Shown piece by piece: positions 1 to 64,000 of a stretch of DNA of 64,000 bases. The first letter of the stretch is position 1. Every line of letters starts with the position of its first letter. The translations under genes were made by a program, and so were the position numbers. Source of the DNA: an uncultured Clostridia bacterium (lineage in GTDB: Bacteria; Bacillota; Clostridia; Christensenellales; UBA1242); assembly GCA_934778215.1 (NCBI GenBank), contig CAKVOE010000002.1, positions 105,829 through 169,828 of the forward strand, given 5' to 3'. Below the pieces are notes generated by a model. The model did no database searches. It saw nothing but the letters and a program-made list of their open reading frames with translations, and was not told the DNA's origin.

Positions 1-2190
1 GGTAACACCAATAGCACCCAATGATAGGAACAATATTTTAACAATTAGTGCAAACGCAATATTTTCAATTACTATCTTTTTTGCATGACGAGAAATTTCT
101 ATTAGTTCTACCACCCTTTCTGGGTTGTCATCTACAAGCACAATATCACTGGCTTCTTTAGAACTTTCTGCTCCGCTTATACCCATACTAATACCAACAT
201 CGCTAACGGCAAGGCTTGGTGCATCGTTTATTCCGTCACCAACATAACCAGTAGTATAATTTTTTGCCTTGTTTTTTATAAGCCAATTATATTTATCTTC
301 GGGGGTCATTTCGCCATATACTTCATCTATACCTAGTTCTGTGCCAATTGCGTGAGCAACAACATTGTTATCGCCAGAAAGCATTATGGTTTTTATGGAT
401 TTTTGCTTTAATGCCATAATGGTTTCATTAGAACTATTCTTTATGCTATCACTCAAAACAAGTTTGCCTATTATCTCATCATCGGCTTTTACATATACAG
501 TAGTTTTGTTGTCGTGCTGTTCGGTTTTGTCGCTTCCTACAAAAATTTTTATACCGCCCAAAGTGTAACTAACACCATGCCCTGCAACTTCTTGATGATT
601 TTCTACATCTCTAAGTTTTATATCTTCACCATATTTAATAATTGCCCTTGCAATAGGGTGCAAAGAATATTGCTCTCCCCAGCACGCAAACTTTAAAACA
701 TCTTGCATTGAGTAGTTTTCTGATAGCGACTCAATCTCTTCTACCTCAAACTCTCCGTTTGTTAATGTGCCAGTTTTATCAAAAGCGACTGCCTTTAACT
801 TTGCACTTGCATCTAGTGAACTACTGCCCTTAATTAGGATACCATGTCTACTAGCATTACCGATTCCCGAAAAATAACTTAATGGCACGCTTATTGCAAA
901 AGCACACGGACAAGAACATACCAGGAAAATTAATCCTCTATACACTGCAACGTCTACATTTTTTGTTACAATCCCAACAATTATGCCAGTTAAAAGGGCA
1001 AGCCCCATCACAACAAATGTATAATATTTGGAAAATTTAGAAATAATTGTTTCCGTTCGGCTTTTTTTCTCGCTTGCATCTTCTATCATGGTAAGAATTC
1101 TGCTTACCGCACTGTCTTTAAACTCTGTCGTTGTTTTAACGGTGATAACGCCATCTAGCACAACACTTCCACTTAATATGGTTTGCCCTGCCGTTTTTAA
1201 AACTGGCACACTTTCGCCCGTTAAATGACTAACATTAACCGATGTTGTTCCACTAATAATTTCGCCATCAATAGGAACCTTTTCGCCCGGCTTTACTATT
1301 ATAGATTGCCCTATTTTTACAATTTCAGGATTAACCTTTCGCTCGCACCCAGTATCATCTATTATGTTTGCATATTCGGGCTGAATTTCTATTAAATTTT
1401 GAATATCCCGCCTTGCCCTATTTACCGCCAAGGCTTCTAATGCTTTGCCTATTGTATACAGTGCAACAACCATTAATCCTTCCGTAGCCTCGCCAACAAT
1501 AATGGCTCCAACAACCGATATTGTCACAAGCAAATTTTCGTTTACAACTCCGTGAGTTAAAAGTTTTATTGCCGTAATATAGGTTTGATGCCCGATTAAA
1601 ACCACCGCCAAAATTAACATCGTCCAATATAGCCATGATATATTTTGAACAAATAATGAGGCTACTCCAAGCACCAATCCCGCTCCAACCAAAATATTTC
1701 CGGGTTTAATCTTGCCCTTTGTCGCACTATCTTTGCCCAAAAACTCAAGAGTTGGCTCTTGCTTTTTGCAGAAATTTATAATATCTATATCCGTTAAACT
1801 GTTTTCGTCAAACGCAACACAAATACTACCAAGTTTATAATTTACCACACAACTTTGTATACCGTTTAACTTTGTTAAAGCATTTTCTACCGACTGTGCA
1901 CACATTGCACAATCAAGGCCCTTAACCTTCCACCTTCTTTCGGTAATAAATTGGTAATTGTTTGTCTGCACCTCTTCTATTACAATGTTTGGGCTAAAAT
2001 CTTTAATTGTCTTTTTTACCTTTTGCATTGCTTGTTCTACATCGGCATCTTCTTCAAAAGTTATTGTTAACTTTTGCAATACAAATGCAATATTTGCTAA
2101 TTTTACACCACTAATTTTTGTAATTGCTTCGCCAAGAACCCTTGCACAGTCAGCACAATGTAAATTTAAAATTTTGAACTCTTTATTCAT
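1..2190 (-). CDS. Heavy-metal (P1B-type, Cd/Zn/Co-like) translocating P-type ATPase; the C-terminal part runs off the left edge
   Basis: Absent from the ORF track because there is no stop codon in the window. My translation of the minus strand from the ATG at 2190..2188 gives MNKEFKILNLHCADCARVLGEAI (HMA domain, CxxC) and a second HMA domain (KGLDCAMCAQSVENAL). Further in are CSCPCAFAISVP (rev-comp around 898-918) and VGDGINDAPSLA (rev-comp of 181-243). The start overlaps the ArsR-family gene end by 8 nt. Confidence 0.9.
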   Translation of the reverse strand, partial: MNKEFKILNLHCADCARVLGEAITKISGVKLANIAFVLQKLTITFEEDADVEQAMQKVKKTIKDFSPNIVIEEVQTNNYQFITERRWKVKGLDCAMCAQSVENALTKLNGIQSCVVNYKLGSICVAFDENSLTDIDIINFCKKQEPTLEFLGKDSATKGKIKPGNILVGAGLVLGVASLFVQNISWLYWTMLILAVVLIGHQTYITAIKLLTHGVVNENLLVTISVVGAIIVGEATEGLMVVALYTIGKALEALAVNRARRDIQNLIEIQPEYANIIDDTGCERKVNPEIVKIGQSIIVKPGEKVPIDGEIISGTTSVNVSHLTGESVPVLKTAGQTILSGSVVLDGVITVKTTTEFKDSAVSRILTMIEDASEKKSRTETIISKFSKYYTFVVMGLALLTGIIVGIVTKNVDVAVYRGLIFLVCSCPCAFAISVPLSYFSGIGNASRHGILIKGSSSLDASAKLKAVAFDKTGTLTNGEFEVEEIESLSENYSMQDVLKFACWGEQYSLHPIARAIIKYGEDIKLRDVENHQEVAGHGVSYTLGGIKIFVGSDKTEQHDNKTTVYVKADDEIIGKLVLSDSIKNSSNETIMALKQKSIKTIMLSGDNNVVAHAIGTELGIDEVYGEMTPEDKYNWLIKNKAKNYTTGYVGDGINDAPSLAVSDVGISMGISGAESSKEASDIVLVDDNPERVVELIEISRHAKKIVIENIAFALIVKILFLSLGAIGVT

Positions 2191-2572
2191 TTGTCAACTC
2201 CTTTACATGGCTGATGCTAATTTCTATTAAATCTTTTACGTGGTCATCTAGCAGAGAGTATATCACTTCTTTACCCCGTTTTTCTCCCTTAATTAGTCTT
2301 AGCGCCTTTAAGTATTTTAACTGATGCGACACCGCCGACTTTGTCATATCTAACAATTTTGCCAATTCGCACACGCAAAAATCTGAATTGTTTAGCGCAT
2401 AAAGAATTTTTATACGACTAGCCGTTGCAAATGCCCCATAAAATTCTTCTAACCCTGTTATTAACTTTTCATCTATTATAATATTATTAATTTTTTCATC
2501 ATATAGATGTTCACAATCTTTTTCCGTAAAAATTTTCTCCTTAATTAAAATAACAGTTGAATAATCATTCAA
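2183..2572 (-). CDS. ArsR/SmtB (CadC-like) metal-sensing transcriptional repressor
   Basis: Winged-HTH signature SRIKILYALNNSDFCVCELAKLLDMTKSAVSHQLKYLKALRLI with a CVC metal-site motif. It is translationally coupled to the downstream P1B ATPase. The track start is a TTG only 8 nt after the -10 box, so the start codon is uncertain. Confidence 0.85.
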   Translation of the reverse strand: MNDYSTVILIKEKIFTEKDCEHLYDEKINNIIIDEKLITGLEEFYGAFATASRIKILYALNNSDFCVCELAKLLDMTKSAVSHQLKYLKALRLIKGEKRGKEVIYSLLDDHVKDLIEISISHVKELTNE

Positions 2573-2610
2573 CTGTCACAATTATAGTTGAACAACCATT
2601 CAACTGTCAA
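2553..2610 (-). promoter_or_regulatory. Sigma-A type promoter of the arsR/cadC-ATPase operon with two copies of a 7-6-7 palindrome operator (AGTTGAA-N6-TTCAACT)
   Basis: On the minus strand: TTGACA (2610..2605), an 18-nt spacer, TATAAT (2586..2581). The spacer is itself the palindrome GTTGAACAACCATTCAAC (2587-2604). A second copy, ACAGTTGAATAATCATTCAACTGT (2553-2576), covers the predicted +1 and the start codon. Confidence 0.7.
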
Positions 2611-2640
2611 GCATTTTATAAAAACTTTTATAAAAATTTT

Positions 2641-3324
2641 TTATTTTTGATTTTCGCTTTCTGGTAATGTATCTGCAACCTCAAGAGCCTCTGCATTTTT
2701 TCTATTTTTAATATAATGTAAAATTAAACTTACTACAATAACAATTAGTGCAAGCACCAAAAAGCCATACATAATAATCGTTGTGCTATTTGGGAACAAT
2801 AAACATATACCAAGCATTATAAGACCAGCAATAACGTTTCCTAAAAACACTGCCAAAACACCCTTTGCCCAGTGCATTTTTAAATATGCCGAAACCGCAG
2901 ACCCCGTCCATGCCCCCGTTAGCGGAAGTGGCACAGCAACAAAAGCAACTACCCCCCAAAACTTTATTCTTTCGGACTTTTTGATGTTTTCGGCGTTTTT
3001 AACCTTTTCATCTATTCCCTTGCTTTTGTTTGAAAACCTTTTTTCTAGCGAATTTGCGAGTTTTGAAAACCATTTGGTCTTCTTCATTAAGTTAAACAGT
3101 GGAAGCAAAAGCGGTATTATTATAAATGCTGGAAGGGTTGCTCCAACCACCGAACAAATGTATGCCTGCCACCAACTTAATTTATTTGCCCCCCAAACCG
3201 AACTCATAGCAAAAGGAAGCGCTGTTCTTAGTTCGGTTATAGGAATGGCAGACAATATTATTATGCCCAAAAACACATTGGTACCAAAAACATTTACAAT
3301 AAAATCTTTAATTATTTCTACCAT
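2641..3324 (-). CDS. Small multidrug-export-like membrane protein (COG2426 / Sm_multidrug_ex family)
   Basis: Family hallmarks PITELRTALPFAM near the N-terminus and VAVPLPLTGAWTGSAVSAYL in the C-terminal half, separated by a charged loop. Multiple TM helices. Confidence 0.65.
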   Translation of the reverse strand: MVEIIKDFIVNVFGTNVFLGIIILSAIPITELRTALPFAMSSVWGANKLSWWQAYICSVVGATLPAFIIIPLLLPLFNLMKKTKWFSKLANSLEKRFSNKSKGIDEKVKNAENIKKSERIKFWGVVAFVAVPLPLTGAWTGSAVSAYLKMHWAKGVLAVFLGNVIAGLIMLGICLLFPNSTTIIMYGFLVLALIVIVVSLILHYIKNRKNAEALEVADTLPESENQK

Positions 3325-3333
3325 CTACCGCTC

Positions 3334-4383
3334 CTAACCAAACAACTCTGTCTTAATAGCATCGGCTTCAACCGTCAATTCTTCCTTTGCACGCTTAAAC
3401 TCGCCAAGCTCCTCTTCTTTTAGAGTGTTTATGCCGATTGTTATAATAATATCCAAAATTAATACTCTTTGATTAATGGCTATCAATTTTGCACTAGGCG
3501 TTGTCGCCATAGAATATTCATCTTGCAAACTATCTAGTTTAACTTTTAGCATTTCTACCATATTATATCTTGTTTGCAAGGTTTTTAGTTCTGCTTCTTT
3601 TTGAAGTTCGGTTAAATTTTGGTCGTTTTTTATACAATTTACATACACATATAATTCGGTTACCGTTCCCTCTACCGAGTCTATTGCTAGCATTTTTGCA
3701 GAAAGTTTGTTGTTGTTTTTGTAAAGAGCAAGAACCCAATTACCTCTAAGATAGGACTCATAACTATTTGCATAAACGCTATACAACTCTCCTAGTGCAA
3801 CTTTGGTTTTTTCGTCCACCTTTTTTGCAAAGTTAGAAAATTTATCGCCTTGCACCATAATTTCTATATATTGCTCCATGTCTTCATAATTTTTTCTTTC
3901 GATGGCAAGTTGTATTACATTATATAAATTTTCGTTAGTTTTATGCCTTTCGTACACTCTTTTATACACCAAATATGATGCACTTTTTGCCCCCACATAA
4001 TTAAAGGCCTGCAAAATTGTATTTGGAATTATTGGAGTTAAACATACTATTAAAAAACAGAAACTACATAAAAAGCAAAATACGGTAAAAAAGGCAGTTT
4101 TTATAACTGTACCCACTTTTACCTTTGGCTTTTGTGGGTCAGATTTAGCATTATTTTTATTTTCCTTTTTGTTTTTAGATTTATTCTTTTTTACGCTAGT
4201 CCCCTCCCCTTTTTTCTTTTCTTCTGGGCATTCTGCTTGAACCCAATATTTTTTGTTGCGGTCAAACTGCTCCTCTTGCTCTTTCTCTCCGTTTTCGCCA
4301 GAATCTATTAGTGCATCATTTAACATTTTTTCAAAATCTTCTAACTCATTTGAATTATCCTTTTGCATTGCACTTCTCCTCAT
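3334..4383 (-). CDS. Hypothetical membrane-anchored protein (Lys/Glu-rich N-terminus, one TM, helical C-terminal domain)
   Basis: Long ORF with coding-like composition. TM segment VIKTAFFTVFCFLCSFCFLIVCLTPII. No motif recognised. Confidence 0.5.
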   Translation of the reverse strand: MRRSAMQKDNSNELEDFEKMLNDALIDSGENGEKEQEEQFDRNKKYWVQAECPEEKKKGEGTSVKKNKSKNKKENKNNAKSDPQKPKVKVGTVIKTAFFTVFCFLCSFCFLIVCLTPIIPNTILQAFNYVGAKSASYLVYKRVYERHKTNENLYNVIQLAIERKNYEDMEQYIEIMVQGDKFSNFAKKVDEKTKVALGELYSVYANSYESYLRGNWVLALYKNNNKLSAKMLAIDSVEGTVTELYVYVNCIKNDQNLTELQKEAELKTLQTRYNMVEMLKVKLDSLQDEYSMATTPSAKLIAINQRVLILDIIITIGINTLKEEELGEFKRAKEELTVEADAIKTELFG

Positions 4384-4807
4384 AACTCAAAATTTTATTA
4401 ACTCTTCTAAGGTGTCTCCCTCCGTCAAAAGGTTCTCTTATAAAAATTTCGCAAATTTTTAGAGCCTCTTCTTTTGAAATATTATCTGCACCAAAACTAA
4501 GACAATTAATATTGTTTTTGTGTCTTGCAAGTGTTACCGCATTTTCGCTTTCGCAAACGCCAGCCCGTATTCCAAACACTTTATTCATAGCAATAACCGC
4601 ACCCACTCCCGTTCGACAAATCATTATACCCAAATCGGCACTTTTATTTTTTACGCTTTCTGCCACCGCAAATGAAAAATCGGTGTAATCATCTTCGCTG
4701 TCTTGATTTAATGCACCCACATCAATAAAATTTACATTTTTTAAATTTTCTTTGATATATTCTTTATACAAAAAACCACCATGGTCTGAACCTATTGCAA
4801 TGTTCAT
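4355..4807 (-). CDS. rpiB: Ribose-5-phosphate isomerase B
   Basis: MNIAIGSDHGGF start and the active-site region GIMICRTGVGAVIAMNK are typical of the RpiB/LacAB family. The position after a ywlE-like phosphatase matches the Bacillus ywlE-ywlF synteny. Confidence 0.9.
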   Translation of the reverse strand: MNIAIGSDHGGFLYKEYIKENLKNVNFIDVGALNQDSEDDYTDFSFAVAESVKNKSADLGIMICRTGVGAVIAMNKVFGIRAGVCESENAVTLARHKNNINCLSFGADNISKEEALKICEIFIREPFDGGRHLRRVNKILSYEEKCNAKG

Positions 4808-5268
4808 TAAATTATACCTTCTTTATTTAAAATATTAATTAATTCTGTAACATATGCTTTCGCCATTTTGCACAACTCTAAATACGCCGATCTTCCAAGC
4901 CCAAAAGGGTCGGCAATTTCCGCACCTTTAATATAGTCAGAAAAAGCAACCACATTTTTTGCGTATGGCTCTTTATTTAAGATTGCGTTTTTGATTGCAC
5001 TGTTTACGCAAATTACCAATTGGTTTTGCTTAATTAGTTTTGGCGACAACGCCGTTGGGGTGTGATTGCTGTGCAAAATATTAAATTCTGATAGAGCATA
5101 TTTAGCATCGTCAGATATTGAAACATCATTACTATTAACAAAAATACCTGCACTAGACGCTTTTACAAGGGTATCTTTTTGCATTTTTTGGATTTCATCA
5201 TTAAAGATTGCCGAGATTATTGGCGACCGACAGGTATCGCCCGAACATACAAAAAGTATATTTACCAT
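4807..5268 (-). CDS. Low-molecular-weight phosphatase, YwlE-like (protein arginine/tyrosine phosphatase)
   Basis: N-terminal P-loop ILFVCSGDTCRSP (CX5R-S). The Thr before the second Cys matches the YwlE CTGNTCRSP pattern. ATGA overlap with rpiB. Confidence 0.8.
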   Translation of the reverse strand: MVNILFVCSGDTCRSPIISAIFNDEIQKMQKDTLVKASSAGIFVNSNDVSISDDAKYALSEFNILHSNHTPTALSPKLIKQNQLVICVNSAIKNAILNKEPYAKNVVAFSDYIKGAEIADPFGLGRSAYLELCKMAKAYVTELINILNKEGII

Positions 5269-5328
5269 TTACCCTTCTCCTAATAGTAAATATACCATAA
5301 TTAAAATTAATTGTCAAAGAATTAGTTG

Positions 5329-5511
5329 CTAATTCTTGTTGGACATCTCACTAATTTCAACCGAAAGTTCAAAAAGTGAGTTTTTTAAATCTTGGTTATC
5401 CCTTTTTAAATATTCAATATCTCTTTTTTGAATACTTAACATATCTTCATAACTTTCAATAATTCTGTCCACTTCTTTTTTTGAATAATTTAGTTTTAAT
5501 TTACCAAACAT
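5329..5511 (-). CDS. Small DivIVA/GpsB-like coiled-coil protein
   Basis: YSKKEVDRIIESYEDMLSIQKRDIEYLKRDNQDLKNSL resembles the DivIVA N-terminal pattern (Y..EVD.F...ye.l..en..L). The start was moved to MFGKL. Confidence 0.4.
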   Translation of the reverse strand: MFGKLKLNYSKKEVDRIIESYEDMLSIQKRDIEYLKRDNQDLKNSLFELSVEISEMSNKN

Positions 5512-5556
5512 AAAAACTTCCCTCAACTATATTTTGAGAGAAGTTTAAAAAATTAT

Positions 5557-6117
5557 TTATTCGCTTTTTGCTTTTAGTAAATTTCCACAATATGGACAAA
5601 TTGCCTTTTCGCCATTAAAAACAACGGTTGCACCGCAATTTTCACACTTTGCACTATTAAGAAACTTTTTGGAATTGGTTTTGTTTACAATTTTCGCTAT
5701 TTCTAGTGCATTTCTTTCTCGCTGTTTTTGCTCTTCTTCTACAACTAGCACAATGCGGTCCTTTTCTACCTTTACGCCTTCAATGTACTCGTTATCTATC
5801 AAAAACAAAATAGAACCCGCTACTAGTGTTTTTCTTCTTTTTAGTCTGTTAGAAATTTCTTCTATTGATCTAACTTTGTCATACAAAATTAGTTCTCCCG
5901 AACGCCTAGCAAGCCCTACTTTTGCTATTCTTTTTACAAAAACAAAATCCCCATAAACTGAAAAGCATAAAAAGAATGCCCCACCTATCATATATACAAA
6001 ATTATCTTTTTCGTAACCGATTTTAATATATACAACCGAAGCAATTGCAATAAACATTGCAACAAATAGCAAAATGGTAAACGACACAATCTCTTGATTT
6101 AACTTTTTATAATTCAT
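5557..6117 (-). CDS. Membrane protein with two N-terminal TM helices and a C-terminal zinc ribbon
   Basis: TM segments near the N-terminus. C-terminal CENCGATVVFNGEKAICPYCGN (CxxC-N13-CxxC). Confidence 0.5.
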   Translation of the reverse strand: MNYKKLNQEIVSFTILLFVAMFIAIASVVYIKIGYEKDNFVYMIGGAFFLCFSVYGDFVFVKRIAKVGLARRSGELILYDKVRSIEEISNRLKRRKTLVAGSILFLIDNEYIEGVKVEKDRIVLVVEEEQKQRERNALEIAKIVNKTNSKKFLNSAKCENCGATVVFNGEKAICPYCGNLLKAKSE

Positions 6118-6265
6118 AAAATAATTATCCTACAATTAATTTATACCACATTGGGCGACTCTTTGCAATTTTATAATCAAGTTTTTTTAAATTTTAACAA
6201 AAAAAGTTTACATTTATACAACTATTTGTTATTATTATATTTGTAAAAAAATTGGAGAAACTTTT

Positions 6266-6727
6266 ATGAAAACAATATCATTTTTAGCCACAGCATTAAC
6301 CACCGATGTAATTTTGCTAATAAGCATAGTTGGAGTTTTGTTTGTTACAGCATTTGTTGTAAGTACTGTAAAATACCTTAAAAAACGCAAAAAAAAAATG
6401 GAAGAAGCCGACCGAGAGGTAGAAGATGTAATTGTTAAACACGGTGTAAGATATACCGATGACGAAACAATTGTAGATAAGCACGGCGATATGAATGTTA
6501 CATTTAATAAAGGCGACATCGTTTTAAAGCAAAATGTAACCTATCACGCAGGTAAAAACCTAGACTTTTTACCCGGCAAATACACAATTTTGTCAACCAA
6601 AGATAACGAAGACGACTTTTTGGTACGAATTGGCACCTATGTAAAAAATTACAAACATGGGCAAACCGTTGTAATTGCCGAAGGCGAAGAAGTAACACCA
6701 ACTAGCACCGACATCATATTAAGATAA
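6266..6727 (+). CDS. Single-pass membrane protein, possible NfeD/YdjH-like partner of the downstream SPFH protein
   Basis: N-terminal TM, KKRKKK stop-transfer sequence, beta-rich C-terminal domain. It lies directly upstream of the SPFH gene. The partner role is inferred from context only. Confidence 0.3.
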   Translation: MKTISFLATALTTDVILLISIVGVLFVTAFVVSTVKYLKKRKKKMEEADREVEDVIVKHGVRYTDDETIVDKHGDMNVTFNKGDIVLKQNVTYHAGKNLDFLPGKYTILSTKDNEDDFLVRIGTYVKNYKHGQTVVIAEGEEVTPTSTDIILR

Positions 6728-6750
6728 TAGTAAATTTAGGAGATTATACA

Positions 6751-7830
6751 ATGGGATTTTTTTCAAAGAACTTAACACTTAAAATTTTAGACTGGGAAGA
6801 CCAAAGCAAAAACACAATGGTTTACAAATTCCCTATGGACGGAAGAAAGATATTTTTTGGTTCAAAACTAACCGTTCGAGAATCACAAATGGCGGTATTT
6901 TTAAACAAGGGCGAAATTGCCGATGTTTTTGAGCCAGGAATGTACACACTACATTCTTCTAACCTACCAATTTTATCTAACCTACTTGGCCTACCATACG
7001 GGTTTAAGTCGCCATTTTTTGCAGATGTATATTTTGTTTCTACAAAACAATTTACCAACCTAAAATGGGGCACAACCAACCCTATTACAATGCGAGATAA
7101 AGACTTTGGCACCATTCGCATAAGAGCGTACGGTTCTTACGCATTTAGAGTTGCCGACCCTGCATTATTTTTAAAAGAACTTTTTGGCACAAACTCATCA
7201 TTTACAACCGAAGATATAACGTCTTATTTAAGAAGTATGCTAATTTCTTGCATCTCGGACACCATCGCAGAATCAAAAATTAGCGCACTTGACCTTGCAA
7301 GCAACTTAATGGAGTTTAACAAGCAAGTAAAAGAAAATGTAAAAACACACTTTGCCGAACTTGGCTTAACCTTAACAAATTGCGTTATCGAAAACATCAG
7401 CTTCCCAGAAAGCGTAGAAAAGGCAATTGACACCCGCTCTTCTATGGGTATTTTGGATCAATCTATGGACACCTATATAAAAATGAAGTCTGCCGATGCC
7501 ATTGGCGACCTTGCAAAAAACCAAGGAATGGGTGGCGTAGGTATGCAAATAGGCACAAGTGTGGCAATGGGTCAAATGATGAAAGACCAAATTGAAGGTG
7601 CTTTTAGCAAAAATCCAAAAACCGAAACTACTACAAACGCATCAAGTTCTACAACACCTACAACAAAGGCTTGTCCTAAGTGTGGCGCCATGAACAAACA
7701 AAACGCAAAATTCTGCTTTGAATGTGGCGAAAAATTGCCTGCAAAGGTCGAAAAGTTCTGCCCAGAGTGTGGAACAAAGGTTTCCGAAAAGGCTAAATTT
7801 TGTCCAGAGTGTGGAACAAAACTAAAATAA
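6751..7830 (+). CDS. SPFH-domain protein of the YdjI / COG4260 type with a C-terminal triple zinc-ribbon tail
   Basis: The N-terminus MGFFSK...ILDWEDQSKNTMVYKFPMDGRKIFFGSKLTVRESQMAVFLNKGEIADVFEPGMYTL is typical of YdjI-like SPFH proteins. The C-terminus has CPKCG..CFECG, CPECG, CPECG repeats. Confidence 0.65.
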   Translation: MGFFSKNLTLKILDWEDQSKNTMVYKFPMDGRKIFFGSKLTVRESQMAVFLNKGEIADVFEPGMYTLHSSNLPILSNLLGLPYGFKSPFFADVYFVSTKQFTNLKWGTTNPITMRDKDFGTIRIRAYGSYAFRVADPALFLKELFGTNSSFTTEDITSYLRSMLISCISDTIAESKISALDLASNLMEFNKQVKENVKTHFAELGLTLTNCVIENISFPESVEKAIDTRSSMGILDQSMDTYIKMKSADAIGDLAKNQGMGGVGMQIGTSVAMGQMMKDQIEGAFSKNPKTETTTNASSSTTPTTKACPKCGAMNKQNAKFCFECGEKLPAKVEKFCPECGTKVSEKAKFCPECGTKLK

Positions 7831-7881
7831 TATTTGCATTTTTGGGGAAGCGTTTACACTTCCCCTTTTTAAAGGATTTAT

Positions 7882-8910
7882 ATGAAACAAATTTTAAATC
7901 GCTGTAAAGCGTGCGGAGCAATCACTTCATACGATATCGCAGGAAGCGCAGTTGGTTGCCCCTTTTGCCATACGGCGGAGCCATTAAACCTAGACCGTGG
8001 CTTTCCTAAAAAAAATGAATACAGCAATAATAGTAACTTTTTGCCTTTTAAAGAGTTGTTACAAATATATAAATGTACCAATTGTGGTTGCATATACGAA
8101 AGCAAGGACGAACGCTCCAACAACTGCCCTTCTTGTGGTTCGGGCAATTTTTTGATAACCTCTACACTAAACTCTGTACCAGATGCCATACTTCCATTTT
8201 TGCTTTCAAAATCAGTGGCTTCTAAACATTTCAAAAAGTGGACAAGACGCAAATGGTTTGCTCCGCACGACTTAAAAAAGGTTGCGTCATTAGATAGTGC
8301 CGAGCCAATTTATTATCCTCTTTTTGTGCTAGACGCAGAAAACCGCTTTGACTACTCAGGCGTAGGAATTATTAACCGCACCGACTCCAAAGGCAACAGT
8401 ATAACAAAGCGCTGTCCTTTTTCGGATTCTTTAAATACATCTATAAGAAGTATGCTTATTCCCGCAACCGACAAAATTAGTGCAGGGGCAATAAATAGCC
8501 TTGCACCATTTAAACTATCTTGCACCACCAAATTTGATAAAAGATATTTGTATGGCTTTTCGGCTTGTCCTACAACTATAAGCGCCAACGATTGCTACCA
8601 AAAAGCAAAAGAGCAAATTCAAAGGCAAAACATAGCAGAAGCCACAAGCAATAAAAGGCTAGTTTATGATAATATCTTAAATTTAACCGGAACAACTACC
8701 CTATCTAGCCCCGCATTTGCACTTTGCTACGCCCCCCTTTGGAAGGCATCGTACACCTACAAGCAAAAAAAATATAATTGCTACATAAATGGAACCACCG
8801 GAAAAACCGCCGGCGTTGCCCCATTAAGCAAACTAAAAGTTGGACTATTTACCTTAGGCCTTGTGGCTCTTATTGCAGGGATTGTTTTACTAATTACGCA
8901 CTTTTCTTAA
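7882..8910 (+). CDS. Zinc-ribbon protein with a C-terminal TM anchor (YdjG-like architecture)
   Basis: CKACG...CPFCH and CTNCG...CPSCG pairs in the N-terminal 90 aa. C-terminal TM LFTLGLVALIAGIVLLI. As I recall, the length and layout resemble B. subtilis YdjG. Confidence 0.35.
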   Translation: MKQILNRCKACGAITSYDIAGSAVGCPFCHTAEPLNLDRGFPKKNEYSNNSNFLPFKELLQIYKCTNCGCIYESKDERSNNCPSCGSGNFLITSTLNSVPDAILPFLLSKSVASKHFKKWTRRKWFAPHDLKKVASLDSAEPIYYPLFVLDAENRFDYSGVGIINRTDSKGNSITKRCPFSDSLNTSIRSMLIPATDKISAGAINSLAPFKLSCTTKFDKRYLYGFSACPTTISANDCYQKAKEQIQRQNIAEATSNKRLVYDNILNLTGTTTLSSPAFALCYAPLWKASYTYKQKKYNCYINGTTGKTAGVAPLSKLKVGLFTLGLVALIAGIVLLITHFS

Positions 8911-8947
8911 TTGTTTATAAAATTTTATGAAAAATATTGAAAAATGG

Positions 8948-8976
8948 TTGACAAACAATTTTGGATATAGTATATT
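8948..8976 (+). promoter_or_regulatory. Sigma-A promoter for tRNA-Val
   Basis: TTGACA (8948-8953), 17-nt spacer, TATATT (8971-8976), about 50 nt upstream of the tRNA. Confidence 0.6.
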
Positions 8977-9025
8977 ATATTAGTCTTTTGGGATTGTTCC
9001 CAAAGACACAACCCCTTCTTTATAT

Positions 9026-9101
9026 GGGAGTTTAGCTCAGCTGGGAGAGCATCTGCCTTACAAGCAGGCGGTCGTAGGTTCGAGTCCTACAACTCCCACC
9101 A
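9026..9101 (+). tRNA. tRNA-Val (anticodon TAC)
   Basis: A 76-nt cloverleaf, GGGAGTT..AACTCCCACCA. Anticodon arm TCTGC-CTTACAA-GCAGG, T-arm GTAGGTTCGAGTCCTAC, encoded CCA. Confidence 0.95.
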
Positions 9102-9114
9102 TAACCTAGGGTAC

Positions 9115-9144
9115 GCCGTGAATTTATTTCACGGCTATTTTTTT
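9115..9144 (+). terminator. Rho-independent terminator after tRNA-Val
   Basis: GCCGTGA-atttatt-TCACGGC followed by TATTTTTTT. It lies inside the 5' extension of the track ORF 9118.., which argues against that extension. Confidence 0.7.
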
Positions 9145-9162
9145 ATAAAAATGGAGAAAAAT

Positions 9163-9798
9163 ATGCAAATAGAACCCATTGTTAGCACCAACGGAATGGA
9201 CCAAAATTCTTACCTTGTATACACAGATAACGCTTTGGTTATAATTGACGCAGGCTGTGACATTTCGGTGCTAAATTCCACCTTAATTCGCTTAAATTTG
9301 GCAAGCCGAAAGATTGATGCGGTAATTTTAACCCACACGCATTTTGACCATATTTTTGGGCTTTATGATATATTTAAAGCATTTTGTCCGCCAATTTATA
9401 TACACAAAGATTGCACCGACTTTTTGTTTGATAAAATTAAAAATGCTAGTTGCTATTTTGACGACTTTAATTTGCCCGAAGTTGTTAGGCAAAATATTGT
9501 TGAAGTCTTTGATAATCAATGCCTTAGTATAAATGATTTAATCTTTAAAATTCTATTTACCCCCGGCCACTCAAAGTGCTCAATGTGCATATTAGTAAAA
9601 AACATTTTGTTTACTGGCGATACAATTTTGCAAGGCTCTGTGGGTAGAACCGACCTATTTGGCGGAAGTTATGCAGAGTTACAAAACTCTTTAAACAGAA
9701 TAAAATCTTTAACCTTTGATACCGCCTACCCCGGCCACGGCAGAGCCCTTTCATATAACTTAGTTATGGGAATTATTAGGTTTAATAAAAAAATCTAA
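9163..9798 (+). CDS. MBL-fold metallo-hydrolase (glyoxalase II-like)
   Basis: LTHTHFDHIFG (HxHxDH motif), TPGHS, and GDT..GSVGRTDL. Start set at MQIEPI with a GGAGA RBS 6 nt upstream. Confidence 0.85.
   Translation: MQIEPIVSTNGMDQNSYLVYTDNALVIIDAGCDISVLNSTLIRLNLASRKIDAVILTHTHFDHIFGLYDIFKAFCPPIYIHKDCTDFLFDKIKNASCYFDDFNLPEVVRQNIVEVFDNQCLSINDLIFKILFTPGHSKCSMCILVKNILFTGDTILQGSVGRTDLFGGSYAELQNSLNRIKSLTFDTAYPGHGRALSYNLVMGIIRFNKKI
9727..9788. repeat. Direct repeat copy 1 (the functional 3' end of the MBL gene)
   Basis: The 48-nt stretch 9741-9788 is identical to 12290-12337. Weaker similarity extends about 14 nt further upstream. Confidence 0.95.
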
Positions 9799-9842
9799 CA
9801 CAAACTACTTGCGTTAGATTTTAAATGAAATAATATATCTCC

Positions 9843-10033
9843 ACACTCAATAAAGAACTTTTAATAAAAGTTGTTATTAGTATAAATTATAGGAAGTAAA
9901 TTTTGAAACAAGTTCAAAATTTGTGCTAACGCACTCGCAAAGCAATGCTTTGTACTTCCAATTTGAATAACCATCAGTCTCGCTGGAGAGTAAACTCTCC
10001 GACTCAACTTCCGATAATATAACTATTGAGTGT
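9843..10033. ncRNA. Candidate structured RNA or MITE-like element of unknown class (about 190 nt, multi-hairpin)
   Basis: Outer pair ACACTCAATA (9843-9852) with TATTGAGTGT (10024-10033). Inner helices: AACTTTT/AAAAGTT (9856-9872); GGAAGTA/TACTTCC (9892-9959), which encloses three hairpins (AAATTTTGAA..TTCAAAATTT, GTGC-TAAC-GCAC, CAAAGCA-A-TGCTTTG); and GGAGAG-TAAA-CTCTCC (9985-10000). Strand undetermined. Confidence 0.35.
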
Positions 10034-10119
10034 TTAATTTTTATTAATAGAAAATAGTAATTTTTTATACACTTACTTAGTTTTAGTATGTGTTTGATAT
10101 TTATTTAATATGTTTTTTG

Positions 10120-11850
10120 CTAAATATTTTCTACCATAAACATATTTTTAAAGTCTTGGTTAATTGCAAATAATTCTTCAAAAGTTCCTTCGCCTTTTAT
10201 GTTGCCATTTTCTAAAAAATAAATCTTGTCAGCATTTTTAATTGTTGACAAACGATGTGCAACAATTATTACTGTGCTGTTTTTTGAAAGAGCGTCTATG
10301 CTCTTTTTTATTTCTGCTTGTGCGAAGTTATCTAATGACGAAGTACTCTCATCAAATAAAATAACTTTTGTTTTTCTTAAAAGTGAACGAGCTATTGCTA
10401 ACCTTTGTTTTTGTCCGCCAGATAGTTTTATTCCACTCTCGCCAACCTTTGTATCTAGCCCTTTTGGAAGCGAAGATATAAACTCCCATATACTTGCATC
10501 TTTACACGCTTTTATTAATTCTTCTTCCGTTGCATCTTTTTTAACCATTAAAAGATTTTTGCGGATAGAATTGTCAAAAATATATGGAAACTGATTTACC
10601 ATACTTATATTTTCACGCAAGTACTTTTTGCTTAAATCTTTGACATTTATATCATCTAAAAGCACTTCTCCATCTTTGCAATCGGTAAGTTTACTTATTA
10701 AATTTAATATTGTAGTTTTACCCGAACCACTCTTTCCTACAAAGGCTACCGTAGTATTTGGTTTGATTGTAAAATTTAAGTTTTTTAACACATACGTTTC
10801 TTCTTTGTCGCCTTCATCTTGATATGCAAAATCAACATTTTTAAACTCAATTTTTCCTTCACAACTATTTGGAATTATTTCGCCAAATCGCTCGGTTGGA
10901 TATTTTTCATCATCTAAAATTTCAAACATACGCTTTATGCTCAATTTTGCCTCGCTAAAATTGTTTGCTATATTGCCAACTATCCACACAACCTCAGAAA
11001 TAGAACTTCTGTTCATTAAAACATACAAGAAACTTGTTAAAGCAAGTTTTCCATCTTTTAATAAAAATATTGACACCAAGGATACCACACCAAGCATAAT
11101 TACTATTATAAATTGTCTAAAATTCCAAAAGAACACATCAATTGCGTCACGCTTTTTTGAAATCGCCCTGTATCCATCGCAACATTTTTCTGTTTCTTTC
11201 GTTAAATTAGCATCTAAATTTAATGATTTTATATCTCTTTCAGATCTAACAATTTCATTAACCAAGCCAAGCATTTTGTCTTTTTCTTCTTTTTTCTTTT
11301 TGGTGTTTTTTACTTTGATTTTAATCTTAATATTTTCTAAGATAAACAACACCGTCAAAAATGCGACCAAAATTAAACCAATATATACATTTAAAAATAA
11401 AATATATACCGTTGTAATTGTAAATGACATAAGTTTAGCAAAGTCATCTAAAACACCATCTAACATATCTAGTGCATTTTCGGGATCATAGCACACACGG
11501 TTGATAAAATCGCCCGACTTAACATTGCTAAAAGTTTGAGTTTTTATTTTAAAAAATTGCTTCGTTAAATCTAATTGAATATCATAAGACAAGTCACTTC
11601 TAATAGTTACAAATATGCGACAAGACCAAAAATATAATATCCTACCTATTAAGGTAACCGCAACAACCAACGCACCAGCAATTATCGCATTTCTGTAATT
11701 GCCTGCACTAATTTCTGCAATAAAATCTGCAAGTTTAATTGTAGCAAAAATATTTCCCGCATTAAAAAGTAAAACTGTTAAAATGTATATTGCTATCTTT
11801 AACTTATATTTTTTTAAATATGTAAATAATCCAGTCTTATTCTTTTTCAT
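10120..11850 (-). CDS. ABC transporter, fused permease/ATP-binding protein (type I exporter, MsbA/MdlB-like); no peptidase domain
   Basis: Six-TM N-terminal half. Walker A GKSGSGKTT, signature LSGGQKQRLAIAR, Walker B ILFDESTSSLD. Start moved to MKKNKTGLF (RBS GAGAGGA). Confidence 0.9.
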   Translation of the reverse strand: MKKNKTGLFTYLKKYKLKIAIYILTVLLFNAGNIFATIKLADFIAEISAGNYRNAIIAGALVVAVTLIGRILYFWSCRIFVTIRSDLSYDIQLDLTKQFFKIKTQTFSNVKSGDFINRVCYDPENALDMLDGVLDDFAKLMSFTITTVYILFLNVYIGLILVAFLTVLFILENIKIKIKVKNTKKKKEEKDKMLGLVNEIVRSERDIKSLNLDANLTKETEKCCDGYRAISKKRDAIDVFFWNFRQFIIVIMLGVVSLVSIFLLKDGKLALTSFLYVLMNRSSISEVVWIVGNIANNFSEAKLSIKRMFEILDDEKYPTERFGEIIPNSCEGKIEFKNVDFAYQDEGDKEETYVLKNLNFTIKPNTTVAFVGKSGSGKTTILNLISKLTDCKDGEVLLDDINVKDLSKKYLRENISMVNQFPYIFDNSIRKNLLMVKKDATEEELIKACKDASIWEFISSLPKGLDTKVGESGIKLSGGQKQRLAIARSLLRKTKVILFDESTSSLDNFAQAEIKKSIDALSKNSTVIIVAHRLSTIKNADKIYFLENGNIKGEGTFEELFAINQDFKNMFMVENI

Positions 11851-12010
11851 AATTAATTTCCTCTCTTTTACGTAAAAGTTTGTTAGCATTAAATAAGATA
11901 TTGTTTTAATTATTAATTGCAATTTTTGTACAAAATTTTTAGATAAAAAATCTTGCTAAAAGCATTTGTATACAATTTTTCGTTAAAACACTCTACTTAT
12001 CTTTTCGTAA

Positions 12011-12041
12011 AAAAAATCACACCCAACTTTTGCGGTGTGAC
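12011..12041 (-). terminator. Rho-independent terminator between the 23-codon ORF and the ABC exporter
   Basis: Minus strand: TCACACC-gcaaaagttg-GGTGTGA followed by TTTTTTTT. It starts about 20 nt after the small-ORF stop. Confidence 0.7.
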
Positions 12042-12063
12042 TTTGAGTTTCAAAAATTAATTA

Positions 12064-12135
12064 CTAAAAAAACAACTCACCAAAAGAGATACCACAAAAA
12101 TTAACATAATTTAATTTACTAACACTATTGTTCAT
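12064..12135 (-). CDS. Unannotated 23-aa ORF, MNNSVSKLNYVNFCGISFGELFF (candidate exported peptide or regulatory leader peptide)
   Basis: Below the ORF-track size cut-off and translated by hand. Perfect SD AAGGAGG 8 nt upstream of the ATG, own promoter upstream, terminator downstream. Confidence 0.55.
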   Translation of the reverse strand: MNNSVSKLNYVNFCGISFGELFF

Positions 12136-12167
12136 TTTTTATACCTCCTTTTTAAATTTCTACTATT

Positions 12168-12196
12168 ACTCTAACACGCATCGGCGTGTTTGTCAA
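12168..12196 (-). promoter_or_regulatory. Promoter of the 23-codon ORF with a palindromic operator in the spacer
   Basis: Minus strand: TTGACA (12196..12191), 17-nt spacer, TAGAGT (12173..12168). The spacer contains the palindrome AACACGC-cgat-GCGTGTT (12173-12190). Confidence 0.55.
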
Positions 12197-12274
12197 CCCC
12201 AAAACTACAAAAAGCAAAATTATTTTAACTTTTCTTTTTCGCTCTCTGTGAAGTGACTGAGTTTAGACAGTTTT

Positions 12275-12337
12275 TACCACCGGTCACAGCAGAGCCCTTT
12301 CATATAACTTAGTTATGGGAATTATTAGGTTTAATAA
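12275..12337. repeat. Direct repeat copy 2 (orphan relic of an MBL-gene 3' end)
   Basis: 12290-12337 is identical to 9741-9788. In frame it reads ..TGHSRALSYNLVMGIIRFNN*, compared with ..PGHGRALSYNLVMGIIRFNKKI* in the intact gene. No ORF lies upstream of it. Confidence 0.9.
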
Positions 12338-12450
12338 TTAAACAATTCTAAAATTTGTAAATTATTGCCCTTCCATTATTGGTTTAATTTTAAATAAATT
12401 CATTATGCAAAAATATAAAACTTTACACCCCGATAGGAACAAGATTGCTC

Positions 12451-12479
12451 TTGACAAACTTATTTATGCGTGCTAAAAT
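12451..12479 (+). promoter_or_regulatory. Sigma-A promoter of the Fic-family gene
   Basis: TTGACA (12451-12456), 17 nt, TAAAAT (12474-12479). Confidence 0.6.
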
Positions 12480-12523
12480 AAACTAATTAAACAATAGAAT
12501 ATATAGTTTTTTAAGGGATTTTT

Positions 12524-13510
12524 ATGAGAAAGAATAAGTTTAATATAAGCGAAAAAGCGTTTAGAATAATTGAAGACAGCGTATTATTAGAAGGATTTAA
12601 TTATGACGCAAGCACAGTATTTCCTTCTGGAAAAGACTATTTTAAAACCATAGACAAAGACACCGTGGTTGCATTTTTGGAATGTCCGGATACCGAGGTT
12701 GTAGCCGTAAAAACGGGTTCAAATAACTATGAACTTGTTGCAACAAACCGCCAAGCAAATGAATCTATAAGAATATCAGGGCTTGGCAATCACTTTGTTG
12801 CTCTTGTAAGAGTGGTTTTGCAAGCAAAAAAGCAATTAGCAAACCCAACAGAGCCAAAGATAACCAATAATTTTATCAAATCAATAAATGAACAATTGTT
12901 GTTAAATCGTATGGGCGAGGTTGCCATAGGTTCATACCGCTACAAAGACTTTTGGGGCAGAGATGCCGATGTGTCTATTTGTAGCATCGAAAACGGAAGA
13001 AAGATTCGCCAAAGCACTTTTAACACCGAACCAAGCGCAGATAAAAATGTTTATAAAAAGATGGACGAACTGGTTAACTGGGTTAATAATGACGCCTTTA
13101 AAGACAGCGAATCAATTATGTATGATATTGCCAAATTTCATTCTACCTTTATAAGAATTTACCCATTTCGTGATGGCAACGGCAGAACAGCCCGACTTTT
13201 AACAAACTATTTGTTGTTAATTAATGGCTACCCACTTGTAAACATTCCACCAGCAGGCGTTAAACAATATCACTGTGCAATTAATTACGCCGAAGCAACA
13301 ACCGATAAAGACTTTTGCCGAGATGATTACTATAATAACGCTTATGCCTATTATGCAAAAAGATTTGGCAAGCGAGATGATGTTACCAAATATTGCCCTC
13401 TTGCCGATTTTTTTGAGCGACACCTTTTAGAATCTAGTAACACGCTTATAAATAATATAATAAACTATAAAAACACACAATCACATATAGAATCTACTCA
13501 AATTCAATAA
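12524..13510 (+). CDS. Fic/DOC-family protein with a degenerate active-site motif (Tyr in place of the catalytic His)
   Basis: FHSTFIRIYPFRDGNGRTARLL matches the Fic core HxFx(D/E)GNGRxxR except for the first residue (TAC Tyr at 13160-13162). An SVLLEG (S/TxxxE-G/N-like) stretch lies at residues 19-24. Confidence 0.8.
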   Translation: MRKNKFNISEKAFRIIEDSVLLEGFNYDASTVFPSGKDYFKTIDKDTVVAFLECPDTEVVAVKTGSNNYELVATNRQANESIRISGLGNHFVALVRVVLQAKKQLANPTEPKITNNFIKSINEQLLLNRMGEVAIGSYRYKDFWGRDADVSICSIENGRKIRQSTFNTEPSADKNVYKKMDELVNWVNNDAFKDSESIMYDIAKFHSTFIRIYPFRDGNGRTARLLTNYLLLINGYPLVNIPPAGVKQYHCAINYAEATTDKDFCRDDYYNNAYAYYAKRFGKRDDVTKYCPLADFFERHLLESSNTLINNIINYKNTQSHIESTQIQ

Positions 13511-13563
13511 CACAAAAAGACTAAACAGCAAAAAATGTTGTTTAGTCTTTTTTTATTGCTAAA

Positions 13564-14241
13564 TTACTTTGCGTCATTTTTATGAATTTTTGCATTAACA
13601 AAGTAAAACAGTTTTATTAAATAATGCACCGCCGTTAATAACACCACATAAAATAATGCTACTAACAACACATTATATATCATACGGTCAAACAAATACA
13701 AATATGTTGGCTTAATTACATAATAAATAAATGCCACACCAACCGGCTTCATATCATAAAATTCTAGCGCATAACAAATTATTCCCAAAACGGCTATCCA
13801 AATAGTGTATAATTTTTGACGGTCGAACTTGTATAACTTCATAAGTTGCAACCCCGCCGTTAGCAAAAAGCCATGACACAATATTCCTATAATTATTTCT
13901 TTTATGGTAAACACTTCCGCAAGACTTCCGCCCGCCACTATATAATATACAAAATAACCTAGTCCTGTAATAATTCCCAAAAAGGAAGCAATGTTATATA
14001 CCTTTTCTAAATTAAATATCAGTACAATTGCAATTATAAAATAACTTAGCGTACTAATTTCAAACGGAAACCACGCAACATCTGTTGTTATATTATAATA
14101 AACATAAAAACATATTTTGTATACAAGCAAAAATATACTGATAATTCGAAGCGATATTAAAGTGTATCTAAATTTAAAAAGTAAGTAGTTTAATGCTAAA
14201 AACACCACAAAACCCAGTGTCGCAAGTAGATTATAGTTCAT
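13564..14241 (-). CDS. Polytopic integral membrane protein, function unknown
   Basis: About 7 hydrophobic helices. Start moved to MNYNLLATL (RBS GGGAGA). Confidence 0.5.
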   Translation of the reverse strand: MNYNLLATLGFVVFLALNYLLFKFRYTLISLRIISIFLLVYKICFYVYYNITTDVAWFPFEISTLSYFIIAIVLIFNLEKVYNIASFLGIITGLGYFVYYIVAGGSLAEVFTIKEIIIGILCHGFLLTAGLQLMKLYKFDRQKLYTIWIAVLGIICYALEFYDMKPVGVAFIYYVIKPTYLYLFDRMIYNVLLVALFYVVLLTAVHYLIKLFYFVNAKIHKNDAK

Positions 14242-14506
14242 TTTTTCTCCCGTTAAAATTTTGTCATTCGCATATTTTGTTACAAACATTTTTGTCTATG
14301 ACAAAAATTTTTAATGCTAAATAGTTTAGTTGTTTTTCTATTTAGTACATTATAACACAAAACTAAATTTTGTACACTATTTTTAACAACTTTTAAGCCC
14401 TTTGTTGAAAGTCACCCCAACAACCATTTTGCAACAACCTTCTCCACCGCCTTCGCTTGTAATGATTGTATTTTTACCTAAAAATTCTATAATATAACCC
14501 TGTGTT

Positions 14507-14911
14507 TTAATCAGAATCTTTTAAAGACGCTCTAATATTCTCGGGTTGTTTGAACCAATATCTCAATCCCTTGCCAGCATAAGGCTCGTCAGCATATCTT
14601 GGAATTACATGCATATGAGCGTGAGCGACCTCTTGACCTCCAACCTTTCCAACATTCCAGCCAATATTATATCCGTCTGGTTTATATTTTTCATCTAAAT
14701 ATTTTTTCAATTCTTTAAGAAGAGCCTTTGAGTCCATCCACTCTTTATCTGATAAGTCAAACGGTGTTCCAACCTGCGACTTTGGTATAATTACATATGA
14801 GCCTATAAGGGTATTGTTTTTCAAGTTGTTTGATTTTACAGCAATCATAGTGTCGTTTTCAAAAGTTTTTTCATTGCTTTCCAAATTAAGGTCTATAGGT
14901 TTCTTCTCCAT
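14507..14911 (-). CDS. HIT-family nucleotide hydrolase/transferase
   Basis: Histidine triad QEVAHAHMHVIPR. Start moved to MEKKPIDL (RBS AAGGAAGGA). Confidence 0.8.
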   Translation of the reverse strand: MEKKPIDLNLESNEKTFENDTMIAVKSNNLKNNTLIGSYVIIPKSQVGTPFDLSDKEWMDSKALLKELKKYLDEKYKPDGYNIGWNVGKVGGQEVAHAHMHVIPRYADEPYAGKGLRYWFKQPENIRASLKDSD

Positions 14912-15237
14912 TTTCTTTTCCTTCCTTTTTAAAAATTTTATTAGTTGCTCCATTGTTAATATATTTTTATTACAATATTCTGAATTGAAACAATATATGA
15001 TTGGTTTTGATTTGTAATTCCCGTTTTTCCATTTGTCTACCAATGTTAAATATTCATTTTATTTAACCATACCTAATAAGCCTAATTGTTAACCAAAATT
15101 ACGGAAACAACCACCCCATGCAAGGCAAAGCGACAACATTCTTATCTTTGGTTGCCTTGAATGGCTGAGAAACGCGAAGTATTTAAAATGTTCAATATTT
15201 ATTGCTTTTCCAATCCAATCTAATCTCTCTAGAACAA

Positions 15238-15987
15238 TCATCTTTCTGAGCATTTATCTTTTAAATGTATTTCTTTGCTGTGTAATGGACAATGTTGATT
15301 CTTTTTATTACAATATTTTCTCTTGAAATATATTAAAGATAAATGTGCCCACCAATTAAAAGCATTTTCACTTATATCTAATCCATTTTCTTCTATAAAT
15401 TTCTTTTTATCAATAAACGCAACATCTTTTTCTAGTTCTTTTCTGGCATATTCATGACCAATTCCCGATTTTTGTTTTTTATACCCTAAGCAGGGAAGCA
15501 ATATGTCTTTCATTCCAGAATCAACGGGCATTATTGAATTTGGATATCCTTTATAATACAATAAACAACATTGAGCAACCTTGTAAGAAGCTCCTACCAC
15601 TTCTTTATTAACTAAACTAATAAATTCATCTTCTTCTAAAATATTTAAATCTTTATGCTTATCAATAAAATCATACATTGAATCTATGTACTTCAACCTT
15701 GTTGCAGATAACCCTAAAGTCTTGATAACATCAATTTTTTCATCATCACTAAACTCTTTAAATTTATCAAAGCCTATTGAAATTAAATTATTAATTACCT
15801 TTCTATAACTTTCTATCATTGAATAGGATACTCTGGTTGACAACCCTGCAATAATTAACCTTAATCTTTTATCTTCAACATTGCTTGGCCACCAAAGATT
15901 GTTGCTAAAATTCTTACTAACCTCATTTTGCAACTCTTTATCACTAGCAAGTATCTTTAAAACCTTTTCAATTTGTTCTTTCATCAT
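15238..15987 (-). CDS. HhH-GPD superfamily DNA glycosylase-like protein
   Basis: The helix-hairpin-helix plus Asp pattern VVGASYKVAQCCLLYYKGYPNSIMPVDSGMKDIL resembles LPGVGxKTA...PVDTHV of Nth/AlkA-type enzymes. Cys/His-rich C-terminus. Confidence 0.45.
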   Translation of the reverse strand: MMKEQIEKVLKILASDKELQNEVSKNFSNNLWWPSNVEDKRLRLIIAGLSTRVSYSMIESYRKVINNLISIGFDKFKEFSDDEKIDVIKTLGLSATRLKYIDSMYDFIDKHKDLNILEEDEFISLVNKEVVGASYKVAQCCLLYYKGYPNSIMPVDSGMKDILLPCLGYKKQKSGIGHEYARKELEKDVAFIDKKKFIEENGLDISENAFNWWAHLSLIYFKRKYCNKKNQHCPLHSKEIHLKDKCSER

Positions 15988-16329
15988 TTTTCTCCTAACT
16001 ATATAATTATCTTTGGGAGGTTTTAGTATAGATTTTTCATTTACAATATAGCACATTTATTAAATTTATGTCAAATTTTTACATATTAGTTGTCAAACCT
16101 ATCAATTTTTGAATATAAAGTTTTCTCTCATTAAAAAAAAGAAAAGCTATTTTTGTAATACCTACTAAGGGTCACTATAAAATAGCCTTCCTTTTTATTT
16201 ACTTGTGTGTGTACAACCAAAAGTCTTTTTTTTGATTATTTTTCTTTGATTTTGCGACTGATTTTGATTATCACACACTTTTTATTAAAATTTTGTTTAT
16301 ATCAATTTTAACCCAACAATTACAGTTGT

Positions 16330-17052
16330 TTACTTTAAATTTAATTCTTCTAACACCTTATCATGTTTATGCATAACTTCCTCTGCTTCTTGCTGTCTTC
16401 TTATTTTTTCTTGCTCTTCTTGTTTCTTTTTTTGTTCATTCTTCATTCTGATGTCATGAGCAGTGGATAAAACATACTCAATTGCATCTAAATAATAGCG
16501 TTTAGCAGTTTCAAGTTGTTCTTTACTTTGGGCTAGTTTAATAAATCGACGTGTATCATCCTTCACTTTTTTTATAACGAATGCTAAAAGTTTATTACTC
16601 ACAAAAACTTCGTCTTCTAAACCGTCTACATCAACTTTGTCTTCATAGAATCTTCTTATAGCGACATATTCGCTTAAATTAAAAAGATTACCGTCAACAT
16701 CTCTATATTCACGCGTTCCATTTTCTAGCACAACAAAACCAACACCGTTTGAATATGGCTCAGCGTATCTATACTCTTCGCTTAATTCCCCATTTACATC
16801 TCTATATGCATACTTTCCATTTTTTAACAGAACCCGACCAAGGCCGTCTGAATATGGGTCAGCACATATATACTCTTCGCTTAGATTGCCGTCCATATCT
16901 CTATACGCACACATACCATTATGTAACTCAACTAAGCCAAACCCATAAGAATAATCAGAAGCCTCTCTGAATACCTCGCTTATATTTTCATTTTCATCTT
17001 CATACCAGAAACCTGCACCACACCAACCTCTCAGTTTCCAATTTTTACTCAT
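16330..17052 (-). CDS. WG/KWG-type repeat protein with a C-terminal coiled coil
   Basis: Three or more roughly 38-aa repeats (NG..AYRD.DGNLSEEY..A.PYS.G.G.V.L), also visible as DNA repeats at about 16740-16930. Glu/Lys-rich coiled-coil tail. Confidence 0.5.
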   Translation of the reverse strand: MSKNWKLRGWCGAGFWYEDENENISEVFREASDYSYGFGLVELHNGMCAYRDMDGNLSEEYICADPYSDGLGRVLLKNGKYAYRDVNGELSEEYRYAEPYSNGVGFVVLENGTREYRDVDGNLFNLSEYVAIRRFYEDKVDVDGLEDEVFVSNKLLAFVIKKVKDDTRRFIKLAQSKEQLETAKRYYLDAIEYVLSTAHDIRMKNEQKKKQEEQEKIRRQQEAEEVMHKHDKVLEELNLK

Positions 17053-17209
17053 GTTAATCTCCCTTTATTTTGATTTGCCATATTATAGCATAACACTATT
17101 CATTTGTCAATGCCTACACAGAGTTTACCCCGTATGGCTAATTTTTACAATAAAAAAGAAAGCCTTACTTAACCCGAAAGGCTAAAACCTGACTTTCTTT
17201 TTATTTACT

Positions 17210-17285
17210 TGGAGCTGATAGCCGGATTCGAACCGGCGACCTATTGATTACGAATCAATTGCTCTACCAACTGAGCCATATCAGC
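17210..17285 (-). tRNA. tRNA-Thr (anticodon CGT)
   Basis: The rev-comp reads GCTGATATGGCTCAGTTGGTAGAGCAATTGATTCGTAATCAATAGGTCGCCGGTTCGAATCCGGCTATCAGCTCCA. Anticodon loop TTCGTAA. Confidence 0.95.
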
Positions 17286-17512
17286 AAATTTGGTATATTG
17301 TGTTGAGTTGTTTGGTTATAATGGTTAGGTTTGCACTTTGCCAGCAATTGTTTTGGTTGTTTTGAATTTTGTCTTTAATTTTTAGATGTAATTTGGCAAA
17401 ATTTGAACCAATTGCAATTAATTAAAAATAGTTTTGCAACGCTATGATTATAACCTATAAACAAATAAAGGTCAAGGGCAAAATTCCCTTGACCCCCTAA
17501 TTTTTGTTATTA

Positions 17513-17746
17513 TTATTTTAGTTTTTCGTCAACAAACTTAACTAAGTCTTGAACAGTTTTAATTTCTGGGATTTCGGAATCTGGAATACTTGCACCAAAC
17601 TCGTCCTCTAACCCCATATATATTTCTACCAAATCAATAGAATCTGCTCCCAAATCTTGAAGCAAGTCTGCTTCTAGGGTAACCTTGCTTTCGTCTATTG
17701 AAAGAGTTTTTGCAATAATGCTTCTTACGGTTTCAAAAGTTGTCAT
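17513..17746 (-). CDS. acpP: Acyl carrier protein
   Basis: A 77-aa protein with the phosphopantetheine attachment motif LGADSIDLVEI. Confidence 0.9.
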   Translation of the reverse strand: MTTFETVRSIIAKTLSIDESKVTLEADLLQDLGADSIDLVEIYMGLEDEFGASIPDSEIPEIKTVQDLVKFVDEKLK

Positions 17747-17830
17747 TTTTCTCTCCTATTATTCAATTTAATAAAATTGTATTTATATTATAGTACCAAA
17801 ACGCAATAAGTGTCAACTAATTTTGTACAT

Positions 17831-19132
17831 TTAAGCCACATCAATTAATTCGTTTACCGTTACATCTATTGTTCGTTCTATGCCTGCTCGCTTTACCCTA
17901 AAAGACACGACCATATCTTTTTCCCAGTTGTAAATATGACTTTCTATGCTAGACATATGGTCAAGGTTATCTTCTACTTTGGTGCCATTTTTTAGTGTAT
18001 ACGAAACGCTGATTATCTCGTCTGACACCAAAAATTTGCCAGACGATTGTAGCATTTTTATAGAGTAGGTGGTTCTTAATCTGCCATCGGTGTCCGAAAT
18101 GTTCATTGTTTTTTCTTTCCACTCATAGGTTTTGCCATAAGCAAGACCAATATTAGGCTTTTTTAACGCACCATTGTTTCTAATTATATTCTTTGCAACG
18201 CTTACCGCTATAGAACTAGGAATGGCGTAAAATATGCCTTGAACTACCTCATCTTTAATTGTGCCGTCATCATTTACATCGGCATACTTTGCATTTACTA
18301 TACCAATAAGTTCGCCACTTGCGTTGTATAGCCCGCCACCGCTGTTTCCGCCATTTATTGGGGCGGTGTGACTTAAAAAGGTTACATTATCTCCCGATGA
18401 ACTCCTAAACGCCATCTCTTCTACCGCAACGACACCGGTAGAAACTCTTAAATTATTCGCTCGAGAATTTCCTATGGCAACACAAGAATCTCCAAGCGCA
18501 ATGTTTGTAGACACCGCTACATCAACCGACCTACAAGAACTGTTGCTTAGGGCTTCTTTATTGCTAATTTTTAGCACTGCAATATCGTAAACACTACTTC
18601 CTCCAACAAGCGTTGCTTGAATAGGCGCAACGCCGTCCCAAAGCAATATACTATATGCGCCATATCCTTTTTTATAACTGACACTATTTGCGTTTGCCAC
18701 TACATGATAGTTCGTAATTATCCACGCATCACCCGAACCTTCATCAATTTTGTAAATTACGCCCGAGCCCCAAGAGTTATTGTTGTCAAAAAAATCGTCC
18801 GTGGTTTTCATACTTCTATGACCCACATACTCTTTTTTCATAGCGCCGACATTAACTGTACTAAGCATTCCCTTAGACGCCGCCGTTGCAAGCCCAACCG
18901 TTTCGGTTGATGAGATGTCTAAATTGTAAATTGCCCTTTCGTGAGAAATTTTTGACACCTTAGAGTAGGTTAAAACAACTGCAAAAACCAACAGCAAACA
19001 TATAACAAACTGCAATGAATCTACAAACCCTAACCTTCGCCGACTCTCTCTTTTTGGCTCTGGCGTATTACGGTTTATGGGTTCATTATCATAGGGAATT
19101 TTTCGTTTGGGATTATAATTATCGTTATACAT
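17831..19132 (-). CDS. Membrane-anchored trypsin-like serine protease (S1/HtrA-like)
   Basis: N-terminal TM, His region ITNYHVV, and the catalytic Ser motif GNSGGGLYNASGELIGIVN. Confidence 0.75.
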   Translation of the reverse strand: MYNDNYNPKRKIPYDNEPINRNTPEPKRESRRRLGFVDSLQFVICLLLVFAVVLTYSKVSKISHERAIYNLDISSTETVGLATAASKGMLSTVNVGAMKKEYVGHRSMKTTDDFFDNNNSWGSGVIYKIDEGSGDAWIITNYHVVANANSVSYKKGYGAYSILLWDGVAPIQATLVGGSSVYDIAVLKISNKEALSNSSCRSVDVAVSTNIALGDSCVAIGNSRANNLRVSTGVVAVEEMAFRSSSGDNVTFLSHTAPINGGNSGGGLYNASGELIGIVNAKYADVNDDGTIKDEVVQGIFYAIPSSIAVSVAKNIIRNNGALKKPNIGLAYGKTYEWKEKTMNISDTDGRLRTTYSIKMLQSSGKFLVSDEIISVSYTLKNGTKVEDNLDHMSSIESHIYNWEKDMVVSFRVKRAGIERTIDVTVNELIDVA

Positions 19133-19144
19133 ACACCCACTCCT

Positions 19145-20731
19145 TTATCTTACTTCGTAATTGTTTCTATTTTTTATTACCTTGTATACCAAATATCCAA
19201 AATACACTACCATCAATCCAGCGGTTCCATAAAGCAAAATTGCCACAACGTCCACATTCTTTTCTGGATTTTTTACCGTTACGCTAAAATTTGTATTTTT
19301 GATACCGTCTGTATAATCGGTTCTAAACGTGTTCAATCTATCATCATAAACAGTTATTTCTATATTTGCTTCGCCCTTGCCAACCGCCTCAATTGTAACC
19401 TGTTGGTTGGCATAATCAATTTTTACAATTTTTAAAACGCTTTCATTTGTAGATTTAAAAACCGGCTTAAACTCCGAACTCGTAAAAACGCTGTGTACTT
19501 TGTAGTTTACCGAATACCTATCACCAACATCTAAGTTTAACGAATTAATTGTAAACCACACACCCGTGCCATAATCTTGTGGCACAAGCGTTGCTTTTCC
19601 AATGGTGGTTTCGCCAAAAAATTTATCTCCAAACATAAATTTTAAAACATATTGCCCACTTTCTAATTTAAAACTGCGTTTTTCGAGGTTTGTATCATCG
19701 TCACTACCATAAAAATAGGTTTTTTCACTTCCGCCATCTTTACTAACCGTTATTCTAAAATAATCGCCGTTATTATATTCTTCACTAAGCAAATTTTTTT
19801 CGCCAAACCATAAACTGTTAAAAATATCTGTTGTTTTTGGCAGGTTAAAATGCTCTCCCACATAACACGGCTCACTTGTAAACGTTTTTACATCTGAAAC
19901 CTTTTTATTTACATAAACAAACGGCTGTTTTTGAAGGGCTACAACACTAGAAGCCTTGCTAAACCCCGTAGTGGTTAACTCTGCCGAATAAAAATACATT
20001 GAGCCTTGGTTTATAAATTCGTTATTTTGAGAGATATAAAAGGAATCTAACTCGCTAAACGAATAAATATCATATTCATTTTCGCCTTCGGTAACCGTGT
20101 TTTTTATGCTATCTAACCCCGTTAATTTGCTTAACGGAAAACTTACAAGGTTCCAACCATAAGGAATGGTATTTTTGTTAAAAGCAGAATCGTAATTATA
20201 TTCGTACTCCGCCCCGCTAAGCGATGATTCTTTTTTTAATAACTCATCTAGTTGATCTGATTTAAGCGAAAATGTAACTTTTTTTGTTGCATCTGCCGAA
20301 CTAACAAAACCTAACTCCAAATCGTAACAACTGCCCGCATACTTAATATTTGCATCAAAATAAATCCAAATGTTAACACCCCAATTATTTATGTCACTAA
20401 CTTTTATATTGTTTTCAAATAGTTGTTCTTCAAAAACTTTGGTTTGCGGTGCGATATAATTTAGTTTGCCGTTGGGCGTTAAGGTCGGCTTAAAACTTAC
20501 ACCCGCCTCTCTTTCGCCCGTGTATACCCCATCTTTATATTTTAGCGGGGTAAAATTTACCCTATTTTCGAGCATTGTATTTTGAGAAGCGAAATATATT
20601 TTTTTTGAATAGGGCGTAACCGCCACTTCATCTGCCACAGCAAACGCCTGTGGAACTACTTTTACCGCTCCACAAAGCACCAAAAAAAGGGCTATTATTA
20701 AACAAAAAACTTTTTTTGTAAATTTGCTCAT
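19145..20731 (-). CDS. Secreted or type-I membrane surface protein with an Ig-like (Big_2-like) domain
   Basis: Signal peptide MSKFTKKVFCLIIALFLVLCGAV..AFA, a C-terminal TM, and VLKIVKIDYANQQVTIEAVGKGEANIEITV. Confidence 0.5.
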   Translation of the reverse strand: MSKFTKKVFCLIIALFLVLCGAVKVVPQAFAVADEVAVTPYSKKIYFASQNTMLENRVNFTPLKYKDGVYTGEREAGVSFKPTLTPNGKLNYIAPQTKVFEEQLFENNIKVSDINNWGVNIWIYFDANIKYAGSCYDLELGFVSSADATKKVTFSLKSDQLDELLKKESSLSGAEYEYNYDSAFNKNTIPYGWNLVSFPLSKLTGLDSIKNTVTEGENEYDIYSFSELDSFYISQNNEFINQGSMYFYSAELTTTGFSKASSVVALQKQPFVYVNKKVSDVKTFTSEPCYVGEHFNLPKTTDIFNSLWFGEKNLLSEEYNNGDYFRITVSKDGGSEKTYFYGSDDDTNLEKRSFKLESGQYVLKFMFGDKFFGETTIGKATLVPQDYGTGVWFTINSLNLDVGDRYSVNYKVHSVFTSSEFKPVFKSTNESVLKIVKIDYANQQVTIEAVGKGEANIEITVYDDRLNTFRTDYTDGIKNTNFSVTVKNPEKNVDVVAILLYGTAGLMVVYFGYLVYKVIKNRNNYEVR

Positions 20732-20741
20732 TTTGCTCCTA

Positions 20742-21434
20742 TCACAAAAATGTATGCATTATATTTTCTATTTGCCAGTTTATTGGCTGTTGACCTGACT
20801 CTTTCAAAATTTCATTAGTTTTTGAAAAATGCTTACAGCCAAAGAATCCGCTATATGCCGACAAAGGGCTTGGGTGCGTAGCATACAAAATAGCATGCTT
20901 AGAACTATCAATAAGTTTTGCTTTTTGCTTTGCATTGTTACCCCAAAGCAAAAATACCACCTTATTATCCTTTTGGTTTAAATGTTTTATAACTGCGTCA
21001 GTAAACTGCTCCCACCCTAAGAATCTATGTGAATTTGGTTGACCCTCTCTAACAGAAAGCACGGTGTTTAGTAGTAGCACGCCCTGTTTTGCCCACGGAA
21101 CCAAATATCCGTTATCGGGAACGTATCCACCTATATCATCGGCAATTTCCTTAAAAATATTTACAAGAGATGGCGGAATAGGAACACCCGGCATTACCGA
21201 AAAGGCTAGCCCGTGAGCCTGCCCCTCTCCGTGGTAAGGGTCTTGTCCAATAATTACAACCTTAACATCTTTATATGGTGTAAGCTTAAATGCCGAAAAA
21301 ATCTTATTTTCTTGCGGATAGACCTTTCTTGTTGCATATTCATGTTGTAAACCATTTAAAATATTTTGAAAATATTCACTTTCAAATTCGCCCTTTAAGA
21401 CATTATCCCAATCGTTGTGAAAAAACTCCATCAA
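20742..21434 (-). CDS. ung: Uracil-DNA glycosylase
   Basis: GQDPYHGEGQAHGLAFSV, HPSPLSA and LLLNTVLSV motifs. Confidence 0.95.
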   Translation of the reverse strand: MMEFFHNDWDNVLKGEFESEYFQNILNGLQHEYATRKVYPQENKIFSAFKLTPYKDVKVVIIGQDPYHGEGQAHGLAFSVMPGVPIPPSLVNIFKEIADDIGGYVPDNGYLVPWAKQGVLLLNTVLSVREGQPNSHRFLGWEQFTDAVIKHLNQKDNKVVFLLWGNNAKQKAKLIDSSKHAILYATHPSPLSAYSGFFGCKHFSKTNEILKESGQQPINWQIENIMHTFL

Positions 21435-21446
21435 TTTTCTCCTTTG

Positions 21447-21836
21447 CTACCTATTTATTCGACCCCCCACATTTTCGGCGAACACCGCATAAATAGCCGT
21501 GTCATATCTTAATTTTGCAGATGGGTCAAAAGGCTTTGTGCCTTCTGCGTCATAAAACCAACCTAAAAATTCGCTATCATACCCCGTCAAATTTAGCCCC
21601 GTTGTAATAACCGAACCATCTGTGTTATTTACAATTGCATCAGACGACTGTGCATTTGTAGGCAACAAAAGCGTTGCCCCTACCGACATGGTAATAGGAA
21701 CTGGACGAGAACCAATATATAATGTAACACTAATTTTGTAATCTTTTGATTGCTGAACCAACCTAAATAAACCATAGGCCAGCACAACAGCCGAAATTAT
21801 GCAAGCAAACACAGTTGAAAGGATTTTTTTCTTCAT
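21447..21836 (-). CDS. Small membrane-anchored protein with a Listeria-Bacteroides (Flg_new) repeat
   Basis: N-terminal TM. LTGYDSEFLGWFYDAEGTKPFDPSAKLRYDTAIYAVF matches the repeat family pattern. Confidence 0.5.
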   Translation of the reverse strand: MKKKILSTVFACIISAVVLAYGLFRLVQQSKDYKISVTLYIGSRPVPITMSVGATLLLPTNAQSSDAIVNNTDGSVITTGLNLTGYDSEFLGWFYDAEGTKPFDPSAKLRYDTAIYAVFAENVGGRINR

Positions 21837-21991
21837 AAAATTTAACCCCACTAATTTTTAGTAATTTTATTATACACTTACAAGCCGAATTTTCAAAGTA
21901 AATTTTTGGACTTTTAAACATAATAAATATTAATATTATATTTTGCAAAAAACTTTGATTTTATTAAACTATTTGTGTATAATAATGTGTA

Positions 21992-22900
21992 ATGAAACGA
22001 GATTTAAAATTTTTCTTGCCATATAGACTGGTAATGGTGGTATTCTTTGCTTGTGTACTACTAACTTCTTTTATGCCCATTGTTTCAATAGATAAATATA
22101 CCGAGTACAAATTTTTTGACACAAAATATGCTTCAGACTATGCCAGCAGTTATTCGCCAGTGGCATCAAAAATTACGCCAATAGATCTTATGAAAAACCT
22201 TTGGCTAAATGACGAAACCATTGAAATTATTAAACTAGATTACGCCACCTTTAAAGAGTGGTGTGACGATTATTACTCACAAGGAAATTGGACAAAAGAA
22301 GAATACGAAGAATATTTGGCAAATGCAGAACAAACCAATGTATATTACATTTCTACCATTTATGACGGCACCGCCGACTTTGCACGAATACAAGATAAAG
22401 TACATTTAATTTCCATAATAACCATAGTAATTTATGGACTAGCACTAATTTTATTTTTATTTAATCTTATAAACCTGTTTTTGAATGTAAAATTTATTTA
22501 CATAATTAACTCTCAGGCTTCGTGGATTTACACATTGCTTTGCACCTTTTATTGTATATACATTTTTTCTACCAGCATTACCAACACCATAGAGTTAAAT
22601 GGCGGAGATGTAAAACAGTTTGATATAATTGGTTTGTCTACATCGGCACTTTTTATATGGCTAATTATTTTAGAAGCACTGTATTCCGTCTTTTCAATTA
22701 TAGTAAGCAACCGCTTTGCAAAACTGTATATGCGAATTGAAGAAGTTCCAGAGTTTGTATCTAGTCGGGTTCAAACACCTATCAAAAGGAAACGCCCAAC
22801 CTATATACCTCACGACATTTTAGAAAATTCAAATAAAGTAAAAAACACAAAAAACAACAAAAAGAAAAAGGGCAAGAAGAAAAAAAGTGGAAAAAAATAA
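21992..22900 (+). CDS. Hypothetical multi-pass membrane protein with a Lys-rich C-terminal tail
   Basis: Several TM helices and a tail NKKKKGKKKKSGKK. No motif recognised. Confidence 0.45.
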   Translation: MKRDLKFFLPYRLVMVVFFACVLLTSFMPIVSIDKYTEYKFFDTKYASDYASSYSPVASKITPIDLMKNLWLNDETIEIIKLDYATFKEWCDDYYSQGNWTKEEYEEYLANAEQTNVYYISTIYDGTADFARIQDKVHLISIITIVIYGLALILFLFNLINLFLNVKFIYIINSQASWIYTLLCTFYCIYIFSTSITNTIELNGGDVKQFDIIGLSTSALFIWLIILEALYSVFSIIVSNRFAKLYMRIEEVPEFVSSRVQTPIKRKRPTYIPHDILENSNKVKNTKNNKKKKGKKKKSGKK

Positions 22901-24239
22901 ACTCTTTGAAGGCACAGTAATAGACCTAAATGATGACGGTGACGGAATTGTAAAAATTGATTCCGATGTCGTTTTTGTGCCTGATACCATAAAAAATGAA
23001 AAAATTAGGGGCATAATTATTAATTCTAAAAGCAAATTTGCAATTGGTAAGGTTACCGAACTTTTAACCACTAGCCCACTAAGAGTACCTCCCGCTTGCC
23101 CATATAGCACGTCTTGCGGGGGCTGTTCTTTGCAACACCTAAATTACAACGATCAACTTGTTTTTAAGCAAAATAAAGTCGCAAATGCTTTTAAAAGGGT
23201 TGCCAAACTAACCATATTACCAACTCAAACGGTTGCATCTAATTCTTTTAGATATAGAAATAAAATTGCCATGCCAATAGACCCCGAATGTAGAAGAGTT
23301 GGGCTTTTTAGAACCAATTCGCATAAATTAGTGCCGGTAGACGACTGCATAATCACAAAAGACTGGATAAAGCCATTAATAAAAGTGGTAAATGATTTTT
23401 TGCAAAAATCCACAATTTCTATATATAATGAAAGCACAAAAAAGGGGCTATTAAAGCACCTTGTTGCACGAGAGGTTAATAATAACATTTTAATTACGCT
23501 TGTTATAAACGGCGACAGCCTGCCAAATATTGACCCCCTAATTAGCGACTTAAAACAAACTTTTGGCGAAAATTTTGGCTTAAACCTAAACAAAAATAAA
23601 CTATGCAACAATGTTATACTAACTGATGAATTTATTCATATTTATGGTCTAAGTTCGCTCAAAAAAACCGATTTTGGAATTACCTACCCCATTACTAACG
23701 CTAGTTTTATGCAAGTTAATGACGAAATCTGCGAAAAAATATATCAAACAGTTTTAAATAATATTTCAGCAAAAGATGTAGTTATTAACGCATATAGCGG
23801 AGCAGGTCTTTTATCGGCACTTATCTCTACAAAAGCAAAGTTTGTATACGGAATTGAGATTGTTTCTGACGCTTCTCGCTCGGCAGAAAAATTAAAAATA
23901 GATAACAACATAAATAACCTAATTAATATTTGTGGCGACTGCACAAAGGAACTACCAAAACTAATTAGTTTAAACAACATTAATGACTTTACCCTAGTTG
24001 TTGACCCGCCACGAAAAGGTTTAACAATTGAAGTTGTTGAGTGCATAAAAAAATCTATGCCAAACAAAATTATTTATATATCTTGTAACCCACAAACCTT
24101 AGCAAGGGATATTGCTTTAATTGTGCAAGACGGAAATTTTGTACTAGAAAGTGTTATTCCCTACGATATGTTTCCCGAAACCGCACATGTAGAAAGTGTT
24201 TGCATTTTAAAAAAATCAAACTCTTTGCCCGCTAATTAA
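22887..24239 (+). CDS. 23S rRNA (uracil-C5)-methyltransferase, RlmCD/RumA family
   Basis: N-terminal TRAM domain, Fe-S Cys cluster CPYSTSCGGCSLQHL, SAM-binding and DPPRKG motifs, and the catalytic Cys in ISCNP. Confidence 0.85.
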   Translation: MEKNKLFEGTVIDLNDDGDGIVKIDSDVVFVPDTIKNEKIRGIIINSKSKFAIGKVTELLTTSPLRVPPACPYSTSCGGCSLQHLNYNDQLVFKQNKVANAFKRVAKLTILPTQTVASNSFRYRNKIAMPIDPECRRVGLFRTNSHKLVPVDDCIITKDWIKPLIKVVNDFLQKSTISIYNESTKKGLLKHLVAREVNNNILITLVINGDSLPNIDPLISDLKQTFGENFGLNLNKNKLCNNVILTDEFIHIYGLSSLKKTDFGITYPITNASFMQVNDEICEKIYQTVLNNISAKDVVINAYSGAGLLSALISTKAKFVYGIEIVSDASRSAEKLKIDNNINNLINICGDCTKELPKLISLNNINDFTLVVDPPRKGLTIEVVECIKKSMPNKIIYISCNPQTLARDIALIVQDGNFVLESVIPYDMFPETAHVESVCILKKSNSLPAN

Positions 24240-24449
24240 AAAACAAGTTATCAATACTTGTTCAATTTTTGCTTATAATTGATTTTTTTACTTGCTACTA
24301 CTACTAAATTAAAAAGCAATCATTAAAGCCTATTACTTTTGAAACTAGCAAAATAAAAAGTAAGGAACAATGCAAATTTAATGCATTGTTCCTTTTTGAT
24401 AGTTTTAACTTTCATTAACTATGGAGTCTATATTTTGCCTTAATTAATT

Positions 24450-25574
24450 TTACAAATTTGCCAAAACTCTTTTTACTCTTGGCATAAAAACATTGTACAT
24501 ATTCACAAGTTCGTTTGCTATCTTTTCTACATCAAGGTCAAAATCATAATTTGTATAGTTTGTTGTATCAAAATATGGGCCATTTAATCGGCGAGAGCAT
24601 GGTTTTTTATAATACTTTCCAAATCTACCAATTCTTGTTGCCATTTTTTCGTTATTTCTATCCCAAATAAGTTCATAACCAATTTCGTTTTCAATCTCTT
24701 TTTTATGCAAATAAAGTTTGTCGTAAATAGTTTTTGCATCTCTATCTCCAAGATACACACAAATATCGTGCAAACAAGCATAACGGTCAACTCTTACATT
24801 TACCATAATTTTACTAAATGTCAAATCGCTCATTTTACGAATATCAAAATGCTCGCAATTATTTCTATATTTTACAAAGAAATCAGGGTAATTTTCTTTA
24901 AAACATTGTGCTAATTTATCAAAGAAATCTCTTCTTATTTTTTCTTCATCTCTCATTTCAGAAACCTCCATTTTTATCTCTGGACATATTTTTTCCGGTT
25001 TTGAAGAAACTGTTATGTTGTGTGGGTTTGTTTGAATATCGTTTAAATCTTCATTTTCTCTATCGTAAATTTCTATGCCACAATCTTCATAGGCTTTAAG
25101 CGGATTTTCACGATGCTTTCTATATCCTTGTGCATTTAGTTGTTTGTTTTCATCTTTTGTTATCCAACAAAGTCGTTGTTTTGAAATAAGTTCTTTGATT
25201 TTTTGAATATCAAGTTTTCCTTCTTCGCAAAGTTTACGCAGTTTGGTTTTAAAATCAAAAGCAGTCGTCATATGTTCGTCTACAAAATGTTGATGAACAA
25301 CTATTTTTGTCCCATCATTTGTTCTAACTGAACTTAACCAGTCATAATCTCTTATGTCTTTGCCTGTCAAATCATAAAACTCATTATAAGCTTTTACACT
25401 TGCTAAATGTTTTGGAAATTTTGATAAAACCCACTCGTCGTGACTTGCTCTATCAAATATCCACTTGTTCGCGACTGTTGGATTGTGAACCATTGCCTGG
25501 GTATAATCTAGTAGCATTTTGCACCAAGTATCAAAATCCTCTTCTTTATCCATAAATTTTTCGTTCGTATTCAT
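24450..25574 (-). CDS. Hypothetical protein with a C-terminal DUF4268-like domain and an uncharacterised N-terminal domain
   Basis: The C-terminal stretch TIYDKLYLHKKEIENEIGYELIWDRNNEKMATRI....LVNMYNVFMPRVKRVL follows the DUF4268 pattern as I remember it. The N-terminal half contains VDEH..(35 aa)..LCWITKDENKQLN. Start moved to MNTNEKF (RBS GAGGAAAG). Confidence 0.4.
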   Translation of the reverse strand: MNTNEKFMDKEEDFDTWCKMLLDYTQAMVHNPTVANKWIFDRASHDEWVLSKFPKHLASVKAYNEFYDLTGKDIRDYDWLSSVRTNDGTKIVVHQHFVDEHMTTAFDFKTKLRKLCEEGKLDIQKIKELISKQRLCWITKDENKQLNAQGYRKHRENPLKAYEDCGIEIYDRENEDLNDIQTNPHNITVSSKPEKICPEIKMEVSEMRDEEKIRRDFFDKLAQCFKENYPDFFVKYRNNCEHFDIRKMSDLTFSKIMVNVRVDRYACLHDICVYLGDRDAKTIYDKLYLHKKEIENEIGYELIWDRNNEKMATRIGRFGKYYKKPCSRRLNGPYFDTTNYTNYDFDLDVEKIANELVNMYNVFMPRVKRVLANL

Positions 25575-25644
25575 AATTCTTTCCTCTTTTTTGTATATGA
25601 AATACACTATAAGGTATTTCGATGGAAACAAGTAAAATGTTTTA

Positions 25645-26091
25645 TCATAAATTTTTATTCTTAAAATCTCTTATTTTGTTTAATGTTATTTCACATCTGT
25701 TTCCACCAAAATACTTAAATAATAAATTCTTTAATATTGGTAATTTTGTTACTTCATAAAATAGAGTTAATGAAGAACAAAATTTTATTGAATCTATAAA
25801 TCCCAATACTTCATAGATAGTAAAATCTTTTAAATTTAACAAAATATTACAACATTCCAAATATCTATACCACAAAATTTTGTTTTTCACATATTCCACA
25901 GCCTCTTCTATATTTTCAATTCCATAAATATTTGAATTTTCACTTCTTCCAAGACCCTTTAATTGTGGGAATATATACCAAATCCAATGTGTTTCCTTAT
26001 AACCATTGTTTAATTGTTTGATAACATCACAATAAATTTCATTTTGTGCTTTTATAAACCTTTCCAAATTATATTTATCATTCTCCATCAA
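25645..26091 (-). CDS. DUF1810-family protein
   Basis: LERFIKAQNEIYCDVIKQLNNGYKETHWIWYIFPQLKGLGRSENSNIYGI is the classic DUF1810 N-terminal signature. Confidence 0.8.
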   Translation of the reverse strand: MMENDKYNLERFIKAQNEIYCDVIKQLNNGYKETHWIWYIFPQLKGLGRSENSNIYGIENIEEAVEYVKNKILWYRYLECCNILLNLKDFTIYEVLGFIDSIKFCSSLTLFYEVTKLPILKNLLFKYFGGNRCEITLNKIRDFKNKNL

Positions 26092-26100
26092 AACACCTGT

Positions 26101-26562
26101 TTATTGTTTCAAATTTGCAAAAGGCAACTGTCCATATTTGTTTTTAAATTCACACAACAATTCTTTTTTTACTTTTTCAGAATCATCACACTTCATATAC
26201 CATATGTGCAAATTTTCATAATTTTGTATTTGCCCAATTATTCTACCACCGAAGGCGGAAACATTTTTCCCACCCCAAAACTTGAGATGTTTCAAGACTT
26301 TTTTGTAAACAGTTTTAGATTCGCTTTTCCCAATATATAGAATATCGGCATCTTTCAACCATCTGTTTTGCAACTCATCAATGGAAACAGCGACTTTTCT
26401 ATCTCTCCATATCTCTAAATTAGCAGTCTCGTTAAAATCTACTTTTCCAAAATCACTAGGAAGAACAAAAATATAAACTCCATAGTAATTCCCTTTGCTT
26501 TCGTTCAAATCTCTCAATGTTCCGCCGAATTCAAAATCTCTATCAAAAAATCTTTTAATCAT
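26101..26562 (-). CDS. Hypothetical protein, possibly a divergent GIY-YIG-like fold
   Basis: YGVYIF and ILYIGKS elements are present but about 45 aa apart, much longer than canonical. Weak call. Confidence 0.25.
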   Translation of the reverse strand: MIKRFFDRDFEFGGTLRDLNESKGNYYGVYIFVLPSDFGKVDFNETANLEIWRDRKVAVSIDELQNRWLKDADILYIGKSESKTVYKKVLKHLKFWGGKNVSAFGGRIIGQIQNYENLHIWYMKCDDSEKVKKELLCEFKNKYGQLPFANLKQ

Positions 26563-26831
26563 TTTTTAATCTCCTTAAAAAAACAATCTCCTTGATTTAT
26601 CTTATATTTTAAGATTAAATCTATCAATTCTCTCAAAAATAAAATCATATTTTTGTTTTGTAGGCGTTTTGTAAAACGCGTTATACTAGGGGCATTTACT
26701 CCTTTTTCTAAGCACCTTTCACACAAACACCATCTCCCATGACAATGATATTTTTTGTAAACAATTTCAAAATCTTCTAATTGCGATTCAGCAATAATTT
26801 CGCCACAACATTTACACTTATATAGTGGCAT
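26559..26831 (-). CDS. Small Cys-rich (zinc-ribbon-like) protein
   Basis: CKCCGE...HCHGRWCLCERC. Start moved to MPLYKC so that it no longer overlaps the upstream gene. Confidence 0.4.
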   Translation of the reverse strand: MPLYKCKCCGEIIAESQLEDFEIVYKKYHCHGRWCLCERCLEKGVNAPSITRFTKRLQNKNMILFLRELIDLILKYKINQGDCFFKEIKK

Positions 26832-26841
26832 ATAAAATGTT

Positions 26842-27132
26842 TCAGTTCTCTTCACTATTTTTCTCCAAAACAGTTGTGTTTGTTGGTACACTTACCCCTA
26901 AAAGTGGATAGGACTTCATGTAACAACCTTTGCCTTTAATTGTAACAATATCACACCCATACTCTTTAAGATAATTAATGTTACGAGCAATTGTTTTTCT
27001 ATCGCAAGAAATTCCACAGACTTTGCCAATTTGTTCTGCAATTTTTGTTTGATGCAATAAGCAATCTTTTGAACTCCCATATTTTAACGCATCATAAACA
27101 TATAAAATAATAAGTTTTTTGTGCTTTTTCAT
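26842..27132 (-). CDS. Winged-helix/HTH DNA-binding protein
   Basis: LHQTKIAEQIGKVCGISCDRKTIARNINYLKEYGCDIV resembles HTH_11/DeoR-N type helices. RBS GGAGG. Confidence 0.45.
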   Translation of the reverse strand: MKKHKKLIILYVYDALKYGSSKDCLLHQTKIAEQIGKVCGISCDRKTIARNINYLKEYGCDIVTIKGKGCYMKSYPLLGVSVPTNTTVLEKNSEEN

Positions 27133-27292
27133 CATTTCCTCCATTCTTATTATATCATACCACATGAGACAAAAACGAACCGACCATAAATTTTTTCAAA
27201 TTTTTACTCAAGTTCTCATATTATAAGGGTTACCTTGTTTCTTACTCCATTCATTTAACATAAGTCTTTTGTATTATTTTTAGTTTTTCTTT

Positions 27293-27604
27293 TCAATATT
27301 GTTCTGCCTTTTTGCTTGGAATAGATTGGATAAGCCTTAAAATGCCCTTTGTGTTTAAAACATCGGTTTCTCTTAACTTGCCATCTTGGGCAGGTAATTT
27401 CAACCGGTGACAATTTGTCACCAGTTCACTTCCTTCATCTTTTAGTCTTTGCTTTAACTTATTCCAATATTTCCTTGCGGTTTGAAACTCCTTGCTATCC
27501 GTCAAAATTTCAACGACATCAACAACTGAAAAATACCAATCTTCTTCCCCGGCATTCCACAAAGTTCTTATTTTATTATCTTCAAAAACTTTAATATTGG
27601 ACAT
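27293..27604 (-). CDS. Bro-N/DinD-like (prophage antirepressor-type) DNA-binding protein
   Basis: FEDNKIRTLWNAGEEDWYFSVVDVVEILTDS...ARKYWNKLKQRL.....GILRLIQSIPSKKAE matches the Bro-N family pattern. RBS AAGGAG. Confidence 0.5.
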   Translation of the reverse strand: MSNIKVFEDNKIRTLWNAGEEDWYFSVVDVVEILTDSKEFQTARKYWNKLKQRLKDEGSELVTNCHRLKLPAQDGKLRETDVLNTKGILRLIQSIPSKKAEQY

Positions 27605-27945
27605 AAATTTCTCCTTTGTATTAAGTATACCATACAATCTAAAAATTTGCATTTATTTATTTAATAAATCTAAAAAGGCATTTAAATATGTGATTTTCTT
27701 GATGCAAATTTCGTCAATTTGTTTTGGTAGGCAAGCAACACATATAAACTAAATTAAAGTAGACAAAATAAGAACTAAAGCATTTAGTCTACTTCTTTAA
27801 ATTTTGCAGTTTCAATAGCAAGTTTTTAACTTAATCATTTTGTCAATTTTAACAACTGTTTAAAAATTGTTAAAAACTATAACAAAAAACGCACTTAGTT
27901 TGGTAAAATTACAAACCTGTGTGCGTTTTATTATTTTGCTAATTT

Positions 27946-29583
27946 TTAGAATAATCCAGATATGACGCCATTGCTATCAATTGTCATATTGTCTGATGCG
28001 GGAACCTTTCCTAACCCCGGCATTAACAACATATCTCCACATACGGCAACCAAAAAACCTGCACCCGTCCTAATTTCTACATCTCTAATTTCTACATTGA
28101 AGTTTTTTGGCGCTCCCAGCAATTTTTTATCTGCTGTTAAACTGCTTTGCGTTTTTGCCATTATTACAGGAAGGTTGTTGTAGCCATAGTCATTAATGGT
28201 TTTTATGGCATTTTTTGCCTTTTCGGTATATGTAACCGTGGCTCCACCATAAACCTTTTTTACAATATCTTCAATTTTTGTTTCTACGCTATCGGTCAAA
28301 TTATAGGCAAATTGTAAATTTTGTTTTGGCTCATTACACTTTTGTTTTACCTTAGCATATAACCCCTTAGCGCCTTGTCCTCCCTTTTCCCAAACTTCTA
28401 CGACCTCAACATCTTCATCGCCTAACAACTTTTTTACCAATTCTATCTCGGCATCTGTGTCGGTCACAAATTTGTTTAATGTTATTACAAGTGGCACTTT
28501 GTAGACATTTTTTAGCACGCTAATGTGATGTGTCAAATTTTCTATTCCTGCTTTTATTGCATCTAAATTTTCATTTGCCAAATTTTCATACAATTCTCCA
28601 CCGTGAAGTTTTAATGCTCTAACTGTCGCAATTAGCACAACACAATCGGGTGCTAGCCCCGCTGTTCGACATTTAAAATCTATAAACTTTTCGGCTCCAA
28701 GGTCGGCTCCAAAGCCCGCCTCGGTTATGGTATAATCCGCCAAACTCATTGCAAGTTTTGTTGCCGTAACCGAATTACAACCATGTGCGATATTTGCAAA
28801 CGGCCCGCAATGAACAATTGCCGGTGTGCCTATAAGAGTTTGTACCAAGTTTGGTTTTAGAGCGTCTTTTAATAAAATTGCCATGGCGTTTTCTGCCTTT
28901 AATTGCTTAGCATAAATTGGTTTACCTGATATATCTAGGGCAACCATAATATTACCAAGCCTAGTTTTTAGGTCGTCTATACCCTCTGCCATACACATAA
29001 CAGCCATAATCTCGCTAGCCGCCGTAATAATAAATCTTTCGTGGCGGTCATAACCCGTTATACAATCTACCTCTCTTAAAGCTCGCTCATTTACGTCCAT
29101 ACATCTTCTAAACAATATTTGTTTTGAGTCTATGTTTAGTTTGTTTCCTTGAAAAATATGGTTATCTATTAGGCTACAAAGCAAATTGTTTGCACTTGTT
29201 ATTGCATGAAAATCTCCCGTAAAATGCAAATTTATATCTTCCATAGGAATAACTTGGCTTTGTCCTCCACCCGTTGCACCACCTTTGGTACCAAAAACTG
29301 GACCCAAAGAAGGCTCTCTTAATGCAAGACATACACTTTCACCAGCATTTTTAAAGGCATCAGCCAAACCAATACTCACCGTTGTTTTGCCATTGCCTGA
29401 TTTTGTTGGGTTAATTGCGGTAACCAAAATCAACTTACCCGAAGGCTTTGCATTTGTAATATTAATTTTTGCTTTATAATTACCATACAACTCTAATTGT
29501 TCATCAGTTATCCCTAGCCCCTTTGCAACTTCGGTAATTTTTTTTGGAGTAACCGCCCTTGCAATTTCTATATCACTCAACAT
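27946..29583 (-). CDS. fhs: Formate--tetrahydrofolate ligase
   Basis: Full-length match to the FTHFS pattern: SDIEIA.., INPTKSGNGKTTVSIGL, EPSLGPVFGTKGGATGGG, PAIVHCGPFANIAHG. Confidence 0.95.
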   Translation of the reverse strand: MLSDIEIARAVTPKKITEVAKGLGITDEQLELYGNYKAKINITNAKPSGKLILVTAINPTKSGNGKTTVSIGLADAFKNAGESVCLALREPSLGPVFGTKGGATGGGQSQVIPMEDINLHFTGDFHAITSANNLLCSLIDNHIFQGNKLNIDSKQILFRRCMDVNERALREVDCITGYDRHERFIITAASEIMAVMCMAEGIDDLKTRLGNIMVALDISGKPIYAKQLKAENAMAILLKDALKPNLVQTLIGTPAIVHCGPFANIAHGCNSVTATKLAMSLADYTITEAGFGADLGAEKFIDFKCRTAGLAPDCVVLIATVRALKLHGGELYENLANENLDAIKAGIENLTHHISVLKNVYKVPLVITLNKFVTDTDAEIELVKKLLGDEDVEVVEVWEKGGQGAKGLYAKVKQKCNEPKQNLQFAYNLTDSVETKIEDIVKKVYGGATVTYTEKAKNAIKTINDYGYNNLPVIMAKTQSSLTADKKLLGAPKNFNVEIRDVEIRTGAGFLVAVCGDMLLMPGLGKVPASDNMTIDSNGVISGLF

Positions 29584-29620
29584 ATCAAATTCCTCCTTGT
29601 TGTTGATTTTTTATTTTTTG

Positions 29621-30538
29621 TTAGGCGTTGTCGTTCTTTTTAATTGCAAATCCGCCACTGACCGTTTCTATAGTTATGCTAGATGAAACTCCCGTTCCGT
29701 AAACCTTTTTGTTATCAACTGTTTTTTCTGCAAACTCAGAAGAATATTTACCCGAAAGGGTTTTAAAATTTACTTCATACCCCACAATTGACTGTGGCAA
29801 AAGCAATTCTACAGCACCGCTTGACGACTTTACCGACACACTAGAAACCGCACTATTGCACCTAATTTTTGAAGCACCAGAAACCGTCTTAACAACCATT
29901 GTTGAGCCGATAATATCTTGTGTGTAAATTCCGCCAGAGGTTGTTTCAATGTTTACCGCACTAATTTGACAAGTTTTTACAATTACATTTCCGCTAACCG
30001 ATTTAGCAAATAGTTTTGTCGCATTAAACCCGCCCAGCGTTATAAGCCCGCTCGCTGATTGCAAATTAATTTCTGTAAGAGGCGAACAAACAGCGTTTTT
30101 AAAATTTCCGTTTACCTTTATTGACGCCGTTGAAGATTTGGCAACAATTTTTGTTAGACCTTCAACGCTTGCCGGAATTTTGACAACAAGCGTTTTTTCA
30201 AGTCCCACATCTACTTTGGTTGTAGAACTATTTCTATACTTAACGCTAAGCGTTCCATTTGATAGTTTATATCTTAATTTTTGGTCATCTTTTAAAGTTT
30301 TTTTGTAACTTTCTGATATTGAGACCTTTTCTATATCACTGCTAACTTCTAATTCTACCGAACCCGCCAGCCAGTCTATATCTATTGTCGAAATTTTTAA
30401 ATCGTCTATTGTTCCATCGCCCACGCAATAGGTTTCCGCATTCATATAAATATAACTAGACTTAGTGCACCCACCAAGTGCAATTGCAGACGATAAAATT
30501 ATAATTAAACAAATTACTGCATTGATTATTTTTTTCAT
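29621..30538 (-). CDS. Lipoprotein with DUF4097-type beta-strand repeats (putative adhesin fold)
   Basis: Lipobox LGGC. Repeated S.SG.I.. beta-strand pattern ending in ..TVSGGFAIKK. Confidence 0.6.
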   Translation of the reverse strand: MKKIINAVICLIIILSSAIALGGCTKSSYIYMNAETYCVGDGTIDDLKISTIDIDWLAGSVELEVSSDIEKVSISESYKKTLKDDQKLRYKLSNGTLSVKYRNSSTTKVDVGLEKTLVVKIPASVEGLTKIVAKSSTASIKVNGNFKNAVCSPLTEINLQSASGLITLGGFNATKLFAKSVSGNVIVKTCQISAVNIETTSGGIYTQDIIGSTMVVKTVSGASKIRCNSAVSSVSVKSSSGAVELLLPQSIVGYEVNFKTLSGKYSSEFAEKTVDNKKVYGTGVSSSITIETVSGGFAIKKNDNA

Positions 30539-30550
30539 GTCATTTTCCCC

Positions 30551-31504
30551 CTAAATTTTGCCTGGGAATCCCCTTTTTATTCCCGTTTGTGCGGTTGGCG
30601 AACCAACAGTTACTGCCGGCTGTACTACATTTTGTTGAGGTGTGATTTTTTCTGGTTGCGCAACAGCATTTGGTTGAAGCATAGTATTATTTTGTTGTGG
30701 TGCAACTACATTTTGTTGTGGCGAAGCATTGCTTTGTGGTTGCACTACACCTTGAAAATGTGTGATATTATTTTGTGGTTGCATTACACCTTGAAGAGGT
30801 GTGGTATTATTTTGCGGTGGTGCAATATTACTTTGTGCTTGCTGAGGTGGTACAGTTGTTGCAACTTGCGGTTGCGTTAACAACGCTCCTTGCTGACCCG
30901 CTTGTGGCTGTTGCACATTTTCTTGCAAAGGCTTGGTCTGCTGTTCTACCGAAGGTTTCGTATGCACATTGTTTGGCTGTTGCTGAGTTTCCCCACTCGT
31001 CGCAGACTGCTGCCCGCTTGGTTGAAACTTTGTAGGCTGAATATTTGTTACATTTTGAGTTTTTTGAACAGGTTGTTGTACATTTTGTTGCACTGCAACA
31101 TTATTTTGCGGTTTTAGGTTAGATTCTTGCAAGTTTGGGGCTTGGTTAACAACTTTGGTTTGAGATAATGTATTTTCGGTTTTGTTAGCCTGCATTACTT
31201 CCAGCCGTTGCTGTTCTTCTTTTTGTCTTTTTTCTCGTTCTTCTTTTTCGTCTAGTGCTTCTTGCACAATCCTGTCATATTGTCTTTTTTTAACTATTAT
31301 CCAGATAATACACACCGTGCTAACAATTACCAACATCAAAATAGCAATAATAGCCGCAAGCGTACTGTCTAAATTGACTTTTCCGCCAACGCTTTCAGAA
31401 TCACCAACAATAACATAATCGTTTTCGGTGCTCTTTACAACATCTAATAGCAAATTTGATAAAAATTTACGAAACATTTGCTTCCCCTTATAATAACTTT
31501 TCAA
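30551..31504 (-). CDS. Membrane-anchored Gln/Pro/Asn-rich low-complexity repeat protein
   Basis: One TM (AAIIAILMLVIVSTVCIIWII), then an EKEEREKRQKEEQQ coil, then about 200 aa of degenerate QQNV.QP / PQQN repeats. The start may be the internal MFRKF. Confidence 0.5.
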   Translation of the reverse strand: MKSYYKGKQMFRKFLSNLLLDVVKSTENDYVIVGDSESVGGKVNLDSTLAAIIAILMLVIVSTVCIIWIIVKKRQYDRIVQEALDEKEEREKRQKEEQQRLEVMQANKTENTLSQTKVVNQAPNLQESNLKPQNNVAVQQNVQQPVQKTQNVTNIQPTKFQPSGQQSATSGETQQQPNNVHTKPSVEQQTKPLQENVQQPQAGQQGALLTQPQVATTVPPQQAQSNIAPPQNNTTPLQGVMQPQNNITHFQGVVQPQSNASPQQNVVAPQQNNTMLQPNAVAQPEKITPQQNVVQPAVTVGSPTAQTGIKRGFPGKI

Positions 31505-31621
31505 TATACTAATAAAAATTATATCATAATATTTAGCAAAAAATCAATTAGATTATTGCCGACTGCAAACATTTTAAAAGTTTTGAAAGTACTATTAAAT
31601 CAATAATTTTTAACTAAACAG

Positions 31622-31651
31622 TTGACAAAAATAACCAACCAAAGATATAAT
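31622..31651 (+). promoter_or_regulatory. Sigma-A promoter of the abrB-like/ABC operon
   Basis: TTGACA (31622-31627), 18 nt, TATAAT (31646-31651). Confidence 0.6.
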
Positions 31652-31683
31652 TTGTAAGAAAAGTAGGAAAAGTAGGAGGTTTT

Positions 31684-31890
31684 ATGGAAAAAGATAAATA
31701 TATCTGGACAACCAAAATGACTTCTAAAGGACAAATTGTAATCCCCAAAGAAGCCCGTGATGTTTTTAACTTGCAAGCCGGCGACTCTTTAATTTTGTTT
31801 GGCGACAAGTCACGTGGTATTGCCATAGCAAAGTACGATGACTATTTAGAGTTTGCAAAAGCCATTTTTGAAGCAAAAAATAATCAATAA
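31684..31890 (+). CDS. AbrB/MazE/SpoVT-family DNA-binding protein
   Basis: MTSKGQIVIPKEARDVFNLQAGDSLILFGD is the swapped-hairpin SpoVT-AbrB signature. RBS AGGAGG. Confidence 0.8.
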   Translation: MEKDKYIWTTKMTSKGQIVIPKEARDVFNLQAGDSLILFGDKSRGIAIAKYDDYLEFAKAIFEAKNNQ

Positions 31891-31903
31891 GGAGAAAATT
31901 ATT

Positions 31904-32611
31904 ATGTTAAAACTAATCAATTTCACAAAAGTATATCCAAACGGCAAAATAGGAGCAAAAGACATAACCCTTACCGTTGAAAGTGGCGACATTTTCGCCT
32001 TTATTGGACACAATGGCGCAGGCAAAACCACCACAATAAAATCTATTGTAGGCATTAATGATTTTACTAGCGGAGAAATTATTATTGATGGCGTTTCTAT
32101 GAAAAATGACCCAATAAAATGCAAAAAAATGCTAGCCTATATTCCCGATAACCCCGACATTTACAATGCTTTAACGGGCATTCAGTACATAAATTTAATT
32201 GCAGATATTTTTAATGTAGATAAAAACACCCGCAAATTACTTACCAACAAATATGCAAACTTGCTGGAATTAAACGGCGTTTTAAACGACCCTATTTCTA
32301 CCTACTCGCACGGTATGCGACAAAAACTGGTGCTAATTTCTGCCTTTGTGCATAGTCCTAAACTACTTGTTTTAGACGAGCCTTTTGTTGGGCTAGACCC
32401 AAAAGCAAGTTTTTCTTTAAAAGAAATATTTAAAGACTTTACCAAAAATGGCGGTGCAATATTCTTTTCTACACACGTGTTAGAAGTCGCCGAAAAAATT
32501 TGCAACAAAGTTGCTATTATTAAAGATGGTTCCCTAATCGCAAACGGAACAATGGACGAAATCAAAAAAGACCAAACTCTAGAAGAAGTCTTTTTGAAGG
32601 GGGCAAACTAA
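31904..32611 (+). CDS. ABC transporter ATP-binding protein
   Basis: Walker A GHNGAGKTT, signature YSHGMRQKL, Walker B LLVLDEPFVGLD. Start moved to MLKLINF (RBS AAGGAG). Confidence 0.9.
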   Translation: MLKLINFTKVYPNGKIGAKDITLTVESGDIFAFIGHNGAGKTTTIKSIVGINDFTSGEIIIDGVSMKNDPIKCKKMLAYIPDNPDIYNALTGIQYINLIADIFNVDKNTRKLLTNKYANLLELNGVLNDPISTYSHGMRQKLVLISAFVHSPKLLVLDEPFVGLDPKASFSLKEIFKDFTKNGGAIFFSTHVLEVAEKICNKVAIIKDGSLIANGTMDEIKKDQTLEEVFLKGAN

Positions 32612-34180
32612 ATGCGTGAACTTGGCATTTTAATTAAAAATGAGTACAATATTTTGCTGGGCTCCATTCAAGGCAAAAAGCACAGAAAGTCCACAGTTTA
32701 CGCTAGCACAATGTTGCTTTTGGGCGTAATTGCACTTGTAGCAATTTATACCTATCAAGCAAAAACAATGTATGATGGGCTAGGAAAACAACTAGGGCTA
32801 TTTGACCTATGTTTGTTTCACGGCATTTTAACCACCGTTTGCGTTACAATATTAATTGGCGTAATGCGAATTTCTGCAAAAAGCAAAACCAACGATGCCG
32901 ACCTTTTATTATCTTTGCCTATTAAAAGGGGTTATATAGTTATTGCAAAAACCATTAACAAATATATTTTTGATTTCTTTTTTGAAACACTGCTATTTGC
33001 TCCCTACTATATTTTATATTTAGTTTTTACACCATTTAATTTATCTCGTTTAGTTATTTGCGTCTTAATTAATCTAACCCTACCCCTAATAAGTATTGCA
33101 ATCAGTTATATTTTAAACTTTTTTGTAGATAAAATTTGCACAAAACTAAAAAGCGGAAACTTTATTAAATCAATTTTTACATCTATTATCTTTATATTAA
33201 TTCTTGCTCTGCTTTTGCTAAAAACTAGTTTTTATGGCACGGTTAATGAAACGAATATGGAAAACTACTTTACCGACAGAGCAATTTCTAACTCACTTTT
33301 GCAAATAATTTTAAATAAAAACCTAACCTACCTGATTATATATTTGGTTCTTGCCATAGGATTATTTTTGATAGGCGAAACACTTTTTGCACACAACTAC
33401 GGAAAGACCAGCGCAAGTTACCACTCAAAATCAACCAAATTTAAATTTAATTCACCAAAATCTATGTTTATTAACCTATACAAAAAAGAACTATTTGCCT
33501 ATTTATCTACCCCAGCATACATAACAAACACAATAATCGGACCTGCTATTTTAATGGTGTTTTCAATTTTGATTGCCATTCTTGGAACCAGCGGTGTAGA
33601 ATCACTACTCGCCATTAATATCACAAATAAAGGCATGTCTTGTGCAATATTTACCTTAATTTTTTGTATGATGTCTGCAACAACGGTAATATCAAGTTGC
33701 TCAATTTCGCTAGAAAGTCATAATCTTTGGATAATAAAGTCTTCCCCAATAGACGAACGACTCCTTCTTAACGCAAAGGCGTTGTTGCACATTAGCATAA
33801 TGTTACCCGCCGTTGTACTTTCGGCAATCATTTGCTCAATCGCTCTAAACTTTTTATTTTTGCAATCTTTGGTTTTGATAACACTACCAAGTCTACTAAC
33901 CATTATAATAGCCTATGGTGGATTGCTTATAAATTTGTGGATACCGAACCTAGACTGGGAAGATGAAACAAAGGTAGTAAAGCAAAGCATCTCAGTTTTA
34001 ATTGCAATGGTTTTTTCGCAAATTATTGCCTTGCTCCCACTCGCAATTACTCTAATTTTTAATCAAATTTCCCTAATAGTTTTATGCACTTTTACCTACA
34101 TAATATATGGCGCAATTCTATTATTGGTACTGCTTTTACTATTTACAAAGGGAGCAAAACTACTTCGAAAACTTGCATAA
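32612..34180 (+). CDS. Large polytopic permease partner of the ABC ATPase (putative ABC exporter family)
   Basis: 522 aa with at least 10 TM helices. TAAATG junction with the ATPase gene. Confidence 0.6.
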   Translation: MRELGILIKNEYNILLGSIQGKKHRKSTVYASTMLLLGVIALVAIYTYQAKTMYDGLGKQLGLFDLCLFHGILTTVCVTILIGVMRISAKSKTNDADLLLSLPIKRGYIVIAKTINKYIFDFFFETLLFAPYYILYLVFTPFNLSRLVICVLINLTLPLISIAISYILNFFVDKICTKLKSGNFIKSIFTSIIFILILALLLLKTSFYGTVNETNMENYFTDRAISNSLLQIILNKNLTYLIIYLVLAIGLFLIGETLFAHNYGKTSASYHSKSTKFKFNSPKSMFINLYKKELFAYLSTPAYITNTIIGPAILMVFSILIAILGTSGVESLLAINITNKGMSCAIFTLIFCMMSATTVISSCSISLESHNLWIIKSSPIDERLLLNAKALLHISIMLPAVVLSAIICSIALNFLFLQSLVLITLPSLLTIIIAYGGLLINLWIPNLDWEDETKVVKQSISVLIAMVFSQIIALLPLAITLIFNQISLIVLCTFTYIIYGAILLLVLLLLFTKGAKLLRKLA

Positions 34181-34446
34181 ACCCACACCTAAATGTGGCT
34201 TTTGTGGCTGTTTTTTAATAATTACACATGGGTCATGGCGACCACACTTTGTGCCGTATAGCAATTAGTCGAGCAGACGCAAACTTCCTAAAATGGGGCA
34301 AATTTTCGCCCCATTTTCAATTCCGTTTTTTTTGTCAAAGCGGTTTTTGAAAATTTTAGTTAAAAAATTGATAGCGTTTTTTAAATTTAAAAAAGTTAGT
34401 TTTTTGCTTTGAAAAATTGTATATATGCTCTATAATAGAGAGTGCT

Positions 34447-35082
34447 ATGGAAAACAAATTTAAAATTACAAAATTAAAACAACAAGACTATTTAAAGTTT
34501 TATGAATCACTAAAATTGTCCCGTGAACAAAATAAGCACGGGCTGTTTGTTTTGCTAAGAAATCCCACAGATTATAAATATACAAAAAACTTTTTGATGC
34601 AACACAATATTGGTGGCTTTGCAATTACTCCAGACGGCGAGTTTGTATCTGTTCACAAAAACAATGCACTTGCAAAAATGTACAACGCAAAACATATTTT
34701 ACCCCAACTAGTAGAATGTGCTATAAAAAACGGGGCAACCAAAGGCGATTGTTATGGAGAATTTTTGGCAAGTTATTATATGCAATGTGGCTTTGTGGTT
34801 GTTGCAAAAGTTCCTTTTGTTAATGTTTACGACAACCCAAAAGATTGGAACTATAACACCTTTGGTAAACCCTATGTATACATTCTTGCAAAAGCAGTTT
34901 TTGATAACGCCGAATATAAAAGACTAATTAACAACAATGCATTTGCCAACTTTTGCACTATTGAGCCATTTATAAAAGAAATCAAAAACTATGACCACGC
35001 ACTAGAATATAGGGATAACTTGCTAGAAAAATTTAAAAATATGTCCTACAACCAAATTATTGAATATATTAAAAAGAACTAG
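34447..35082 (+). CDS. Hypothetical protein, possibly a GNAT-like fold
   Basis: GGFAITPDGEFVSVHKN...LVECAIKNGATKGDCYGEFLASYYMQCGFVVV loosely resembles a GNAT core. Start moved to MENKF because the track TTG start lies inside the predicted promoter spacer. Confidence 0.3.
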   Translation: MENKFKITKLKQQDYLKFYESLKLSREQNKHGLFVLLRNPTDYKYTKNFLMQHNIGGFAITPDGEFVSVHKNNALAKMYNAKHILPQLVECAIKNGATKGDCYGEFLASYYMQCGFVVVAKVPFVNVYDNPKDWNYNTFGKPYVYILAKAVFDNAEYKRLINNNAFANFCTIEPFIKEIKNYDHALEYRDNLLEKFKNMSYNQIIEYIKKN

Positions 35083-35196
35083 CATAGTTAACTTTTTTAA
35101 TCCTAGATTTCGCAAAATTTCATTTTGTTTCAAACAAAAAATGAGAGTAAATATTGCTCTCATTTTTCTAAACGCTTGAAATATTTTTTAGTGAAT

Positions 35197-35832
35197 TTAT
35201 TTCATTTTGTAATAATATGAATATACCCCGCTAGTTGAAGTATCCGCCTTTTCTATAAAAAGTTTAAATAGATATTGATTTGTAGAAGCGTTAAACTCGT
35301 AGCGAATTTCAAGAGTATAAACGGAGTTCCTAACAAAATATCCTCCCTCATCTGTATTGTGGTTTGTAACATAGTAAAATCTGTAAAGTTTGCTTGGATT
35401 ATCATCAAAATAATCAGTTACATTATTACCTTGTTCTAAAACATACCATGTTTCATTTTCACTATACATTACACCATGATTAGAGATGTGTCCAAAATAG
35501 CCATTATAGTTTGTTTTGAAATAGTTTAAATAAATTTCCGCATTTTGTTTTAAAACATCAACATTGTCGCAAGGTTGCGAAAATGAATACCCGCCATTAA
35601 ACCAAGAATCACTGGAAGATATTGTTCCGTTAAGCCCAACTGGTGCTGTTAAGTTGGTCAATCCGACTGCGGACAACTCAGTTTCGGTAAACCATTTAGA
35701 ACTGTCGTGCAAATTAGAGTTTCCCCCCGAACCCTTATCTCCATCATCGCCACAAGCGGTTAAGAAAAATGTTGCCGGAATAACTAGCAACACTGCCATT
35801 ATTAAATTTAAAATTTTGTGTTTTGCTTTCAT
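35197..35832 (-). CDS. Lipoprotein, function unknown
   Basis: Signal peptide with lipobox FLTAC followed by a G/D-rich linker. Confidence 0.55.
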   Translation of the reverse strand: MKAKHKILNLIMAVLLVIPATFFLTACGDDGDKGSGGNSNLHDSSKWFTETELSAVGLTNLTAPVGLNGTISSSDSWFNGGYSFSQPCDNVDVLKQNAEIYLNYFKTNYNGYFGHISNHGVMYSENETWYVLEQGNNVTDYFDDNPSKLYRFYYVTNHNTDEGGYFVRNSVYTLEIRYEFNASTNQYLFKLFIEKADTSTSGVYSYYYKMK

Positions 35833-35876
35833 ATCTTCTCCTTTAATAAAACCTAATTCATGAATTTATGTTTCCA

Positions 35877-36032
35877 TCATTTCTTAAAAATCAAAATAGC
35901 CTTTGCGCCAGGTGTGGTTGTTGCAGAAACTAAAGCAAAACCATCTTTTTCCATCTCGTTACACCTATCTTCTATTTTCTTTGCCATTTTATTTGCTACG
36001 GGCGTGTAGCCTATTAATTCAGTTTTATACAT
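35877..36032 (-). CDS. Unannotated 51-aa ORF (DUF4177-like small protein)
   Basis: Hand-translated as MYKTELIGYTPVANKMAKKIEDRCNEMEKDGFALVSATTTPGAKAILIFKK. RBS AAGGAG 8 nt upstream. Below the track size cut-off. Confidence 0.4.
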   Translation of the reverse strand: MYKTELIGYTPVANKMAKKIEDRCNEMEKDGFALVSATTTPGAKAILIFKK

Positions 36033-36202
36033 TTATTTTACTCCTTTGTTATTAAATACTTTTGGTTGTTGCCAATTAAGTAAATAATCAAAAAACTTGC
36101 GACTTTATAAATATAGTATAACATAAAGTTTTTTAATTTGTATATTAATTTTTAAGCAAGATAAACAAATAATATTACTATTCGTTTCTTCTTAACATCT
36201 TT

Positions 36203-36565
36203 AACCATTAAAAAATATCCAAGGATAAATTCCTTGGATATTGTTACTCCCCCACCTTATGCCGAACATTACTGTTCGGCAATTTCTAATGCAGGGGCTT
36301 TTGCCCACCGAGCAAATAGCCCCTTGCACGCCGGAAGGCGGCGGTTTGAACCCTACACAAATCTAACAATTAAAAAATATCCAAGGATAAAATCTTTGGA
36401 TTTTGTTACTCCCCCACCTTATGCCGAACATTACTGTTCGGCAATTTTTAATGCAGGGGCTTTTGCCCACCGGGCAAATAGCCCCTTGCAGGCCGGAAGG
36501 TGGCGGTTTGAACCCTACACAAATCTAACAATTAAAAAATATCCAAGGATAAATTCCTTGGATAT
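36203..36565. repeat. Tandem repeat, about 2.2 copies of a 162-bp unit. Each unit is a GC-rich three-way-junction element plus a terminator-like hairpin (tRNA-linked repeat).
   Basis: The hairpin ATATCCAAGGA-taaa-TTCCTTGGATAT starts at 36215, 36377 (degenerate) and 36539, giving a period of 162. The cores at 36242-36376 and 36404-36538 differ at 4 positions. Confidence 0.9.
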
Positions 36566-36571
36566 TTTTTA

Positions 36572-36648
36572 TGGTTGGGATTAGTGGACTCGAACCACCG
36601 ACCCCCACCTTATCAGGGTGGTGCTCTAACCATCTGAGCTAAATCCCA
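36572..36648 (-). tRNA. tRNA-Ile (anticodon GAT)
   Basis: The rev-comp reads TGGGATTTAGCTCAGATGGTTAGAGCACCACCCTGATAAGGTGGGGGTCGGTGGTTCGAGTCCACTAATCCCAACCA. Confidence 0.95.
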
Positions 36649-36688
36649 ATTTTGTTTGTTTTTACGACTTTATCAACTGTCAAAATTA

Positions 36689-36765
36689 TGGTGGAGATAA
36701 TCGGATTCGAACCGATGACCCCCTGCTTGCAAGGCAGGTGCTCTAGCCAACTGAGCTATACCCCC
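36689..36765 (-). tRNA. tRNA-Ala (anticodon TGC)
   Basis: The rev-comp reads GGGGGTATAGCTCAGTTGGCTAGAGCACCTGCCTTGCAAGCAGGGGGTCATCGGTTCGAATCCGATTATCTCCACCA. The G3:U70 identity pair is present. Confidence 0.95.
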
Positions 36766-36827
36766 ATAATGCCAAAACGAGTGTGGCGGAAATATTCTAA
36801 TGTGTCTTATTTGTTTTCGACTTAATT

Positions 36828-36856
36828 ATATTACCACCTTTTACTCGTCTTGTCAA
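36828..36856 (-). promoter_or_regulatory. Sigma-A promoter of the tRNA-Ala/tRNA-Ile unit
   Basis: Minus strand: TTGACA (36856..36851), 17 nt, TAATAT (36833..36828). Confidence 0.6.
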
Positions 36857-36874
36857 TGATTTTTATGAAAAATT

Positions 36875-38557
36875 CTAATTTTGTTTTAAAAAACTTATTG
36901 CGTTGTTAAATCTGTCTTTAACCTCTTTTTCGCCTAATAATTGCATAATTTCATAAAGGTCTGGGGTTTGACGCCTACCCGTTATGCTAACCCTAATTAT
37001 TGTAGAAAAATCAGCCACACTGCCCACAAACATTTCTGGATTTTTCTTATATTCTTTCATATCTGGGCAAAAGCCACATTCTGTCGAAACTTCCTTAACA
37101 CCCGCAAACCAACCGTCCTTATCTATATTTGTGCTAAATTTTTGGCTATATTTTTCAAGGGCTTCAACTATTTTTTCCTTTGTTATCTTTTCATAATCAA
37201 ATGCAGAATAATCATTTTTATAAAGACTATTAAACATAAAACTATAAAAAGGCACAACTTCACTAAACGTTGTAATATCCTTTCGAGGTCTATTAATGTT
37301 TTTATCCATTCCAAAAACTTTTTTGCAATAATCTTCGTTTTCAGTCAACAATTTTGCAACATCGGCATTGTACTTTTGTGCCCAATTTAAAGTTTTTTCA
37401 TACATCTCTTCGCCAGTAAAACGGCTAATAATGTTTTTGCTTACATTATCTATCTTTACTAAGTCAAAAAGTGCACCGCTTTTACTCATATTGCTAATTT
37501 TAAAATCAAACTCAGAAATATTGGCATCTGGGTGCTCCGCTCTCCATGGCTCGTAATTAGAATTAATTAAATTCATTAAATAGTCTACAATTGCATTGCT
37601 AGGGTACCCTGACTCATGAAACCACCTACTATCTGCCCAATCGTCCTTTCTTTTGCTTACCTTGCGTACATTTCCCGTTTCTTTATCTATGGTATTAACG
37701 GTTGGGGTATGTAAATATTTTGGCGCTGGCAACCCCATATATTCAAATAGTTGTATATGAAGTGGTACGCTTGGAAACCAACTTTCATCTCTAATAACGG
37801 TAGTTGTGTGCATAAGAGTATCATCAACCAAGTGCGCTAAATGATACAAGGTTTGCCCATCACTTTTTAAAATAATGTAATCATTAGAATTTACCGGAAG
37901 AACGGTTTCGCCAATTCTTAAATCTTTAAATTTAAATCTTTTGGTGCCATCTCCATTACTCTTTATTCTAATTGTAAACGGTCTACCCGCCTTCAAATTT
38001 TCTTCAACAGCCTCTAAACTTAAATCTCTGCACTTTGCCCATCTTCCATAATAACCTAGTGGCAAGCCCAATCTTTTTTGCTCGTTTGCCGAATCATCAT
38101 CAGAACCATCGCAAAAACAAGGGTAAGCAAGTCCTCTGCGTACTAAATCTTTTGCAAACGCTTGATAAATTTCCTTTCTTCGACTTTGAATATATGGCCC
38201 ATATTCGCCCTTTTCTTCATTTTCGGAAATAAACCCTTCATCAAACTCAATTCCAAACCCTTTTAATGCAGGAACAAAAATATCAGCAGCGCCAGCAACT
38301 TCTCTTTTGCTATCGGTGTCTTCATCTCTTAAAAAGAACACACCTTTTTCTTTAGAATTTGCCACCGCTCTGTTTATTAAGCATTGGTAAACTCCGCCAA
38401 TGTGCATATATCCTGTTGGACTTGGTGCAAATCTTGTAACTTCGGCGTCTTCTGGCAAGTTTCGCTTTGGGTACATCTTATAATAATCTTCGGGCGTTTT
38501 TGTGATGTTAGGGAACAACAAATCCGCCATTATCTTGTATTCATCTAGTGTTGGCAT
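36875..38557 (-). CDS. gltX: Glutamate--tRNA ligase (long form)
   Basis: RFAPSPTGYMHIGGV (HIGH region) and the KMSKS-like ISNMSKSG. Confidence 0.85.
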   Translation of the reverse strand: MPTLDEYKIMADLLFPNITKTPEDYYKMYPKRNLPEDAEVTRFAPSPTGYMHIGGVYQCLINRAVANSKEKGVFFLRDEDTDSKREVAGAADIFVPALKGFGIEFDEGFISENEEKGEYGPYIQSRRKEIYQAFAKDLVRRGLAYPCFCDGSDDDSANEQKRLGLPLGYYGRWAKCRDLSLEAVEENLKAGRPFTIRIKSNGDGTKRFKFKDLRIGETVLPVNSNDYIILKSDGQTLYHLAHLVDDTLMHTTTVIRDESWFPSVPLHIQLFEYMGLPAPKYLHTPTVNTIDKETGNVRKVSKRKDDWADSRWFHESGYPSNAIVDYLMNLINSNYEPWRAEHPDANISEFDFKISNMSKSGALFDLVKIDNVSKNIISRFTGEEMYEKTLNWAQKYNADVAKLLTENEDYCKKVFGMDKNINRPRKDITTFSEVVPFYSFMFNSLYKNDYSAFDYEKITKEKIVEALEKYSQKFSTNIDKDGWFAGVKEVSTECGFCPDMKEYKKNPEMFVGSVADFSTIIRVSITGRRQTPDLYEIMQLLGEKEVKDRFNNAISFLKQN

Positions 38558-38558
38558 T

Positions 38559-39167
38559 TTAATCTCCTTTTTTGTTATTTATTAAACTATTTTCATCTAT
38601 ATAAGTGGCTGTTAGGTCGGCTATATGCATCCAAACACAAAGCGGAAACCTTCTACAACTTTCGCTTAGCCCGTTTGCTCCACCCAAAACTCTAACATCA
38701 AAGCCACCCATATGCCAATTTATTGCAAGTGCCTCTTCTCTTGTAAGCCTAATGAACCCATTTATAATATAAACAGATTTTTCACCATGTCCATAAGGCA
38801 ACTTTTCTTCAACTGAATAATAAGGTTTTTTAACCCATTCGCCGTTTTCTTTGGCGTTTCTATAATCTATTTTATAAAAATCAATCTTACATAAATCGTG
38901 AAGCAGTCCACAAATCGCTATGGTTTCTTCTGGATATTTTTCATATCCACCATATTCGCTAACTATTAGTTTATTAAGTCTATCATAAACATTTAAACTA
39001 TGCTCGCAAAGTCCGCCCTCGTGGTCACAATGATATTTTGCACTGGCTGGCGCAATAAAAAAGTCGCTCTTTTCTAAATAAGCAATAAGTTCGTCTACGC
39101 CCTCTCGCTTAACCTTGTCTTTTAATAAACCAATAAATTTTGCCTTGTTTGTTTCGACATCGCTCAT
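38559..39167 (-). CDS. HD-domain phosphohydrolase
   Basis: H..HD pattern: HCDHEGGLCEHS ... GLLHDLCK. Tightly packed between leuS and gltX. Confidence 0.7.
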   Translation of the reverse strand: MSDVETNKAKFIGLLKDKVKREGVDELIAYLEKSDFFIAPASAKYHCDHEGGLCEHSLNVYDRLNKLIVSEYGGYEKYPEETIAICGLLHDLCKIDFYKIDYRNAKENGEWVKKPYYSVEEKLPYGHGEKSVYIINGFIRLTREEALAINWHMGGFDVRVLGGANGLSESCRRFPLCVWMHIADLTATYIDENSLINNKKGD

Positions 39168-39206
39168 AAATATTTTTCCTTTTTACAAATTTTAAACTTT
39201 TAATAA

Positions 39207-41627
39207 TTATACAACAATATTAAAAATCTTGCCCTTTACATAAATTATTTTTTTAGGTTCGCTTGTTAAATATTTTGCTATTTCTGGAACTTCTTTTGCA
39301 ACGGCAACAATCTCTTCTTGTGTAGCATCTTTATTAACCTTAACCACTCCACGAAGTTTTCCATTTATTTGAATAGGAATATCTATTTCGTCTAATTGCA
39401 ATTTACTTTCATCATACTCCGGAAAACTCTCGCCTGCAATATCTTTGCCAAAAACAATCTCATACAATTCACTTGTTAAATGTGGAGCAAGCGGGTTAAG
39501 ACAGATTAAAAATTGTCTTAATTCTTCACGAGTTATAAACCCATCTTCTTTAATCTTTTTCATAAACTTCATACAAGCACTAATTGCGGTATTAAGTTTT
39601 AAATTTTCGTAGTCTTCGCTAACCTTTTTAATTAATGTGTTTAATTCAAACTCATGTTCAGCCGAAACACCATCGCCCTTTATCATATCTTGAAGTTTCC
39701 AAACTTTATCCAAAAAGTTTTTAATTCCGTCTATGCCATTAAATGTCCAAATGCAATTATCTTCGTATCCCGCCAAAAAGTGCAAATGCATTCTTGCAAC
39801 ATCAGCGCCGTATTTGTCTATAACTTCTAGCGGAGAAACGCCATTTATTGAACTTTTGCTCATTTTTTTGCCTTCGCTATCCAAAATTAGACCACTACCC
39901 ATCTTTCTTGCAAAAGGGTCACGGGTTGGCACAGCCCCAATTTCGTACAAAAAGTTTTGCCAGAAGAATGCATAAAGCACATGTCTGGTAATATGCTCCG
40001 TTCCGCCAGTATAACAATCTACACTGCCCCAATATTTTAATTTATCAAAATCTGCCAACTTTTCGTTGTTGTGTGGGTCGGTATACCTTAGCCAATACCA
40101 ACTAGACCCCGCCCAGTTTGGCATAGTGTCAGTTTCGTGTCTTGCAGGACCACCGCAATTAGGACATATTGTATTAACCCACGAATCAATTTTTGAAAGA
40201 GGCGAATCGCCTTTTGCGTTAGGCAAATAGTCGTCAGTTTCTGGCAAAACCAATGGTAAATCTTTTTCGTTTATTGGAACAATTCCACATTTGTCACAAA
40301 AAACCACAGGGAATGGCTCACCCCAATATCTTTGACGGTTAAATGGCCAGTCTTGCATTTTGTAGTTAATTTTACGCTCGCCATAACCATTTTTTACAAC
40401 AAAGTCGGCAATGGCTGGCTTTGCGTCTTTTACCCGCATTCCACTAAACTCGCCCGAATTCATTAATTTTGAATTGTTTTGCAAATAGTCTTGCTTTTCT
40501 TCGGCCTTTGAAGAAATGTCCCCTTCTATAACCTGAATTAGTGGAATATTAAACATTTTTGCAAATTCGTAATCTCTTTGGTCGTGAGCAGGAACAGCCA
40601 TAACAGCACCTGTTCCATAATTTGCTACAACAAAATCACCTAAATATATCTTAACCTTGTTCCCGTTAACGGGGTTTACACAGTAAACACCTTCTAGTTC
40701 TACACCCGACTTGTCTTTAACTTGACTAATTCTTTCAAACTCACTTTTAAGAGTGGTCTTTTCTTGATACTCTTTAACTTTATCTAAATTTGTTATGTAC
40801 GGACTTAGTGTATTTACTAATTTATTTTCAGGAGCCATAACAACAAAGGTTACCCCAAATATGGTTTCAATACAGGTGGTAAAAATTTCTACCACGCCAA
40901 CTTCTTCGTTGGTGCTATTAAAAACTTTAAACTTAACCTGCATTCCTTCGCTCTTTCCTATCCAGTTGCGTTGAGATTCTTTTAAACTCTCTGCCATATT
41001 GATTCTATCCACATTGTCTAGAAGCTTCTCTGAGTATTCCTTCATTTTTAAGAACCAAACATCTCTATTAACTTGTATTACATCACTTCCGCAACGGTCA
41101 CACTTTCCTCCTTGACTGTCTTCATTAGACAAAACCGTTTGACATTTTTCACAAAAATTAACGGTGCCATTTTTTTTGTATGCCTTGCCATTTTTTAATA
41201 GTTGCATAAAAATCCATTGTGTCCATTTGTAATAGTCTGGGTCTGATGTGCAGATTGTTCTTGTCCAATCAAAACTTAGCCCTATTTTTTTTACTTGGTT
41301 TAGGGCATTTTTCATTCCTTCTTCTACAAATTTGCGAGGGTTTATTCCCTTTTTTATTGCTGCATTTTCTGCTGGCAACCCAAAAGCGTCCCCACCTATT
41401 GGAAACAAAACATTATAACCTTTTAGTCTTTTGTATCTTGCAAGAGCATCAGCCGGAACAGAACCCTTTAAATGCCCCATATGCAAATTACCGCTAACAT
41501 TAAAAAACTCATATAATACATAGTATTTAGGTTTTGTAGGATGAAAATCTACCGCTTTAAACGATGGTTCATCTTCCCACCTTTTTTGCCACTTTTCTTC
41601 AACTTCCTTAAAATTGTATTCTTTCAT
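39207..41627 (-). CDS. leuS: Leucine--tRNA ligase
   Basis: 806 aa with HMGHL (HIGH), KMSKS, and the zinc-knuckle CEKC..CDRCG. Confidence 0.95.
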   Translation of the reverse strand: MKEYNFKEVEEKWQKRWEDEPSFKAVDFHPTKPKYYVLYEFFNVSGNLHMGHLKGSVPADALARYKRLKGYNVLFPIGGDAFGLPAENAAIKKGINPRKFVEEGMKNALNQVKKIGLSFDWTRTICTSDPDYYKWTQWIFMQLLKNGKAYKKNGTVNFCEKCQTVLSNEDSQGGKCDRCGSDVIQVNRDVWFLKMKEYSEKLLDNVDRINMAESLKESQRNWIGKSEGMQVKFKVFNSTNEEVGVVEIFTTCIETIFGVTFVVMAPENKLVNTLSPYITNLDKVKEYQEKTTLKSEFERISQVKDKSGVELEGVYCVNPVNGNKVKIYLGDFVVANYGTGAVMAVPAHDQRDYEFAKMFNIPLIQVIEGDISSKAEEKQDYLQNNSKLMNSGEFSGMRVKDAKPAIADFVVKNGYGERKINYKMQDWPFNRQRYWGEPFPVVFCDKCGIVPINEKDLPLVLPETDDYLPNAKGDSPLSKIDSWVNTICPNCGGPARHETDTMPNWAGSSWYWLRYTDPHNNEKLADFDKLKYWGSVDCYTGGTEHITRHVLYAFFWQNFLYEIGAVPTRDPFARKMGSGLILDSEGKKMSKSSINGVSPLEVIDKYGADVARMHLHFLAGYEDNCIWTFNGIDGIKNFLDKVWKLQDMIKGDGVSAEHEFELNTLIKKVSEDYENLKLNTAISACMKFMKKIKEDGFITREELRQFLICLNPLAPHLTSELYEIVFGKDIAGESFPEYDESKLQLDEIDIPIQINGKLRGVVKVNKDATQEEIVAVAKEVPEIAKYLTSEPKKIIYVKGKIFNIVV

Positions 41628-41821
41628 TGCTATTCATTCCTTGTAAATTAATGAGTTTATTTTATCACAACGGCCTTGTAACTTCAAGTGTTTTTAATAA
41701 CAATTAGCATTAATACCTTGCTTTTAAAAAAATTTTGTAACAACAAATATCTGCTTATGCTTGTTTAAAAATTTTTTGTATGATATAATCAAAATTGCTA
41801 ATCGAATAAAAGGAGATTGTA

Positions 41822-42949
41822 ATGGATTTTGACATTTTAAACAGAATTAGTGATGCAGAAAACTATAAACTAAAACTCGGCTTGACAATGATTTTAATAA
41901 ACGCCAGCCAAAACGGAGAACTAAAAGTAAAAAGAAATAAAAATGTATATAATTTTTGCATCAACGAAATAAAAAAATTAACTCTTGCACTAGATGATAG
42001 CAAGGGGTTTAAATACAATGATGAGATTTTGTCCTACGGCGAACAACTCTTTCATTTACTAATAGTTACCGAAGTTATTGATGAAGACAATTTACCTCTT
42101 TTGCAAAATTTTTCTAATGTTGTTAAAAAGTTTCGTGGGCCAATTAACACCATATTAGAATTAGGCAAAAAAAAGGAATGCGACCAAAAAGCCGCCGACA
42201 AACTGCTTGCCGAAATTGAAAAAATGAAGGACATTGACCTTAAAAACTGCACATTTGTGCAACTATTAGAGCAAACACGTGAAGATCAACTACATTTTGA
42301 ACCAACTGCAAAAAAGCAAATTGCTGATTACATTTTTGACAAATTAAAAGATGGCGAAAAGTGTTATCCCGCACTTACAGAAGACCAAAAATACACCCTA
42401 TTCATTTTATCCGACCTTACATTTTTTTACGATACCGAAAACACCGAAAAATTAATGCTAGACCTTGCAAAATTCGATGACGAATTTGTTTTTGCTACAA
42501 TAAGATACCAGTTACATAAAAATAAAGAACCCGACACCGATATGCTTACAAAACTCGCAAACAATTTAGAGTACGGTGCTCTCTTGTATGGTCTTCTTGG
42601 CGGATACAAGCGAACCGACCTGTTTCCTGCAAACATTAATAACCCTACCTATCTTGCGAAAAGTGCGTTGGTGCATTGGCTTGCCTACCCAACAGAATTG
42701 GGTCAAGTACCTGACAAAATAGAATTTTTGGGTGTTAAGTCTGTTAAAAAAAGAGATTATTATATTTACAAATTTATGACAAACAGCGAAAATCTTGAAA
42801 GCGACAGAAGAAATGTTTGGCTTGTTGGTTGGGGAAATGCACAAGGCGGAACATTTAGCAACTTTGACAAACTCTCTGACTTTGAATGCAATCGCAAAGA
42901 AAAAACACTTAAACTTATTAAAAAGTCTATAATTAAAACGGGCATATAG
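41822..42949 (+). CDS. Hypothetical protein (375 aa), no recognised domain
   Basis: Clean ORF with RBS AAGGAG, its own promoter-like TATAAT upstream, and a terminator at about 42970-43003. Confidence 0.5.
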   Translation: MDFDILNRISDAENYKLKLGLTMILINASQNGELKVKRNKNVYNFCINEIKKLTLALDDSKGFKYNDEILSYGEQLFHLLIVTEVIDEDNLPLLQNFSNVVKKFRGPINTILELGKKKECDQKAADKLLAEIEKMKDIDLKNCTFVQLLEQTREDQLHFEPTAKKQIADYIFDKLKDGEKCYPALTEDQKYTLFILSDLTFFYDTENTEKLMLDLAKFDDEFVFATIRYQLHKNKEPDTDMLTKLANNLEYGALLYGLLGGYKRTDLFPANINNPTYLAKSALVHWLAYPTELGQVPDKIEFLGVKSVKKRDYYIYKFMTNSENLESDRRNVWLVGWGNAQGGTFSNFDKLSDFECNRKEKTLKLIKKSIIKTGI

Positions 42950-43122
42950 CAAATTATTTTGCAATAAAAAGCCATTAAGCATTTATTTGTTTAATGGTTT
43001 TTTCTTTTTGTTAAGTAGTTGTAGTTTATACTTTCGCAAAAGCCTATAAAACACCAACAAGTTATGGTGTCACAAAATAAAGGGAAACCAGACATTATCA
43101 ATCACTTTTTTGTTAAAAACAC

Positions 43123-43150
43123 TTGAAATATTTACATTTTGTGGTAAAAT
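43123..43150 (+). promoter_or_regulatory. Sigma-A promoter of the 807-aa orphan gene
   Basis: TTGAAA (43123-43128), 16 nt with TG, TAAAAT (43145-43150). Confidence 0.5.
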
Positions 43151-43178
43151 TATTACAATAAAAACTTTGGGGGAATGT

Positions 43179-45602
43179 ATGGTAGAAAATTCATATAACG
43201 CAAATTTTGAAAAAGACACCGTTCAATTATTAGCAACCGTTAATCAAATTTATGACCGCATTATTAATTCTCGTGATGGTAAAAATTTAAAAGGAGCCGA
43301 AAAAGAAGCTTATAAAAAGGAAATTTTTAAGCAAAGGGATATTCCTGCTTGCTTTGCGTATATTGTAACCCGTCTTCTAAATTACAACGCAAAACGCAGT
43401 ATTAACTTGTTAAACACCTCAATTTCAAACGGAACAGCAATTTATTTGTCCGATTTATGTGACAACTGTTTTGATGAAGACACCCTAAAATATATAAAAA
43501 ATCACGATTTGCTTGGTTTACATATATTAAAACTTGATTTAGACGCAAAGTCAGACGAACTCGTACGCTTATTATCTCCCGGCAAAAACAGAGAAAAAAG
43601 ATATTCTAGTTTGCGACAAAAAATAGTGGCATCAACCACCGAAGACGAAAAGAAGGCACACGCTATTGCCTTTTTGGCAGGAAAATCGGCAAATCAAAAA
43701 TTTTTATCGGGCATTCATACCAACGGACGAGGCGAAAAATTAAACACCATAGATGAAAAACTTAAATTTTTGTTTCCTAATTTAGATATTACACTAACTC
43801 CTACCAAAATTAGCATCGCTTCAAGCAAGCAATTAGAAAGCAATGTGTTGACTTTTAAAAACGCCTACAACAAGTTTATGACCGAACCAAAAATAAGAGA
43901 AAACGCCATACAAACTCTAAAACGCCAAAACTTGCCACCAACTGATGAAGCGGTAAACTATCAATTACTAATAGATTTTGGCAAAACCCGAGCATTTAAA
44001 TTTGTTTACAAAGAGTTTTACTCAGATATACCCGAAATATCTTCTGTTAGAAAAAAGGTTAATGATGCAAAATTAAAGGTTAGAAATATGTCGCAAGGGC
44101 TTAGCAAAAAACTAAGCGAACTGATTTTTGACAAAACAATTGTTAGCGAAGTTAAAAACTGGTTTTTGGTAAACTATAACCTACCTAACCCTACTGATAA
44201 ACAAATTGCGACCATAATCATTGCCGACATTACAAAATATTTAAAAGAAAACGACCGCCATATTCAAGAATTGTCAAGAAGTTTTATTTCTTCAATAGAT
44301 TCTAGAACTCCATCTTTTAGTAACAATGTAATAAAACACACTTTTGCGCTTTTGGGCTATGACGACTTAAATAGTGACGACATAAAAGAAATTAAAGCCA
44401 CTGCAAGAAAGCACGCTAAGGTGCAACTAAAACAAAAGCCAAAAGGTTTGCCAACGGTTTCCGCTTCTCAACAAAAAAATATAATCAACAAGGTTTGCAA
44501 CTTGTTACAAGACGACCAAATTAGAAGCCGAGCCGAAGCCGACCTAAAAGCCATACTTAAAAGTAAACCACATTTAAAAATGAGCGTAAACGAATCTTCT
44601 ATAAGTGGGCGTATTTTAGATGGACTAAGAGCATATAACCACAGTTTGTATGTAACAATTTCTGATAGCAATATCGCAGGTCTTGGTGTTGGCAGTGTTC
44701 ACGAAAAATTAAAAGCGCTTGGATTTAATTTTGAAAGCGTTCCTAAAAATACCGACATTGTACTAGAAAACTTCGAAAAAGCCAACAAAGATGATGATTT
44801 TCGAAAACAACTATTACAAAAGGCATACTCTGCCGGCTACGATGTAGACCTTTCGTTAGAAAATTCTGACAAACGCTCATTAAACAACAAACCGCTTGCT
44901 CTATACTTAATAAACAAAGAAACAAAAAATTTAAATGCTGACCAAATGCGTTTAGTAACCGAAAAACTAGGGCTTACAGAACTTTACCAGCACGCCCTAA
45001 CAACACCAAAGGCGTCATTAAAGTTAAATGAGGGTTTAGTTCAAAACTTTTTGGCTATAAATAGCAAAATAAGGTTATCTCCTGACGGAAAAATTTTGAA
45101 TCCCGAAAGCATTGATATGCTAACCAGCTTTTCGCGAGATGCACAAAAAGCGTTTAACACTACCCGAAAATATACGCTTTTTGCCTTTGCCGAAGACCAC
45201 TCTCTAACACAAAATAATATAGATACCATCACAAAAACGGGGAAAATTTCTGGCATACACACAAGTTACGCCTATTGTAATCAATTAAGAAATCTTGCCA
45301 CACTATTTAATGGCGACCTTGATTACACCATTGGTGTTTTGTTTAAGCGTAACCGTGACCTAGGTAGCAAAACAACTTCAAGACTTGTAGACAAAATACG
45401 ATTAACTGACAAAGAAATAGACTCGTTACGCAAATTAGTTGACCAAAAGTTTAAAAAATACACTCACTCTAAAGAATTTTTGAGTACAAATAAAAACAAA
45501 CCTGTTTCTTTTGAAGACCGCTACAAAGCAGTAATAAAGTACATAGAAATCTGTCAAGAAGTATATAATGAAAATGTAGGCGAAAAACAAGAACAACAAT
45601 AA
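43179..45602 (+). CDS. Large hypothetical protein (807 aa from MVENSY), Lys/Asn/Leu-rich and predicted helical; no recognised catalytic or NTP-binding motif
   Basis: Uninterrupted ORF. Start moved downstream of the predicted promoter (RBS GGGGGA). I could find no Walker A, DExx, HNH, signal peptide or TM. Confidence 0.5.
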   Translation: MVENSYNANFEKDTVQLLATVNQIYDRIINSRDGKNLKGAEKEAYKKEIFKQRDIPACFAYIVTRLLNYNAKRSINLLNTSISNGTAIYLSDLCDNCFDEDTLKYIKNHDLLGLHILKLDLDAKSDELVRLLSPGKNREKRYSSLRQKIVASTTEDEKKAHAIAFLAGKSANQKFLSGIHTNGRGEKLNTIDEKLKFLFPNLDITLTPTKISIASSKQLESNVLTFKNAYNKFMTEPKIRENAIQTLKRQNLPPTDEAVNYQLLIDFGKTRAFKFVYKEFYSDIPEISSVRKKVNDAKLKVRNMSQGLSKKLSELIFDKTIVSEVKNWFLVNYNLPNPTDKQIATIIIADITKYLKENDRHIQELSRSFISSIDSRTPSFSNNVIKHTFALLGYDDLNSDDIKEIKATARKHAKVQLKQKPKGLPTVSASQQKNIINKVCNLLQDDQIRSRAEADLKAILKSKPHLKMSVNESSISGRILDGLRAYNHSLYVTISDSNIAGLGVGSVHEKLKALGFNFESVPKNTDIVLENFEKANKDDDFRKQLLQKAYSAGYDVDLSLENSDKRSLNNKPLALYLINKETKNLNADQMRLVTEKLGLTELYQHALTTPKASLKLNEGLVQNFLAINSKIRLSPDGKILNPESIDMLTSFSRDAQKAFNTTRKYTLFAFAEDHSLTQNNIDTITKTGKISGIHTSYAYCNQLRNLATLFNGDLDYTIGVLFKRNRDLGSKTTSRLVDKIRLTDKEIDSLRKLVDQKFKKYTHSKEFLSTNKNKPVSFEDRYKAVIKYIEICQEVYNENVGEKQEQQ

Positions 45603-45624
45603 TTAGCATAATAATTTTTACAAC

Positions 45625-45661
45625 AAAAAAGACGAAAGAATTATTTCCTTCGTCTTTTTTA
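45625..45661. terminator. Bidirectional rho-independent terminator
   Basis: AAGACGAA..loop..TTCGTCTT flanked by an A-run and a T-run, between convergent genes. Confidence 0.65.
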
Positions 45662-45665
45662 TTAA

Positions 45666-45887
45666 TTAGATGTTAAGCAATCTGAAAATGTGCTTGTTTA
45701 AAATCATAAACACAAGATCAAGAATCCAAATAATGTTCCAACCAAAAATTAATCTGATTAGGCCTGCTACAATCTTGCCTTCCATGAATCTTGTAACAAA
45801 TCCACAAACCCAAGAAGTAACTGGTATAATTGCTAGAATTACACTAACAATCCATGATAAACCAAAATAATCGCTCTTTGATGCCAT
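45666..45887 (-). CDS. Small two-TM membrane protein
   Basis: 73 aa with two hydrophobic helices. No family recognised. Confidence 0.4.
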   Translation of the reverse strand: MASKSDYFGLSWIVSVILAIIPVTSWVCGFVTRFMEGKIVAGLIRLIFGWNIIWILDLVFMILNKHIFRLLNI

Positions 45888-45961
45888 TTTTATATATCCT
45901 CCTAATAATTTCTATATTCAATATACTACATTGTATTAAAAAAATCAACAAATTATACTAC

Positions 45962-46525
45962 CTACTGCGATATTTTTTCTAACTGCTCCTTAGAAATCAT
46001 AATGTTAAAACCATCGGGAGCCACCAAAAATATATTGCCCTTAATTCGTTGAATGCTTCCGTTTAATGCACACACTCCACCACTAATAAAATCTAATATT
46101 CGTTGAGCTTCGCCGTCAGAAATAGCATCAAGATTTACAATGGCTGGCTCCGTTTGCTTTAAATATTCTATTAATTTTTTTACATCTTCATAATTTTTTG
46201 GGGTAAAAAATACAAAGTTTTTTTGATTGTATGACCCGTATGGGTTATATGTTTGGGTTATGCCAGTCTTTCCCATTCCGTCTGCGTTTACAGTGTTAAA
46301 CTGATCTCTGTTCATTGCAAAAGAGTTGGGTTCCGCATTTCCCGCTTGGTTAAAGTCGGTTATACAATTAAAATTATCGTTTAACCCTTGTTCTCCCCTT
46401 CTTTTTTGTTCTTTTTTTAGTCGCCTTCTTTCTCTCCATGACAACTTTTTATTGTCATCGGCAGTTTCTTCAACGTCTTCCGACTCAAACCCAATTCCCT
46501 TCATAATAAAGTTAAATAATCCCAC
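45962..46525 (-). CDS. sepF: Cell division protein SepF
   Basis: N-terminal amphipathic MGLFNFIMKGIGF and a C-terminal DUF552 core: FFTPKNYEDVKKLIEYLKQTEPAIVNLDAISDGEAQRILDFISGGVCALNGSIQRI. Confidence 0.85.
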   Translation of the reverse strand: MGLFNFIMKGIGFESEDVEETADDNKKLSWRERRRLKKEQKRRGEQGLNDNFNCITDFNQAGNAEPNSFAMNRDQFNTVNADGMGKTGITQTYNPYGSYNQKNFVFFTPKNYEDVKKLIEYLKQTEPAIVNLDAISDGEAQRILDFISGGVCALNGSIQRIKGNIFLVAPDGFNIMISKEQLEKISQ

Positions 46526-46726
46526 TTTTAAACTATTCTCCTTTGAATATATCTTTATTTTACCATAAAAAAACCTATTAGTAAAATATTTTACATATAG
46601 TTTTTTCCTTTTTTAGTCAACTTCAAACCATTTTGGTTTTTATAAATTTTAACAATTTTTTAACTTCATTTAAAAACTAAATATATTTTTACCCCTTTTT
46701 TTATACAAAGTATATGCAATAATTTG

Positions 46727-46788
46727 GCACAAAAATTTGACAACTCTTATTTTTGATATATAATCGCCAGAGTCGACAATATTTGTGC
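46727..46788 (+). promoter_or_regulatory. groESL promoter bracketed by an imperfect inverted repeat of about 20 bp (non-CIRCE)
   Basis: TTGACA (46737-46742), 16 nt, TATAAT (46759-46764). Left arm GCACAAAAATTTGACAACTC (46727-46746); right arm GAGTCGACAATATTTGTGC (46770-46788). Confidence 0.5.
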
Positions 46789-46866
46789 TTTTAAACCAGA
46801 AATTTATACTACCTAAATCAAATATTGAACTAAAATTAAATAGAAATATTTAAAGGAGAAATGAAT

Positions 46867-47157
46867 ATGTTAATTGAACCATTGTTTGATAGAGTTTTAT
46901 TAAAAGAAGTAAAAGATAGCACCCAAAAATCATCTGCTGGCTTAATTTTGCCCGAAACCAATCAAGAAAAGCCACTAATTGGCGAAGTGGTTGCTGTTGG
47001 TAGCGGACTTACCGCAGATGGAAAACAAGTAGATATGGCTGTAAATGTAAACGATAGAGTGGTTTATAGTAAATACGCCGGAATCAATTTTAGAATTGAT
47101 GGCACCGAAGTTGTTTTAATAAGACAAAGCGACATTCTTGCAAGAATAACTAATTAA
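46867..47157 (+). CDS. groES: Co-chaperonin GroES
   Basis: LIEPLFDRVLLKE...GEVVAVGSG...VVYSKYAG. The second ATG was chosen for its RBS spacing. Confidence 0.95.
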   Translation: MLIEPLFDRVLLKEVKDSTQKSSAGLILPETNQEKPLIGEVVAVGSGLTADGKQVDMAVNVNDRVVYSKYAGINFRIDGTEVVLIRQSDILARITN

Positions 47158-47168
47158 AGGAGAATTAA

Positions 47169-48764
<1,596 letters not shown>

Positions 48765-48968
48765 TAATCATTAAAATTTTTTACATATTTTTATTTCATA
48801 TTTTAATAAAATCCTTCAAACAAAACCCTAAGTGAAGAAACCTAACCTGTTCGCTTTGCTTAGGGCTTTTTTTGTTGCAAAAAAAATACACAGCGTTTAG
48901 GGGAAAACTATTCCCAACTAAACTCTGTGTAAATTAAGAAATTTTAATTATTTAGGTTGTTTTAAAAA

Positions 48969-49403
48969 TTATGTGTTTGGCTGTTTTCTTCCCGTTGCCA
49001 AGCAATCACAAATTTCGTTATATTGGTTGCCTGCATGACCTTTTACCTTGTTAAAAGTTACCTTGTGATATTGCGTAAGACTTATTAACTCCTTCCAAAG
49101 ATTTACATTTGCAACTTCTTTTTTTTGCGAATTTTTCCAATCATTTTTTATCCAACCAGAAATCCAGTCATCATTAAAAGCGTTTACCACATAGGCACTA
49201 TCGCTAAATAAATTAACCTTGCAAGGTTCTTTTAACATTTTTAATGCTTCTATACACGCCGTTAACTCCATTTTGTTATTGGTGGTTTCGTCTTCAAATC
49301 CGCACAACTCCCTTTTAATTGTGCCATAAATTAAAACCGCTCCCCAACCGCCCTTTCCAGGATTACCAGAACAAGCACCATCGGTATAAATTGTTATTTC
49401 TTT
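48969..49403 (-). CDS. rnhA: Ribonuclease HI
   Basis: ITIYTDGACSGNPGKGGWGAVL, TNNKMELTA, and SDSAYV..KVKGHAG.. motifs. Start moved to MKEITIY. Confidence 0.9.
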   Translation of the reverse strand, partial: KEITIYTDGACSGNPGKGGWGAVLIYGTIKRELCGFEDETTNNKMELTACIEALKMLKEPCKVNLFSDSAYVVNAFNDDWISGWIKNDWKNSQKKEVANVNLWKELISLTQYHKVTFNKVKGHAGNQYNEICDCLATGRKQPNT

Positions 49404-49410
49404 CATAATA

Positions 49411-49869
49411 TTATTGGTTTGTAGAACCAAACCCTCCCTTTCTTTCCCTATTAATTTCTGCCTCGTCATCTACCGTCAAAAACTTAAAGAAAAATATTTG
49501 TCCTATCTTATCTCCCTTTTTTACTATATATGGCTCTTTGCCATGATTAAAAAGCATAAAGCCAATGTTTCCGTCATTGCTCTCGCAATCGGCATAATCA
49601 CTTTCTATAATACCAACACCCTGAGCAAGCATAACACCACGCTTCCCCATACCTGATGTTGCACTTAACATAAAGCCCTCATCGGTGTTGCAATAAGCCT
49701 TGCAATTTATAAAAATTAATTTTGTATCAAAAGGCTCAATTACTTCATCTATTGGCGAATAACAATCATAACAAACGGCGTGCTTGGTTGCTCTTACCGG
49801 CATTTTTATATCTTCGGGTTTTTGCCCGTACATTAACATATTGGTTTTTACTGGTGCAAATTTTCTCAT
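49411..49869 (-). CDS. dut: dUTP diphosphatase (trimeric type, with an insertion)
   Basis: GVGIIESDYA (motif 3-like) and the C-terminal RKGGFGSTN (motif 5). Confidence 0.75.
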   Translation of the reverse strand: MRKFAPVKTNMLMYGQKPEDIKMPVRATKHAVCYDCYSPIDEVIEPFDTKLIFINCKAYCNTDEGFMLSATSGMGKRGVMLAQGVGIIESDYADCESNDGNIGFMLFNHGKEPYIVKKGDKIGQIFFFKFLTVDDEAEINRERKGGFGSTNQ

Positions 49870-50042
49870 ATAATTACTCCTAATTTTTAATTAAGTATAA
49901 CAAAATTTAATATATTAAACAAACCAAAATTTATTAAATAAACAATTTTTGTTTTATTTTGTTAGTTTTACCACAATTAGTTGTGGGTTGTTGCACCAAA
50001 AAAGCAAAAGTAAAAGCGATGAATTTTTCATCGCTTTTAACG

Positions 50043-50309
50043 TTAGTCGTTTTTGTATGGTAACAACGCCATAACTCTTGCACGCTTAATAGCATTTGTA
50101 AGTTCTCTTTGGTGCTTTGCACAAAGACCAGAAATTCTTCTTGGAACGATTTTGCCCTTTTCTGTCATATATCTTTTTAGTTTTGCTACATCTTTGTAGT
50201 CAATAGCTTCAACTTTATCTTGGCAGAATGCACAAACTTTTTTAACTTGCTTTTTGGTCTTCTTTCCAGACTTATCATCATAGCTTGCGTTATTTTTTTG
50301 TGGTTTCAT
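50043..50309 (-). CDS. rpsR: 30S ribosomal protein S18
   Basis: [53 protein letters not shown]. Confidence 0.97.
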
Positions 50310-50343
50310 GTTGTATCTCCTTGATTAAAATAATTTTGCTAAA

Positions 50344-50781
50344 TTAGAATGGCAAATCATCGTCATCAATAGGTTCAAACTTTGCAATTTTGTTGCCAGA
50401 GTTTGAAGATGTTTTAGGTTCGTCATCAAATTTAGATTTTTCGGTTGGTTCTCCATCTCCGCCAGACTTACGGCCAACAAATTCTACATTGTCTACACTA
50501 ACTTCGGTAACATATCTTTTGTTGCCGTCATTGCCTTCGTACGTTCTTGTTTGAATACTGCCAACAACGCCAGCAGGACTACCCTTTTTGAAGTACTTGG
50601 CTACAAATTCGGCATTGTTTCTCCATGCTACACAGTTAATAAAATCGGTTTCTCTTTCGCCGTCTGCATTGGCATAGGTTCTAGAAACTGCTACGGTAAA
50701 TCGGCATACGCTTACGCCCGATGGGGTTGTTGTAAGCTCTGGATCTCTTGCTAAATTTCCAACTAAAATAACTTTGTTCAT
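50344..50781 (-). CDS. ssb: Single-stranded DNA-binding protein
   Basis: [18 protein letters not shown]-fold start and the acidic tail DDDDLPF. Confidence 0.95.
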
Positions 50782-50812
50782 AATTTCTCTCCTAATATTT
50801 TGAGCGATTTAA

Positions 50813-51097
50813 TTACTTGGCAACAATCATATATCTTACGACATTTTCTGTAATGTTAAGTTGTTTGCCAATAACATTTGCGGTATCGCTATTTTCGGAT
50901 GTGAAGTTTACTAGAACATAATAACCTTCGGTTTTGTAATTGATAGGATAAGCAAACTTTTTATCGCCAATCTTCTCAACACCTTCAATAACGCCAGCAT
51001 TTTTTGTAATAATGGTTTCAACCTTCTTCATAACTGCTTCTTTTTCTTCGTCAGTTGTGCCGGTTGAAATTATGTACAACATTTCATACTTTTGCAT
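50813..51097 (-). CDS. rpsF: 30S ribosomal protein S6
   Basis: MQKYEMLYII...KFAYPINYKTEGYYVLVNF. Lies in the canonical rpsF-ssb-rpsR order. Confidence 0.95.
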   Translation of the reverse strand: MQKYEMLYIISTGTTDEEKEAVMKKVETIITKNAGVIEGVEKIGDKKFAYPINYKTEGYYVLVNFTSENSDTANVIGKQLNITENVVRYMIVAK

Positions 51098-51228
51098 AAA
51101 TACTTTTACCTCCTTTTGGACTAAATCGGCTTTGAAAATATCAAAGCAAGGATTTCGTGCAATATTTTAACATATATAAATTATTTTTTCAAGTGTTTAA
51201 TCAAAATTAACAAAATTTCATTAACTTT

Positions 51229-53397
51229 TTAAACGTTTACCTCGTCATCTACCGCACCTTTTATGGTTAACTGTATACGTTTTTTGTTTAGGTCTACGCT
51301 CATAACCTTAACTTTTACTACATCGCCAACCTTTAACACTTCACTAGGGTGCTTTATGTAATCTTTGCTTATTTCGCTAATGTGAACCAATCCGTCTTGA
51401 TGCACCGAAATATCTACAAACACGCCAAAATCTATAACATTTCTTACTACACCCATCATAACCATTCCGGGTTTTAAATTTTCTATACCTAGCAACTCAC
51501 TTTTTAGCATTGGTTTAGGAAGTTCATCTCTTATATCTCTGCCCGGCTTTGCTAATTCTCCCGCAATATCTAATAGCGTAGGTTCACCAATATTTAACAA
51601 TTTTGCAACCTTTTCGCTACCCTCTTTTTCTATTAGTGCTGGCAAATGTTTAACCCTATCTGAACCTAAGTCGCTTACGCTCATATTAAAGTGGCTCAAA
51701 ATTGGCTCAACCTTATCATAACTTTCAGGGTGAACGCCGGTATTATCCAAAACATTTTCGCCACCTACAACACGCAAAAAGCCCGCACATTGAACATAGG
51801 CTTTTTCGCCCAACTTTGGCACTTGTTTTAACATTTCACGGTTTTTGATAGCACCATTTTCTCGTATATATTTTTCTATGTTTTTTGCAATTCCACTATT
51901 TAGACCAGACACATAAGAAAGTAGGCTTGGGCTTGCCGTGTTTACATCTACACCTACCTTATTTACACAATCTTCTACAACTCCGTCTAATACTTCGGTT
52001 AGCCTTGCCTGTGGCATATCGTGTTGATATTGACCTACGCCTATGCTTTTTACATCTATTTTTATTAGTTCGGCAAGTGGGTCTTGCAATCTTCTTGCTA
52101 TACTAACTGCACTTCTTAGTGCAACATCAAAGTCCGGAAACTCACTAGCACCCAATTTTGATGCACTATACACGCTGGCACCCGCTTCGTTTACAACGGC
52201 GTATTCTACCTTGCGGTCTAATTTTTTTATAAGGTTACTAACAAAAATTTCGCTTTCTTTTGTTGCCGTTCCGTTTCCTATAGAAATAACATCTACATTA
52301 TGTTTTTTGATAAGCCCTGTTAAAATAACTTCGGCTTCGGCAATTTTGTTCTGTGGAGGAGTAGGATAAATAACCGTTGTGTCTAGCACGTTGCCGTTTG
52401 CGTCAATTACTGCTATTTTGCAACCGGTACGGTAGGCAGGGTCTAGACCTAAAATTACCTTACCCTTTAATGGTGGTTGCATTAAAAGAGGTTCCAAATT
52501 TACCTTGAACATCTTTATTGCCTGTTCGTTTGCACTGTCTGTTAGACTGGTGCGAACTTCCCTTTCTATACTAGGGAAAATAAGTCTGTCATAACTATCA
52601 ACGCAAACTTCTTTTAGCAAATCTTGATAGGGAGAATTTTTTACTATAAATTCGCTCTCTATTTTGTTTAATGCAAGTTCTTCATTTAAGTCAAGGTCTA
52701 CTTTTAAACAACCTTCGTTTTCGCCCCTATTCATTGCAAGTATTCGGTGGCTTGGGGTTTTAGAAATATCAGCATCAAAGTCGGCATACATCTCATAGGT
52801 TTCATGACCCTCTTTTTTGTCGTCTAATTTAGCCTTAATATGACCCTTTTTAACTAGCATTTCTCTTAAATCTTTTCTTAAAGCAGCATTGTCCGAAATT
52901 TTTTCTGCAATTATGTCTTTGGCTCCGCTTATTGCCTCTTCTATACTATTTACGCCCTTTTCTTCGCTTATAAACTCGGTTGCCTTTTCTTCGATAGAGC
53001 CACCCTTTTGTGACAAAATAAAGTCAGCCAAAGGCTCTAATCCTTTTGCAATTGCAACTGACGCTCTGGTTTTTCTTTTTGGTTTAAACGGACGATAAAT
53101 ATCTTCTACTTCGGTTAATGTTCCCGCATTGTTTAGCGCTTGCTGAATTTCTTCCGTCATATTGCCCTGTTCGGTAATTGCTTTTGTAACCTCTTCTTTT
53201 CGCTTTTCTAAATTGCGAAGATATTTTAGCCTGTCATCAAACGCTCTTAATGTTTGGTCGTCTACCCCACCCGTTAACTCTTTACGATATCTTGCAATAA
53301 AAGGAATGGTGCAACCTTCGTCTAAAAGGTTTATTATATTTTGAACCTGAACTGGTCTTAAACTAAATTCTAAACTTAATAATTTTTCTATTTCCAT
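51229..53397 (-). CDS. tex: Tex-like transcription accessory protein (YqgF/HhH/S1 domains)
   Basis: N-terminal VQNIINLLDEGCTIPFIARYRKE, a central RuvC-like domain, and a C-terminal S1 domain (GMVMMGVVRNVIDFGVFVDI). Confidence 0.9.
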   Translation of the reverse strand: MEIEKLLSLEFSLRPVQVQNIINLLDEGCTIPFIARYRKELTGGVDDQTLRAFDDRLKYLRNLEKRKEEVTKAITEQGNMTEEIQQALNNAGTLTEVEDIYRPFKPKRKTRASVAIAKGLEPLADFILSQKGGSIEEKATEFISEEKGVNSIEEAISGAKDIIAEKISDNAALRKDLREMLVKKGHIKAKLDDKKEGHETYEMYADFDADISKTPSHRILAMNRGENEGCLKVDLDLNEELALNKIESEFIVKNSPYQDLLKEVCVDSYDRLIFPSIEREVRTSLTDSANEQAIKMFKVNLEPLLMQPPLKGKVILGLDPAYRTGCKIAVIDANGNVLDTTVIYPTPPQNKIAEAEVILTGLIKKHNVDVISIGNGTATKESEIFVSNLIKKLDRKVEYAVVNEAGASVYSASKLGASEFPDFDVALRSAVSIARRLQDPLAELIKIDVKSIGVGQYQHDMPQARLTEVLDGVVEDCVNKVGVDVNTASPSLLSYVSGLNSGIAKNIEKYIRENGAIKNREMLKQVPKLGEKAYVQCAGFLRVVGGENVLDNTGVHPESYDKVEPILSHFNMSVSDLGSDRVKHLPALIEKEGSEKVAKLLNIGEPTLLDIAGELAKPGRDIRDELPKPMLKSELLGIENLKPGMVMMGVVRNVIDFGVFVDISVHQDGLVHISEISKDYIKHPSEVLKVGDVVKVKVMSVDLNKKRIQLTIKGAVDDEVNV

Positions 53398-53519
53398 AAA
53401 TTCACCTCATTTGCTATTATACCAAATTTTTCTTAGAATGTAAAACACTATTTTGCATAAAATACTATTACAAGATGTTTTATTTATTTAATTGAAATAT
53501 GTAAATAATTTGTATTGTG

Positions 53520-53548
53520 TTGACTTTTTATGCACCCTTATGTAAAAT
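53520..53548 (+). promoter_or_regulatory. Sigma-A promoter of the P-type ATPase gene
   Basis: TTGACT, 17 nt, TAAAAT, immediately upstream of the RBS AAGGAAG. Confidence 0.5.
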
Positions 53549-53577
53549 ATAGTTATATAAAAATTAAGGAAGAATAA

Positions 53578-56259
53578 ATGGACGAAAAAATTAAAAACGG
53601 CGAATTAGATGCAACGCAAAAGCCAATTGTTGAAGGCTCTACCGAAAGTGCATTTAAAGAAGCATATAACAATAAACAGACCTTAAAGCAAAACAAAAAA
53701 CTAGCAAAGAAAAAAAGCAAAAAGAAAAAGTCGGCATTTGAAAAGGTTTTAGATGAAAAAAAATCTGTTGATATTCCAGACAAAAAAATTAACCGTGTAA
53801 AACCCGACCCAAATGAAGGACTTAGCGTAGAACAAGTTATTGAAAGGATTAATAAAGGTTTTGTAAACACCACACCTAATGCAAATGTAAAAACCTATCG
53901 CTCAATCTTTATAAATAACATTTTTACCTTCTTTAATATGCTTTGTTTGGCAATTGCTATTAGTTTGCTGTTTGCACAGTCTTACAAAAACTTAGTATTC
54001 ATGGTAATTGCACTAGCCAATACCACCATTGGTATTGTTCAAGAAATTAGGGCAAAACGCACCATAGAAAAATTAAGTCTTTTGACCGCACCCACCGCCA
54101 AAGTTATTAGAGGCGGAAGCGAATATGATGTAACTACCGCCGAAGTTGTAATAGACGATATAGTTTGTCTATCTAACGGCAAGCAGATAGTTGCCGATGC
54201 AATTATTGTAGAGGGCAGTGTAGAAGTTAACGAGTCGCTACTAACAGGTGAAAGCGTAACCATAAAAAAGACGGTGGGCGACACATTGTTTTCGGGAAGT
54301 TTTATTTCTAGTGGCAAATGTAAAGCACGGGTAGATAAAGTTGGCGCCGACTGTTATATAGAACAACTAAGCCAGCGTGCAAAACAGTACAAAAAACCAA
54401 AATCTGAATTGTTTAACTCTTTAAATATGACTATTAAGGTAATTGGTTTTATACTAATTCCACTAGCAATTGCAATGTATATTAACAACTATGTAAAAAC
54501 GGGTACTTTTGCCGAAACGGTAGAAAAAAGTGCTGGCGCAATTGTAAGTATGATTCCTGCTGGTATGTTCTTGCTTTGTAGCGTAGCGCTAACGGTATCT
54601 GTAATTAGGCTTGCACAAAAAAAGGCGCTTGTTCAAGACTTGTATTGCGTAGAAATGCTTGCTCGTGTAAATGTGTTATGTTTAGATAAAACGGGCACAA
54701 TAACCGATGGCACCATGAAAGTATATAATTGCATAGAAGTGCAAAACAAAAGCGGTATGACACTAAAAAGAATTGTGGGAAGTATGCTTTCTGCTCTTGG
54801 CGACAACAACCAGACTAGCCAAAGTTTAATTAATTATTTTGGTTTAAATAAAGAACTTCCTGCCACCGCTACCCTACCATTCTCATCGGCAAGAAAGTTG
54901 AGTGCTGTAAGTTTTGAAAATTTGGGAACATACATTTTGGGCGCACCTGAATTTGTTATTCCTAATATGAAAGAAGGCAAAATTAAAGACACCATAGACC
55001 AATATGCAAAAGATGGATACAGAGTTTTGGTTTTGGCAAACTGTGCTGGAAACATAACTCGTGACGGAAACCTTCCTAACACCGCCCGACAAATTATTGC
55101 AATAATTGTGTTAGAAGACCGTATTAGAGAAGATGCCATAGACACCATTAAATGGTTTAAAGACAACGATGTAAAAATTAAAATTATTTCGGGCGATAAC
55201 CCATTAACCGTTGCAGAAATTGCAAAAAGGGTAGGCGTAGACGACACCGAATCATTTATAAACCTAGAAGGCTTAAATGAGTCACAAGTCATTTCTGCCG
55301 CTAATAAATATACCGTTTTTGGAAGAGTAACCCCTGAGCAAAAAGCCATTTTGGTAAAGGCTATGAAAGCACAGGGTAACACCGTTGCAATGACGGGCGA
55401 TGGTGTAAATGATATTCTTGCACTAAAAGAAGCCGATTGCTCTATTGCTATGGCAAGCGGTAGTGAAGCGGTAAGAAGCGTTTCTCACATGGTTTTATTA
55501 GACAGCAAGTTTAGTTCTATGCCACAAGCCGTTTTTGAAGGAAGACGAGTAATTAACAACGTTCAGCGTTCATCTGCTCTATTCTTTATGAAAACAATAT
55601 TTACCATATTATTTTCAATATTCATTTTGGCTAATCGTCAAGTTTATCCATTTGCTCCATTGCAAATGTACATGCTAGAATTTTTTGTAATAGGTATACC
55701 TAGCTTCTTCCTTGCTTTGCAACCTAACAAAAGCCGAATTAAAGGAAGGTTTATATATAACCTATTCAAGAATGCACTTCCGGGAGCGTTGACTTTATTT
55801 ATTAACTGCATATCAGTATATATATTTGTTCTTTTAACCCAAGGCAACTGGGACGACAGAGTTTTAATTAGTTCTATGTGCACAATTGCAATAACCTTTA
55901 CCGGACTTGCAATGCTATTAAGACTTTGCCAACCTATGAGTACTCTTACTGGCATATTGTTTACAACCATGACCAGTTTGTGCTTAGGGCTTACAATATT
56001 TGCACCCGACTTTTTTGACATTGCAAGAGTAGGCAGAGAAAACACATTATTTATAATTATTTTAATACTAATATCTGGTTATATTATTACCATATTCTCT
56101 AAAATATTAGACAAGATTAACATAGGCTCTAGCCAACAAGTAAAAATATCTAGTTGGGTCGACCAGCAAGTAAAAAATAATCACAACCTGCAATTTCCTA
56201 CCATAATTGATACTAAACAAAAAGATGACGAAAAACTTGTTGATAAGCACTCAAAATAA
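53578..56259 (+). CDS. Cation-transporting P-type ATPase (P2/P3-like, HAD-IC), with a Lys-rich N-terminal extension
   Basis: TGES, the phosphorylation site CLDKTGTITDG, the hinge MTGDGVNDILALKEAD, and 8-10 TM helices. Confidence 0.9.
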   Translation: MDEKIKNGELDATQKPIVEGSTESAFKEAYNNKQTLKQNKKLAKKKSKKKKSAFEKVLDEKKSVDIPDKKINRVKPDPNEGLSVEQVIERINKGFVNTTPNANVKTYRSIFINNIFTFFNMLCLAIAISLLFAQSYKNLVFMVIALANTTIGIVQEIRAKRTIEKLSLLTAPTAKVIRGGSEYDVTTAEVVIDDIVCLSNGKQIVADAIIVEGSVEVNESLLTGESVTIKKTVGDTLFSGSFISSGKCKARVDKVGADCYIEQLSQRAKQYKKPKSELFNSLNMTIKVIGFILIPLAIAMYINNYVKTGTFAETVEKSAGAIVSMIPAGMFLLCSVALTVSVIRLAQKKALVQDLYCVEMLARVNVLCLDKTGTITDGTMKVYNCIEVQNKSGMTLKRIVGSMLSALGDNNQTSQSLINYFGLNKELPATATLPFSSARKLSAVSFENLGTYILGAPEFVIPNMKEGKIKDTIDQYAKDGYRVLVLANCAGNITRDGNLPNTARQIIAIIVLEDRIREDAIDTIKWFKDNDVKIKIISGDNPLTVAEIAKRVGVDDTESFINLEGLNESQVISAANKYTVFGRVTPEQKAILVKAMKAQGNTVAMTGDGVNDILALKEADCSIAMASGSEAVRSVSHMVLLDSKFSSMPQAVFEGRRVINNVQRSSALFFMKTIFTILFSIFILANRQVYPFAPLQMYMLEFFVIGIPSFFLALQPNKSRIKGRFIYNLFKNALPGALTLFINCISVYIFVLLTQGNWDDRVLISSMCTIAITFTGLAMLLRLCQPMSTLTGILFTTMTSLCLGLTIFAPDFFDIARVGRENTLFIIILILISGYIITIFSKILDKINIGSSQQVKISSWVDQQVKNNHNLQFPTIIDTKQKDDEKLVDKHSK

Positions 56260-56273
56260 TTAAGCATAAAAGC

Positions 56274-56317
56274 AAAAAACACACAATTTTTGAAAAACCA
56301 AAAGTTGTGTGTTTTTA
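56274..56317. terminator. Bidirectional terminator
   Basis: AACACACAA..18-nt loop..TTGTGTGTT flanked by A and T runs, between convergent genes. Confidence 0.6.
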
Positions 56318-56330
56318 TTTGTTTACAAAT

Positions 56331-57605
56331 TTATTTTTGCCTTTGTTCGTCATAAGACTCTTGAATATTGTTAATTTTTTGCAAATATTTTGCTACTGAG
56401 CCTTTATATTCTTCTTCGCCTGTTAATATTTTTTTGTACCTTTCTTCGGCAACGGAGCCAAACCCTTTAATTAGTGTATTATATTTAGGGCAGGCACTTT
56501 TATATTCCGTACCAGTTGTGTTGTTTAACAAGTTTCCCGACCCCATCATATACACATCTATAACCGAATCTTTATTTATAAAGTTCTTTGTGTCTGACCT
56601 AGAATTTAGTTCTCGCAAAAAGTTTAAATCCAAAAAACTGCTTAATAGTGACGCATACTCTGGGTCGTTTAATTTTTGCTTATCGTAATCATTTAACTGA
56701 TGCACCGAAGTTAGGCTTTGCAAATTTGGAGTGGTAAGCAATCTTTTGCCCGTCATATTGTACGCCAACCTATCGGTATCTTGCAACGCCTCTAAGCCCA
56801 TTTGTAATGGTCCTAAATAATTTTTGTTGGCATCTTCTTTATTATTTATAATACCCGAACCCTCTCTTTGAATTCTGCCCGCAATCGTCATAGGAGAGTA
56901 ACAATTTTTGTACATCTCATAATAACTAGAATTTGTGCTTTTTAACATATCTAGCATATAGTAATAGGCGTTTGCACTAAATATGCTTATGCTATCATAA
57001 TAAATACACGTTCCTCTTTTTCCTTCATAGGTGGGGTCTTTGCGAGAATCTTCCAAAAATCGTTCAAACCTTTTTTGAATCTCTTTGTCGCTACTAACTG
57101 TTGCGGTAAAATTTTTAAAAGCTTCCTCATGTTCCGCCCTATTTATATTACCACCATTTTCTGACTCTACCACCTCAACTTGTGCCACATTATGTCCGCT
57201 TGTAGTAGCCTTTCTTTCTTCTTTGCTAAGAAACATTGCGTCCGAAAAGCACGACATCGCCAAAAGTCCCACAACATTTACAACTGCCAATGCGGTACCT
57301 ACTACTTTTATATTTTCTTTTAGAACCGCCCTTTGTGCTTGTGGCAACGTTCTCGAAATTGATTGCGGTCTATTACGCCCGCTTTGTTTAATTTGTTTTA
57401 CCCTTTTTAAATTTACTTCGCCCAAAAACGCCTTAACCAAAATCTCCGGTCTTTTAACCAAAAATTCCCTTGCCTCTTTTGCGCCAACACGGTCTTCTAC
57501 TCTTTTAAAAAAGACCTTAAACTCTGGATCATAAAAATAGGTTTCAATATTCTTTTTTTCGGGCCCGTATAACTTTGCACTATTGTTTTTATTATGTGTT
57601 CCCAT
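56331..57605 (-). CDS. Hypothetical single-TM protein (424 aa)
   Basis: TM segment VVGTALAVVNVVGLLAMSCF. No motif recognised with confidence. Confidence 0.45.
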   Translation of the reverse strand: MGTHNKNNSAKLYGPEKKNIETYFYDPEFKVFFKRVEDRVGAKEAREFLVKRPEILVKAFLGEVNLKRVKQIKQSGRNRPQSISRTLPQAQRAVLKENIKVVGTALAVVNVVGLLAMSCFSDAMFLSKEERKATTSGHNVAQVEVVESENGGNINRAEHEEAFKNFTATVSSDKEIQKRFERFLEDSRKDPTYEGKRGTCIYYDSISIFSANAYYYMLDMLKSTNSSYYEMYKNCYSPMTIAGRIQREGSGIINNKEDANKNYLGPLQMGLEALQDTDRLAYNMTGKRLLTTPNLQSLTSVHQLNDYDKQKLNDPEYASLLSSFLDLNFLRELNSRSDTKNFINKDSVIDVYMMGSGNLLNNTTGTEYKSACPKYNTLIKGFGSVAEERYKKILTGEEEYKGSVAKYLQKINNIQESYDEQRQK

Positions 57606-57659
57606 ATTTTGTTACCGCCTTATGTAGTAAGTATAACTCAAAAGAACCCCTTTGTCAAA

Positions 57660-58916
57660 CTAGAACTGCTTATCTATTTCTATCTCAACTTCTAAATTGA
57701 TGTGTTTAATATATTCATCTCCATATTTTTGTATAAATTGCTTCCATTTTTTAGGGTTTTTGCTATACAACTCATCTCCTAAATGAAAGACGTCTGCATT
57801 AACCTTTTGTGCCAAATTGAAGGTGTTTTTAATCTCTTTTTTCATTTCTTCGATAATTTTATTTTCAACTTCTTTGGTCAAAAAATCTCTTTGAATATAA
57901 AGGGTGTCAATTCTTTCTCCCGACTCATTGTCAATTTCTATAACTTCATTTCTTGATGTATGCACCTTCATTTTGCAAACGGGTGTATTCCCTTCAAAAC
58001 GAGCATCTATATTTACACTTTTATCTCTTACAAAAACCGAAACCCGAGCATTGTCATAATACAAATTATCACTAACATTTTTTAGAGATATTATACCCGA
58101 AGAAGATTTTTTGTTGGCATAATTTAGCCCCTTTACCCCATTGTCTTCACTAAATTCAAAAACTTTGTTTCCGTTTTTAAAAAGATACACATTATTAAAA
58201 AAAGCAATTCTTTGTTTTGGCTTTTGTTCGCTAGAACCCGAACCGCCAGAGCCACCCGAGCCACCCGACTCGCCAGACCCGCCTTGCGACCCATTTTGTT
58301 CGTCTTTGCTTTCATCTTCAAACTTAATACCACTAATAATGCCAGTGCTACCAATTTTGTAGTAGTCATTTACAAAACGCTCTAACTGAATCATAGAGCC
58401 GTTCATAGACTGTTCTTTATATAGGTACAATTTTTGTATTTCTACGGCACTCGCAAGTTCTAACGCCTTTGTCTTTTTTAACTCTTCCTTAGACTCTCCA
58501 TCGCACACAAGCAACAAGCATGACGTAGGAATTCTTGCATCTCGTATAAAATAATCTATGGTAGGAATTGTTAAGTTATTATCTATAACACTCTTGCCAA
58601 AACAAACGGCATTTACATGCCCCATACCAGCGGTTTTGCCCAACAAAAAGGATACTTGATACATGGCTTCGGCAACTGTGTCTGCCTTAGATGAGATAAA
58701 GTCCAACCCCACAGACCCGCCCTCTGCGGTACTGCCATCACTAGGTCTTACGACCTGTGCGGTTACTTCATATTTTTCGTCACTAAAATCTACCCCTATT
58801 GCCGTTACAATAATTCGCATATTTAATTCCGATTGTATGTTTAGCGATTGCGGAACCAAAATTAAACTTATTATTAAAATTATTACCCAAAGGTATTTTT
58901 TTATAAAGTTTTTCAT
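57660..58916 (-). CDS. Ger(x)C-family spore germination protein (atypical: no lipobox Cys, with a Gly/Ser-rich insert)
   Basis: MRIIVTAIGVDFSDEKYEVTAQV is the GerxC N-domain signature. Third gene of the gerA-type operon, with an ATGA overlap with gerB. Confidence 0.75.
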   Translation of the reverse strand: MKNFIKKYLWVIILIISLILVPQSLNIQSELNMRIIVTAIGVDFSDEKYEVTAQVVRPSDGSTAEGGSVGLDFISSKADTVAEAMYQVSFLLGKTAGMGHVNAVCFGKSVIDNNLTIPTIDYFIRDARIPTSCLLLVCDGESKEELKKTKALELASAVEIQKLYLYKEQSMNGSMIQLERFVNDYYKIGSTGIISGIKFEDESKDEQNGSQGGSGESGGSGGSGGSGSSEQKPKQRIAFFNNVYLFKNGNKVFEFSEDNGVKGLNYANKKSSSGIISLKNVSDNLYYDNARVSVFVRDKSVNIDARFEGNTPVCKMKVHTSRNEVIEIDNESGERIDTLYIQRDFLTKEVENKIIEEMKKEIKNTFNLAQKVNADVFHLGDELYSKNPKKWKQFIQKYGDEYIKHINLEVEIEIDKQF

Positions 58917-60043
58917 ATTTCACACCTGCTTTTGTAATATACTTTTACGGGCAAACGCTTGTTTTTGCTTTTTTTCATCTCAATTGTTACCAAAACAAGC
59001 AAAAGCGTTAATATTACACAATTAATTGCAAACATTATATAGCAAATTACATTTCGAAAATAATTTGAGGCGTTATCCAAATTTTTAAATATGAAGTACT
59101 CTATAAAATAAATGCTTACTACCGAAACAAACTCTATAATATAATTCTTATCTACATTAAATATTTCGCTTATGCACTTTGTATAGGTGTAAACATAAAA
59201 TCCGCATGCCAATATTTTAGAAATAAACACAAACAACACCAAAAACCAATCAGGTCTACCAATGCCAAGCCCTATTAGTGAATATTGTGTTATTGCCGAA
59301 AGTGCATTTGCCTGATAATCTGACAAATACTCATTTATGCCATAAAAAAATAATATTTCTATAACGGCAATAGCTGCGGTAGATGCATACGCTAGCGACA
59401 ACTTTAATTTAGGAGATTTAGTAATTTTTACATTGCCAAACAGCATAGGAATAACCATAAAATCGCCTATCCACGGCTGGTATTTTAAAAAGTTTTTGGC
59501 ATACTCTCCCAAATCGCAATCTAAAATAGGCAAACAGTTAGAAAAATCTACATTTACAAAACCCAAAAGCAAACTTGCAAATATGCCAAAGCCAATTACA
59601 AATGAATACAACTCTGCCGACCGACCCAAACTGTTAAGCCCGCCAAACACCATCATCAAAAGCAATATTATCATAAGTACACTAAAATATTTCCACGGAA
59701 GTTTATCAAAAAGCACATTTGCAAAAAACTCGTGCGTTCCTTTGTAAGTAATTATGGTCTTAGACAAAAACAAAAGTATTAACAATACGCAAACAATAGA
59801 TTTGCCAATTTTGCCAATATGTTTTTCTAGCAACTCAAAGAGTGTAATATCTTTAAGTTTTGTTAAAAGGTTAATATAAATTATAGCAATTAAAAAATCT
59901 ATTGCAACCAAAAAAGCAAAAACTATCCACGAATCTCTGCCAAAATCTTCGGCAAGCAATGCGGGTAATCGCTGAAATTTTGTGCTTATAAAACACACAG
60001 CCAAAAGCATACACGCTTGGTTAGTTGTCAATTGTTTTTTCAT
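58913..60043 (-). CDS. GerAB/ArcD/ProY-family spore germination permease (Ger(x)B)
   Basis: 376 aa with about 10 TM helices. N-terminus LTTNQACMLLAVCFISTKF. Middle position in the operon. Confidence 0.8.
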   Translation of the reverse strand: MKKQLTTNQACMLLAVCFISTKFQRLPALLAEDFGRDSWIVFAFLVAIDFLIAIIYINLLTKLKDITLFELLEKHIGKIGKSIVCVLLILLFLSKTIITYKGTHEFFANVLFDKLPWKYFSVLMIILLLMMVFGGLNSLGRSAELYSFVIGFGIFASLLLGFVNVDFSNCLPILDCDLGEYAKNFLKYQPWIGDFMVIPMLFGNVKITKSPKLKLSLAYASTAAIAVIEILFFYGINEYLSDYQANALSAITQYSLIGLGIGRPDWFLVLFVFISKILACGFYVYTYTKCISEIFNVDKNYIIEFVSVVSIYFIEYFIFKNLDNASNYFRNVICYIMFAINCVILTLLLVLVTIEMKKSKNKRLPVKVYYKSRCEI

Positions 60044-61490
60044 ATTGTTTTTTACTCCTTGCGTTGTATCTGTTTTTCTGTCTTGTAGGGTTTATGTTTG
60101 GTATAGACTTTGGTCTTGTTAGCATTTTTGTAAGAGACGACATCAAAAAGCCGTCTTTTTTATCCCTTTTTATACTTGGTGCGTAAGGTGCAAAATAAGG
60201 CGTTCCATAAGAGTCAAAGGTCATAAGATAGGACGTTAATGAAATTAGTCCAAGTAGCATTCCATAAAACCCTGCTACGCCACCAATTACTGTAAAAAAC
60301 AATCGCAAAATAGAAGCCGTTGCCGTTTGATCGGGTACCATATAAAGCGTTATTCCGCTAATTGCAACCATAATAACGGACGGTGGAGAAATAATTCCCG
60401 CTTGCACCGCCGTATCGCCTAGCACCAACGCCCCAACAATGCTTAGTGCCATACCCAAATATTTGGGCATTCTTATGCTGGCTTCGTTTAATATCTCAAA
60501 CAAAAACAGCACAACCAATATCTCTATTAGCGGTGGAAATGAAAGGTCTTGAATGCTACTTTGTATAGATATTAAAAAATCTATCGGAAGTAGTGCAAAA
60601 TGAAAACTTTGAAGTGCAACATATATGCCCGGCAGAGTGATACTAATAATGTACCCCCAAAGCCTTAATAACCTTACAAAACTAGAATGCATTGGGTGAT
60701 TATAATAATCATCACTACTTTGAAAATCTTCTAACAAGGTAAATGGCAAAGTTAAAGCAAGTGGCGAGCCATCGGAAAAAATTACCACCCTGCCTTCTAA
60801 CAACTTGCTGGTTGCAACTTCGGGTTTTTCGGTGTTACCAACCTGTTTAAATAAAACGCTATGCTTTTGTTCGAGGTTGGCTTGCAGATAATAACTATCT
60901 ATTACGCCGTCAATTTCTATGCCCTTTAATTTCTGTTTAATCTTTTCTACAACGCTTTTTTCGGCAATGGTGCTAATGTACACCAAACACACCTTGCTTT
61001 GAGTATACTTACCCACCTTTATTTCTTCAATTTTTAAATCGGGTGTTTTTAACTTTCGCCTAATTAGACTTAAATTTGTAGCAATATCTTCTACAAATCC
61101 CTCTCGTGGACCTTTTAAAACCGCCGATGTAGGGGGTTCGGTTACCGCCCTTTTTTCGTAGCCTTGACAAGGACAACTTACACACTTGGTAGAGTCTTCA
61201 AAATATAACAACACAAACCCCGACAACAAATCGTTAAATATTTGCTTTTTGTTCTCTTGCTTTGTAGCCCCCACAATGTTGACGCTAGACAAAATATCAT
61301 CTTCACTAGAAACCTGTTGTGCTTTTTTTAATGCTTCAAAAATGTTACTGTTTGCTTGCGTCTTATTGATTAGATTTTCTATATAAGCATATTTTACCGT
61401 AGTTGAACCCTCTATTTTAATTTCGCCACTAACAAAGTCGCTGGCATCTTTAAATTTTTCATTTAAAATTTTTGATATTTTTTCTTCCAT
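60021..61490 (-). CDS. GerA-family spore germination protein (Ger(x)A)
   Basis: VTEPPTSAVLKGPREGFVEDIATNLSLIRRKL and the C-terminal TM bundle are characteristic. Start moved to MEEKISK because the longer track ORF runs through the upstream gene's terminator. Confidence 0.85.
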   Translation of the reverse strand: MEEKISKILNEKFKDASDFVSGEIKIEGSTTVKYAYIENLINKTQANSNIFEALKKAQQVSSEDDILSSVNIVGATKQENKKQIFNDLLSGFVLLYFEDSTKCVSCPCQGYEKRAVTEPPTSAVLKGPREGFVEDIATNLSLIRRKLKTPDLKIEEIKVGKYTQSKVCLVYISTIAEKSVVEKIKQKLKGIEIDGVIDSYYLQANLEQKHSVLFKQVGNTEKPEVATSKLLEGRVVIFSDGSPLALTLPFTLLEDFQSSDDYYNHPMHSSFVRLLRLWGYIISITLPGIYVALQSFHFALLPIDFLISIQSSIQDLSFPPLIEILVVLFLFEILNEASIRMPKYLGMALSIVGALVLGDTAVQAGIISPPSVIMVAISGITLYMVPDQTATASILRLFFTVIGGVAGFYGMLLGLISLTSYLMTFDSYGTPYFAPYAPSIKRDKKDGFLMSSLTKMLTRPKSIPNINPTRQKNRYNARSKKQYEKTIDN

Positions 61491-61573
61491 ACAACTATTG
61501 TGATTAATGTGTTTAATTTTTATGCCAAAAAACACCCAAAACAACCAACACAACCAAAAAATATTTTTGTAAA

Positions 61574-61610
61574 AATAAAAAAAGCCCAAAGGCAATTATC
61601 CTTTGAGGCT
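61574..61610 (-). terminator. Rho-independent terminator after the DUF11-repeat gene
   Basis: Minus strand: GCCTCAAAGG-ataattg-CCTTTGGGC followed by TTTTTTT. Confidence 0.65.
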
Positions 61611-61628
61611 CAAAAAATTTAATATGTA

Positions 61629-62453
61629 TTATACAAAATGTCCCGAAATTCCTACTATTGTACTGCTAGATGCCGGAACAATTATTTCGGGTCCTGAAGC
61701 AGACGGAATAACCAACACATTAGACCCCGACAATGTGTACTCGCTAGAATTTAGCGTGGTTTCCGCACCATTTCCCATTTTTAAACTAACCGAAGTTAGC
61801 ACAAAATTTGCGGGTAGGTTGTCGGTAATATTTGAAACTCCTGCATCTACACTGCCCGAATTTGAAATGGTTATATAATATCTAAAATTTTGGTTAGGCA
61901 CAACATCTGTTACACTAGCACTTTTTACAATATCAACAATAGATGCTTGCCCACGACTAACACTAGCGTTTGCATACCCCACCTTTGTACCACTAGCGGT
62001 GTAGCCAATACCCTGAACGGAATTAGTAATAGTTGTTACATTGCTAGGCAAGTTAAAAACAACCTGTGCTTTATAGGTCAAAGTCATACTTTCACCAACG
62101 GCAAGTTGTTGAAGGGTAAATGTTAACGGATTGGTTGCAATAGGGGTTACAGCATAACTTGTGTTAGATGTAGTTAGTTTGGCACTACCAACAACATACG
62201 CAAGACGGTTTCCTCCTAAATCATCAATAACTCTAACTCCATTAAAATAAGAATTTCCCGAATTTGTGATTGTAACAGTATAACTAATTATTGAACCTAC
62301 TGCAAAATTGGTAGGTTGAGCAATTTTTGAAAGCGTCATTCCACTATTCTCCTCTAAGTTTATGCCTAAAAAATTGGATTCTATTGTATTTGTTGACGTT
62401 TCTCCAACAAACGAATAGGTTAAAGTTGCAATATTATTTATTTGCGTTGCCAT
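61629..62453 (-). CDS. DUF11-type repeat protein (two beta-sandwich repeats), possibly a spore-surface component
   Basis: LSKIAQPTNFAVGSIISYTVTITNSGNSYFNGVRVIDDL and VKSASVTDVVPNQNFRYYITISNSGSVDAGVSNITDNL fit the DUF11 repeat pattern. The spore-surface role is context inference only. Confidence 0.5.
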   Translation of the reverse strand: MATQINNIATLTYSFVGETSTNTIESNFLGINLEENSGMTLSKIAQPTNFAVGSIISYTVTITNSGNSYFNGVRVIDDLGGNRLAYVVGSAKLTTSNTSYAVTPIATNPLTFTLQQLAVGESMTLTYKAQVVFNLPSNVTTITNSVQGIGYTASGTKVGYANASVSRGQASIVDIVKSASVTDVVPNQNFRYYITISNSGSVDAGVSNITDNLPANFVLTSVSLKMGNGAETTLNSSEYTLSGSNVLVIPSASGPEIIVPASSSTIVGISGHFV

Positions 62454-62616
62454 ATCTTCTCCTTATCAAAAAGTTAAGCGATAATCTTTCGCCACTTTAT
62501 ATTATGAAAAATTTTTAGGCTTTGTGAAAATAACGCCTCAACAAAAAAACATTAAGCAATTTTGTAATATACACCGCTTGATTAATGTTTTAATCCTTTT
62601 TTATTATATAATACGC

Positions 62617-63975
62617 CTACTTTTCGTTTTCGTCATTGCCAAAAATAGCTAATAGTAATTTTCTTTGTGCGGTCCTATCTTTTTTGTATTCCGCCCCAAA
62701 CTTTAATGCTTCTTGCGAAACCATCGCCCCCTGACCAAAATAATTTTTTGCCGCTTTTTTTACACTTTCAAAAAGCACCTCATCAGTTGTAGAATTTCGC
62801 TTAATTAAAGGCAATATATTATTCAAAATTTGTCGCATATCTTCAAAACTCAATTTGGTATTACACTCTTCCCTTTTGTTTTGCATATAACACAATAATT
62901 GTTGCTCATCTAAAATTTTACCATATTTGGCACCAAATATATTATATACCATACCAAGATTTTCCAAAATTCTACAAACCTCAATTTTTAGGTCTGACGT
63001 TCTGCTATTTGGCTCCAGACCCGCATCTTCACACGCTGTTTTGTACTTGCTTAAATTTTTATAAAAATCCTTTTTTGCTAACGCCAAACGCTCAGTAATT
63101 TGTGCTTTTGTTGCTTCATCTACATTTTTATCTATTTCAACTATCTCGTATGCTATTGCCTTTTCTATTGTTTGTCTTGGAAGGACATAATTAACCGACC
63201 CTTTAAAACTTTTCCTAATTTCTTCTACAACGGCTTTGCCTTTGGTTTTTAAAAGTTCTTCTGCTTTTTGCATTGTTGCATCATTATCCATTTTTACAAA
63301 AATGCTACTTGGTATAAAATAATTTCTCTGAATTTCTTGCTTTTCTTCGTCATCAAGCAAGGTTAACCCCATATTATTATCCGACTTTAATTCAACAGAT
63401 ACACGTGTTCCATCTATCATAAAGTTTTCAAAACACGGCTTGTTTTCTAGCACTGCATCGGCTTTGTTTTGGTAACTAAATCGGCTGTTAAAATTATTTG
63501 CATAATCGCCAATAGGCATCATAAAAAATGAAAATGTATTGCTAGTATTTTTCTTTATTTGTTCGGGTTTTCGTGCATCAAATGTCGGGTCAAAATCAAA
63601 ATAACCTTTAACCTTATACTTAGGGTCGTTTACATACGCCCTACAACTTGCATGGTAATTTACCTTGCCCGTTTTGGTATCTACCGATTTTAGCGTTACG
63701 ATGTCACACCTAACCCCAATCTGCGAACAAAGATTTTGAAAAATTTTTGCATATCCTACACATACAATTTCTTTATTGTTTAATACCGAAATTAAATCTC
63801 TGGTTTTTCCAGCCGATGTTTCGTCTGCCATATATGCACGGCTTGTTATGTATGAATAGCAAAGTGCCAATTTCTCAACAACCGAAAGTTGCTTTTGTGC
63901 TTTTACCTTTTTACTTAAAAGATTTACCTTGTTGTACGCAACTAACGCCTGTTTTAAAGAATACCTTTCTCTCAT
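62617..63975 (-). CDS. Transglutaminase-like (Cys-His-Asp core) protein; the N-terminus may extend beyond the right edge
   Basis: VCVGYAKIF (Cys), NYHASCRAYV (His) and FDFDPTFD (Asp) have transglutaminase-core spacing. There is no in-frame stop between the ATG at 63975 and the window end. Confidence 0.5.
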   Translation of the reverse strand: MRERYSLKQALVAYNKVNLLSKKVKAQKQLSVVEKLALCYSYITSRAYMADETSAGKTRDLISVLNNKEIVCVGYAKIFQNLCSQIGVRCDIVTLKSVDTKTGKVNYHASCRAYVNDPKYKVKGYFDFDPTFDARKPEQIKKNTSNTFSFFMMPIGDYANNFNSRFSYQNKADAVLENKPCFENFMIDGTRVSVELKSDNNMGLTLLDDEEKQEIQRNYFIPSSIFVKMDNDATMQKAEELLKTKGKAVVEEIRKSFKGSVNYVLPRQTIEKAIAYEIVEIDKNVDEATKAQITERLALAKKDFYKNLSKYKTACEDAGLEPNSRTSDLKIEVCRILENLGMVYNIFGAKYGKILDEQQLLCYMQNKREECNTKLSFEDMRQILNNILPLIKRNSTTDEVLFESVKKAAKNYFGQGAMVSQEALKFGAEYKKDRTAQRKLLLAIFGNDENEK

Positions 63976-64000
63976 ATTTTGTTCACGAAAATTTACACTT

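Follow-up and report, generated by a model that had tools for sequence, protein, structure and literature searches.

Genomic islets are strain-variable insertions of a single operon between conserved genes, and they are exchanged through homologous recombination of their flanks. Elements with a tyrosine integrase enter a chromosome exactly at the 3′ end of a gene, keeping its frame and leaving a repeat of about 60 nt. Loci for peptide export commonly place a leaky terminator between the peptide gene and the exporter. Two further systems bear on the locus discussed here. Bacillus subtilis bmrBCD encodes an ABC multidrug exporter under ribosome-mediated transcription attenuation by a leader peptide (PMC4191407), and CIMEs (cis-mobilizable elements, derived from ICEs or IMEs of Firmicutes) are defined as having lost their integration and transfer genes and kept attL and attR (PMC5704250).

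The locus is an interval at the 3′ end of a housekeeping gene for an MBL-fold hydrolase in a 64-kb stretch of DNA from an uncultured Clostridia bacterium (the window, meaning the whole stretch that was analysed). We favor, with a probability of roughly 0.55, the reading that this interval is a strain-variable genomic islet in which a module with bmrBCD-like regulation has integrated at the MBL 3′ end. The islet is an ordinary one and does not represent a new kind of mobile element.

The duplicated end of the hydrolase gene

The MBL-fold hydrolase gene (9163-9798, plus strand; 211 aa) ends in one copy of a 63-nt direct repeat that is 94% identical between its two copies. Both copies lie on the plus strand, R1 at 9731-9793 and R2 at 12280-12342, with a spacing of 2549. 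An earlier note on this DNA had reported a perfect repeat of 48 nt, 2549 bp apart; its existence, place, and spacing stand, and the length is corrected to a perfect core of 49 nt (9740-9788 and 12289-12337), a kind of repeat for which none is expected from 100 dinucleotide-preserving shuffles of the window. The weaker similarity that had been extended 14-25 nt upstream holds for only about 10-14 nt (from 9727/9731), and beyond that it requires a 1-nt indel and is unconvincing. R1 was correctly taken as the genuine, functional gene end; the gene has a Pfam Lactamase_B match (E 5e-29) and a translation that terminates in ...AYPGHGRALSYNLVMGIIRFNKKI (the protein ends RFNKKI). R2 is the orphan relic that it had been called: three in-frame stops immediately precede its reading of TVFTTGHSRALSYNLVMGIIRFNN, which ends RFNN before a further stop. 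It represents the native MBL end, displaced (...GHSRALSYNLVMGIIRFNN and a stop), and has its counterpart in existing MBL alleles with the same C-terminus. The final three MBL codons and the stop (AAA AAA ATC TAA, 9787-9798) come from inserted DNA, and the protein of the filled allele ends KKI where the native end is N, with the frame kept.

Variation among strains could be followed through the encoded protein. Ten of the 13 members of the 90% cluster of MBL proteins end RFNKKI and three end RFNN, and the RFNN-type protein P0138 is encoded on 3 contigs of up to 14.4 kb. The earlier note had predicted empty-site alleles, and the check, run at the protein level, returned same-species C-termini of RFNN exactly as predicted. 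By these protein sequences, the islet is probably present in some strains and absent in others of one species, and the MBL-Fic junction of the RFNN strains is presumably uninterrupted.

Downstream of the module lies a segment of 40 nt, X (12240-12279), that is unmatched in any related module, drifts fast between strains, and separates the module from the relic. Across 12240-12300, five SNPs distinguish strains that are 98.3% identical overall. Among the SNPs of the relic region, one makes the relic match R1 again and another removes a match, and mutations of the relic fall inside the 49-nt block too; by this strain comparison, R2 drifts neutrally. The left edge of the relic is sharp, at 12276-12280, and its sequence is the species' own RALSYNLV, unlike that of the 94% lineage. 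Because only 2 of 58 nt separate the relic from R1, compared with a between-strain intergenic divergence of about 4%, the insertion is taken to be recent. The Fic-domain gene beyond it (12524-13510, plus strand; 12451-13510 with its own promoter at 12451-12479) is intact.

A regulated exporter module at several loci

The conserved transferable module occupies 9789-12239 on the minus strand, as delimited by blastn against four homologous modules from the SipL-Spo0A locus of other Clostridia (L003, L004, L031, and L032) at 88-89% nucleotide identity, with homology starting at about 9783-9789 and stopping at 12239. All four end at the window equivalents of 12239 and 9783, which is 40 nt short of the relic, and neither an MBL fragment nor flanking direct repeats of at least 20 nt were found in them. 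A check for the cassette at other loci, proposed in the earlier note, led to the SipL-Spo0A locus of two other Clostridia GTDB species and several metagenomes, where an identical-edged module is present. Window positions 9783-12239 are 88% identical to these SipL-Spo0A modules and the flanks are dissimilar; when the two GTDB species are compared, the module is 96% identical and the flanks 83.5%. More distant orthologues adjoin pepF-mreB or follow rpoC. The module is absent from the MBL-Fic interval of a third, related species (L024), where the order is MBL-CYTH-Fic. The interval is an insertion of horizontally acquired DNA with defined boundaries, placed, as had been claimed, in the extreme MBL 3′ end with R2 as the displaced native gene end. 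The null reading, in which the MBL 3′ end was duplicated locally long ago and no mobile DNA took part, agrees with the same arrangement being present in all strains whose DNA was seen, and yet it is barely credible given the same-edged modules at unrelated loci, the syntenic L024 interval without a module, the existence of RFNN alleles, and the recency indicated by the 2 of 58 relic differences against roughly 4% intergenic divergence between strains.

Read along the minus strand, the module consists of an A/T-rich edge hairpin, a promoter with a palindrome, a 23-codon ORF, a terminator, an ABC exporter, and an edge terminator. The contents that had been listed from the sequence (the promoter and the palindrome in its spacer, the short ORF, its terminator, the exporter, and a structured stretch) were all found on that strand. 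The right edge is an A/T-rich inverted repeat (12209-12239) with the same boundary in three flanking contexts (the window, L003, and L004), and the left edge is a bidirectional terminator hairpin (9790-9822) conserved in L003 and L004. This hairpin is overlapped by the new MBL stop codon. The GC content of the module is 28.4% versus 34.2% for the window, and both its GC and its GC3 are below those of host genes. A transposon or insertion sequence was considered for the 2.5-kb module and rejected, as there is no transposase, the ends share A/T runs only, and the repeat is 58-63 nt.

One component did not belong to the module as had been supposed. The core of the proposed 190-nt structured element is a separate MITE-like insertion of 131 bp (9887-10017) in the 3′ untranslated region of the ABC gene, bounded by 11-bp inverted ends (TTATAGGAAGT and ACTTCCGATAA, 10/11 match) and, by comparison with homologous modules, by TATAA target duplications at 9881-9885 and 10018-10022. 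The L004, L013, L031, and L032 modules are without it and carry a single TATAAA at the empty site, and removing the element with one TATAA restores colinearity with them. It folds strongly on both strands (z of -5.3 and -6.3) and has no Rfam match. There is one copy in the 64 kb and none in the other loci compared, and four contigs from four assemblies (three samples) start or end exactly at its borders.

The exporter (10120-11850, minus strand) is a half-transporter of 576 aa in which the transmembrane and ATPase domains (Pfam ABC_membrane and ABC_tran) are fused in one polypeptide, as is characteristic of the ABCB (type IV) class of about 580 aa. Its best PDB matches are ABCB1 and Sav1866, with full-length matches to Sav1866 and TM287/288-type chains. 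No named NCBIfam subfamily (MsbA, bacteriocin exporter, Tet(46), and others) reached its cut-off, and all scores were far below, the best being MsbA at 334 bits versus a cut-off of 602. The exporter is predicted to function in efflux.

Transcription of the module would start from a promoter (TTGACA, 17 nt, TAGAGT, with TG; 12168-12196, minus strand) that is conserved in L003, L007, and L015. Its spacer holds a perfect palindrome (AACACGC-CGAT-GCGTGTT, 12173-12190, minus strand) as a presumed operator, and no cognate regulator for it lies within the islet. The 23-codon ORF MNNSVSKLNYVNFCGISFGELFF follows at 12064-12135 (minus strand), and then an intrinsic terminator at 12009-12044 (minus strand) with the stem GTCACACC / GGTGTGAT and a U-run. 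All nine homologous leaders have AAGGAGG followed by ATG and 20-23 codons, so the length of the ORF is kept despite sequence divergence. The terminator covaries across the nine, with 96% of cells paired compared with 30-64% in slid controls and with a compensatory change in 3 of 9 pairs. An antiterminator can form between leader codons 12-21 (about 12073-12100) and the terminator 5′ arm and loop, with a duplex of -9 to -16 kcal/mol whose energy is reached by 1-4% of shuffles in 7 of 9 leaders; it is weak in the other two (L011 and L060). A helix can also form between codons 12-19 (about 12081-12102) and the leader's own Shine-Dalgarno (SD) sequence, and in 8 of 9 leaders no more than 1.3% of shuffles attain the energy of this SD/anti-SD duplex. 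Because the ORF length, the covarying terminator, the antiterminator, and the SD/anti-SD pairing are conserved, the ORF is most likely the regulatory leader of an attenuator of the bmrBCD or erm kind rather than a gene for a product. In the mechanism that we propose, smooth translation of the leader would let the SD/anti-SD helix and the terminator form and transcription stop. A ribosome stalled early in the leader would free codons 12-19 to pair with the terminator 5′ arm, and this antiterminator pairing would permit read-through into the exporter gene.

The 23-residue peptide might itself be the product, small and hydrophobic, with a signalling or toxic role, overproduced from the terminator-limited transcript and exported by the ABC protein. 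The strong Shine-Dalgarno sequence, the conserved ORF length, and the hydrophobic C-terminal halves would suit this role, and the module matches the order of peptide gene, leaky terminator, and exporter. We consider it rather improbable, as the peptide sequence is poorly conserved whereas the RNA pairings are conserved at fixed codon positions, and as there is no double-glycine leader, no C39 peptidase domain on the transporter, and no receptor, immunity, or modification gene in the module. The search for such features in the module returned only ABC_membrane and ABC_tran on the transporter and neither a C39 peptidase, a double-glycine leader, nor an immunity or receptor gene. A locus for export of a peptide bacteriocin or pheromone was ruled against, there being no peptidase domain and no further module genes.

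Routes of integration

On the islet reading, a self-contained module would have been acquired horizontally and integrated one base before the MBL stop codon. The native last 58-63 nt of MBL would thereby have been duplicated, with the upstream copy in frame and the downstream copy displaced and decaying neutrally. We infer as the likely route either an illegitimate insertion of the duplicative kind or a single crossover of a putative circle that brought along some 60 nt from the MBL 3′ end. The MITE-like element would have landed in the 3′ untranslated region after the arrival of the module, and recombination between the 49-nt repeats would remove the islet and regenerate the RFNN allele. We read the R1/R2 repeat as the probable trace of a single local integration, and not as an att site of a dedicated system, because the scan of the 64 kb turned up no integrase or transposase domain and related modules carry neither the MBL fragment nor flanking repeats; the module itself has no mobility functions. 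Two counterpoints deserve mention. The insertion pattern at the MBL 3′ end equals that of tyrosine-integrase elements, and a duplication of 58-63 nt is long for an illegitimate event.

Several other histories would place the module where it is. It may be a decayed CIME, in which an integrase-bearing island in the MBL 3′ end lost its integrase and transfer genes, kept attL (R1) and attR (R2), and can still be excised or moved in trans by the integrase of a related element. A conserved gene that stays intact and whose 3′ end is marked by a direct repeat of about 60 nt, presence/absence variation within the species, and the retention of attL/attR with loss of integration and transfer genes, which is the published definition (PMC5704250), all fit. 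We nevertheless think it unlikely. The scanned ORFs of at least 120 aa across the 64-kb window yielded no Pfam domain of an integrase or transposase, which bears out the earlier note on the lack of a recombinase nearby and counts against a CIME, as does an interval that contains nothing besides the module, X, and the MITE-like element. Neither the metagenome nor the viral collection of JGI contains a 30-mer taken from the repeat core, and the whole cassette has no related match in plasmid and phage collections, only weak generic hits to the ABC ATPase domain, in each case with the clade poorly covered. Homologous modules at other loci are without an MBL fragment or flanking repeat, and the relic mutates freely, the 49-nt block included. 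The same observations (related modules without the fragment or repeats, no viral, plasmid, or phage match, and a relic that drifts neutrally) went against the earlier note's proposal of a site-specific cassette mobilised in trans.

Another reading is that the module is a discrete cargo unit with fixed ends, from the A-run and terminator hairpin at 9789 to the T-run and hairpin at 12239, that moves between unrelated chromosomal sites and between species without its own recombinase. It would be mobilised in trans by an integrase with the 49-nt MBL core as att or by a hairpin-recognising enzyme, and RFNN would represent precise excision. The edges at 9789 and 12239 are indeed identical in three flanking contexts, and we regard the proposal as decidedly unlikely. 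Homology-facilitated illegitimate recombination, which we hold to be rather unlikely, would have joined donor MBL-module DNA, homologous upstream, at its X end to about 12280 in the recipient MBL, leaving 63 nt as the relic. The sharp left edge of the relic (12276-12280), its species-specific RALSYNLV in place of the 94% lineage sequence, and an X that is unrelated to module or MBL, as a donor flank should be, speak for it. It requires two events, however, and a donor arrangement (MBL-module without the repeat) that was not observed, and the repeat is present in all filled contigs seen.

Significance and comparison with known systems

The islet reading would mean that an entire efflux unit, complete with its regulation, moves as an insulated module of 2.4 kb from species to species and from one chromosomal site to another among uncultured gut Clostridia that form spores, and that it additionally varies among strains within a single species. 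Should the exporter confer drug tolerance, the module would be a compact, transferable resistance determinant, and predictions made from the sequence allow its inducibility to be tested. With its three competing helices, the conserved leader of 23 codons is a clean candidate for a new family of attenuators. The locus also advises caution, as a gene-end duplication without a recombinase need not indicate a site-specific element.

The 131-bp insert resembles MITEs in its 11-bp terminal inverted repeats, 5-bp target duplication, strong predicted fold, and non-coding sequence, and its empty site is known in homologous modules. It differs in that its multi-copy status is judged solely from contig breaks and in having no parent insertion sequence or family assigned. 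Like CIMEs, the islet is flanked by direct repeats where a conserved gene has its 3′ end, and it has no integrase or transfer genes inside (PMC5704250). Three points set it apart: the searches turned up neither a cognate element with an integrase nor an att core in common, the repeat is missing from related modules at other loci, and the content is one operon, free of island-backbone remnants. The likeness to bmrBCD lies in a repressor-controlled promoter, a short translated leader ORF, and alternative stem-loops, including an intrinsic terminator, upstream of an ABCB-type exporter. The leader sequences have no detectable relationship, however, and attenuation in the module is computational only. 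Its terminator stands after the stop codon of a 23-codon leader, whereas that of bmrBCD is inside the ORF; the leader's own Shine-Dalgarno region serves as the first pairing partner; and it has one gene for a homodimeric half-transporter where bmrBCD has the heterodimeric BmrC/BmrD. Genomic islets do not regularly come with a target-gene repeat of about 60 nt; the interval otherwise resembles them in carrying no mobility genes, in its size, in its deviating base composition, and in its presence or absence within a species.

The repeated gene end and its alleles

A repeat search of the window recovered a direct repeat of 63 nt and 94% identity with a spacing of 2549 nt (copy 1, 9731-9793; copy 2, 12280-12342), containing a perfect block of 49 nt (9740-9788 and 12289-12337) for which the expectation in shuffled sequence is zero. 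The direct repeat described at this place in the earlier note is genuine and beyond chance, and the observation was confirmed as a whole; the weaker similarity said to reach further upstream is unconvincing upstream of 12280. Copy 1 lies in frame in the MBL-fold hydrolase gene (Pfam Lactamase_B), which ends ...PGHGRALSYNLVMGIIRFNKKI and a stop, and the relic copy 2 reads ...TGHSRALSYNLVMGIIRFNN and a stop and is preceded by three in-frame stops.

Variation of the interval between strains, also proposed from the window, is seen in the ends of the MBL proteins. In their 90%-identity cluster (n = 13), 10 members end in RFNKKI, as do the alleles filled with the inserted islet, and three end in RFNN. 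One of the latter (P0138, on three contigs, the longest of 14.4 kb) is otherwise about 99% identical to the filled alleles, and the other two (P0143 and P0145) represent a lineage at about 94% identity. Because RFNN followed by a stop is the end predicted from copy 2, copy 2 is the displaced native gene end, and alleles of the empty type exist at the level of the protein ends. The predicted empty site would read ...GGTTTAATAATTAAACAATTC and then enter the Fic promoter. For contigs assembled with k-mers that exceed the 49 nt of the repeat, the RFNN alleles are unlikely to be an assembly artefact. When the window's own MBL and Fic proteins were looked up exactly, every contig returned was either filled or broken at repeats.

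A second strain, 98.3% identical, carries the same repeat. Strain L020 differs from the window at 5 positions within 12240-12300, compared with 15 in the 1731-nt exporter gene. The difference at 12288 brings back identity with copy 1, and that at 12297 disrupts the 49-nt block. Change in the relic is neutral decay after a recent duplication and not conservation of an attachment site. In L020 and L021, both 98.3% identical to the window, 256 bp inside the Fic gene (13152-13408) and about 1.7 kb with a HIT-domain gene and a 272-aa ORF (14430-16117) are missing, and therefore the DNA downstream of the islet is likewise strain-variable. Further on, 16249-16927 is 91% identical to L024, a related locus, although the neighboring genes of L024 show no more than 70-75% identity to the window. 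This segment lies within a 240-aa ORF (16330-17052, minus strand) that has no Pfam match and in which some 99 nt are repeated internally (16697-16828 versus 16796-16927, 76%).

The module and its occurrence at other loci

The features of the module lie on the minus strand and are read from its right edge. An A/T-rich inverted repeat (12209-12239) is followed by the promoter TTGACA-17-TAGAGT. A perfect palindrome, AACACGCCGATGCGTGTT, occupies 12173-12190 in the promoter spacer and occurs nowhere else in the window. Next come a strong Shine-Dalgarno sequence and the 23-codon ORF (12135-12064), then an intrinsic terminator (12044-12009), and then the exporter gene (11850-10120), which encodes an ABC protein of 576 aa whose membrane and ATPase domains are fused. 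A structured stretch separates this gene from a bidirectional terminator at 9822-9790, which overlaps with the new MBL stop codon. A further 40 nt, here called X (12240-12279), separate the module from copy 2.

The view of the interval as an insertion is upheld by the occurrence of the module elsewhere. Close exporter homologues, at 92-93% amino acid identity, occupy another chromosomal site, where they are flanked by a SipL-domain gene and spo0A. This arrangement was seen in two GTDB species representatives (Clostridia bacterium HGM11367 and HGM11346) as well as in several gut metagenomes. The DNA match of the window to these loci (88-89%) is limited to about 9783-12239, with unrelated flanks, and the right module edge is identical beside two different flanks (L003 versus L004). 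Remoter orthologues (74-78% amino acid identity) lie upstream of pepF-mreB or after rpoC, and the layout of promoter, leader, and terminator is common to all of them. In a related species (MBL 67% identical), the synteny from MBL to Fic and a membrane protein is kept with a CYTH gene in the interval, and the exporter is absent. L031 and L032, representatives of two GTDB species, share 96% identity in the module and only 83.5% in the flanking SipL/Spo0A regions, which suggests that the module was exchanged recently by recombination. Its GC content is 28.4% versus 34.2% for the window overall, and exporter GC3 is 24% versus 30-36% in host genes. Together, the identity gap between module and flanks, the low GC and GC3, and the exporter-free related species point to a foreign origin. 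When metagenomes were scanned a second time, now for the promoter/operator pattern, no loci beyond those known came up, and a viral match to the operator pattern (L056) was rejected as an unrelated promoter.

Several features of these other loci deserve mention. At SipL-spo0A, an ORF of 157/158 aa that converges on the exporter (L004 7801-8274; L003 9138-9614; both minus in locus orientation) runs about 40 codons into the terminal hairpin region of the module; therefore, the module there also borders on a neighbor gene and lengthens its 3′ end. In L003, the DNA immediately beyond the right module edge consists of a tandem repeat of 52-55 nt, TTTGCTAACGCAA...GATGAATTAGGGT, together with a GC-rich hairpin stretch, and a related copy lies 6.5 kb off (5370-5476 and about 12045-12140); the sequence may belong to a repeat dispersed among intergenic regions. 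The pepF-adjacent loci share a conserved unit, some 120 nt in length, just upstream of the module (L007 about 1700-1880; L011 about 5470-5620; L015 about 4700-4860; L060 about 590-760). The unit has a promoter, GGGTATTGACA...TAATAT, and a terminator of its own and contains AAGCAAAAGCAAA...TTTTATCCCCAATAAAATA. It resembles a small RNA gene, although Rfam gave no match at the gathering score, and the window holds no copy of it.

Insertion in the exporter 3′ region and origin of the islet

Alignment with L004, L013, L031, and L032 identifies 9887-10017 as a 131-bp insertion resembling a MITE, with 11-bp inverted ends (10/11 match) and TATAA on either side. Taking out the element and one TATAA brings back colinearity with these loci. 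The element has a strong predicted fold on both strands. In four assemblies from three samples, contigs end at 10018-10022 or start at 9882, and because these breaks fall exactly at the element borders they suggest further copies elsewhere in the genome. No second copy was found in the window or in about 60 fetched loci, and viral matches to the inverted-end pattern were at chance level (a methyltransferase gene and one GC-rich stretch). A tRNA-like reading of the four-way junction was rejected when ARAGORN found no tRNA, as was an inversion switch between 11-bp inverted repeats at 9843/10024, for which the contig breaks are wrongly placed. L003 (7797-9156) and L012, with equivalents in L005/L006, carry a 416-aa AAA_14/DUF4143 ATPase gene at this spot, with a neighboring 46-nt hairpin that is duplicated. 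Different inserts at one spot make the exporter 3′ untranslated region an insertion hot spot.

The islet has the topology R-module-X-R, R being the repeat unit. A single crossover between the gene end and a circle carrying R, by RecA or an integrase, would produce it, and a duplicative illegitimate insertion would leave the same appearance. Whatever the origin, recombination between the 49-nt repeats would lose the islet and recreate RFNN. Having weighed the evidence for and against a dedicated site-specific system, we favor a single integration event of which the islet is the passive product (probability roughly 0.55). A dedicated system using the repeat as its attachment site would account for insertion at a gene end with the reading frame preserved, and repeats generated by integrases typically have such a length. 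However, R and X are both missing from related modules at other loci, and L003, L004, L007, and L011 have no direct repeats of at least 20 nt at the module edges. The lack of a nearby recombinase held up as well, with no integrase or transposase domain in scanned ORFs of at least 120 aa across the 64 kb, and the genes around the islet are housekeeping and sporulation genes. The core 30-mer of the repeat had 0 matches in JGI metagenomes and viral contigs, and blastn of the cassette region against plasmids and phages gave generic ATPase-domain matches or none, in collections that cover this uncultured clade poorly. The earlier interpretation is thus supported in part: insertion and strain variability stand, and no evidence was found for site-specific movement mobilized in trans. 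Ranked second, and unlikely, is an integrative element that has decayed into a CIME, in which integration and transfer genes are lost and attL and attR are kept (PMC5704250). Entry of donor-strain DNA through homology-facilitated illegitimate recombination ranks third and seems improbable.

Exporter, leader, and known counterparts

The exporter is predicted to be an ABCB-type half-transporter. Among proteins of known structure, its sequence is closest to ABCB1 and Sav1866, and it reached none of the curated subfamily cutoffs. Across nine leaders, the ORF keeps a length of 20-23 codons and its sequence diverges. In homologous leaders, the terminator helix is paired in 96% of cells, with compensatory change in three pairs. 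ORF codons 12-21 can form a duplex with the terminator 5′ arm and loop that is about as stable as the terminator itself, at an energy reached by 1-4% of shuffles in 7/9 leaders, and the duplex of the Shine-Dalgarno region with codons 12-19 is matched by at most 1.3% of shuffles in 8/9. All three helices recur at fixed positions, and the leader is accordingly read as a putative attenuator of classic 1:2/2:3/3:4 logic. Export of the leader peptide as the actual product is a less likely alternative, given that the transporter lacks a peptidase domain, that partner genes are missing from the module, and that conservation resides in the RNA pairings and not in the peptide sequence. Neither the leader nor the structured stretch matched an Rfam family at gathering scores or at E up to 10 beyond noise (e.g., DUF2815 RNA, E 0.95). 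The islet, putative leader-peptide attenuator, ABCB exporter, and MITE-like element are all of known kinds, and the closest precedent of the predicted attenuator is bmrBCD, in which leader translation controls an ABC multidrug exporter (PMC4191407).

Follow-up and report, generated by a model that had tools for sequence, protein, structure and literature searches.

A short leader ORF upstream of an ABC exporter gene in uncultured gut Clostridia probably acts as a ribosome-dependent transcription attenuator

We find that a very short ORF preceding an ABC exporter gene in uncultured human-gut Clostridia probably serves as the leader through which ribosome-dependent transcription attenuation controls the exporter. 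The evidence comes from a 64,000-nucleotide stretch of DNA, analysed as a whole (hereafter, the window), and from related loci, and consists of three computed RNA structures, their conservation and covariation, the conservation of the ORF, and missing room for a promoter ahead of the exporter gene in relatives. The three folds, which would exclude one another, are an anti-antiterminator (AAT) formed by regions 1 and 2 of the transcript, an antiterminator (AT) formed by regions 2 and 3, and a terminator formed by regions 3 and 4 and followed by eight U residues (Table 1).

Table 1. Positions of the leader features and of the exporter gene in the window.
Feature	Position	Strand	Remarks
-35 hexamer TTGACA	12196-12191	minus	perfect match
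-10 hexamer TAGAGT	12173-12168	minus	TG in front (extended -10)
Operator-like palindrome AACACGCCGATGCGTGTT	12173..12190		occupies the promoter spacer
Region 1, leader SD region	12141..12151	minus	5' strand of AAT; pairs in the MFE fold with ORF nt +44 to +54
SD core AAGGAGG	12150-12144	minus	8 nt ahead of the ATG at 12135
Leader ORF, 23 codons plus stop, encoding MNNSVSKLNYVNFCGISFGELFF	12135-12064	minus	stop codon 20 nt ahead of the terminator stem
Region 2, ORF nt +33 to +56 (codons 12-19)	12080..12103	minus	5' part is the antiterminator strand
Anti-SD GUAUCUCUUUU, codons 15-18	12092-12082	minus	3' part of region 2; complementary to the leader SD region
Region 3, A-tract, terminator 5' strand and loop (CUCAAAGUCACACCGCAAAAG)	12027..12047	minus	AT partner of region 2
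Intrinsic terminator	12009..12043	minus	hairpin 12043-12014 and U8 12016-12009; from folding and conservation
Spacer from terminator to ABC start, 158 nt	11851..12008	minus	between the U-tract and the ABC ATG
ABC exporter gene, 576 aa	10120..11850	minus	Pfam ABC_membrane and ABC_tran

Results

A leader cassette shared by 13 lineages

The promoter, palindrome, SD, ORF, terminator and peptidase-less ABC exporter that an earlier note had picked out in this DNA could all be confirmed on the minus strand, at the same coordinates. The combination of promoter, ORF of 20–23 codons, terminator and gene for an ABC half-transporter recurred in uncultured gut Clostridia, where 13 lineages carry it with ABC proteins 47–99% identical to that of the window. 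A metagenome scan with the orthologue alignment added two useful loci (L026 and L027) out of the 80 that it returned; the remaining ones were generic ABC exporters with 25–40% identity. Within the window, nhmmer found no second copy of the leader.

The ABC protein resembles Sav1866, MsbA and ABCB1, and its only domains are ABC_membrane and ABC_tran, with no peptidase domain of the C39 type or any other. No NCBIfam equivalog reached its cut-off for this protein, and an exact look-up of its sequence returned no record. It is presumably an ABCB-like half-transporter of the homodimer type, for which a link to antibiotics can be suggested by analogy.

The promoter hexamers of the window are separated by 17 nt. 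A consensus scan found 7 promoter-like matches where 7.2 are expected in such AT-rich DNA, and a match of this kind is by itself at chance level, so the reality of these features rests on conservation: the 15 related leaders for which the promoter region was recovered all have TTGACA without a mismatch and a spacer of 17 nt. The terminator hairpin (strands AAGUCACACC...GGUGUGAUUU) begins 20 nt past the leader stop codon and has a folding energy of -14.8 kcal/mol (z = -2.8). Because our consensus terminator scan allows loops of at most 8 nt and the loop here is longer, the scan missed this hairpin, which we judged instead by folding and conservation. The terminator was kept in all 13 orthologue lineages as well as in two lineages of the 47–48% identity tier (L115 and L117), and compensatory changes were found at 5 of its 11 stem pairs.

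The arrangement downstream of the terminator ties the exporter gene to the leader. In six lineages (L003, L026, L106, L107, L108 and L112) only 19–40 nt separate the U-tract from the ABC start codon, too short a stretch to contain a promoter, so that expression of the exporter in those lineages must come from read-through. This result speaks against transcription of the ABC gene solely from a promoter of its own, which the earlier note had named as an observation that would count against a link to the leader. In the longer spacer of the window, a consensus scan of the minus strand gave no promoter-like match; the spacer could hold a weak promoter beyond what that scan recognizes.

The frame is conserved and the peptide is not

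The earlier note had named a lack of ORF conservation in homologous cassettes as a refutation, and the opposite is observed: all 13 lineages keep the ORF at a length of 20–23 codons with its frame open throughout. The chance of finding an open frame is 10–17% per lineage, and the other two frames contain 1–6 stops each. The joint chance that all are open is ~1e-11 if the lineages are taken as independent, which overlooks their phylogenetic relatedness. In the six lineages whose leaders we set out base by base (the window, L001, L106, L026, L107 and L108), the SD has a canonical GGAGG with the ATG 8–9 nt downstream.

The encoded peptide, in contrast to the position and frame of its ORF and to the RNA pairing described below, is poorly conserved: across the 13 lineages its sequence, charge and C terminus are free to vary, and the only well-conserved stretch, codons 12–18, coincides with the RNA pairing segment. 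When the window was compared with L106, non-synonymous and synonymous changes numbered 9 and 3 in the leader versus 77 and 199 in the ABC gene, giving ratios of 3:1 and 0.39:1, respectively (Fisher p = 0.0013). In the comparison between the window and L001, nucleotides 10–62 of the ORF showed no change at all, with a third-position identity of 0.77 in the ABC gene (23% of these positions differing). Judging from these patterns of substitution, selection is on the nucleotides of the pairing segment and not on the peptide.

These observations bear on whether the product of the ORF is a short peptide that functions without modification, be it a pheromone, a PSM-like peptide or a leaderless bacteriocin, and that is exported by the adjacent ABC protein, with a leaky terminator setting the ratio of peptide to exporter. 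The earlier note had leaned slightly towards an exported peptide, on the ground that it could find no convincing antiterminator. Such a product would fit the strong SD and the retention of the ORF in all lineages, as well as a K-[F/L/I]-N tripeptide in 9 of the 13 leader peptides, which has a chance of 2–7% per peptide and was noticed post hoc. In the window this tripeptide is K-L-N, at codons 7–9. There is also a precedent in LsbB/LmrB, in which a leaderless bacteriocin of 30 amino acids is exported via an MDR-type ABC protein (PMC6131525) and in which, as here, a very small leaderless ORF adjoins the gene for a peptidase-less ABC exporter. LsbB-like peptides, however, have a conserved C-terminal receptor-binding region, whereas the C terminus is the least conserved part of the peptide encoded in the window. 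An exported product also sits poorly with the free variation of the peptide, with the excess of amino-acid changes in the leader relative to the ABC gene, and with the location of its conserved codons in a segment that covaries with the terminator and the SD. Moreover, no receptor, kinase, Rgg/PlcR-type regulator, immunity gene or processing gene accompanies the cassette among its neighbours in these lineages, which differ from one lineage to the next (Fic, Amidase_6, MurB, LRR and Peptidase_M3). Finally, an exported peptide would leave both the AAT and the AT structures without explanation. We therefore consider a function of this kind very improbable, and favour regulation of the exporter by the leader.

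A covarying antiterminator within the ORF

An antiterminator does exist, and the lean towards an exported peptide loses its reason. In the window, the duplex of region 2 with region 3 has a predicted energy of -16.4 kcal/mol; in it, codons 12–19 of the ORF pair with the terminator's 5' half. When this 5' half was scanned for partners, the best one lay within codons 11–19 of the ORF in 11 of the 13 lineages; in the two exceptions it lay further 3' (codons 19–23 in the window and 16–21 in L109), the target sequence having stopped at their loops. The duplexes that each lineage forms with its own regions 2 and 3 averaged -15.8 kcal/mol, versus -10.3 kcal/mol for duplexes combined across lineages. 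The AT helix was also recovered by RNAalifold, which counted compensatory changes at 7 of its 12 pairs; a separate count of pairs gave 8 of 12. The fraction of alignment cells paired in this helix was 84.6%, compared with 38–45% when the partner was slid, and the covariation score was 0.43, compared with 0.07–0.15 for the slid controls. None of 20,000 permutations equalled the advantage of own over cross-lineage duplexes and none of 500 shuffles reached a score of 0.43, although both figures overstate the significance because the lineages are phylogenetically related.

Individual substitutions illustrate the covariation. In L106, a close relative, a change of G43 of the ORF to A is matched by a C-to-U change in the terminator 5' strand, and in L027 a G-to-A change in the loop converts a U-G wobble of the AT helix to a U-A pair. 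The AT helix is mutually exclusive with the terminator, and it formed in all 13 lineages when the transcript was folded as it would be before region 4 is added.

An anti-antiterminator built from the leader's own SD

When the sequence downstream of the SD region was searched for its best partner, every one of the 13 lineages gave a site between +38 and +57 of the ORF, with SD:anti-SD energies of -8.6 to -14.5 kcal/mol, as against -3 to -9 kcal/mol for the next best site. When RNAalifold was applied to the whole leader it returned the terminator alone; the AAT was absent because MAFFT shifts the register of the SD and because the register of the SD:anti-SD helix itself moves by up to 2 nt, and we therefore assessed the AAT one sequence at a time. 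With a conserved AT and a conserved AAT linked to the SD, leader-peptide attenuation of the kind described for bmrB-bmrCD, which the earlier note had offered as its other interpretation, becomes well supported.

Folding with and without a ribosome block, which the earlier note had proposed as a check, gave a default state and a blocked state. The unconstrained MFE fold contains the AAT and the terminator. Blocking the SD and start codon shifted the equilibrium towards the AT, with a terminator probability of at most 0.23, in 7 of the 13 lineages. Four others (L110, L112, L113 and L114) have very strong terminators and did not flip to the AT at equilibrium when the SD was blocked, so that a switch there would have to rely on folding kinetics. 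Of the ribosome positions modelled thermodynamically, codon 1 alone freed region 2, and footprints at codons 3–9 left the terminator unflipped at equilibrium, since in the energy model the SD:anti-SD helix is free to close with the ribosome inside it; we treat this last result as a limit of the model and not as evidence. On steric grounds, as opposed to computed ones, ribosomes at codons 2 to ~7 would be expected to free region 2 likewise. Even in ribosome-free truncated transcripts, the AAT was often less stable than the AT, which makes the off state dependent on the order of folding.

The AAT, the AT and the terminator could all be described as pure RNA, and the SD-like tract would pair with its complement regardless of ribosomes. 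One might accordingly imagine a translation-independent switch, either a riboswitch or an antiterminator bound by a protein, with the ORF and the SD-like purine tract as by-products. What makes this highly unlikely, and the least probable reading that we considered, is the behaviour of the ORF: its frame is open in every lineage while the other frames are interrupted, its length is constrained everywhere examined, and the spacing of GGAGG to ATG is regular in six lineages. In addition, the sequence inside the AAT hairpin is variable, no junction resembling a ligand pocket is conserved, and the leader has no Rfam match at E <= 1 (cmscan of positions 9000–14000 returned only a tRNA, at 9026–9098).

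A model for attenuation by an arrested ribosome

From these features we infer that the ORF is translated, and we likewise propose where the ribosome would need to stand and what kind of inducer would act. In a transcript with no ribosome, the AAT would form first and lock region 2, leaving the terminator to form. An unimpeded ribosome would cover region 2 and release it late, again favouring the terminator, so that in both cases the default transcript would end at about 12009–12016. Under inducing conditions, a ribosome arrested at the SD, at the start codon or within the first few codons would occupy region 1 and leave region 2 free, and the free region 2 would capture region 3 before region 4 is synthesized, allowing the polymerase to read into the ABC gene. 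The most likely trigger would be a translation inhibitor, or some other stress on translation, that stops ribosomes near the beginning of the ORF.

The three-structure architecture is shared with classical attenuators, and slow codons also matter for read-through at bmrB (PMC4191407), both of which would suit a leader that senses an amino acid, a charged tRNA or general translational capacity in the style of trp, his, leu or tet(M), as opposed to drug arrest. We regard such a signal as very improbable. Across the 13 peptides, no regulatory codon recurs in a run or at a conserved position, and the regulated gene encodes an exporter as opposed to a biosynthetic or uptake function. Classical attenuators, furthermore, stall the ribosome immediately before the antiterminator strand, whereas here the SD itself takes part in the structure to be opened, an indication that arrest occurs at or close to initiation.

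A more elaborate version of drug sensing, which is speculative and in our estimation rather unlikely, would treat the leaders as a new family of arrest peptides with a fixed length of ~23 codons, in which K-[F/L/I]-N arrests the ribosome in response to one specific small molecule of the gut (for example a drug, or a compound from bile or the diet). The operator would then serve as an independent input, with the exporter on only when both coincide, and the SD-sequestering AAT would limit sensing to the first ribosome loaded co-transcriptionally.

A putative operator in the promoter spacer

The palindrome in the spacer of the window promoter reads AACACGC-CGAT-GCGTGTT (12190-12173), and the related promoters give the consensus AACAC-nCCGAnnn-GTGTT. 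It is kept in 11 of 15 related promoters; in L109 it is displaced and now lies over the -10 hexamer. The copy in the promoter spacer is the sole match to AACAC-N8-GTGTT in the 64 kb of the window, where 0.07 matches are expected, and no second operator copy was found there. An operator at this position suggests a second input besides the leader, through which a putative DNA-binding protein would exert additional control at transcription initiation.

Two assignments to known classes were considered. ECF-sigma promoters have AAC and CGT elements ~16–17 nt apart, and we rejected this class because the corresponding spacing here is ~9 nt. The PadR-type box is ATGT-N8-ACAT; its N8 spacing agrees with that of the palindrome, but the sequence and orientation of the half-sites differ, and we did not adopt this assignment.

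Discussion

The leader is most likely a further case of a known type of attenuator, that of bmrB and vmlR, found here in uncultured gut Clostridia. In Bacillus subtilis, the ABC multidrug exporter BmrCD is controlled by ribosome-mediated transcriptional attenuation at bmrB (Reilman et al., 2014, PMC4191407). In both systems a small ORF (translated in bmrB and predicted to be so here) lies upstream of one or more ABCB-type exporter genes on one transcript, an intrinsic terminator stands ahead of the exporter, an AT and an AAT are predicted, a further layer of control acts at the promoter, and a slowed ribosome favours read-through, as we propose for the window. The two differ in that bmrB has 53 codons and contains its terminator, whereas the ORF of the window is less than half as long and ends before its terminator, in that the AAT of the window uses the leader's own SD, and in that BmrC and BmrD form a heterodimer whereas the exporter here is a single half-transporter, presumably a homodimer. 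Induction is experimental for bmrB and predicted for the leader studied here, and the likeness that we describe is one of architecture.

The vmlR leader of B. subtilis, in which a uORF inside an AAT hairpin is followed by an AT and then a terminator (Takada et al., 2022, PMC9226507), has the identical three-state logic: a ribosome stalled on the uORF blocks the AAT, and the AT forms in place of the terminator. There, as in our model, the effective event is arrest at or near initiation. With only 3 codons (MIN) and an unpaired SD, the uORF of vmlR is unlike the longer ORF of the window, whose SD is a strand of the AAT, and vmlR encodes a soluble ABC-F ribosome-protection factor as opposed to a membrane exporter. 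Attenuators of this type are described as common in Gram-positive bacteria (PMC5418344, citing Dar et al., 2016).

Turning to the host organisms, almost nothing is known, to our knowledge, about inducible efflux or resistance in uncultured human-gut Clostridia, and the present leader offers a concrete model, open to experiment, of how an efflux-type ABC transporter from this group may be regulated. The leader is short and self-contained, with three defined pairing segments and natural compensatory variants, which suits it to a reporter screen for inducers, and an inducer, once found, would hint at the substrate of the exporter. Gene callers seldom report ORFs of this length. Below gene-calling cut-offs, conservation of position, frame and RNA pairing can tell regulatory leaders from peptide genes.

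A short leader peptide, alternative hairpins and a ribosome that acts as drug sensor, as proposed here, are also features of the translational attenuators of ermC, cat and cmlA and of antibiotic-responsive leaders found by Term-seq, such as that of lmo0919 (reviewed in PMC5418344). Attenuation at ermC, cat and cmlA is translational and frees the SD of the resistance gene, in contrast to the read-through transcription that would be the output in the window, where the SD of the ABC gene lies ~150 nt beyond the terminator. In L117, a distant relative, the ABC SD is contained in the 3' strand of the terminator, an arrangement found in this lineage alone among the relatives.

A leader cassette conserved upstream of an ABC exporter

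Each element described in the earlier note, namely a promoter with a palindrome, a Shine–Dalgarno sequence (SD), a short ORF, a terminator and an ABC gene, was found on the minus strand of the window. Promoter-like matches in window DNA (32–35% GC) are not above chance (7 versus 7.2 expected), and the case therefore rests on conservation.

Features of the leader cassette and its surroundings in the window
Feature	Position	Strand	Remarks
Upstream hairpins	12200-12295	-	two, neighbouring, directly upstream of -35
Promoter -35 TTGACA	12196-12191	-	17-nt spacer to -10
Palindrome AACACGC-CGAT-GCGTGTT	12190-12173		occupies whole promoter spacer
Promoter -10 TAGAGT	12173-12168	-	TG extended -10; consensus promoter scan
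SD AAGGAGG	12150-12144	-	ATG at 12135, 8 nt further on
Leader ORF	12135-12064	-	23 codons
Anti-SD GUAUCUCUUUU	12092-12082	-	codons 15-18
Terminator hairpin	12043-12014	-	U8 at 12016-12009; -14.8 kcal/mol, z = -2.8
ABC half-transporter gene	11850-10120	-	576 aa; next gene on strand; ABC_membrane + ABC_tran, no peptidase domain
Fic/DOC-domain gene	12524-13510	+	328 aa; divergent from cassette
Promoter-like site of Fic/DOC gene	12451-12479		near-consensus, 11/12 positions matched, with TG
Metallo-beta-lactamase-fold gene	9118-9798		after tRNA gene
tRNA gene	9026-9098	+	Rfam RF00005, 71.6 bits; ~1 kb past ABC stop, opposite strand
342-aa protein gene	7882-8910	+	after SPFH/Band-7 gene; weak zinc-ribbon-like matches
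SPFH/Band-7 protein gene	6751-7830	+	C-terminal double zinc ribbons

The nearest genomes are MAGs of uncultured human-gut Clostridia. The ABC protein forms a tight orthologue group (61–99% identity) with a second tier at ~45–48%; the stretch preceding the ABC gene was recovered for 13 lineages in this group and for two (L115 and L117; such handles denote related loci) in the 47–48% tier. All recovered loci share one layout, with a promoter, strong SD, ATG, ORF of 20–23 codons, intrinsic terminator and ABC gene, the sole exception being the promoter of L114, whose contig starts at the SD. A Candidatus Onthoplasma homologue (39% identical) lacks a leader, and its promoter is plain. The flanking genes vary by lineage (Fic in the window; Amidase_6, MurB, LRR or Peptidase_M3 in others), and leader and exporter therefore form a self-contained unit. 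Because the Fic/DOC gene is not kept beside the cassette in relatives, it is probably unrelated.

The reading frame is open in all 13 lineages tested, with a chance expectation of 10–17% per lineage (jointly ~1e-11 if the lineages are taken as independent), and each of the other two frames carries one to six stops. Among the 13 orthologue lineages, 11 have an ORF of 23 codons, L003 has one of 22 and L114 one of 20; L115 and L117 have 21 and 22 codons. The peptide itself is poorly conserved, its C-terminus and net charge being free to vary.

Leader peptides and ORF–terminator (antiterminator) pairings by lineage
Lineage	Leader peptide	ORF strand	Terminator strand
Window	MNNSVSKLNYVNFCGISFGELFF	UUUUUGUGGU	ACCGCAAAAG
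L106	MSIKVEKINCVNFCSISFGGLIF		
L107	MSVKLINKIMFNVSGVLLGIDLL		
L026	MSEDISIKFIFNYYSVSLGGYSF		
L004	MSKSFKQKLNIVTSVAFFLGDRF	GCGUGGC	GCCACGC
L003	MSKFRNKFNLNICSASFLWIKN		
L110	MSYKFNRELQYFFALPLLCDKKF		
L112	MCVKFYDNYNYIFAVLLFDCLNY	UUUUUGC-GUAC	GUACGCAAAAA
L114	MNKAFNRKNNLIMRGLKVFF	UGCGUGGC	GCCACGCA

The ORF pairs with the terminator and with its own SD

The earlier note had found no convincing antiterminator, but one is present, formed by ORF codons 12–19 (region 2) and the terminator 5′ half (region 3), which co-vary. When every 14-nt leader window was scanned against the terminator 5′ half, lineage by lineage, the best partner fell inside codons 11–19 in 11 of 13 lineages; the two outliers lay further 3′ (codons 19–23 in the window and 16–21 in L109), where the target sequence ended short at their loops. 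Changes in the terminator stem between lineages are mirrored by matching changes in the ORF segment. Among close relatives, a G43-to-A change in the L106 ORF is paired with C-to-U in the terminator 5′ strand, and in L027 a loop G-to-A change replaces a U-G wobble with U-A in the antiterminator.

The region 2:3 duplex averaged −15.8 kcal/mol within lineages versus −10.3 kcal/mol across them, a strength reached by none of 20,000 partner permutations, and 84.6% of alignment cells were paired versus 38–45% with the partner slid by 1–3 columns; the covariation score was 0.43 versus 0.07–0.15 in slid controls and was matched by none of 500 shuffles, all of these being statistics that overstate independence because the lineages are related. 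RNAalifold, given a construct of regions 2 and 3 only, returned a 12-pair helix with compensatory changes at seven pairs, and a separate count of the helix gave eight. The direction of this evidence is consistent.

Region 2 carries the anti-SD in its 3′ part. Downstream of the SD region (region 1), its strongest pairing partner lies at +38 to +57 in 13 of 13 lineages, with energies of −8.6 to −14.5 kcal/mol versus −3 to −9 for the runner-up, and the helix register moves by at most 2 nt among lineages. In L115 the helix is formed with the spacer immediately 3′ of the SD. What is conserved in this anti-antiterminator is the pairing, not the exact sequence. Folded without constraints, every leader has the SD:anti-SD hairpin plus the terminator as its minimum-free-energy structure.

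A predicted switch set by ribosome position

Region 2 can pair with either of two partners, the SD or the terminator 5′ half. Without a ribosome, the SD:anti-SD hairpin would be made first and capture region 2. The switch is predicted to be off with no translation or with normal translation, and to turn on if a ribosome is detained at initiation or soon after. With the SD and start codon forced unpaired, the folding model gave a terminator probability of ≤0.23 at equilibrium in 7 of 13 lineages. In transcripts stopping before the terminator 3′ strand (region 4) the antiterminator forms in all 13, with 0.52–0.85 of region 3 paired to region 2 in nascent transcripts of the same lineages. A modelled ribosome on codons 12–18 or at the stop codon left the terminator unbroken.

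We infer this logic from computed folds; the vmlR leader has the same switch logic, there experimental (PMC9226507). Closely related logic operates in bmrB-bmrCD, an ABC exporter induced by lincomycin, chloramphenicol and erythromycin via a translated upstream ORF (PMC4191407), and such leaders are reportedly common among Gram-positive bacteria (PMC5418344). The principle is already known and the element is not new in that respect; its sole distinctive feature is the use of the leader's own SD as one strand of the anti-antiterminator. No Rfam family matches the leader element. We conclude that the window carries a conserved, predicted transcription attenuator of the leader-peptide type, with a second input at the promoter; it is a clean and easily testable case in host organisms without genetics.

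Selection on the leader ORF

The earlier note had weighed an attenuation leader, a reading now strengthened by the two alternative pairings and by the exporter's apparent dependence on read-through, against an exported peptide. Between the window and L001, ORF nt 10–62 are unchanged at an ABC third-codon identity of 0.77, and three of the four changed leader codons are non-synonymous; for the window versus L106, non-synonymous and synonymous codon changes number 9 and 3 in the leader and 77 and 199 in the ABC gene (Fisher p = 0.0013). On this pattern, selection acts to keep the frame open and to preserve the pairing-segment nucleotides, not the amino-acid sequence. It argues against an exported bioactive peptide, as does the finding of no linked receptor, immunity or processing gene in the surroundings of the cassette, even though secretion of LsbB by LmrB offers a precedent (PMC6131525).

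A K-[F/L/I]-N tripeptide (AAA-UUN-AAU) occurs at positions 4–12 in 9 of 13 leader peptides (window, L106, L003, L004, L109, L110, L113, L115 and L117), versus 2–7% expected per peptide, in a comparison that was post hoc and among related lineages. Possible explanations are ribosome arrest, an RNA or pausing signal, or an artefact of AT-rich codon bias.

Predicted dependence of the exporter on read-through

The exporter is a generic ABCB, Sav1866 or MsbA-like half-transporter, for which no NCBIfam equivalog reaches its cut-off. Only 19–40 nt separate the U-tract from the ABC ATG in L003, L026, L106, L107, L108 and L112, an interval too short for a promoter, and the exporter there thus appears to depend on read-through. 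The terminator-to-ABC spacer is 158 nt in the window (11851–12008), L001, L002 and L027 versus 35 nt in L106 (87% identical; 1465–1500), making that of the window clade ~120 nt longer; a scan of the minus strand of the 158-nt spacer found no promoter-like site.

In L117 (47% identity; 1039–1203) the homologue comes second in a tandem of two ABC genes, with its own promoter, 22-codon leader and terminator between the two ABC genes. The terminator 3′ strand (AUCAAAAGGAGG plus U6) doubles as the ABC gene's SD, an arrangement that would combine attenuation at the transcriptional and translational levels.

An operator-like palindrome in the promoter

The motif AACAC-N8-GTGTT, with an asymmetric conserved centre (nCCGAnnn), directly follows the −35 in 10 of 15 promoters and is missing from L003, L107 and L108. 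L109 brings the total to 11 of 15: there it has moved 8 nt downstream and encloses the −10 (TATAGT), upstream of 564, instead of filling the spacer, which suggests that protein binding, not promoter geometry, is what maintains the site. The 3′ half overlaps the TG of the extended −10, and the 5′ half has no promoter role. In the 64-kb window the motif occurs this one time (0.07 matches expected), with no second copy, and no regulator gene linked to the site was found. The simplest reading is a putative repressor site.

Of the two hairpins upstream of the −35, one is GC-rich (~55 nt; GCUCUGCUGUGAC...GUCACUUCACAGAGAGC) and the other AT-rich and terminator-like, with a U-run; folded together they reach −26.6 kcal/mol (z = −2.4). 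The AT-rich hairpin is kept in L001, L002 and L027 and missing from L106, and it may either keep read-in transcription away from the leader promoter or represent what is left of a small RNA.

Follow-up and report, generated by a model that had tools for sequence, protein, structure and literature searches.

The 64-kb window, by which we mean the whole stretch of DNA analyzed here, contains a tRNA-Ala/tRNA-Ile operon on its minus strand, and an array of tandem repeats begins at the first base past tRNA-Ile on the same strand as this gene (Table 1). The locus is chromosomal: the genes for LeuRS, an HD-domain protein, and GluRS are found upstream on the same strand, and the array is followed by a 51-aa ORF and then by a lipoprotein-like gene. 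A GluRS identical to that of the window was found on metagenome-assembled contigs, and its nearest named homologues belong to Clostridia and Christensenellales MAGs. The promoter-like site of the tRNA operon was the sole strong one identified upstream of the array on the minus strand, and the promoter scan did not identify any promoter-like site inside the units. On the strand of the tRNAs, the tRNA operon is followed by a first hairpin and then by two units, each with a hairpin behind it. The first-pass annotation of this DNA had described an alternation of terminators and small-RNA genes; this layout stands, but support for the reading as independent small-RNA genes is only partial: the units present no internal promoter-like site, no homologue was found outside the species, and no pair of the fold changes on both sides.

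Table 1. Positions of the tRNA genes, hairpins, and repeat units within the window.
Feature	Position	Strand	Basis or remark
Promoter-like site of the tRNA-Ala/tRNA-Ile operon (TTGACA, 17 nt, TAATAT, with TG)	36828..36856	-	Promoter scan
tRNA-Ala(UGC)	36689..36765	-	ARAGORN; Rfam tRNA, 71.9 bits
tRNA-Ile(GAU)	36572..36648	-	ARAGORN, Rfam; positions 35-46 (AUAAGGUGGGGG) = window 36602-36613, source of the 12-mer
T1, terminator hairpin of the tRNA operon	36539..36565	-	Hairpin repeat and palindrome search
Unit 2, 5' segment H' (AAUUGUUAGAUUUGUGUAGGGUUCAAA)	36507..36533	-	Starts as inverted tRNA 3' end and A-run
Unit 2, 5' strand of closing helix (CCGCCACCUU)	36497..36506	-	9/10 complementary to the tRNA-Ile fragment
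Unit 2, hairpin HP1	36452..36490	-	Fold; 17 bp, two bulges
Unit 2, hairpin HP2 (UGCCGAACA-GUAA-UGUUCGGCA)	36422..36443	-	
Unit 2, tRNA-Ile fragment h (AUAAGGUGGGGG, tRNA positions 35-46)	36411..36422	-	3' strand of closing helix
T2, hairpin copy	36377..36403	-	Three mismatches, which weaken the minus-strand stem
Unit 1, 5' segment H'	36345..36371	-	
Unit 1, 5' strand of closing helix (CCGCCGCCUU)	36335..36344	-	A-to-G change yields a G-U pair
Unit 1, hairpin HP1	36290..36328	-	C-to-U change yields a U-G pair
Unit 1, hairpin HP2	36260..36281	-	
Unit 1, tRNA-Ile fragment h	36249..36260	-	
T3, last hairpin	36215..36241	-	Followed by U6
51-aa ORF	35877..36032	-	Outside the feature; anchor for the retrieval of strain variants

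Tandem Repeats Finder delimited the array to positions 36202-36571 with a period of 162, 2.3 copies, and 94% matches, which agrees with the tandem 162-bp units in about 2.2 copies described by the first-pass annotation. The two full units are identical at 154 of 162 positions (~95%), and their eight differences are divided equally between the core and the hairpin or flank. The core differences (unit 1/unit 2) are found at 36286/36448, 36311/36473, 36329/36491, and 36339/36501; their number is the one originally reported, and the third is moved by one base from 36328/36490. As also reported, the cores are GC-rich (0.57-0.58, compared to 0.34 over the whole window and 0.28 in the adjoining spacer). 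Read on the tRNA strand, each unit is composed of a segment that opens by continuing the terminator palindrome in inverted form and ends in CCGCCACCUU, two GC-rich hairpins, AUAAGGUGGGGG, and a short filler with a copy of the terminator hairpin of the operon.

The hairpin ATATCCAAGGATAAATTCCTTGGATAT was expected to recur at 36215, 36377, and 36539. We found it exactly at the first and the last of these positions and with three mismatches at 36377, which is far above chance (shuffle expectation of 0). On the minus strand, each unit is followed by an 11-12-bp stem and U6, as defines an intrinsic terminator. The terminator scan reported the hairpin copy at 36242-36214, and two of the mismatches of T2 fall within its stem. 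The hairpin at 36539 presents a T-run on both strands and the U-run is therefore not confined to the minus strand as had been stated. The terminators of the other tRNAs within the window are ordinary. Finally, the 12-mer CCCCCACCTTAT occurs at 36249, 36411, and 36602, with a shuffle expectation of 0.19.

Both strands of the units were predicted to fold into a closing helix and two hairpins, which is the fold initially proposed. With the terminator hairpins included, the fold of the minus strand reached -83.8 kcal/mol (z = -8.2) and that of the plus strand -84.9 kcal/mol (z = -9.5). The closing helix of this three-way junction is formed by the tRNA-Ile fragment paired with an inverted copy of itself. 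Copy 1 had been thought to be weakened and copy 2 to be the maintained one. Two of the core differences (36339/36501 and 36311/36473) are mismatches on the plus strand only and G-U wobbles on the minus strand, and the fold of unit 1 is therefore about as stable as the fold of unit 2 (-55.5 vs -56.4 kcal/mol for each unit alone). The unit-1 variants of the window are also common in other strains, and this earlier distinction between the two copies is not retained.

We used the 51-aa ORF to look up the locus in other strains and obtained ten loci from independent assemblies, nine of which present a countable array (the contig of the window, L202, is among them). The array was found to be variable across strains, with one to four copies of a unit of 162-171 bp. 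Two of the nine countable loci possess a single copy (L203 and L207) and five possess two copies (L202, L206, L208, L209, and L210), and the last two present at least two copies (L211) and four copies (L205). The remaining locus (L204) belongs to the same type as the sister-species locus L004 described below and presents the tRNA piece and the hairpin only, with no canonical unit. The array is not an assembly artefact since independent assemblies present distinct variants and 1, 2, or 4 copies. Two types of units were distinguished by their ends: type-one units end in AUAAGGUGGGGG-AGUAACAA and are 162 nt long, and type-two units end in AUAAGGUGGGG-UCGG(U/A)AAAAAGAAGUAGAAC and are 168-171 nt long. 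Type-two units retain five more tRNA bases, i.e., tRNA-Ile positions 35-51 (~16 nt with one deletion).

At two of these loci (L205 and L208), what comes before the array is not a tRNA gene but an element end, made of non-tRNA DNA, that is joined at C32 to the 3' part of tRNA-Ile. The resulting fragment extends from C32 to CCA (CUGAUAAGG...CCA) and is accompanied by the hairpin, and the cargo of both loci sits upstream of it. Integration into tRNA genes is established to leave a regenerated gene and a displaced fragment (PMC4383910, PMC9897764) and, judged from its sequence, the L205/L208 junction is a classical displaced tRNA fragment of this kind. A similar element end was found joined to a fragment of a type-two unit at L004, a locus of a sister species (GluRS 88%) that has T3 and the DNA beyond T3 in common with the window; the element ends of L205/L208 and L004 are 84% identical over ~190 nt. 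In addition, L004 possesses a 3.2-kb insert between 21-bp direct repeats (ATAAGGTGGGGTCGGTAAAAA), and these repeats are copies of the tRNA piece of the unit. This insert is bounded by a unit fragment, and such fragments serve as insertion points. The inserted DNA is polymorphic: the 3.2-kb insert is present in L004 and L204, a different cargo is present in L205 and L208, and the window presents neither of them.

The displaced fragment of L205/L208 and the insertion in L004 identify the shared 12-mer as the start of an attachment-site-like fragment of tRNA-Ile. The 12-mer had been correctly described as common to the units and tRNA-Ile, and it is this 3' fragment, not an incidental word, that they share. 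The copy of the tRNA 3' part in direct orientation is 12 nt long in the window and ~16 nt long in type-two units, and the fragment starts in the anticodon loop in all cases, at A35 in the units and in the related species L129 (see below) and at C32 in L205, L208, and L004. Several phage contigs (e.g., L152, L155, and L156) also present tRNA 3' halves that start from C34/A35 after non-tRNA DNA, which we read as putative attP sites. We saw no integrase gene either within the window or across the 2.5-10 kb available for L004, L205, and L208, and only ~100 nt of non-coding DNA per unit separate the tRNA copies of the window. The cargo proteins of L004, L205, and L208 did not yield any informative match to Pfam, NCBIfam, PHROG, or PADLOC.

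The layout of the window was found in L129 and L004 with different core sequences. In L129 (GluRS 76% identical), tRNA-Ile is followed by a hairpin/terminator, an inverted tRNA copy, four hairpins, and a stretch from AUAAGG through CCA that matches the tRNA-Ile of its own genome at 40 of 43 aligned positions. In contrast to these loci, L008 (GluRS 79%) presented no inverted copy, no palindrome, and no such layout. The layout is clearer in L129, where the inverted copy covers 38 nt of the tRNA 3' half (p = 0.0007 beyond the helix), and L004 possesses a palindrome with 50-nt arms that consists of the tRNA 3' half and the terminator. In the window, T1 lies at the center of an imperfect palindrome that is longer than the hairpin (arms 36518-36549 / 36555-36586) and extends into tRNA-Ile at its 3' end; the 32-nt arms are 78% complementary. 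The inverted copy of the window is significant at its two ends only and not beyond 10 nt, and no significant resemblance was obtained for the middle of H' in unit 2, to the tRNA or to any other sequence (p = 0.2 past the helix in the window). Based on our own reading of the arms of L004, 7 of the 12 differences of its inverted copy are GC-to-AT changes, a pattern that looks like neutral decay. An inverted copy is not predicted by simple integration. It may have been generated by template switching that extended the terminator palindrome or, alternatively, it may belong to a recombination site that folds.

We built a covariance model from 11 unit variants, which recovered every unit of the species at 95-122 bits. 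Outside the array, the model had no match in the 64-kb window, and it had none in L129, L004, or L008 either. The homology of the cores of the window and L129 was not significant when unanchored (p = 0.1-0.3) and was not detected by the covariance model; the two share only an anchored block, namely CCCTGCA, 7-8 nt, TTGCCRAAC..GTTYGGC, and then ATAAGG. A BLAST search of the array against phage and plasmid collections returned no match, and pattern scans of viral contigs, species-representative genomes, and JGI metagenomes returned chance matches only, as judged by BLAST and by eye. The pattern of HP2 plus AUAAGG was absent from the species-representative genomes (one per species). For dispersed palindromic repeats (REP/BIME, MITE), which are defined by many copies over a genome, the observations cover the 64-kb window, with no copy outside the array, and these species-representative genomes. 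Within the reach of these searches, the core sequence is thus restricted to a single species. The first-pass annotation had named a lack of conservation or covariation in relatives as a finding that would speak against its reading, and beyond the species this is largely what was observed.

We aligned the 12 distinct unit variants and scored them against the structure of the three-way junction. No pair was changed on both sides across these variants; shuffle controls were uninformative since the unit variants are too close to each other. In the three core helices, the six sites that vary by a transition all retain pairing as G-U when read on the tRNA strand, with no pair broken, which has a chance probability of ~0.016 when both outcomes are assumed to be equally likely. 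The terminator hairpins presented one change that preserves pairing and three that break it, which argues against a simple mutation bias. These changes in the core stems hint at a constraint on the fold of the tRNA strand. The stem of HP1 is lengthened in two variants by a C and a G inserted on opposite sides, and L209 presents the one-sided intermediate. The retention of wobble pairs and the matched insertion in HP1 are hints of selection acting on a folded RNA or single strand. The loop of HP2 is variable (GUAA, GCAA, or AUGC) and is inverted in L211, which is a DNA-level event, and the variants L203 and L205_1899 carry stem-breaking transversions. Based on our own rough count from the variant alignment, the stems vary about as frequently as the loops.

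The search of Rfam at gathering thresholds matched tRNAs only, in agreement with the initial view that the fold is no riboswitch or housekeeping RNA. The RtT family was not matched even at E <= 10. The E-value mode of cmscan returned FuFi-1 (RF02986) as its sole hit of note, on the minus strand with 31.0 bits and E = 8e-5. This family comprises orphan structured RNAs from Firmicutes and Fusobacteria (Weinberg et al. 2017, PMC5737381), and the units might be read as a diverged member of it. Indeed, a short hairpin module (AAAUUGCNGAAC...NGCAUAAG) followed by AUAAG, the closing helix, and a 3' terminator is found in both, including in the true FuFi-1 of a viral/phage contig (L026, 124.6 bits). 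However, the score is half of the gathering threshold of 59.6, and the alignment crosses two units with a 97-nt insertion and misses the second junction domain. The module of L129 did not match FuFi-1 at E <= 1, and L026 shares nothing else with the units and presents no tRNA nearby. We consider it highly improbable that the unit is a FuFi-1 RNA; the resemblance is treated as superficial, and membership in FuFi-1 and RtT is rejected.

Several other identities were considered and set aside. A 116-aa ORF over the units is regarded as spurious; a protein search with it found nothing. The unit is not a tRNA-Ile pseudogene with an insert: its 5' region presents no significant similarity to the 5' half of the tRNA. 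The idea that the unit is a direct copy of the entire operon that has since decayed received marginal support from chained alignments, with p = 0.015-0.07 for the window and no signal for L129. The match of HP1 to the 5' half of tRNA-Ala ranked in the top 1% among 203 control tRNAs. We rely on neither observation. 5S rRNA, SRP RNA, domain V of group II introns, attC, and the ends of IS200/IS605 were also considered and set aside for want of a match.

With slightly more confidence than doubt, we interpret the array as tRNA-linked repeats in the 3' trailer of the tRNA-Ala/tRNA-Ile operon that were built on displaced fragments of tRNA-Ile. The anatomy of the units, the variation of their copy number, the displaced fragments, and the insertion bounded by a unit fragment in related strains are directly observed. 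Site-specific recombination in the anticodon loop of tRNA-Ile would duplicate the 3' part of the tRNA together with its terminator, and a short non-coding remnant would stay between the two copies of the tRNA 3' part. Unequal recombination between the ~44-bp repeats that contain the terminator, or between whole units, would alter the number of copies. The locus of the sister species indicates that these tRNA fragments still act as secondary attachment sites for an integrative element. Any RNA of the units would arise when transcription from the strong tRNA promoter reads through T1, each unit would contribute a back-up terminator, and the folded core may be left as a stable by-product. This interpretation is weakened by the composition of the core, which at 57% GC vs 34% fits old neutral debris poorly, and the absence of an integrase gene from the sequence searched is counted against it.

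The main rival is that the units are small-RNA genes whose three-way-junction RNA of ~100-135 nt would be released from the read-through transcript and act in trans, which is possible but rather unlikely in our view. A functional read-through RNA would be compatible with an origin from attachment sites, as for RrA/B/F of E. coli (PMC8144298), and would resemble these in its action; its closing helix would mimic the anticodon stem of tRNA-Ile. The E. coli repeats located after rRNA operons bind Hfq and CsrA (PMC8144298). Such an RNA would account for the strong fold and the GC-rich core, for the six of six wobble-preserving core transitions (vs one of four in the terminator hairpins), for the compensatory +C/+G insertion of HP1 with its one-sided intermediate in L209, and for the fact that at least one unit is kept at every strain locus showing the array. 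It is harder to reconcile with the absence of double-sided pair changes in 12 variants, the variable HP2 loop and its inversion in L211, and the stem-breaking transversions of L203 and L205_1899. Moreover, the covariance model of the core was blank on L129, L004, and L008, no homologue was identified in species-representative genomes, JGI metagenomes, viral contigs, or the phage and plasmid collections searched with BLAST, and the units lack an internal promoter and vary from 1 to 4 copies with no apparent constraint on their number. Alternatively, the unit might be a site of folded single-stranded DNA in which the pieces of tRNA-Ile pair and rebuild a duplex attachment site, capped by hairpins like the attC sites of integrons or the attP hairpin of the CTX phage, and used as a recombination substrate or decoy. 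The hairpin cluster of L129 between inverted and direct copies of the tRNA-Ile 3' part (p = 0.0007), the 50-nt arms of the L004 palindrome, and the use of a unit fragment as insertion point in L004 are in line with such a site, and wobble-type changes fit pairing within one strand of DNA. However, neither a recombinase nor a single-strand replicon is in evidence, the inverted copy of L004 decays mainly by GC-to-AT changes (7/12) as in neutral loss, and that of the window is not significant past 10 nt; we consider this alternative very unlikely. It is also conceivable, albeit with little probability, that the GC-rich three-way junction is a selected, lineage-specific decoy or landing pad, made of RNA or single-stranded DNA, that shows the anticodon stem and variable region of tRNA-Ile. 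It would divert or regulate the tRNA-Ile-specific integrase or another factor that binds the anticodon arm of tRNA-Ile and would thereby protect the essential tRNA gene. If this were true, tRNA-linked repeats in general, including those of E. coli, would be functional by-products of integrase targeting.

Tandem repeats linked to tRNA genes (TLRs) have been known in E. coli since 1978; their origin is without an accepted account and most are without an established function (PMC8144298). They comprise the tyrT-distal rtT repeats and the rrA/rrB/rrF repeats found after rRNA operons, the latter being transcribed through terminator read-through (PMC8144298). They occupy the trailers of tRNA and rRNA operons with 1-5 units per locus, and the end of the unit copies a part of the upstream gene (PMC8144298). 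The likeness to the tyrT repeats proposed by the first-pass annotation is therefore apt: in both cases, non-coding units are located on the same strand in the trailer of a tRNA/rRNA operon, between successive terminators, and they are found in tandem, with 1-5 copies per locus for TLRs and 1, 2, or 4 copies here. Several differences were observed, however. The piece copied here covers the anticodon loop, the stem, and the variable loop (tRNA positions 35-46/51), whereas it is the last 18-19 nt in E. coli, and an inverted copy that pairs with the tRNA piece is present here. The sequence and the fold of the units are unrelated to RtT, the host is a Clostridia-class gut bacterium, and these repeats are tied directly to integration events. 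The units lack the copy of the 3' end by which the E. coli TLR family is defined, and the resemblance appears to be one of array organization. A comparable TLR-like array is now described in a distant lineage of uncultured gut Clostridia, which provides a hypothesis for the origin of such arrays, namely that an attachment site and a terminator are duplicated and then undergo unequal recombination. It also calls for caution, as GC-rich and strongly folding units beside tRNA genes can resemble new RNA genes while being, at least in part, recombination scars.

The array further resembles the islands bounded by attachment sites in tRNA genes, in which a copy of the tRNA 3' part starting in the anticodon loop lies beside the intact gene, the presence of inserted DNA varies from strain to strain, and the fragment is used again for secondary insertion (PMC4383910, PMC9897764). 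The window differs from these islands, and from the remnants of cis-mobilizable-like elements, in that it presents ~100 nt of hairpin-rich non-coding DNA and no integrase; the fragment is shortened to 12-17 nt, the units are tandemly amplified with the terminator, and an inverted copy is present. The best-supported classification from these comparisons is that the array represents a variant that combines tRNA-linked repeats with the scars of attachment sites made of tRNA fragments, the variation across strains being what joins both kinds.

The inner part of HP1, one of the two hairpins of the repeat-unit core, was aligned to the 5′ half of the nearby tRNA-Ala, with which it agrees at 26 of 36 positions, and an equal score was reached by only 1% of 203 control tRNAs. 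This alignment suggests that the unit core may contain tRNA-derived debris. Nothing like this similarity was found in the core of the related-species locus L129.

The motif UCCGCCACAYUCGUUUUGGCA lies directly 5′ of tRNA-Ala. It is kept across several related species, and the spacer between tRNA-Ala and tRNA-Ile is not conserved. This motif can fold into a small GCCA/UGGC hairpin and is a candidate processing element or leader element. The tRNA-Ile(GAU) of L129 has the anticodon loop CAGAUAA, so that position 33, a nearly invariant U in tRNAs, is occupied by A; this may reflect genuine variation or a mistake in the assembly.

Coordinates of features at the tRNA loci and in viral contigs
Feature	Locus	Positions	Strand
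Motif 5′ of tRNA-Ala	window	36770-36792	minus
Motif 5′ of tRNA-Ala	L004	6770-6795	
Motif 5′ of tRNA-Ala	L129	2283-2310	
Motif 5′ of tRNA-Ala	L148	2912-2932	
Inner HP1	window	36290-36328, 36452-36490	
tRNA-Ile(GAU)	L129	2427-2503	
tRNA-Ile-locus insert	L004	7170-10300	
tRNA-Ile-locus insert	L208	1-1690	
tRNA-Ile-locus insert	L205	1-1345	
FuFi-1 RNA	L026	7292-7505	minus
isrK, C4 antisense RNA, type II hammerhead ribozyme	L019	4926-5106, 7184-7249	

The inserts at the tRNA-Ile locus of the sister species (L004) and of the strain loci L205 and L208 have in common a hairpin-rich right end of roughly 190 nt (84% identity). Their cargo differs: one has 139-aa and 720-aa proteins, and the other has proteins of 382, 89, and 55 aa. 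These proteins had no informative match in Pfam, NCBIfam, PHROG, or PADLOC, and no integrase was seen within the available insert sequence.

Known RNAs were also observed in viral contigs. A full-length FuFi-1 RNA (124.6 bits) is present in the IMG/VR contig L026, flanked by short ORFs and with no tRNA nearby. The unrelated contig L019, found via pattern scan, presents isrK and an adjoining C4 antisense RNA, as well as a type II hammerhead ribozyme that is incomplete at the contig end. Finally, six viral contigs (L152, L155, L156, L179, L197, and L201) carry tRNA 3′ halves beginning with CAUAAG and preceded by non-tRNA DNA. These halves look like attP sites of phages that target a CAU-anticodon tRNA and integrate in its anticodon loop.
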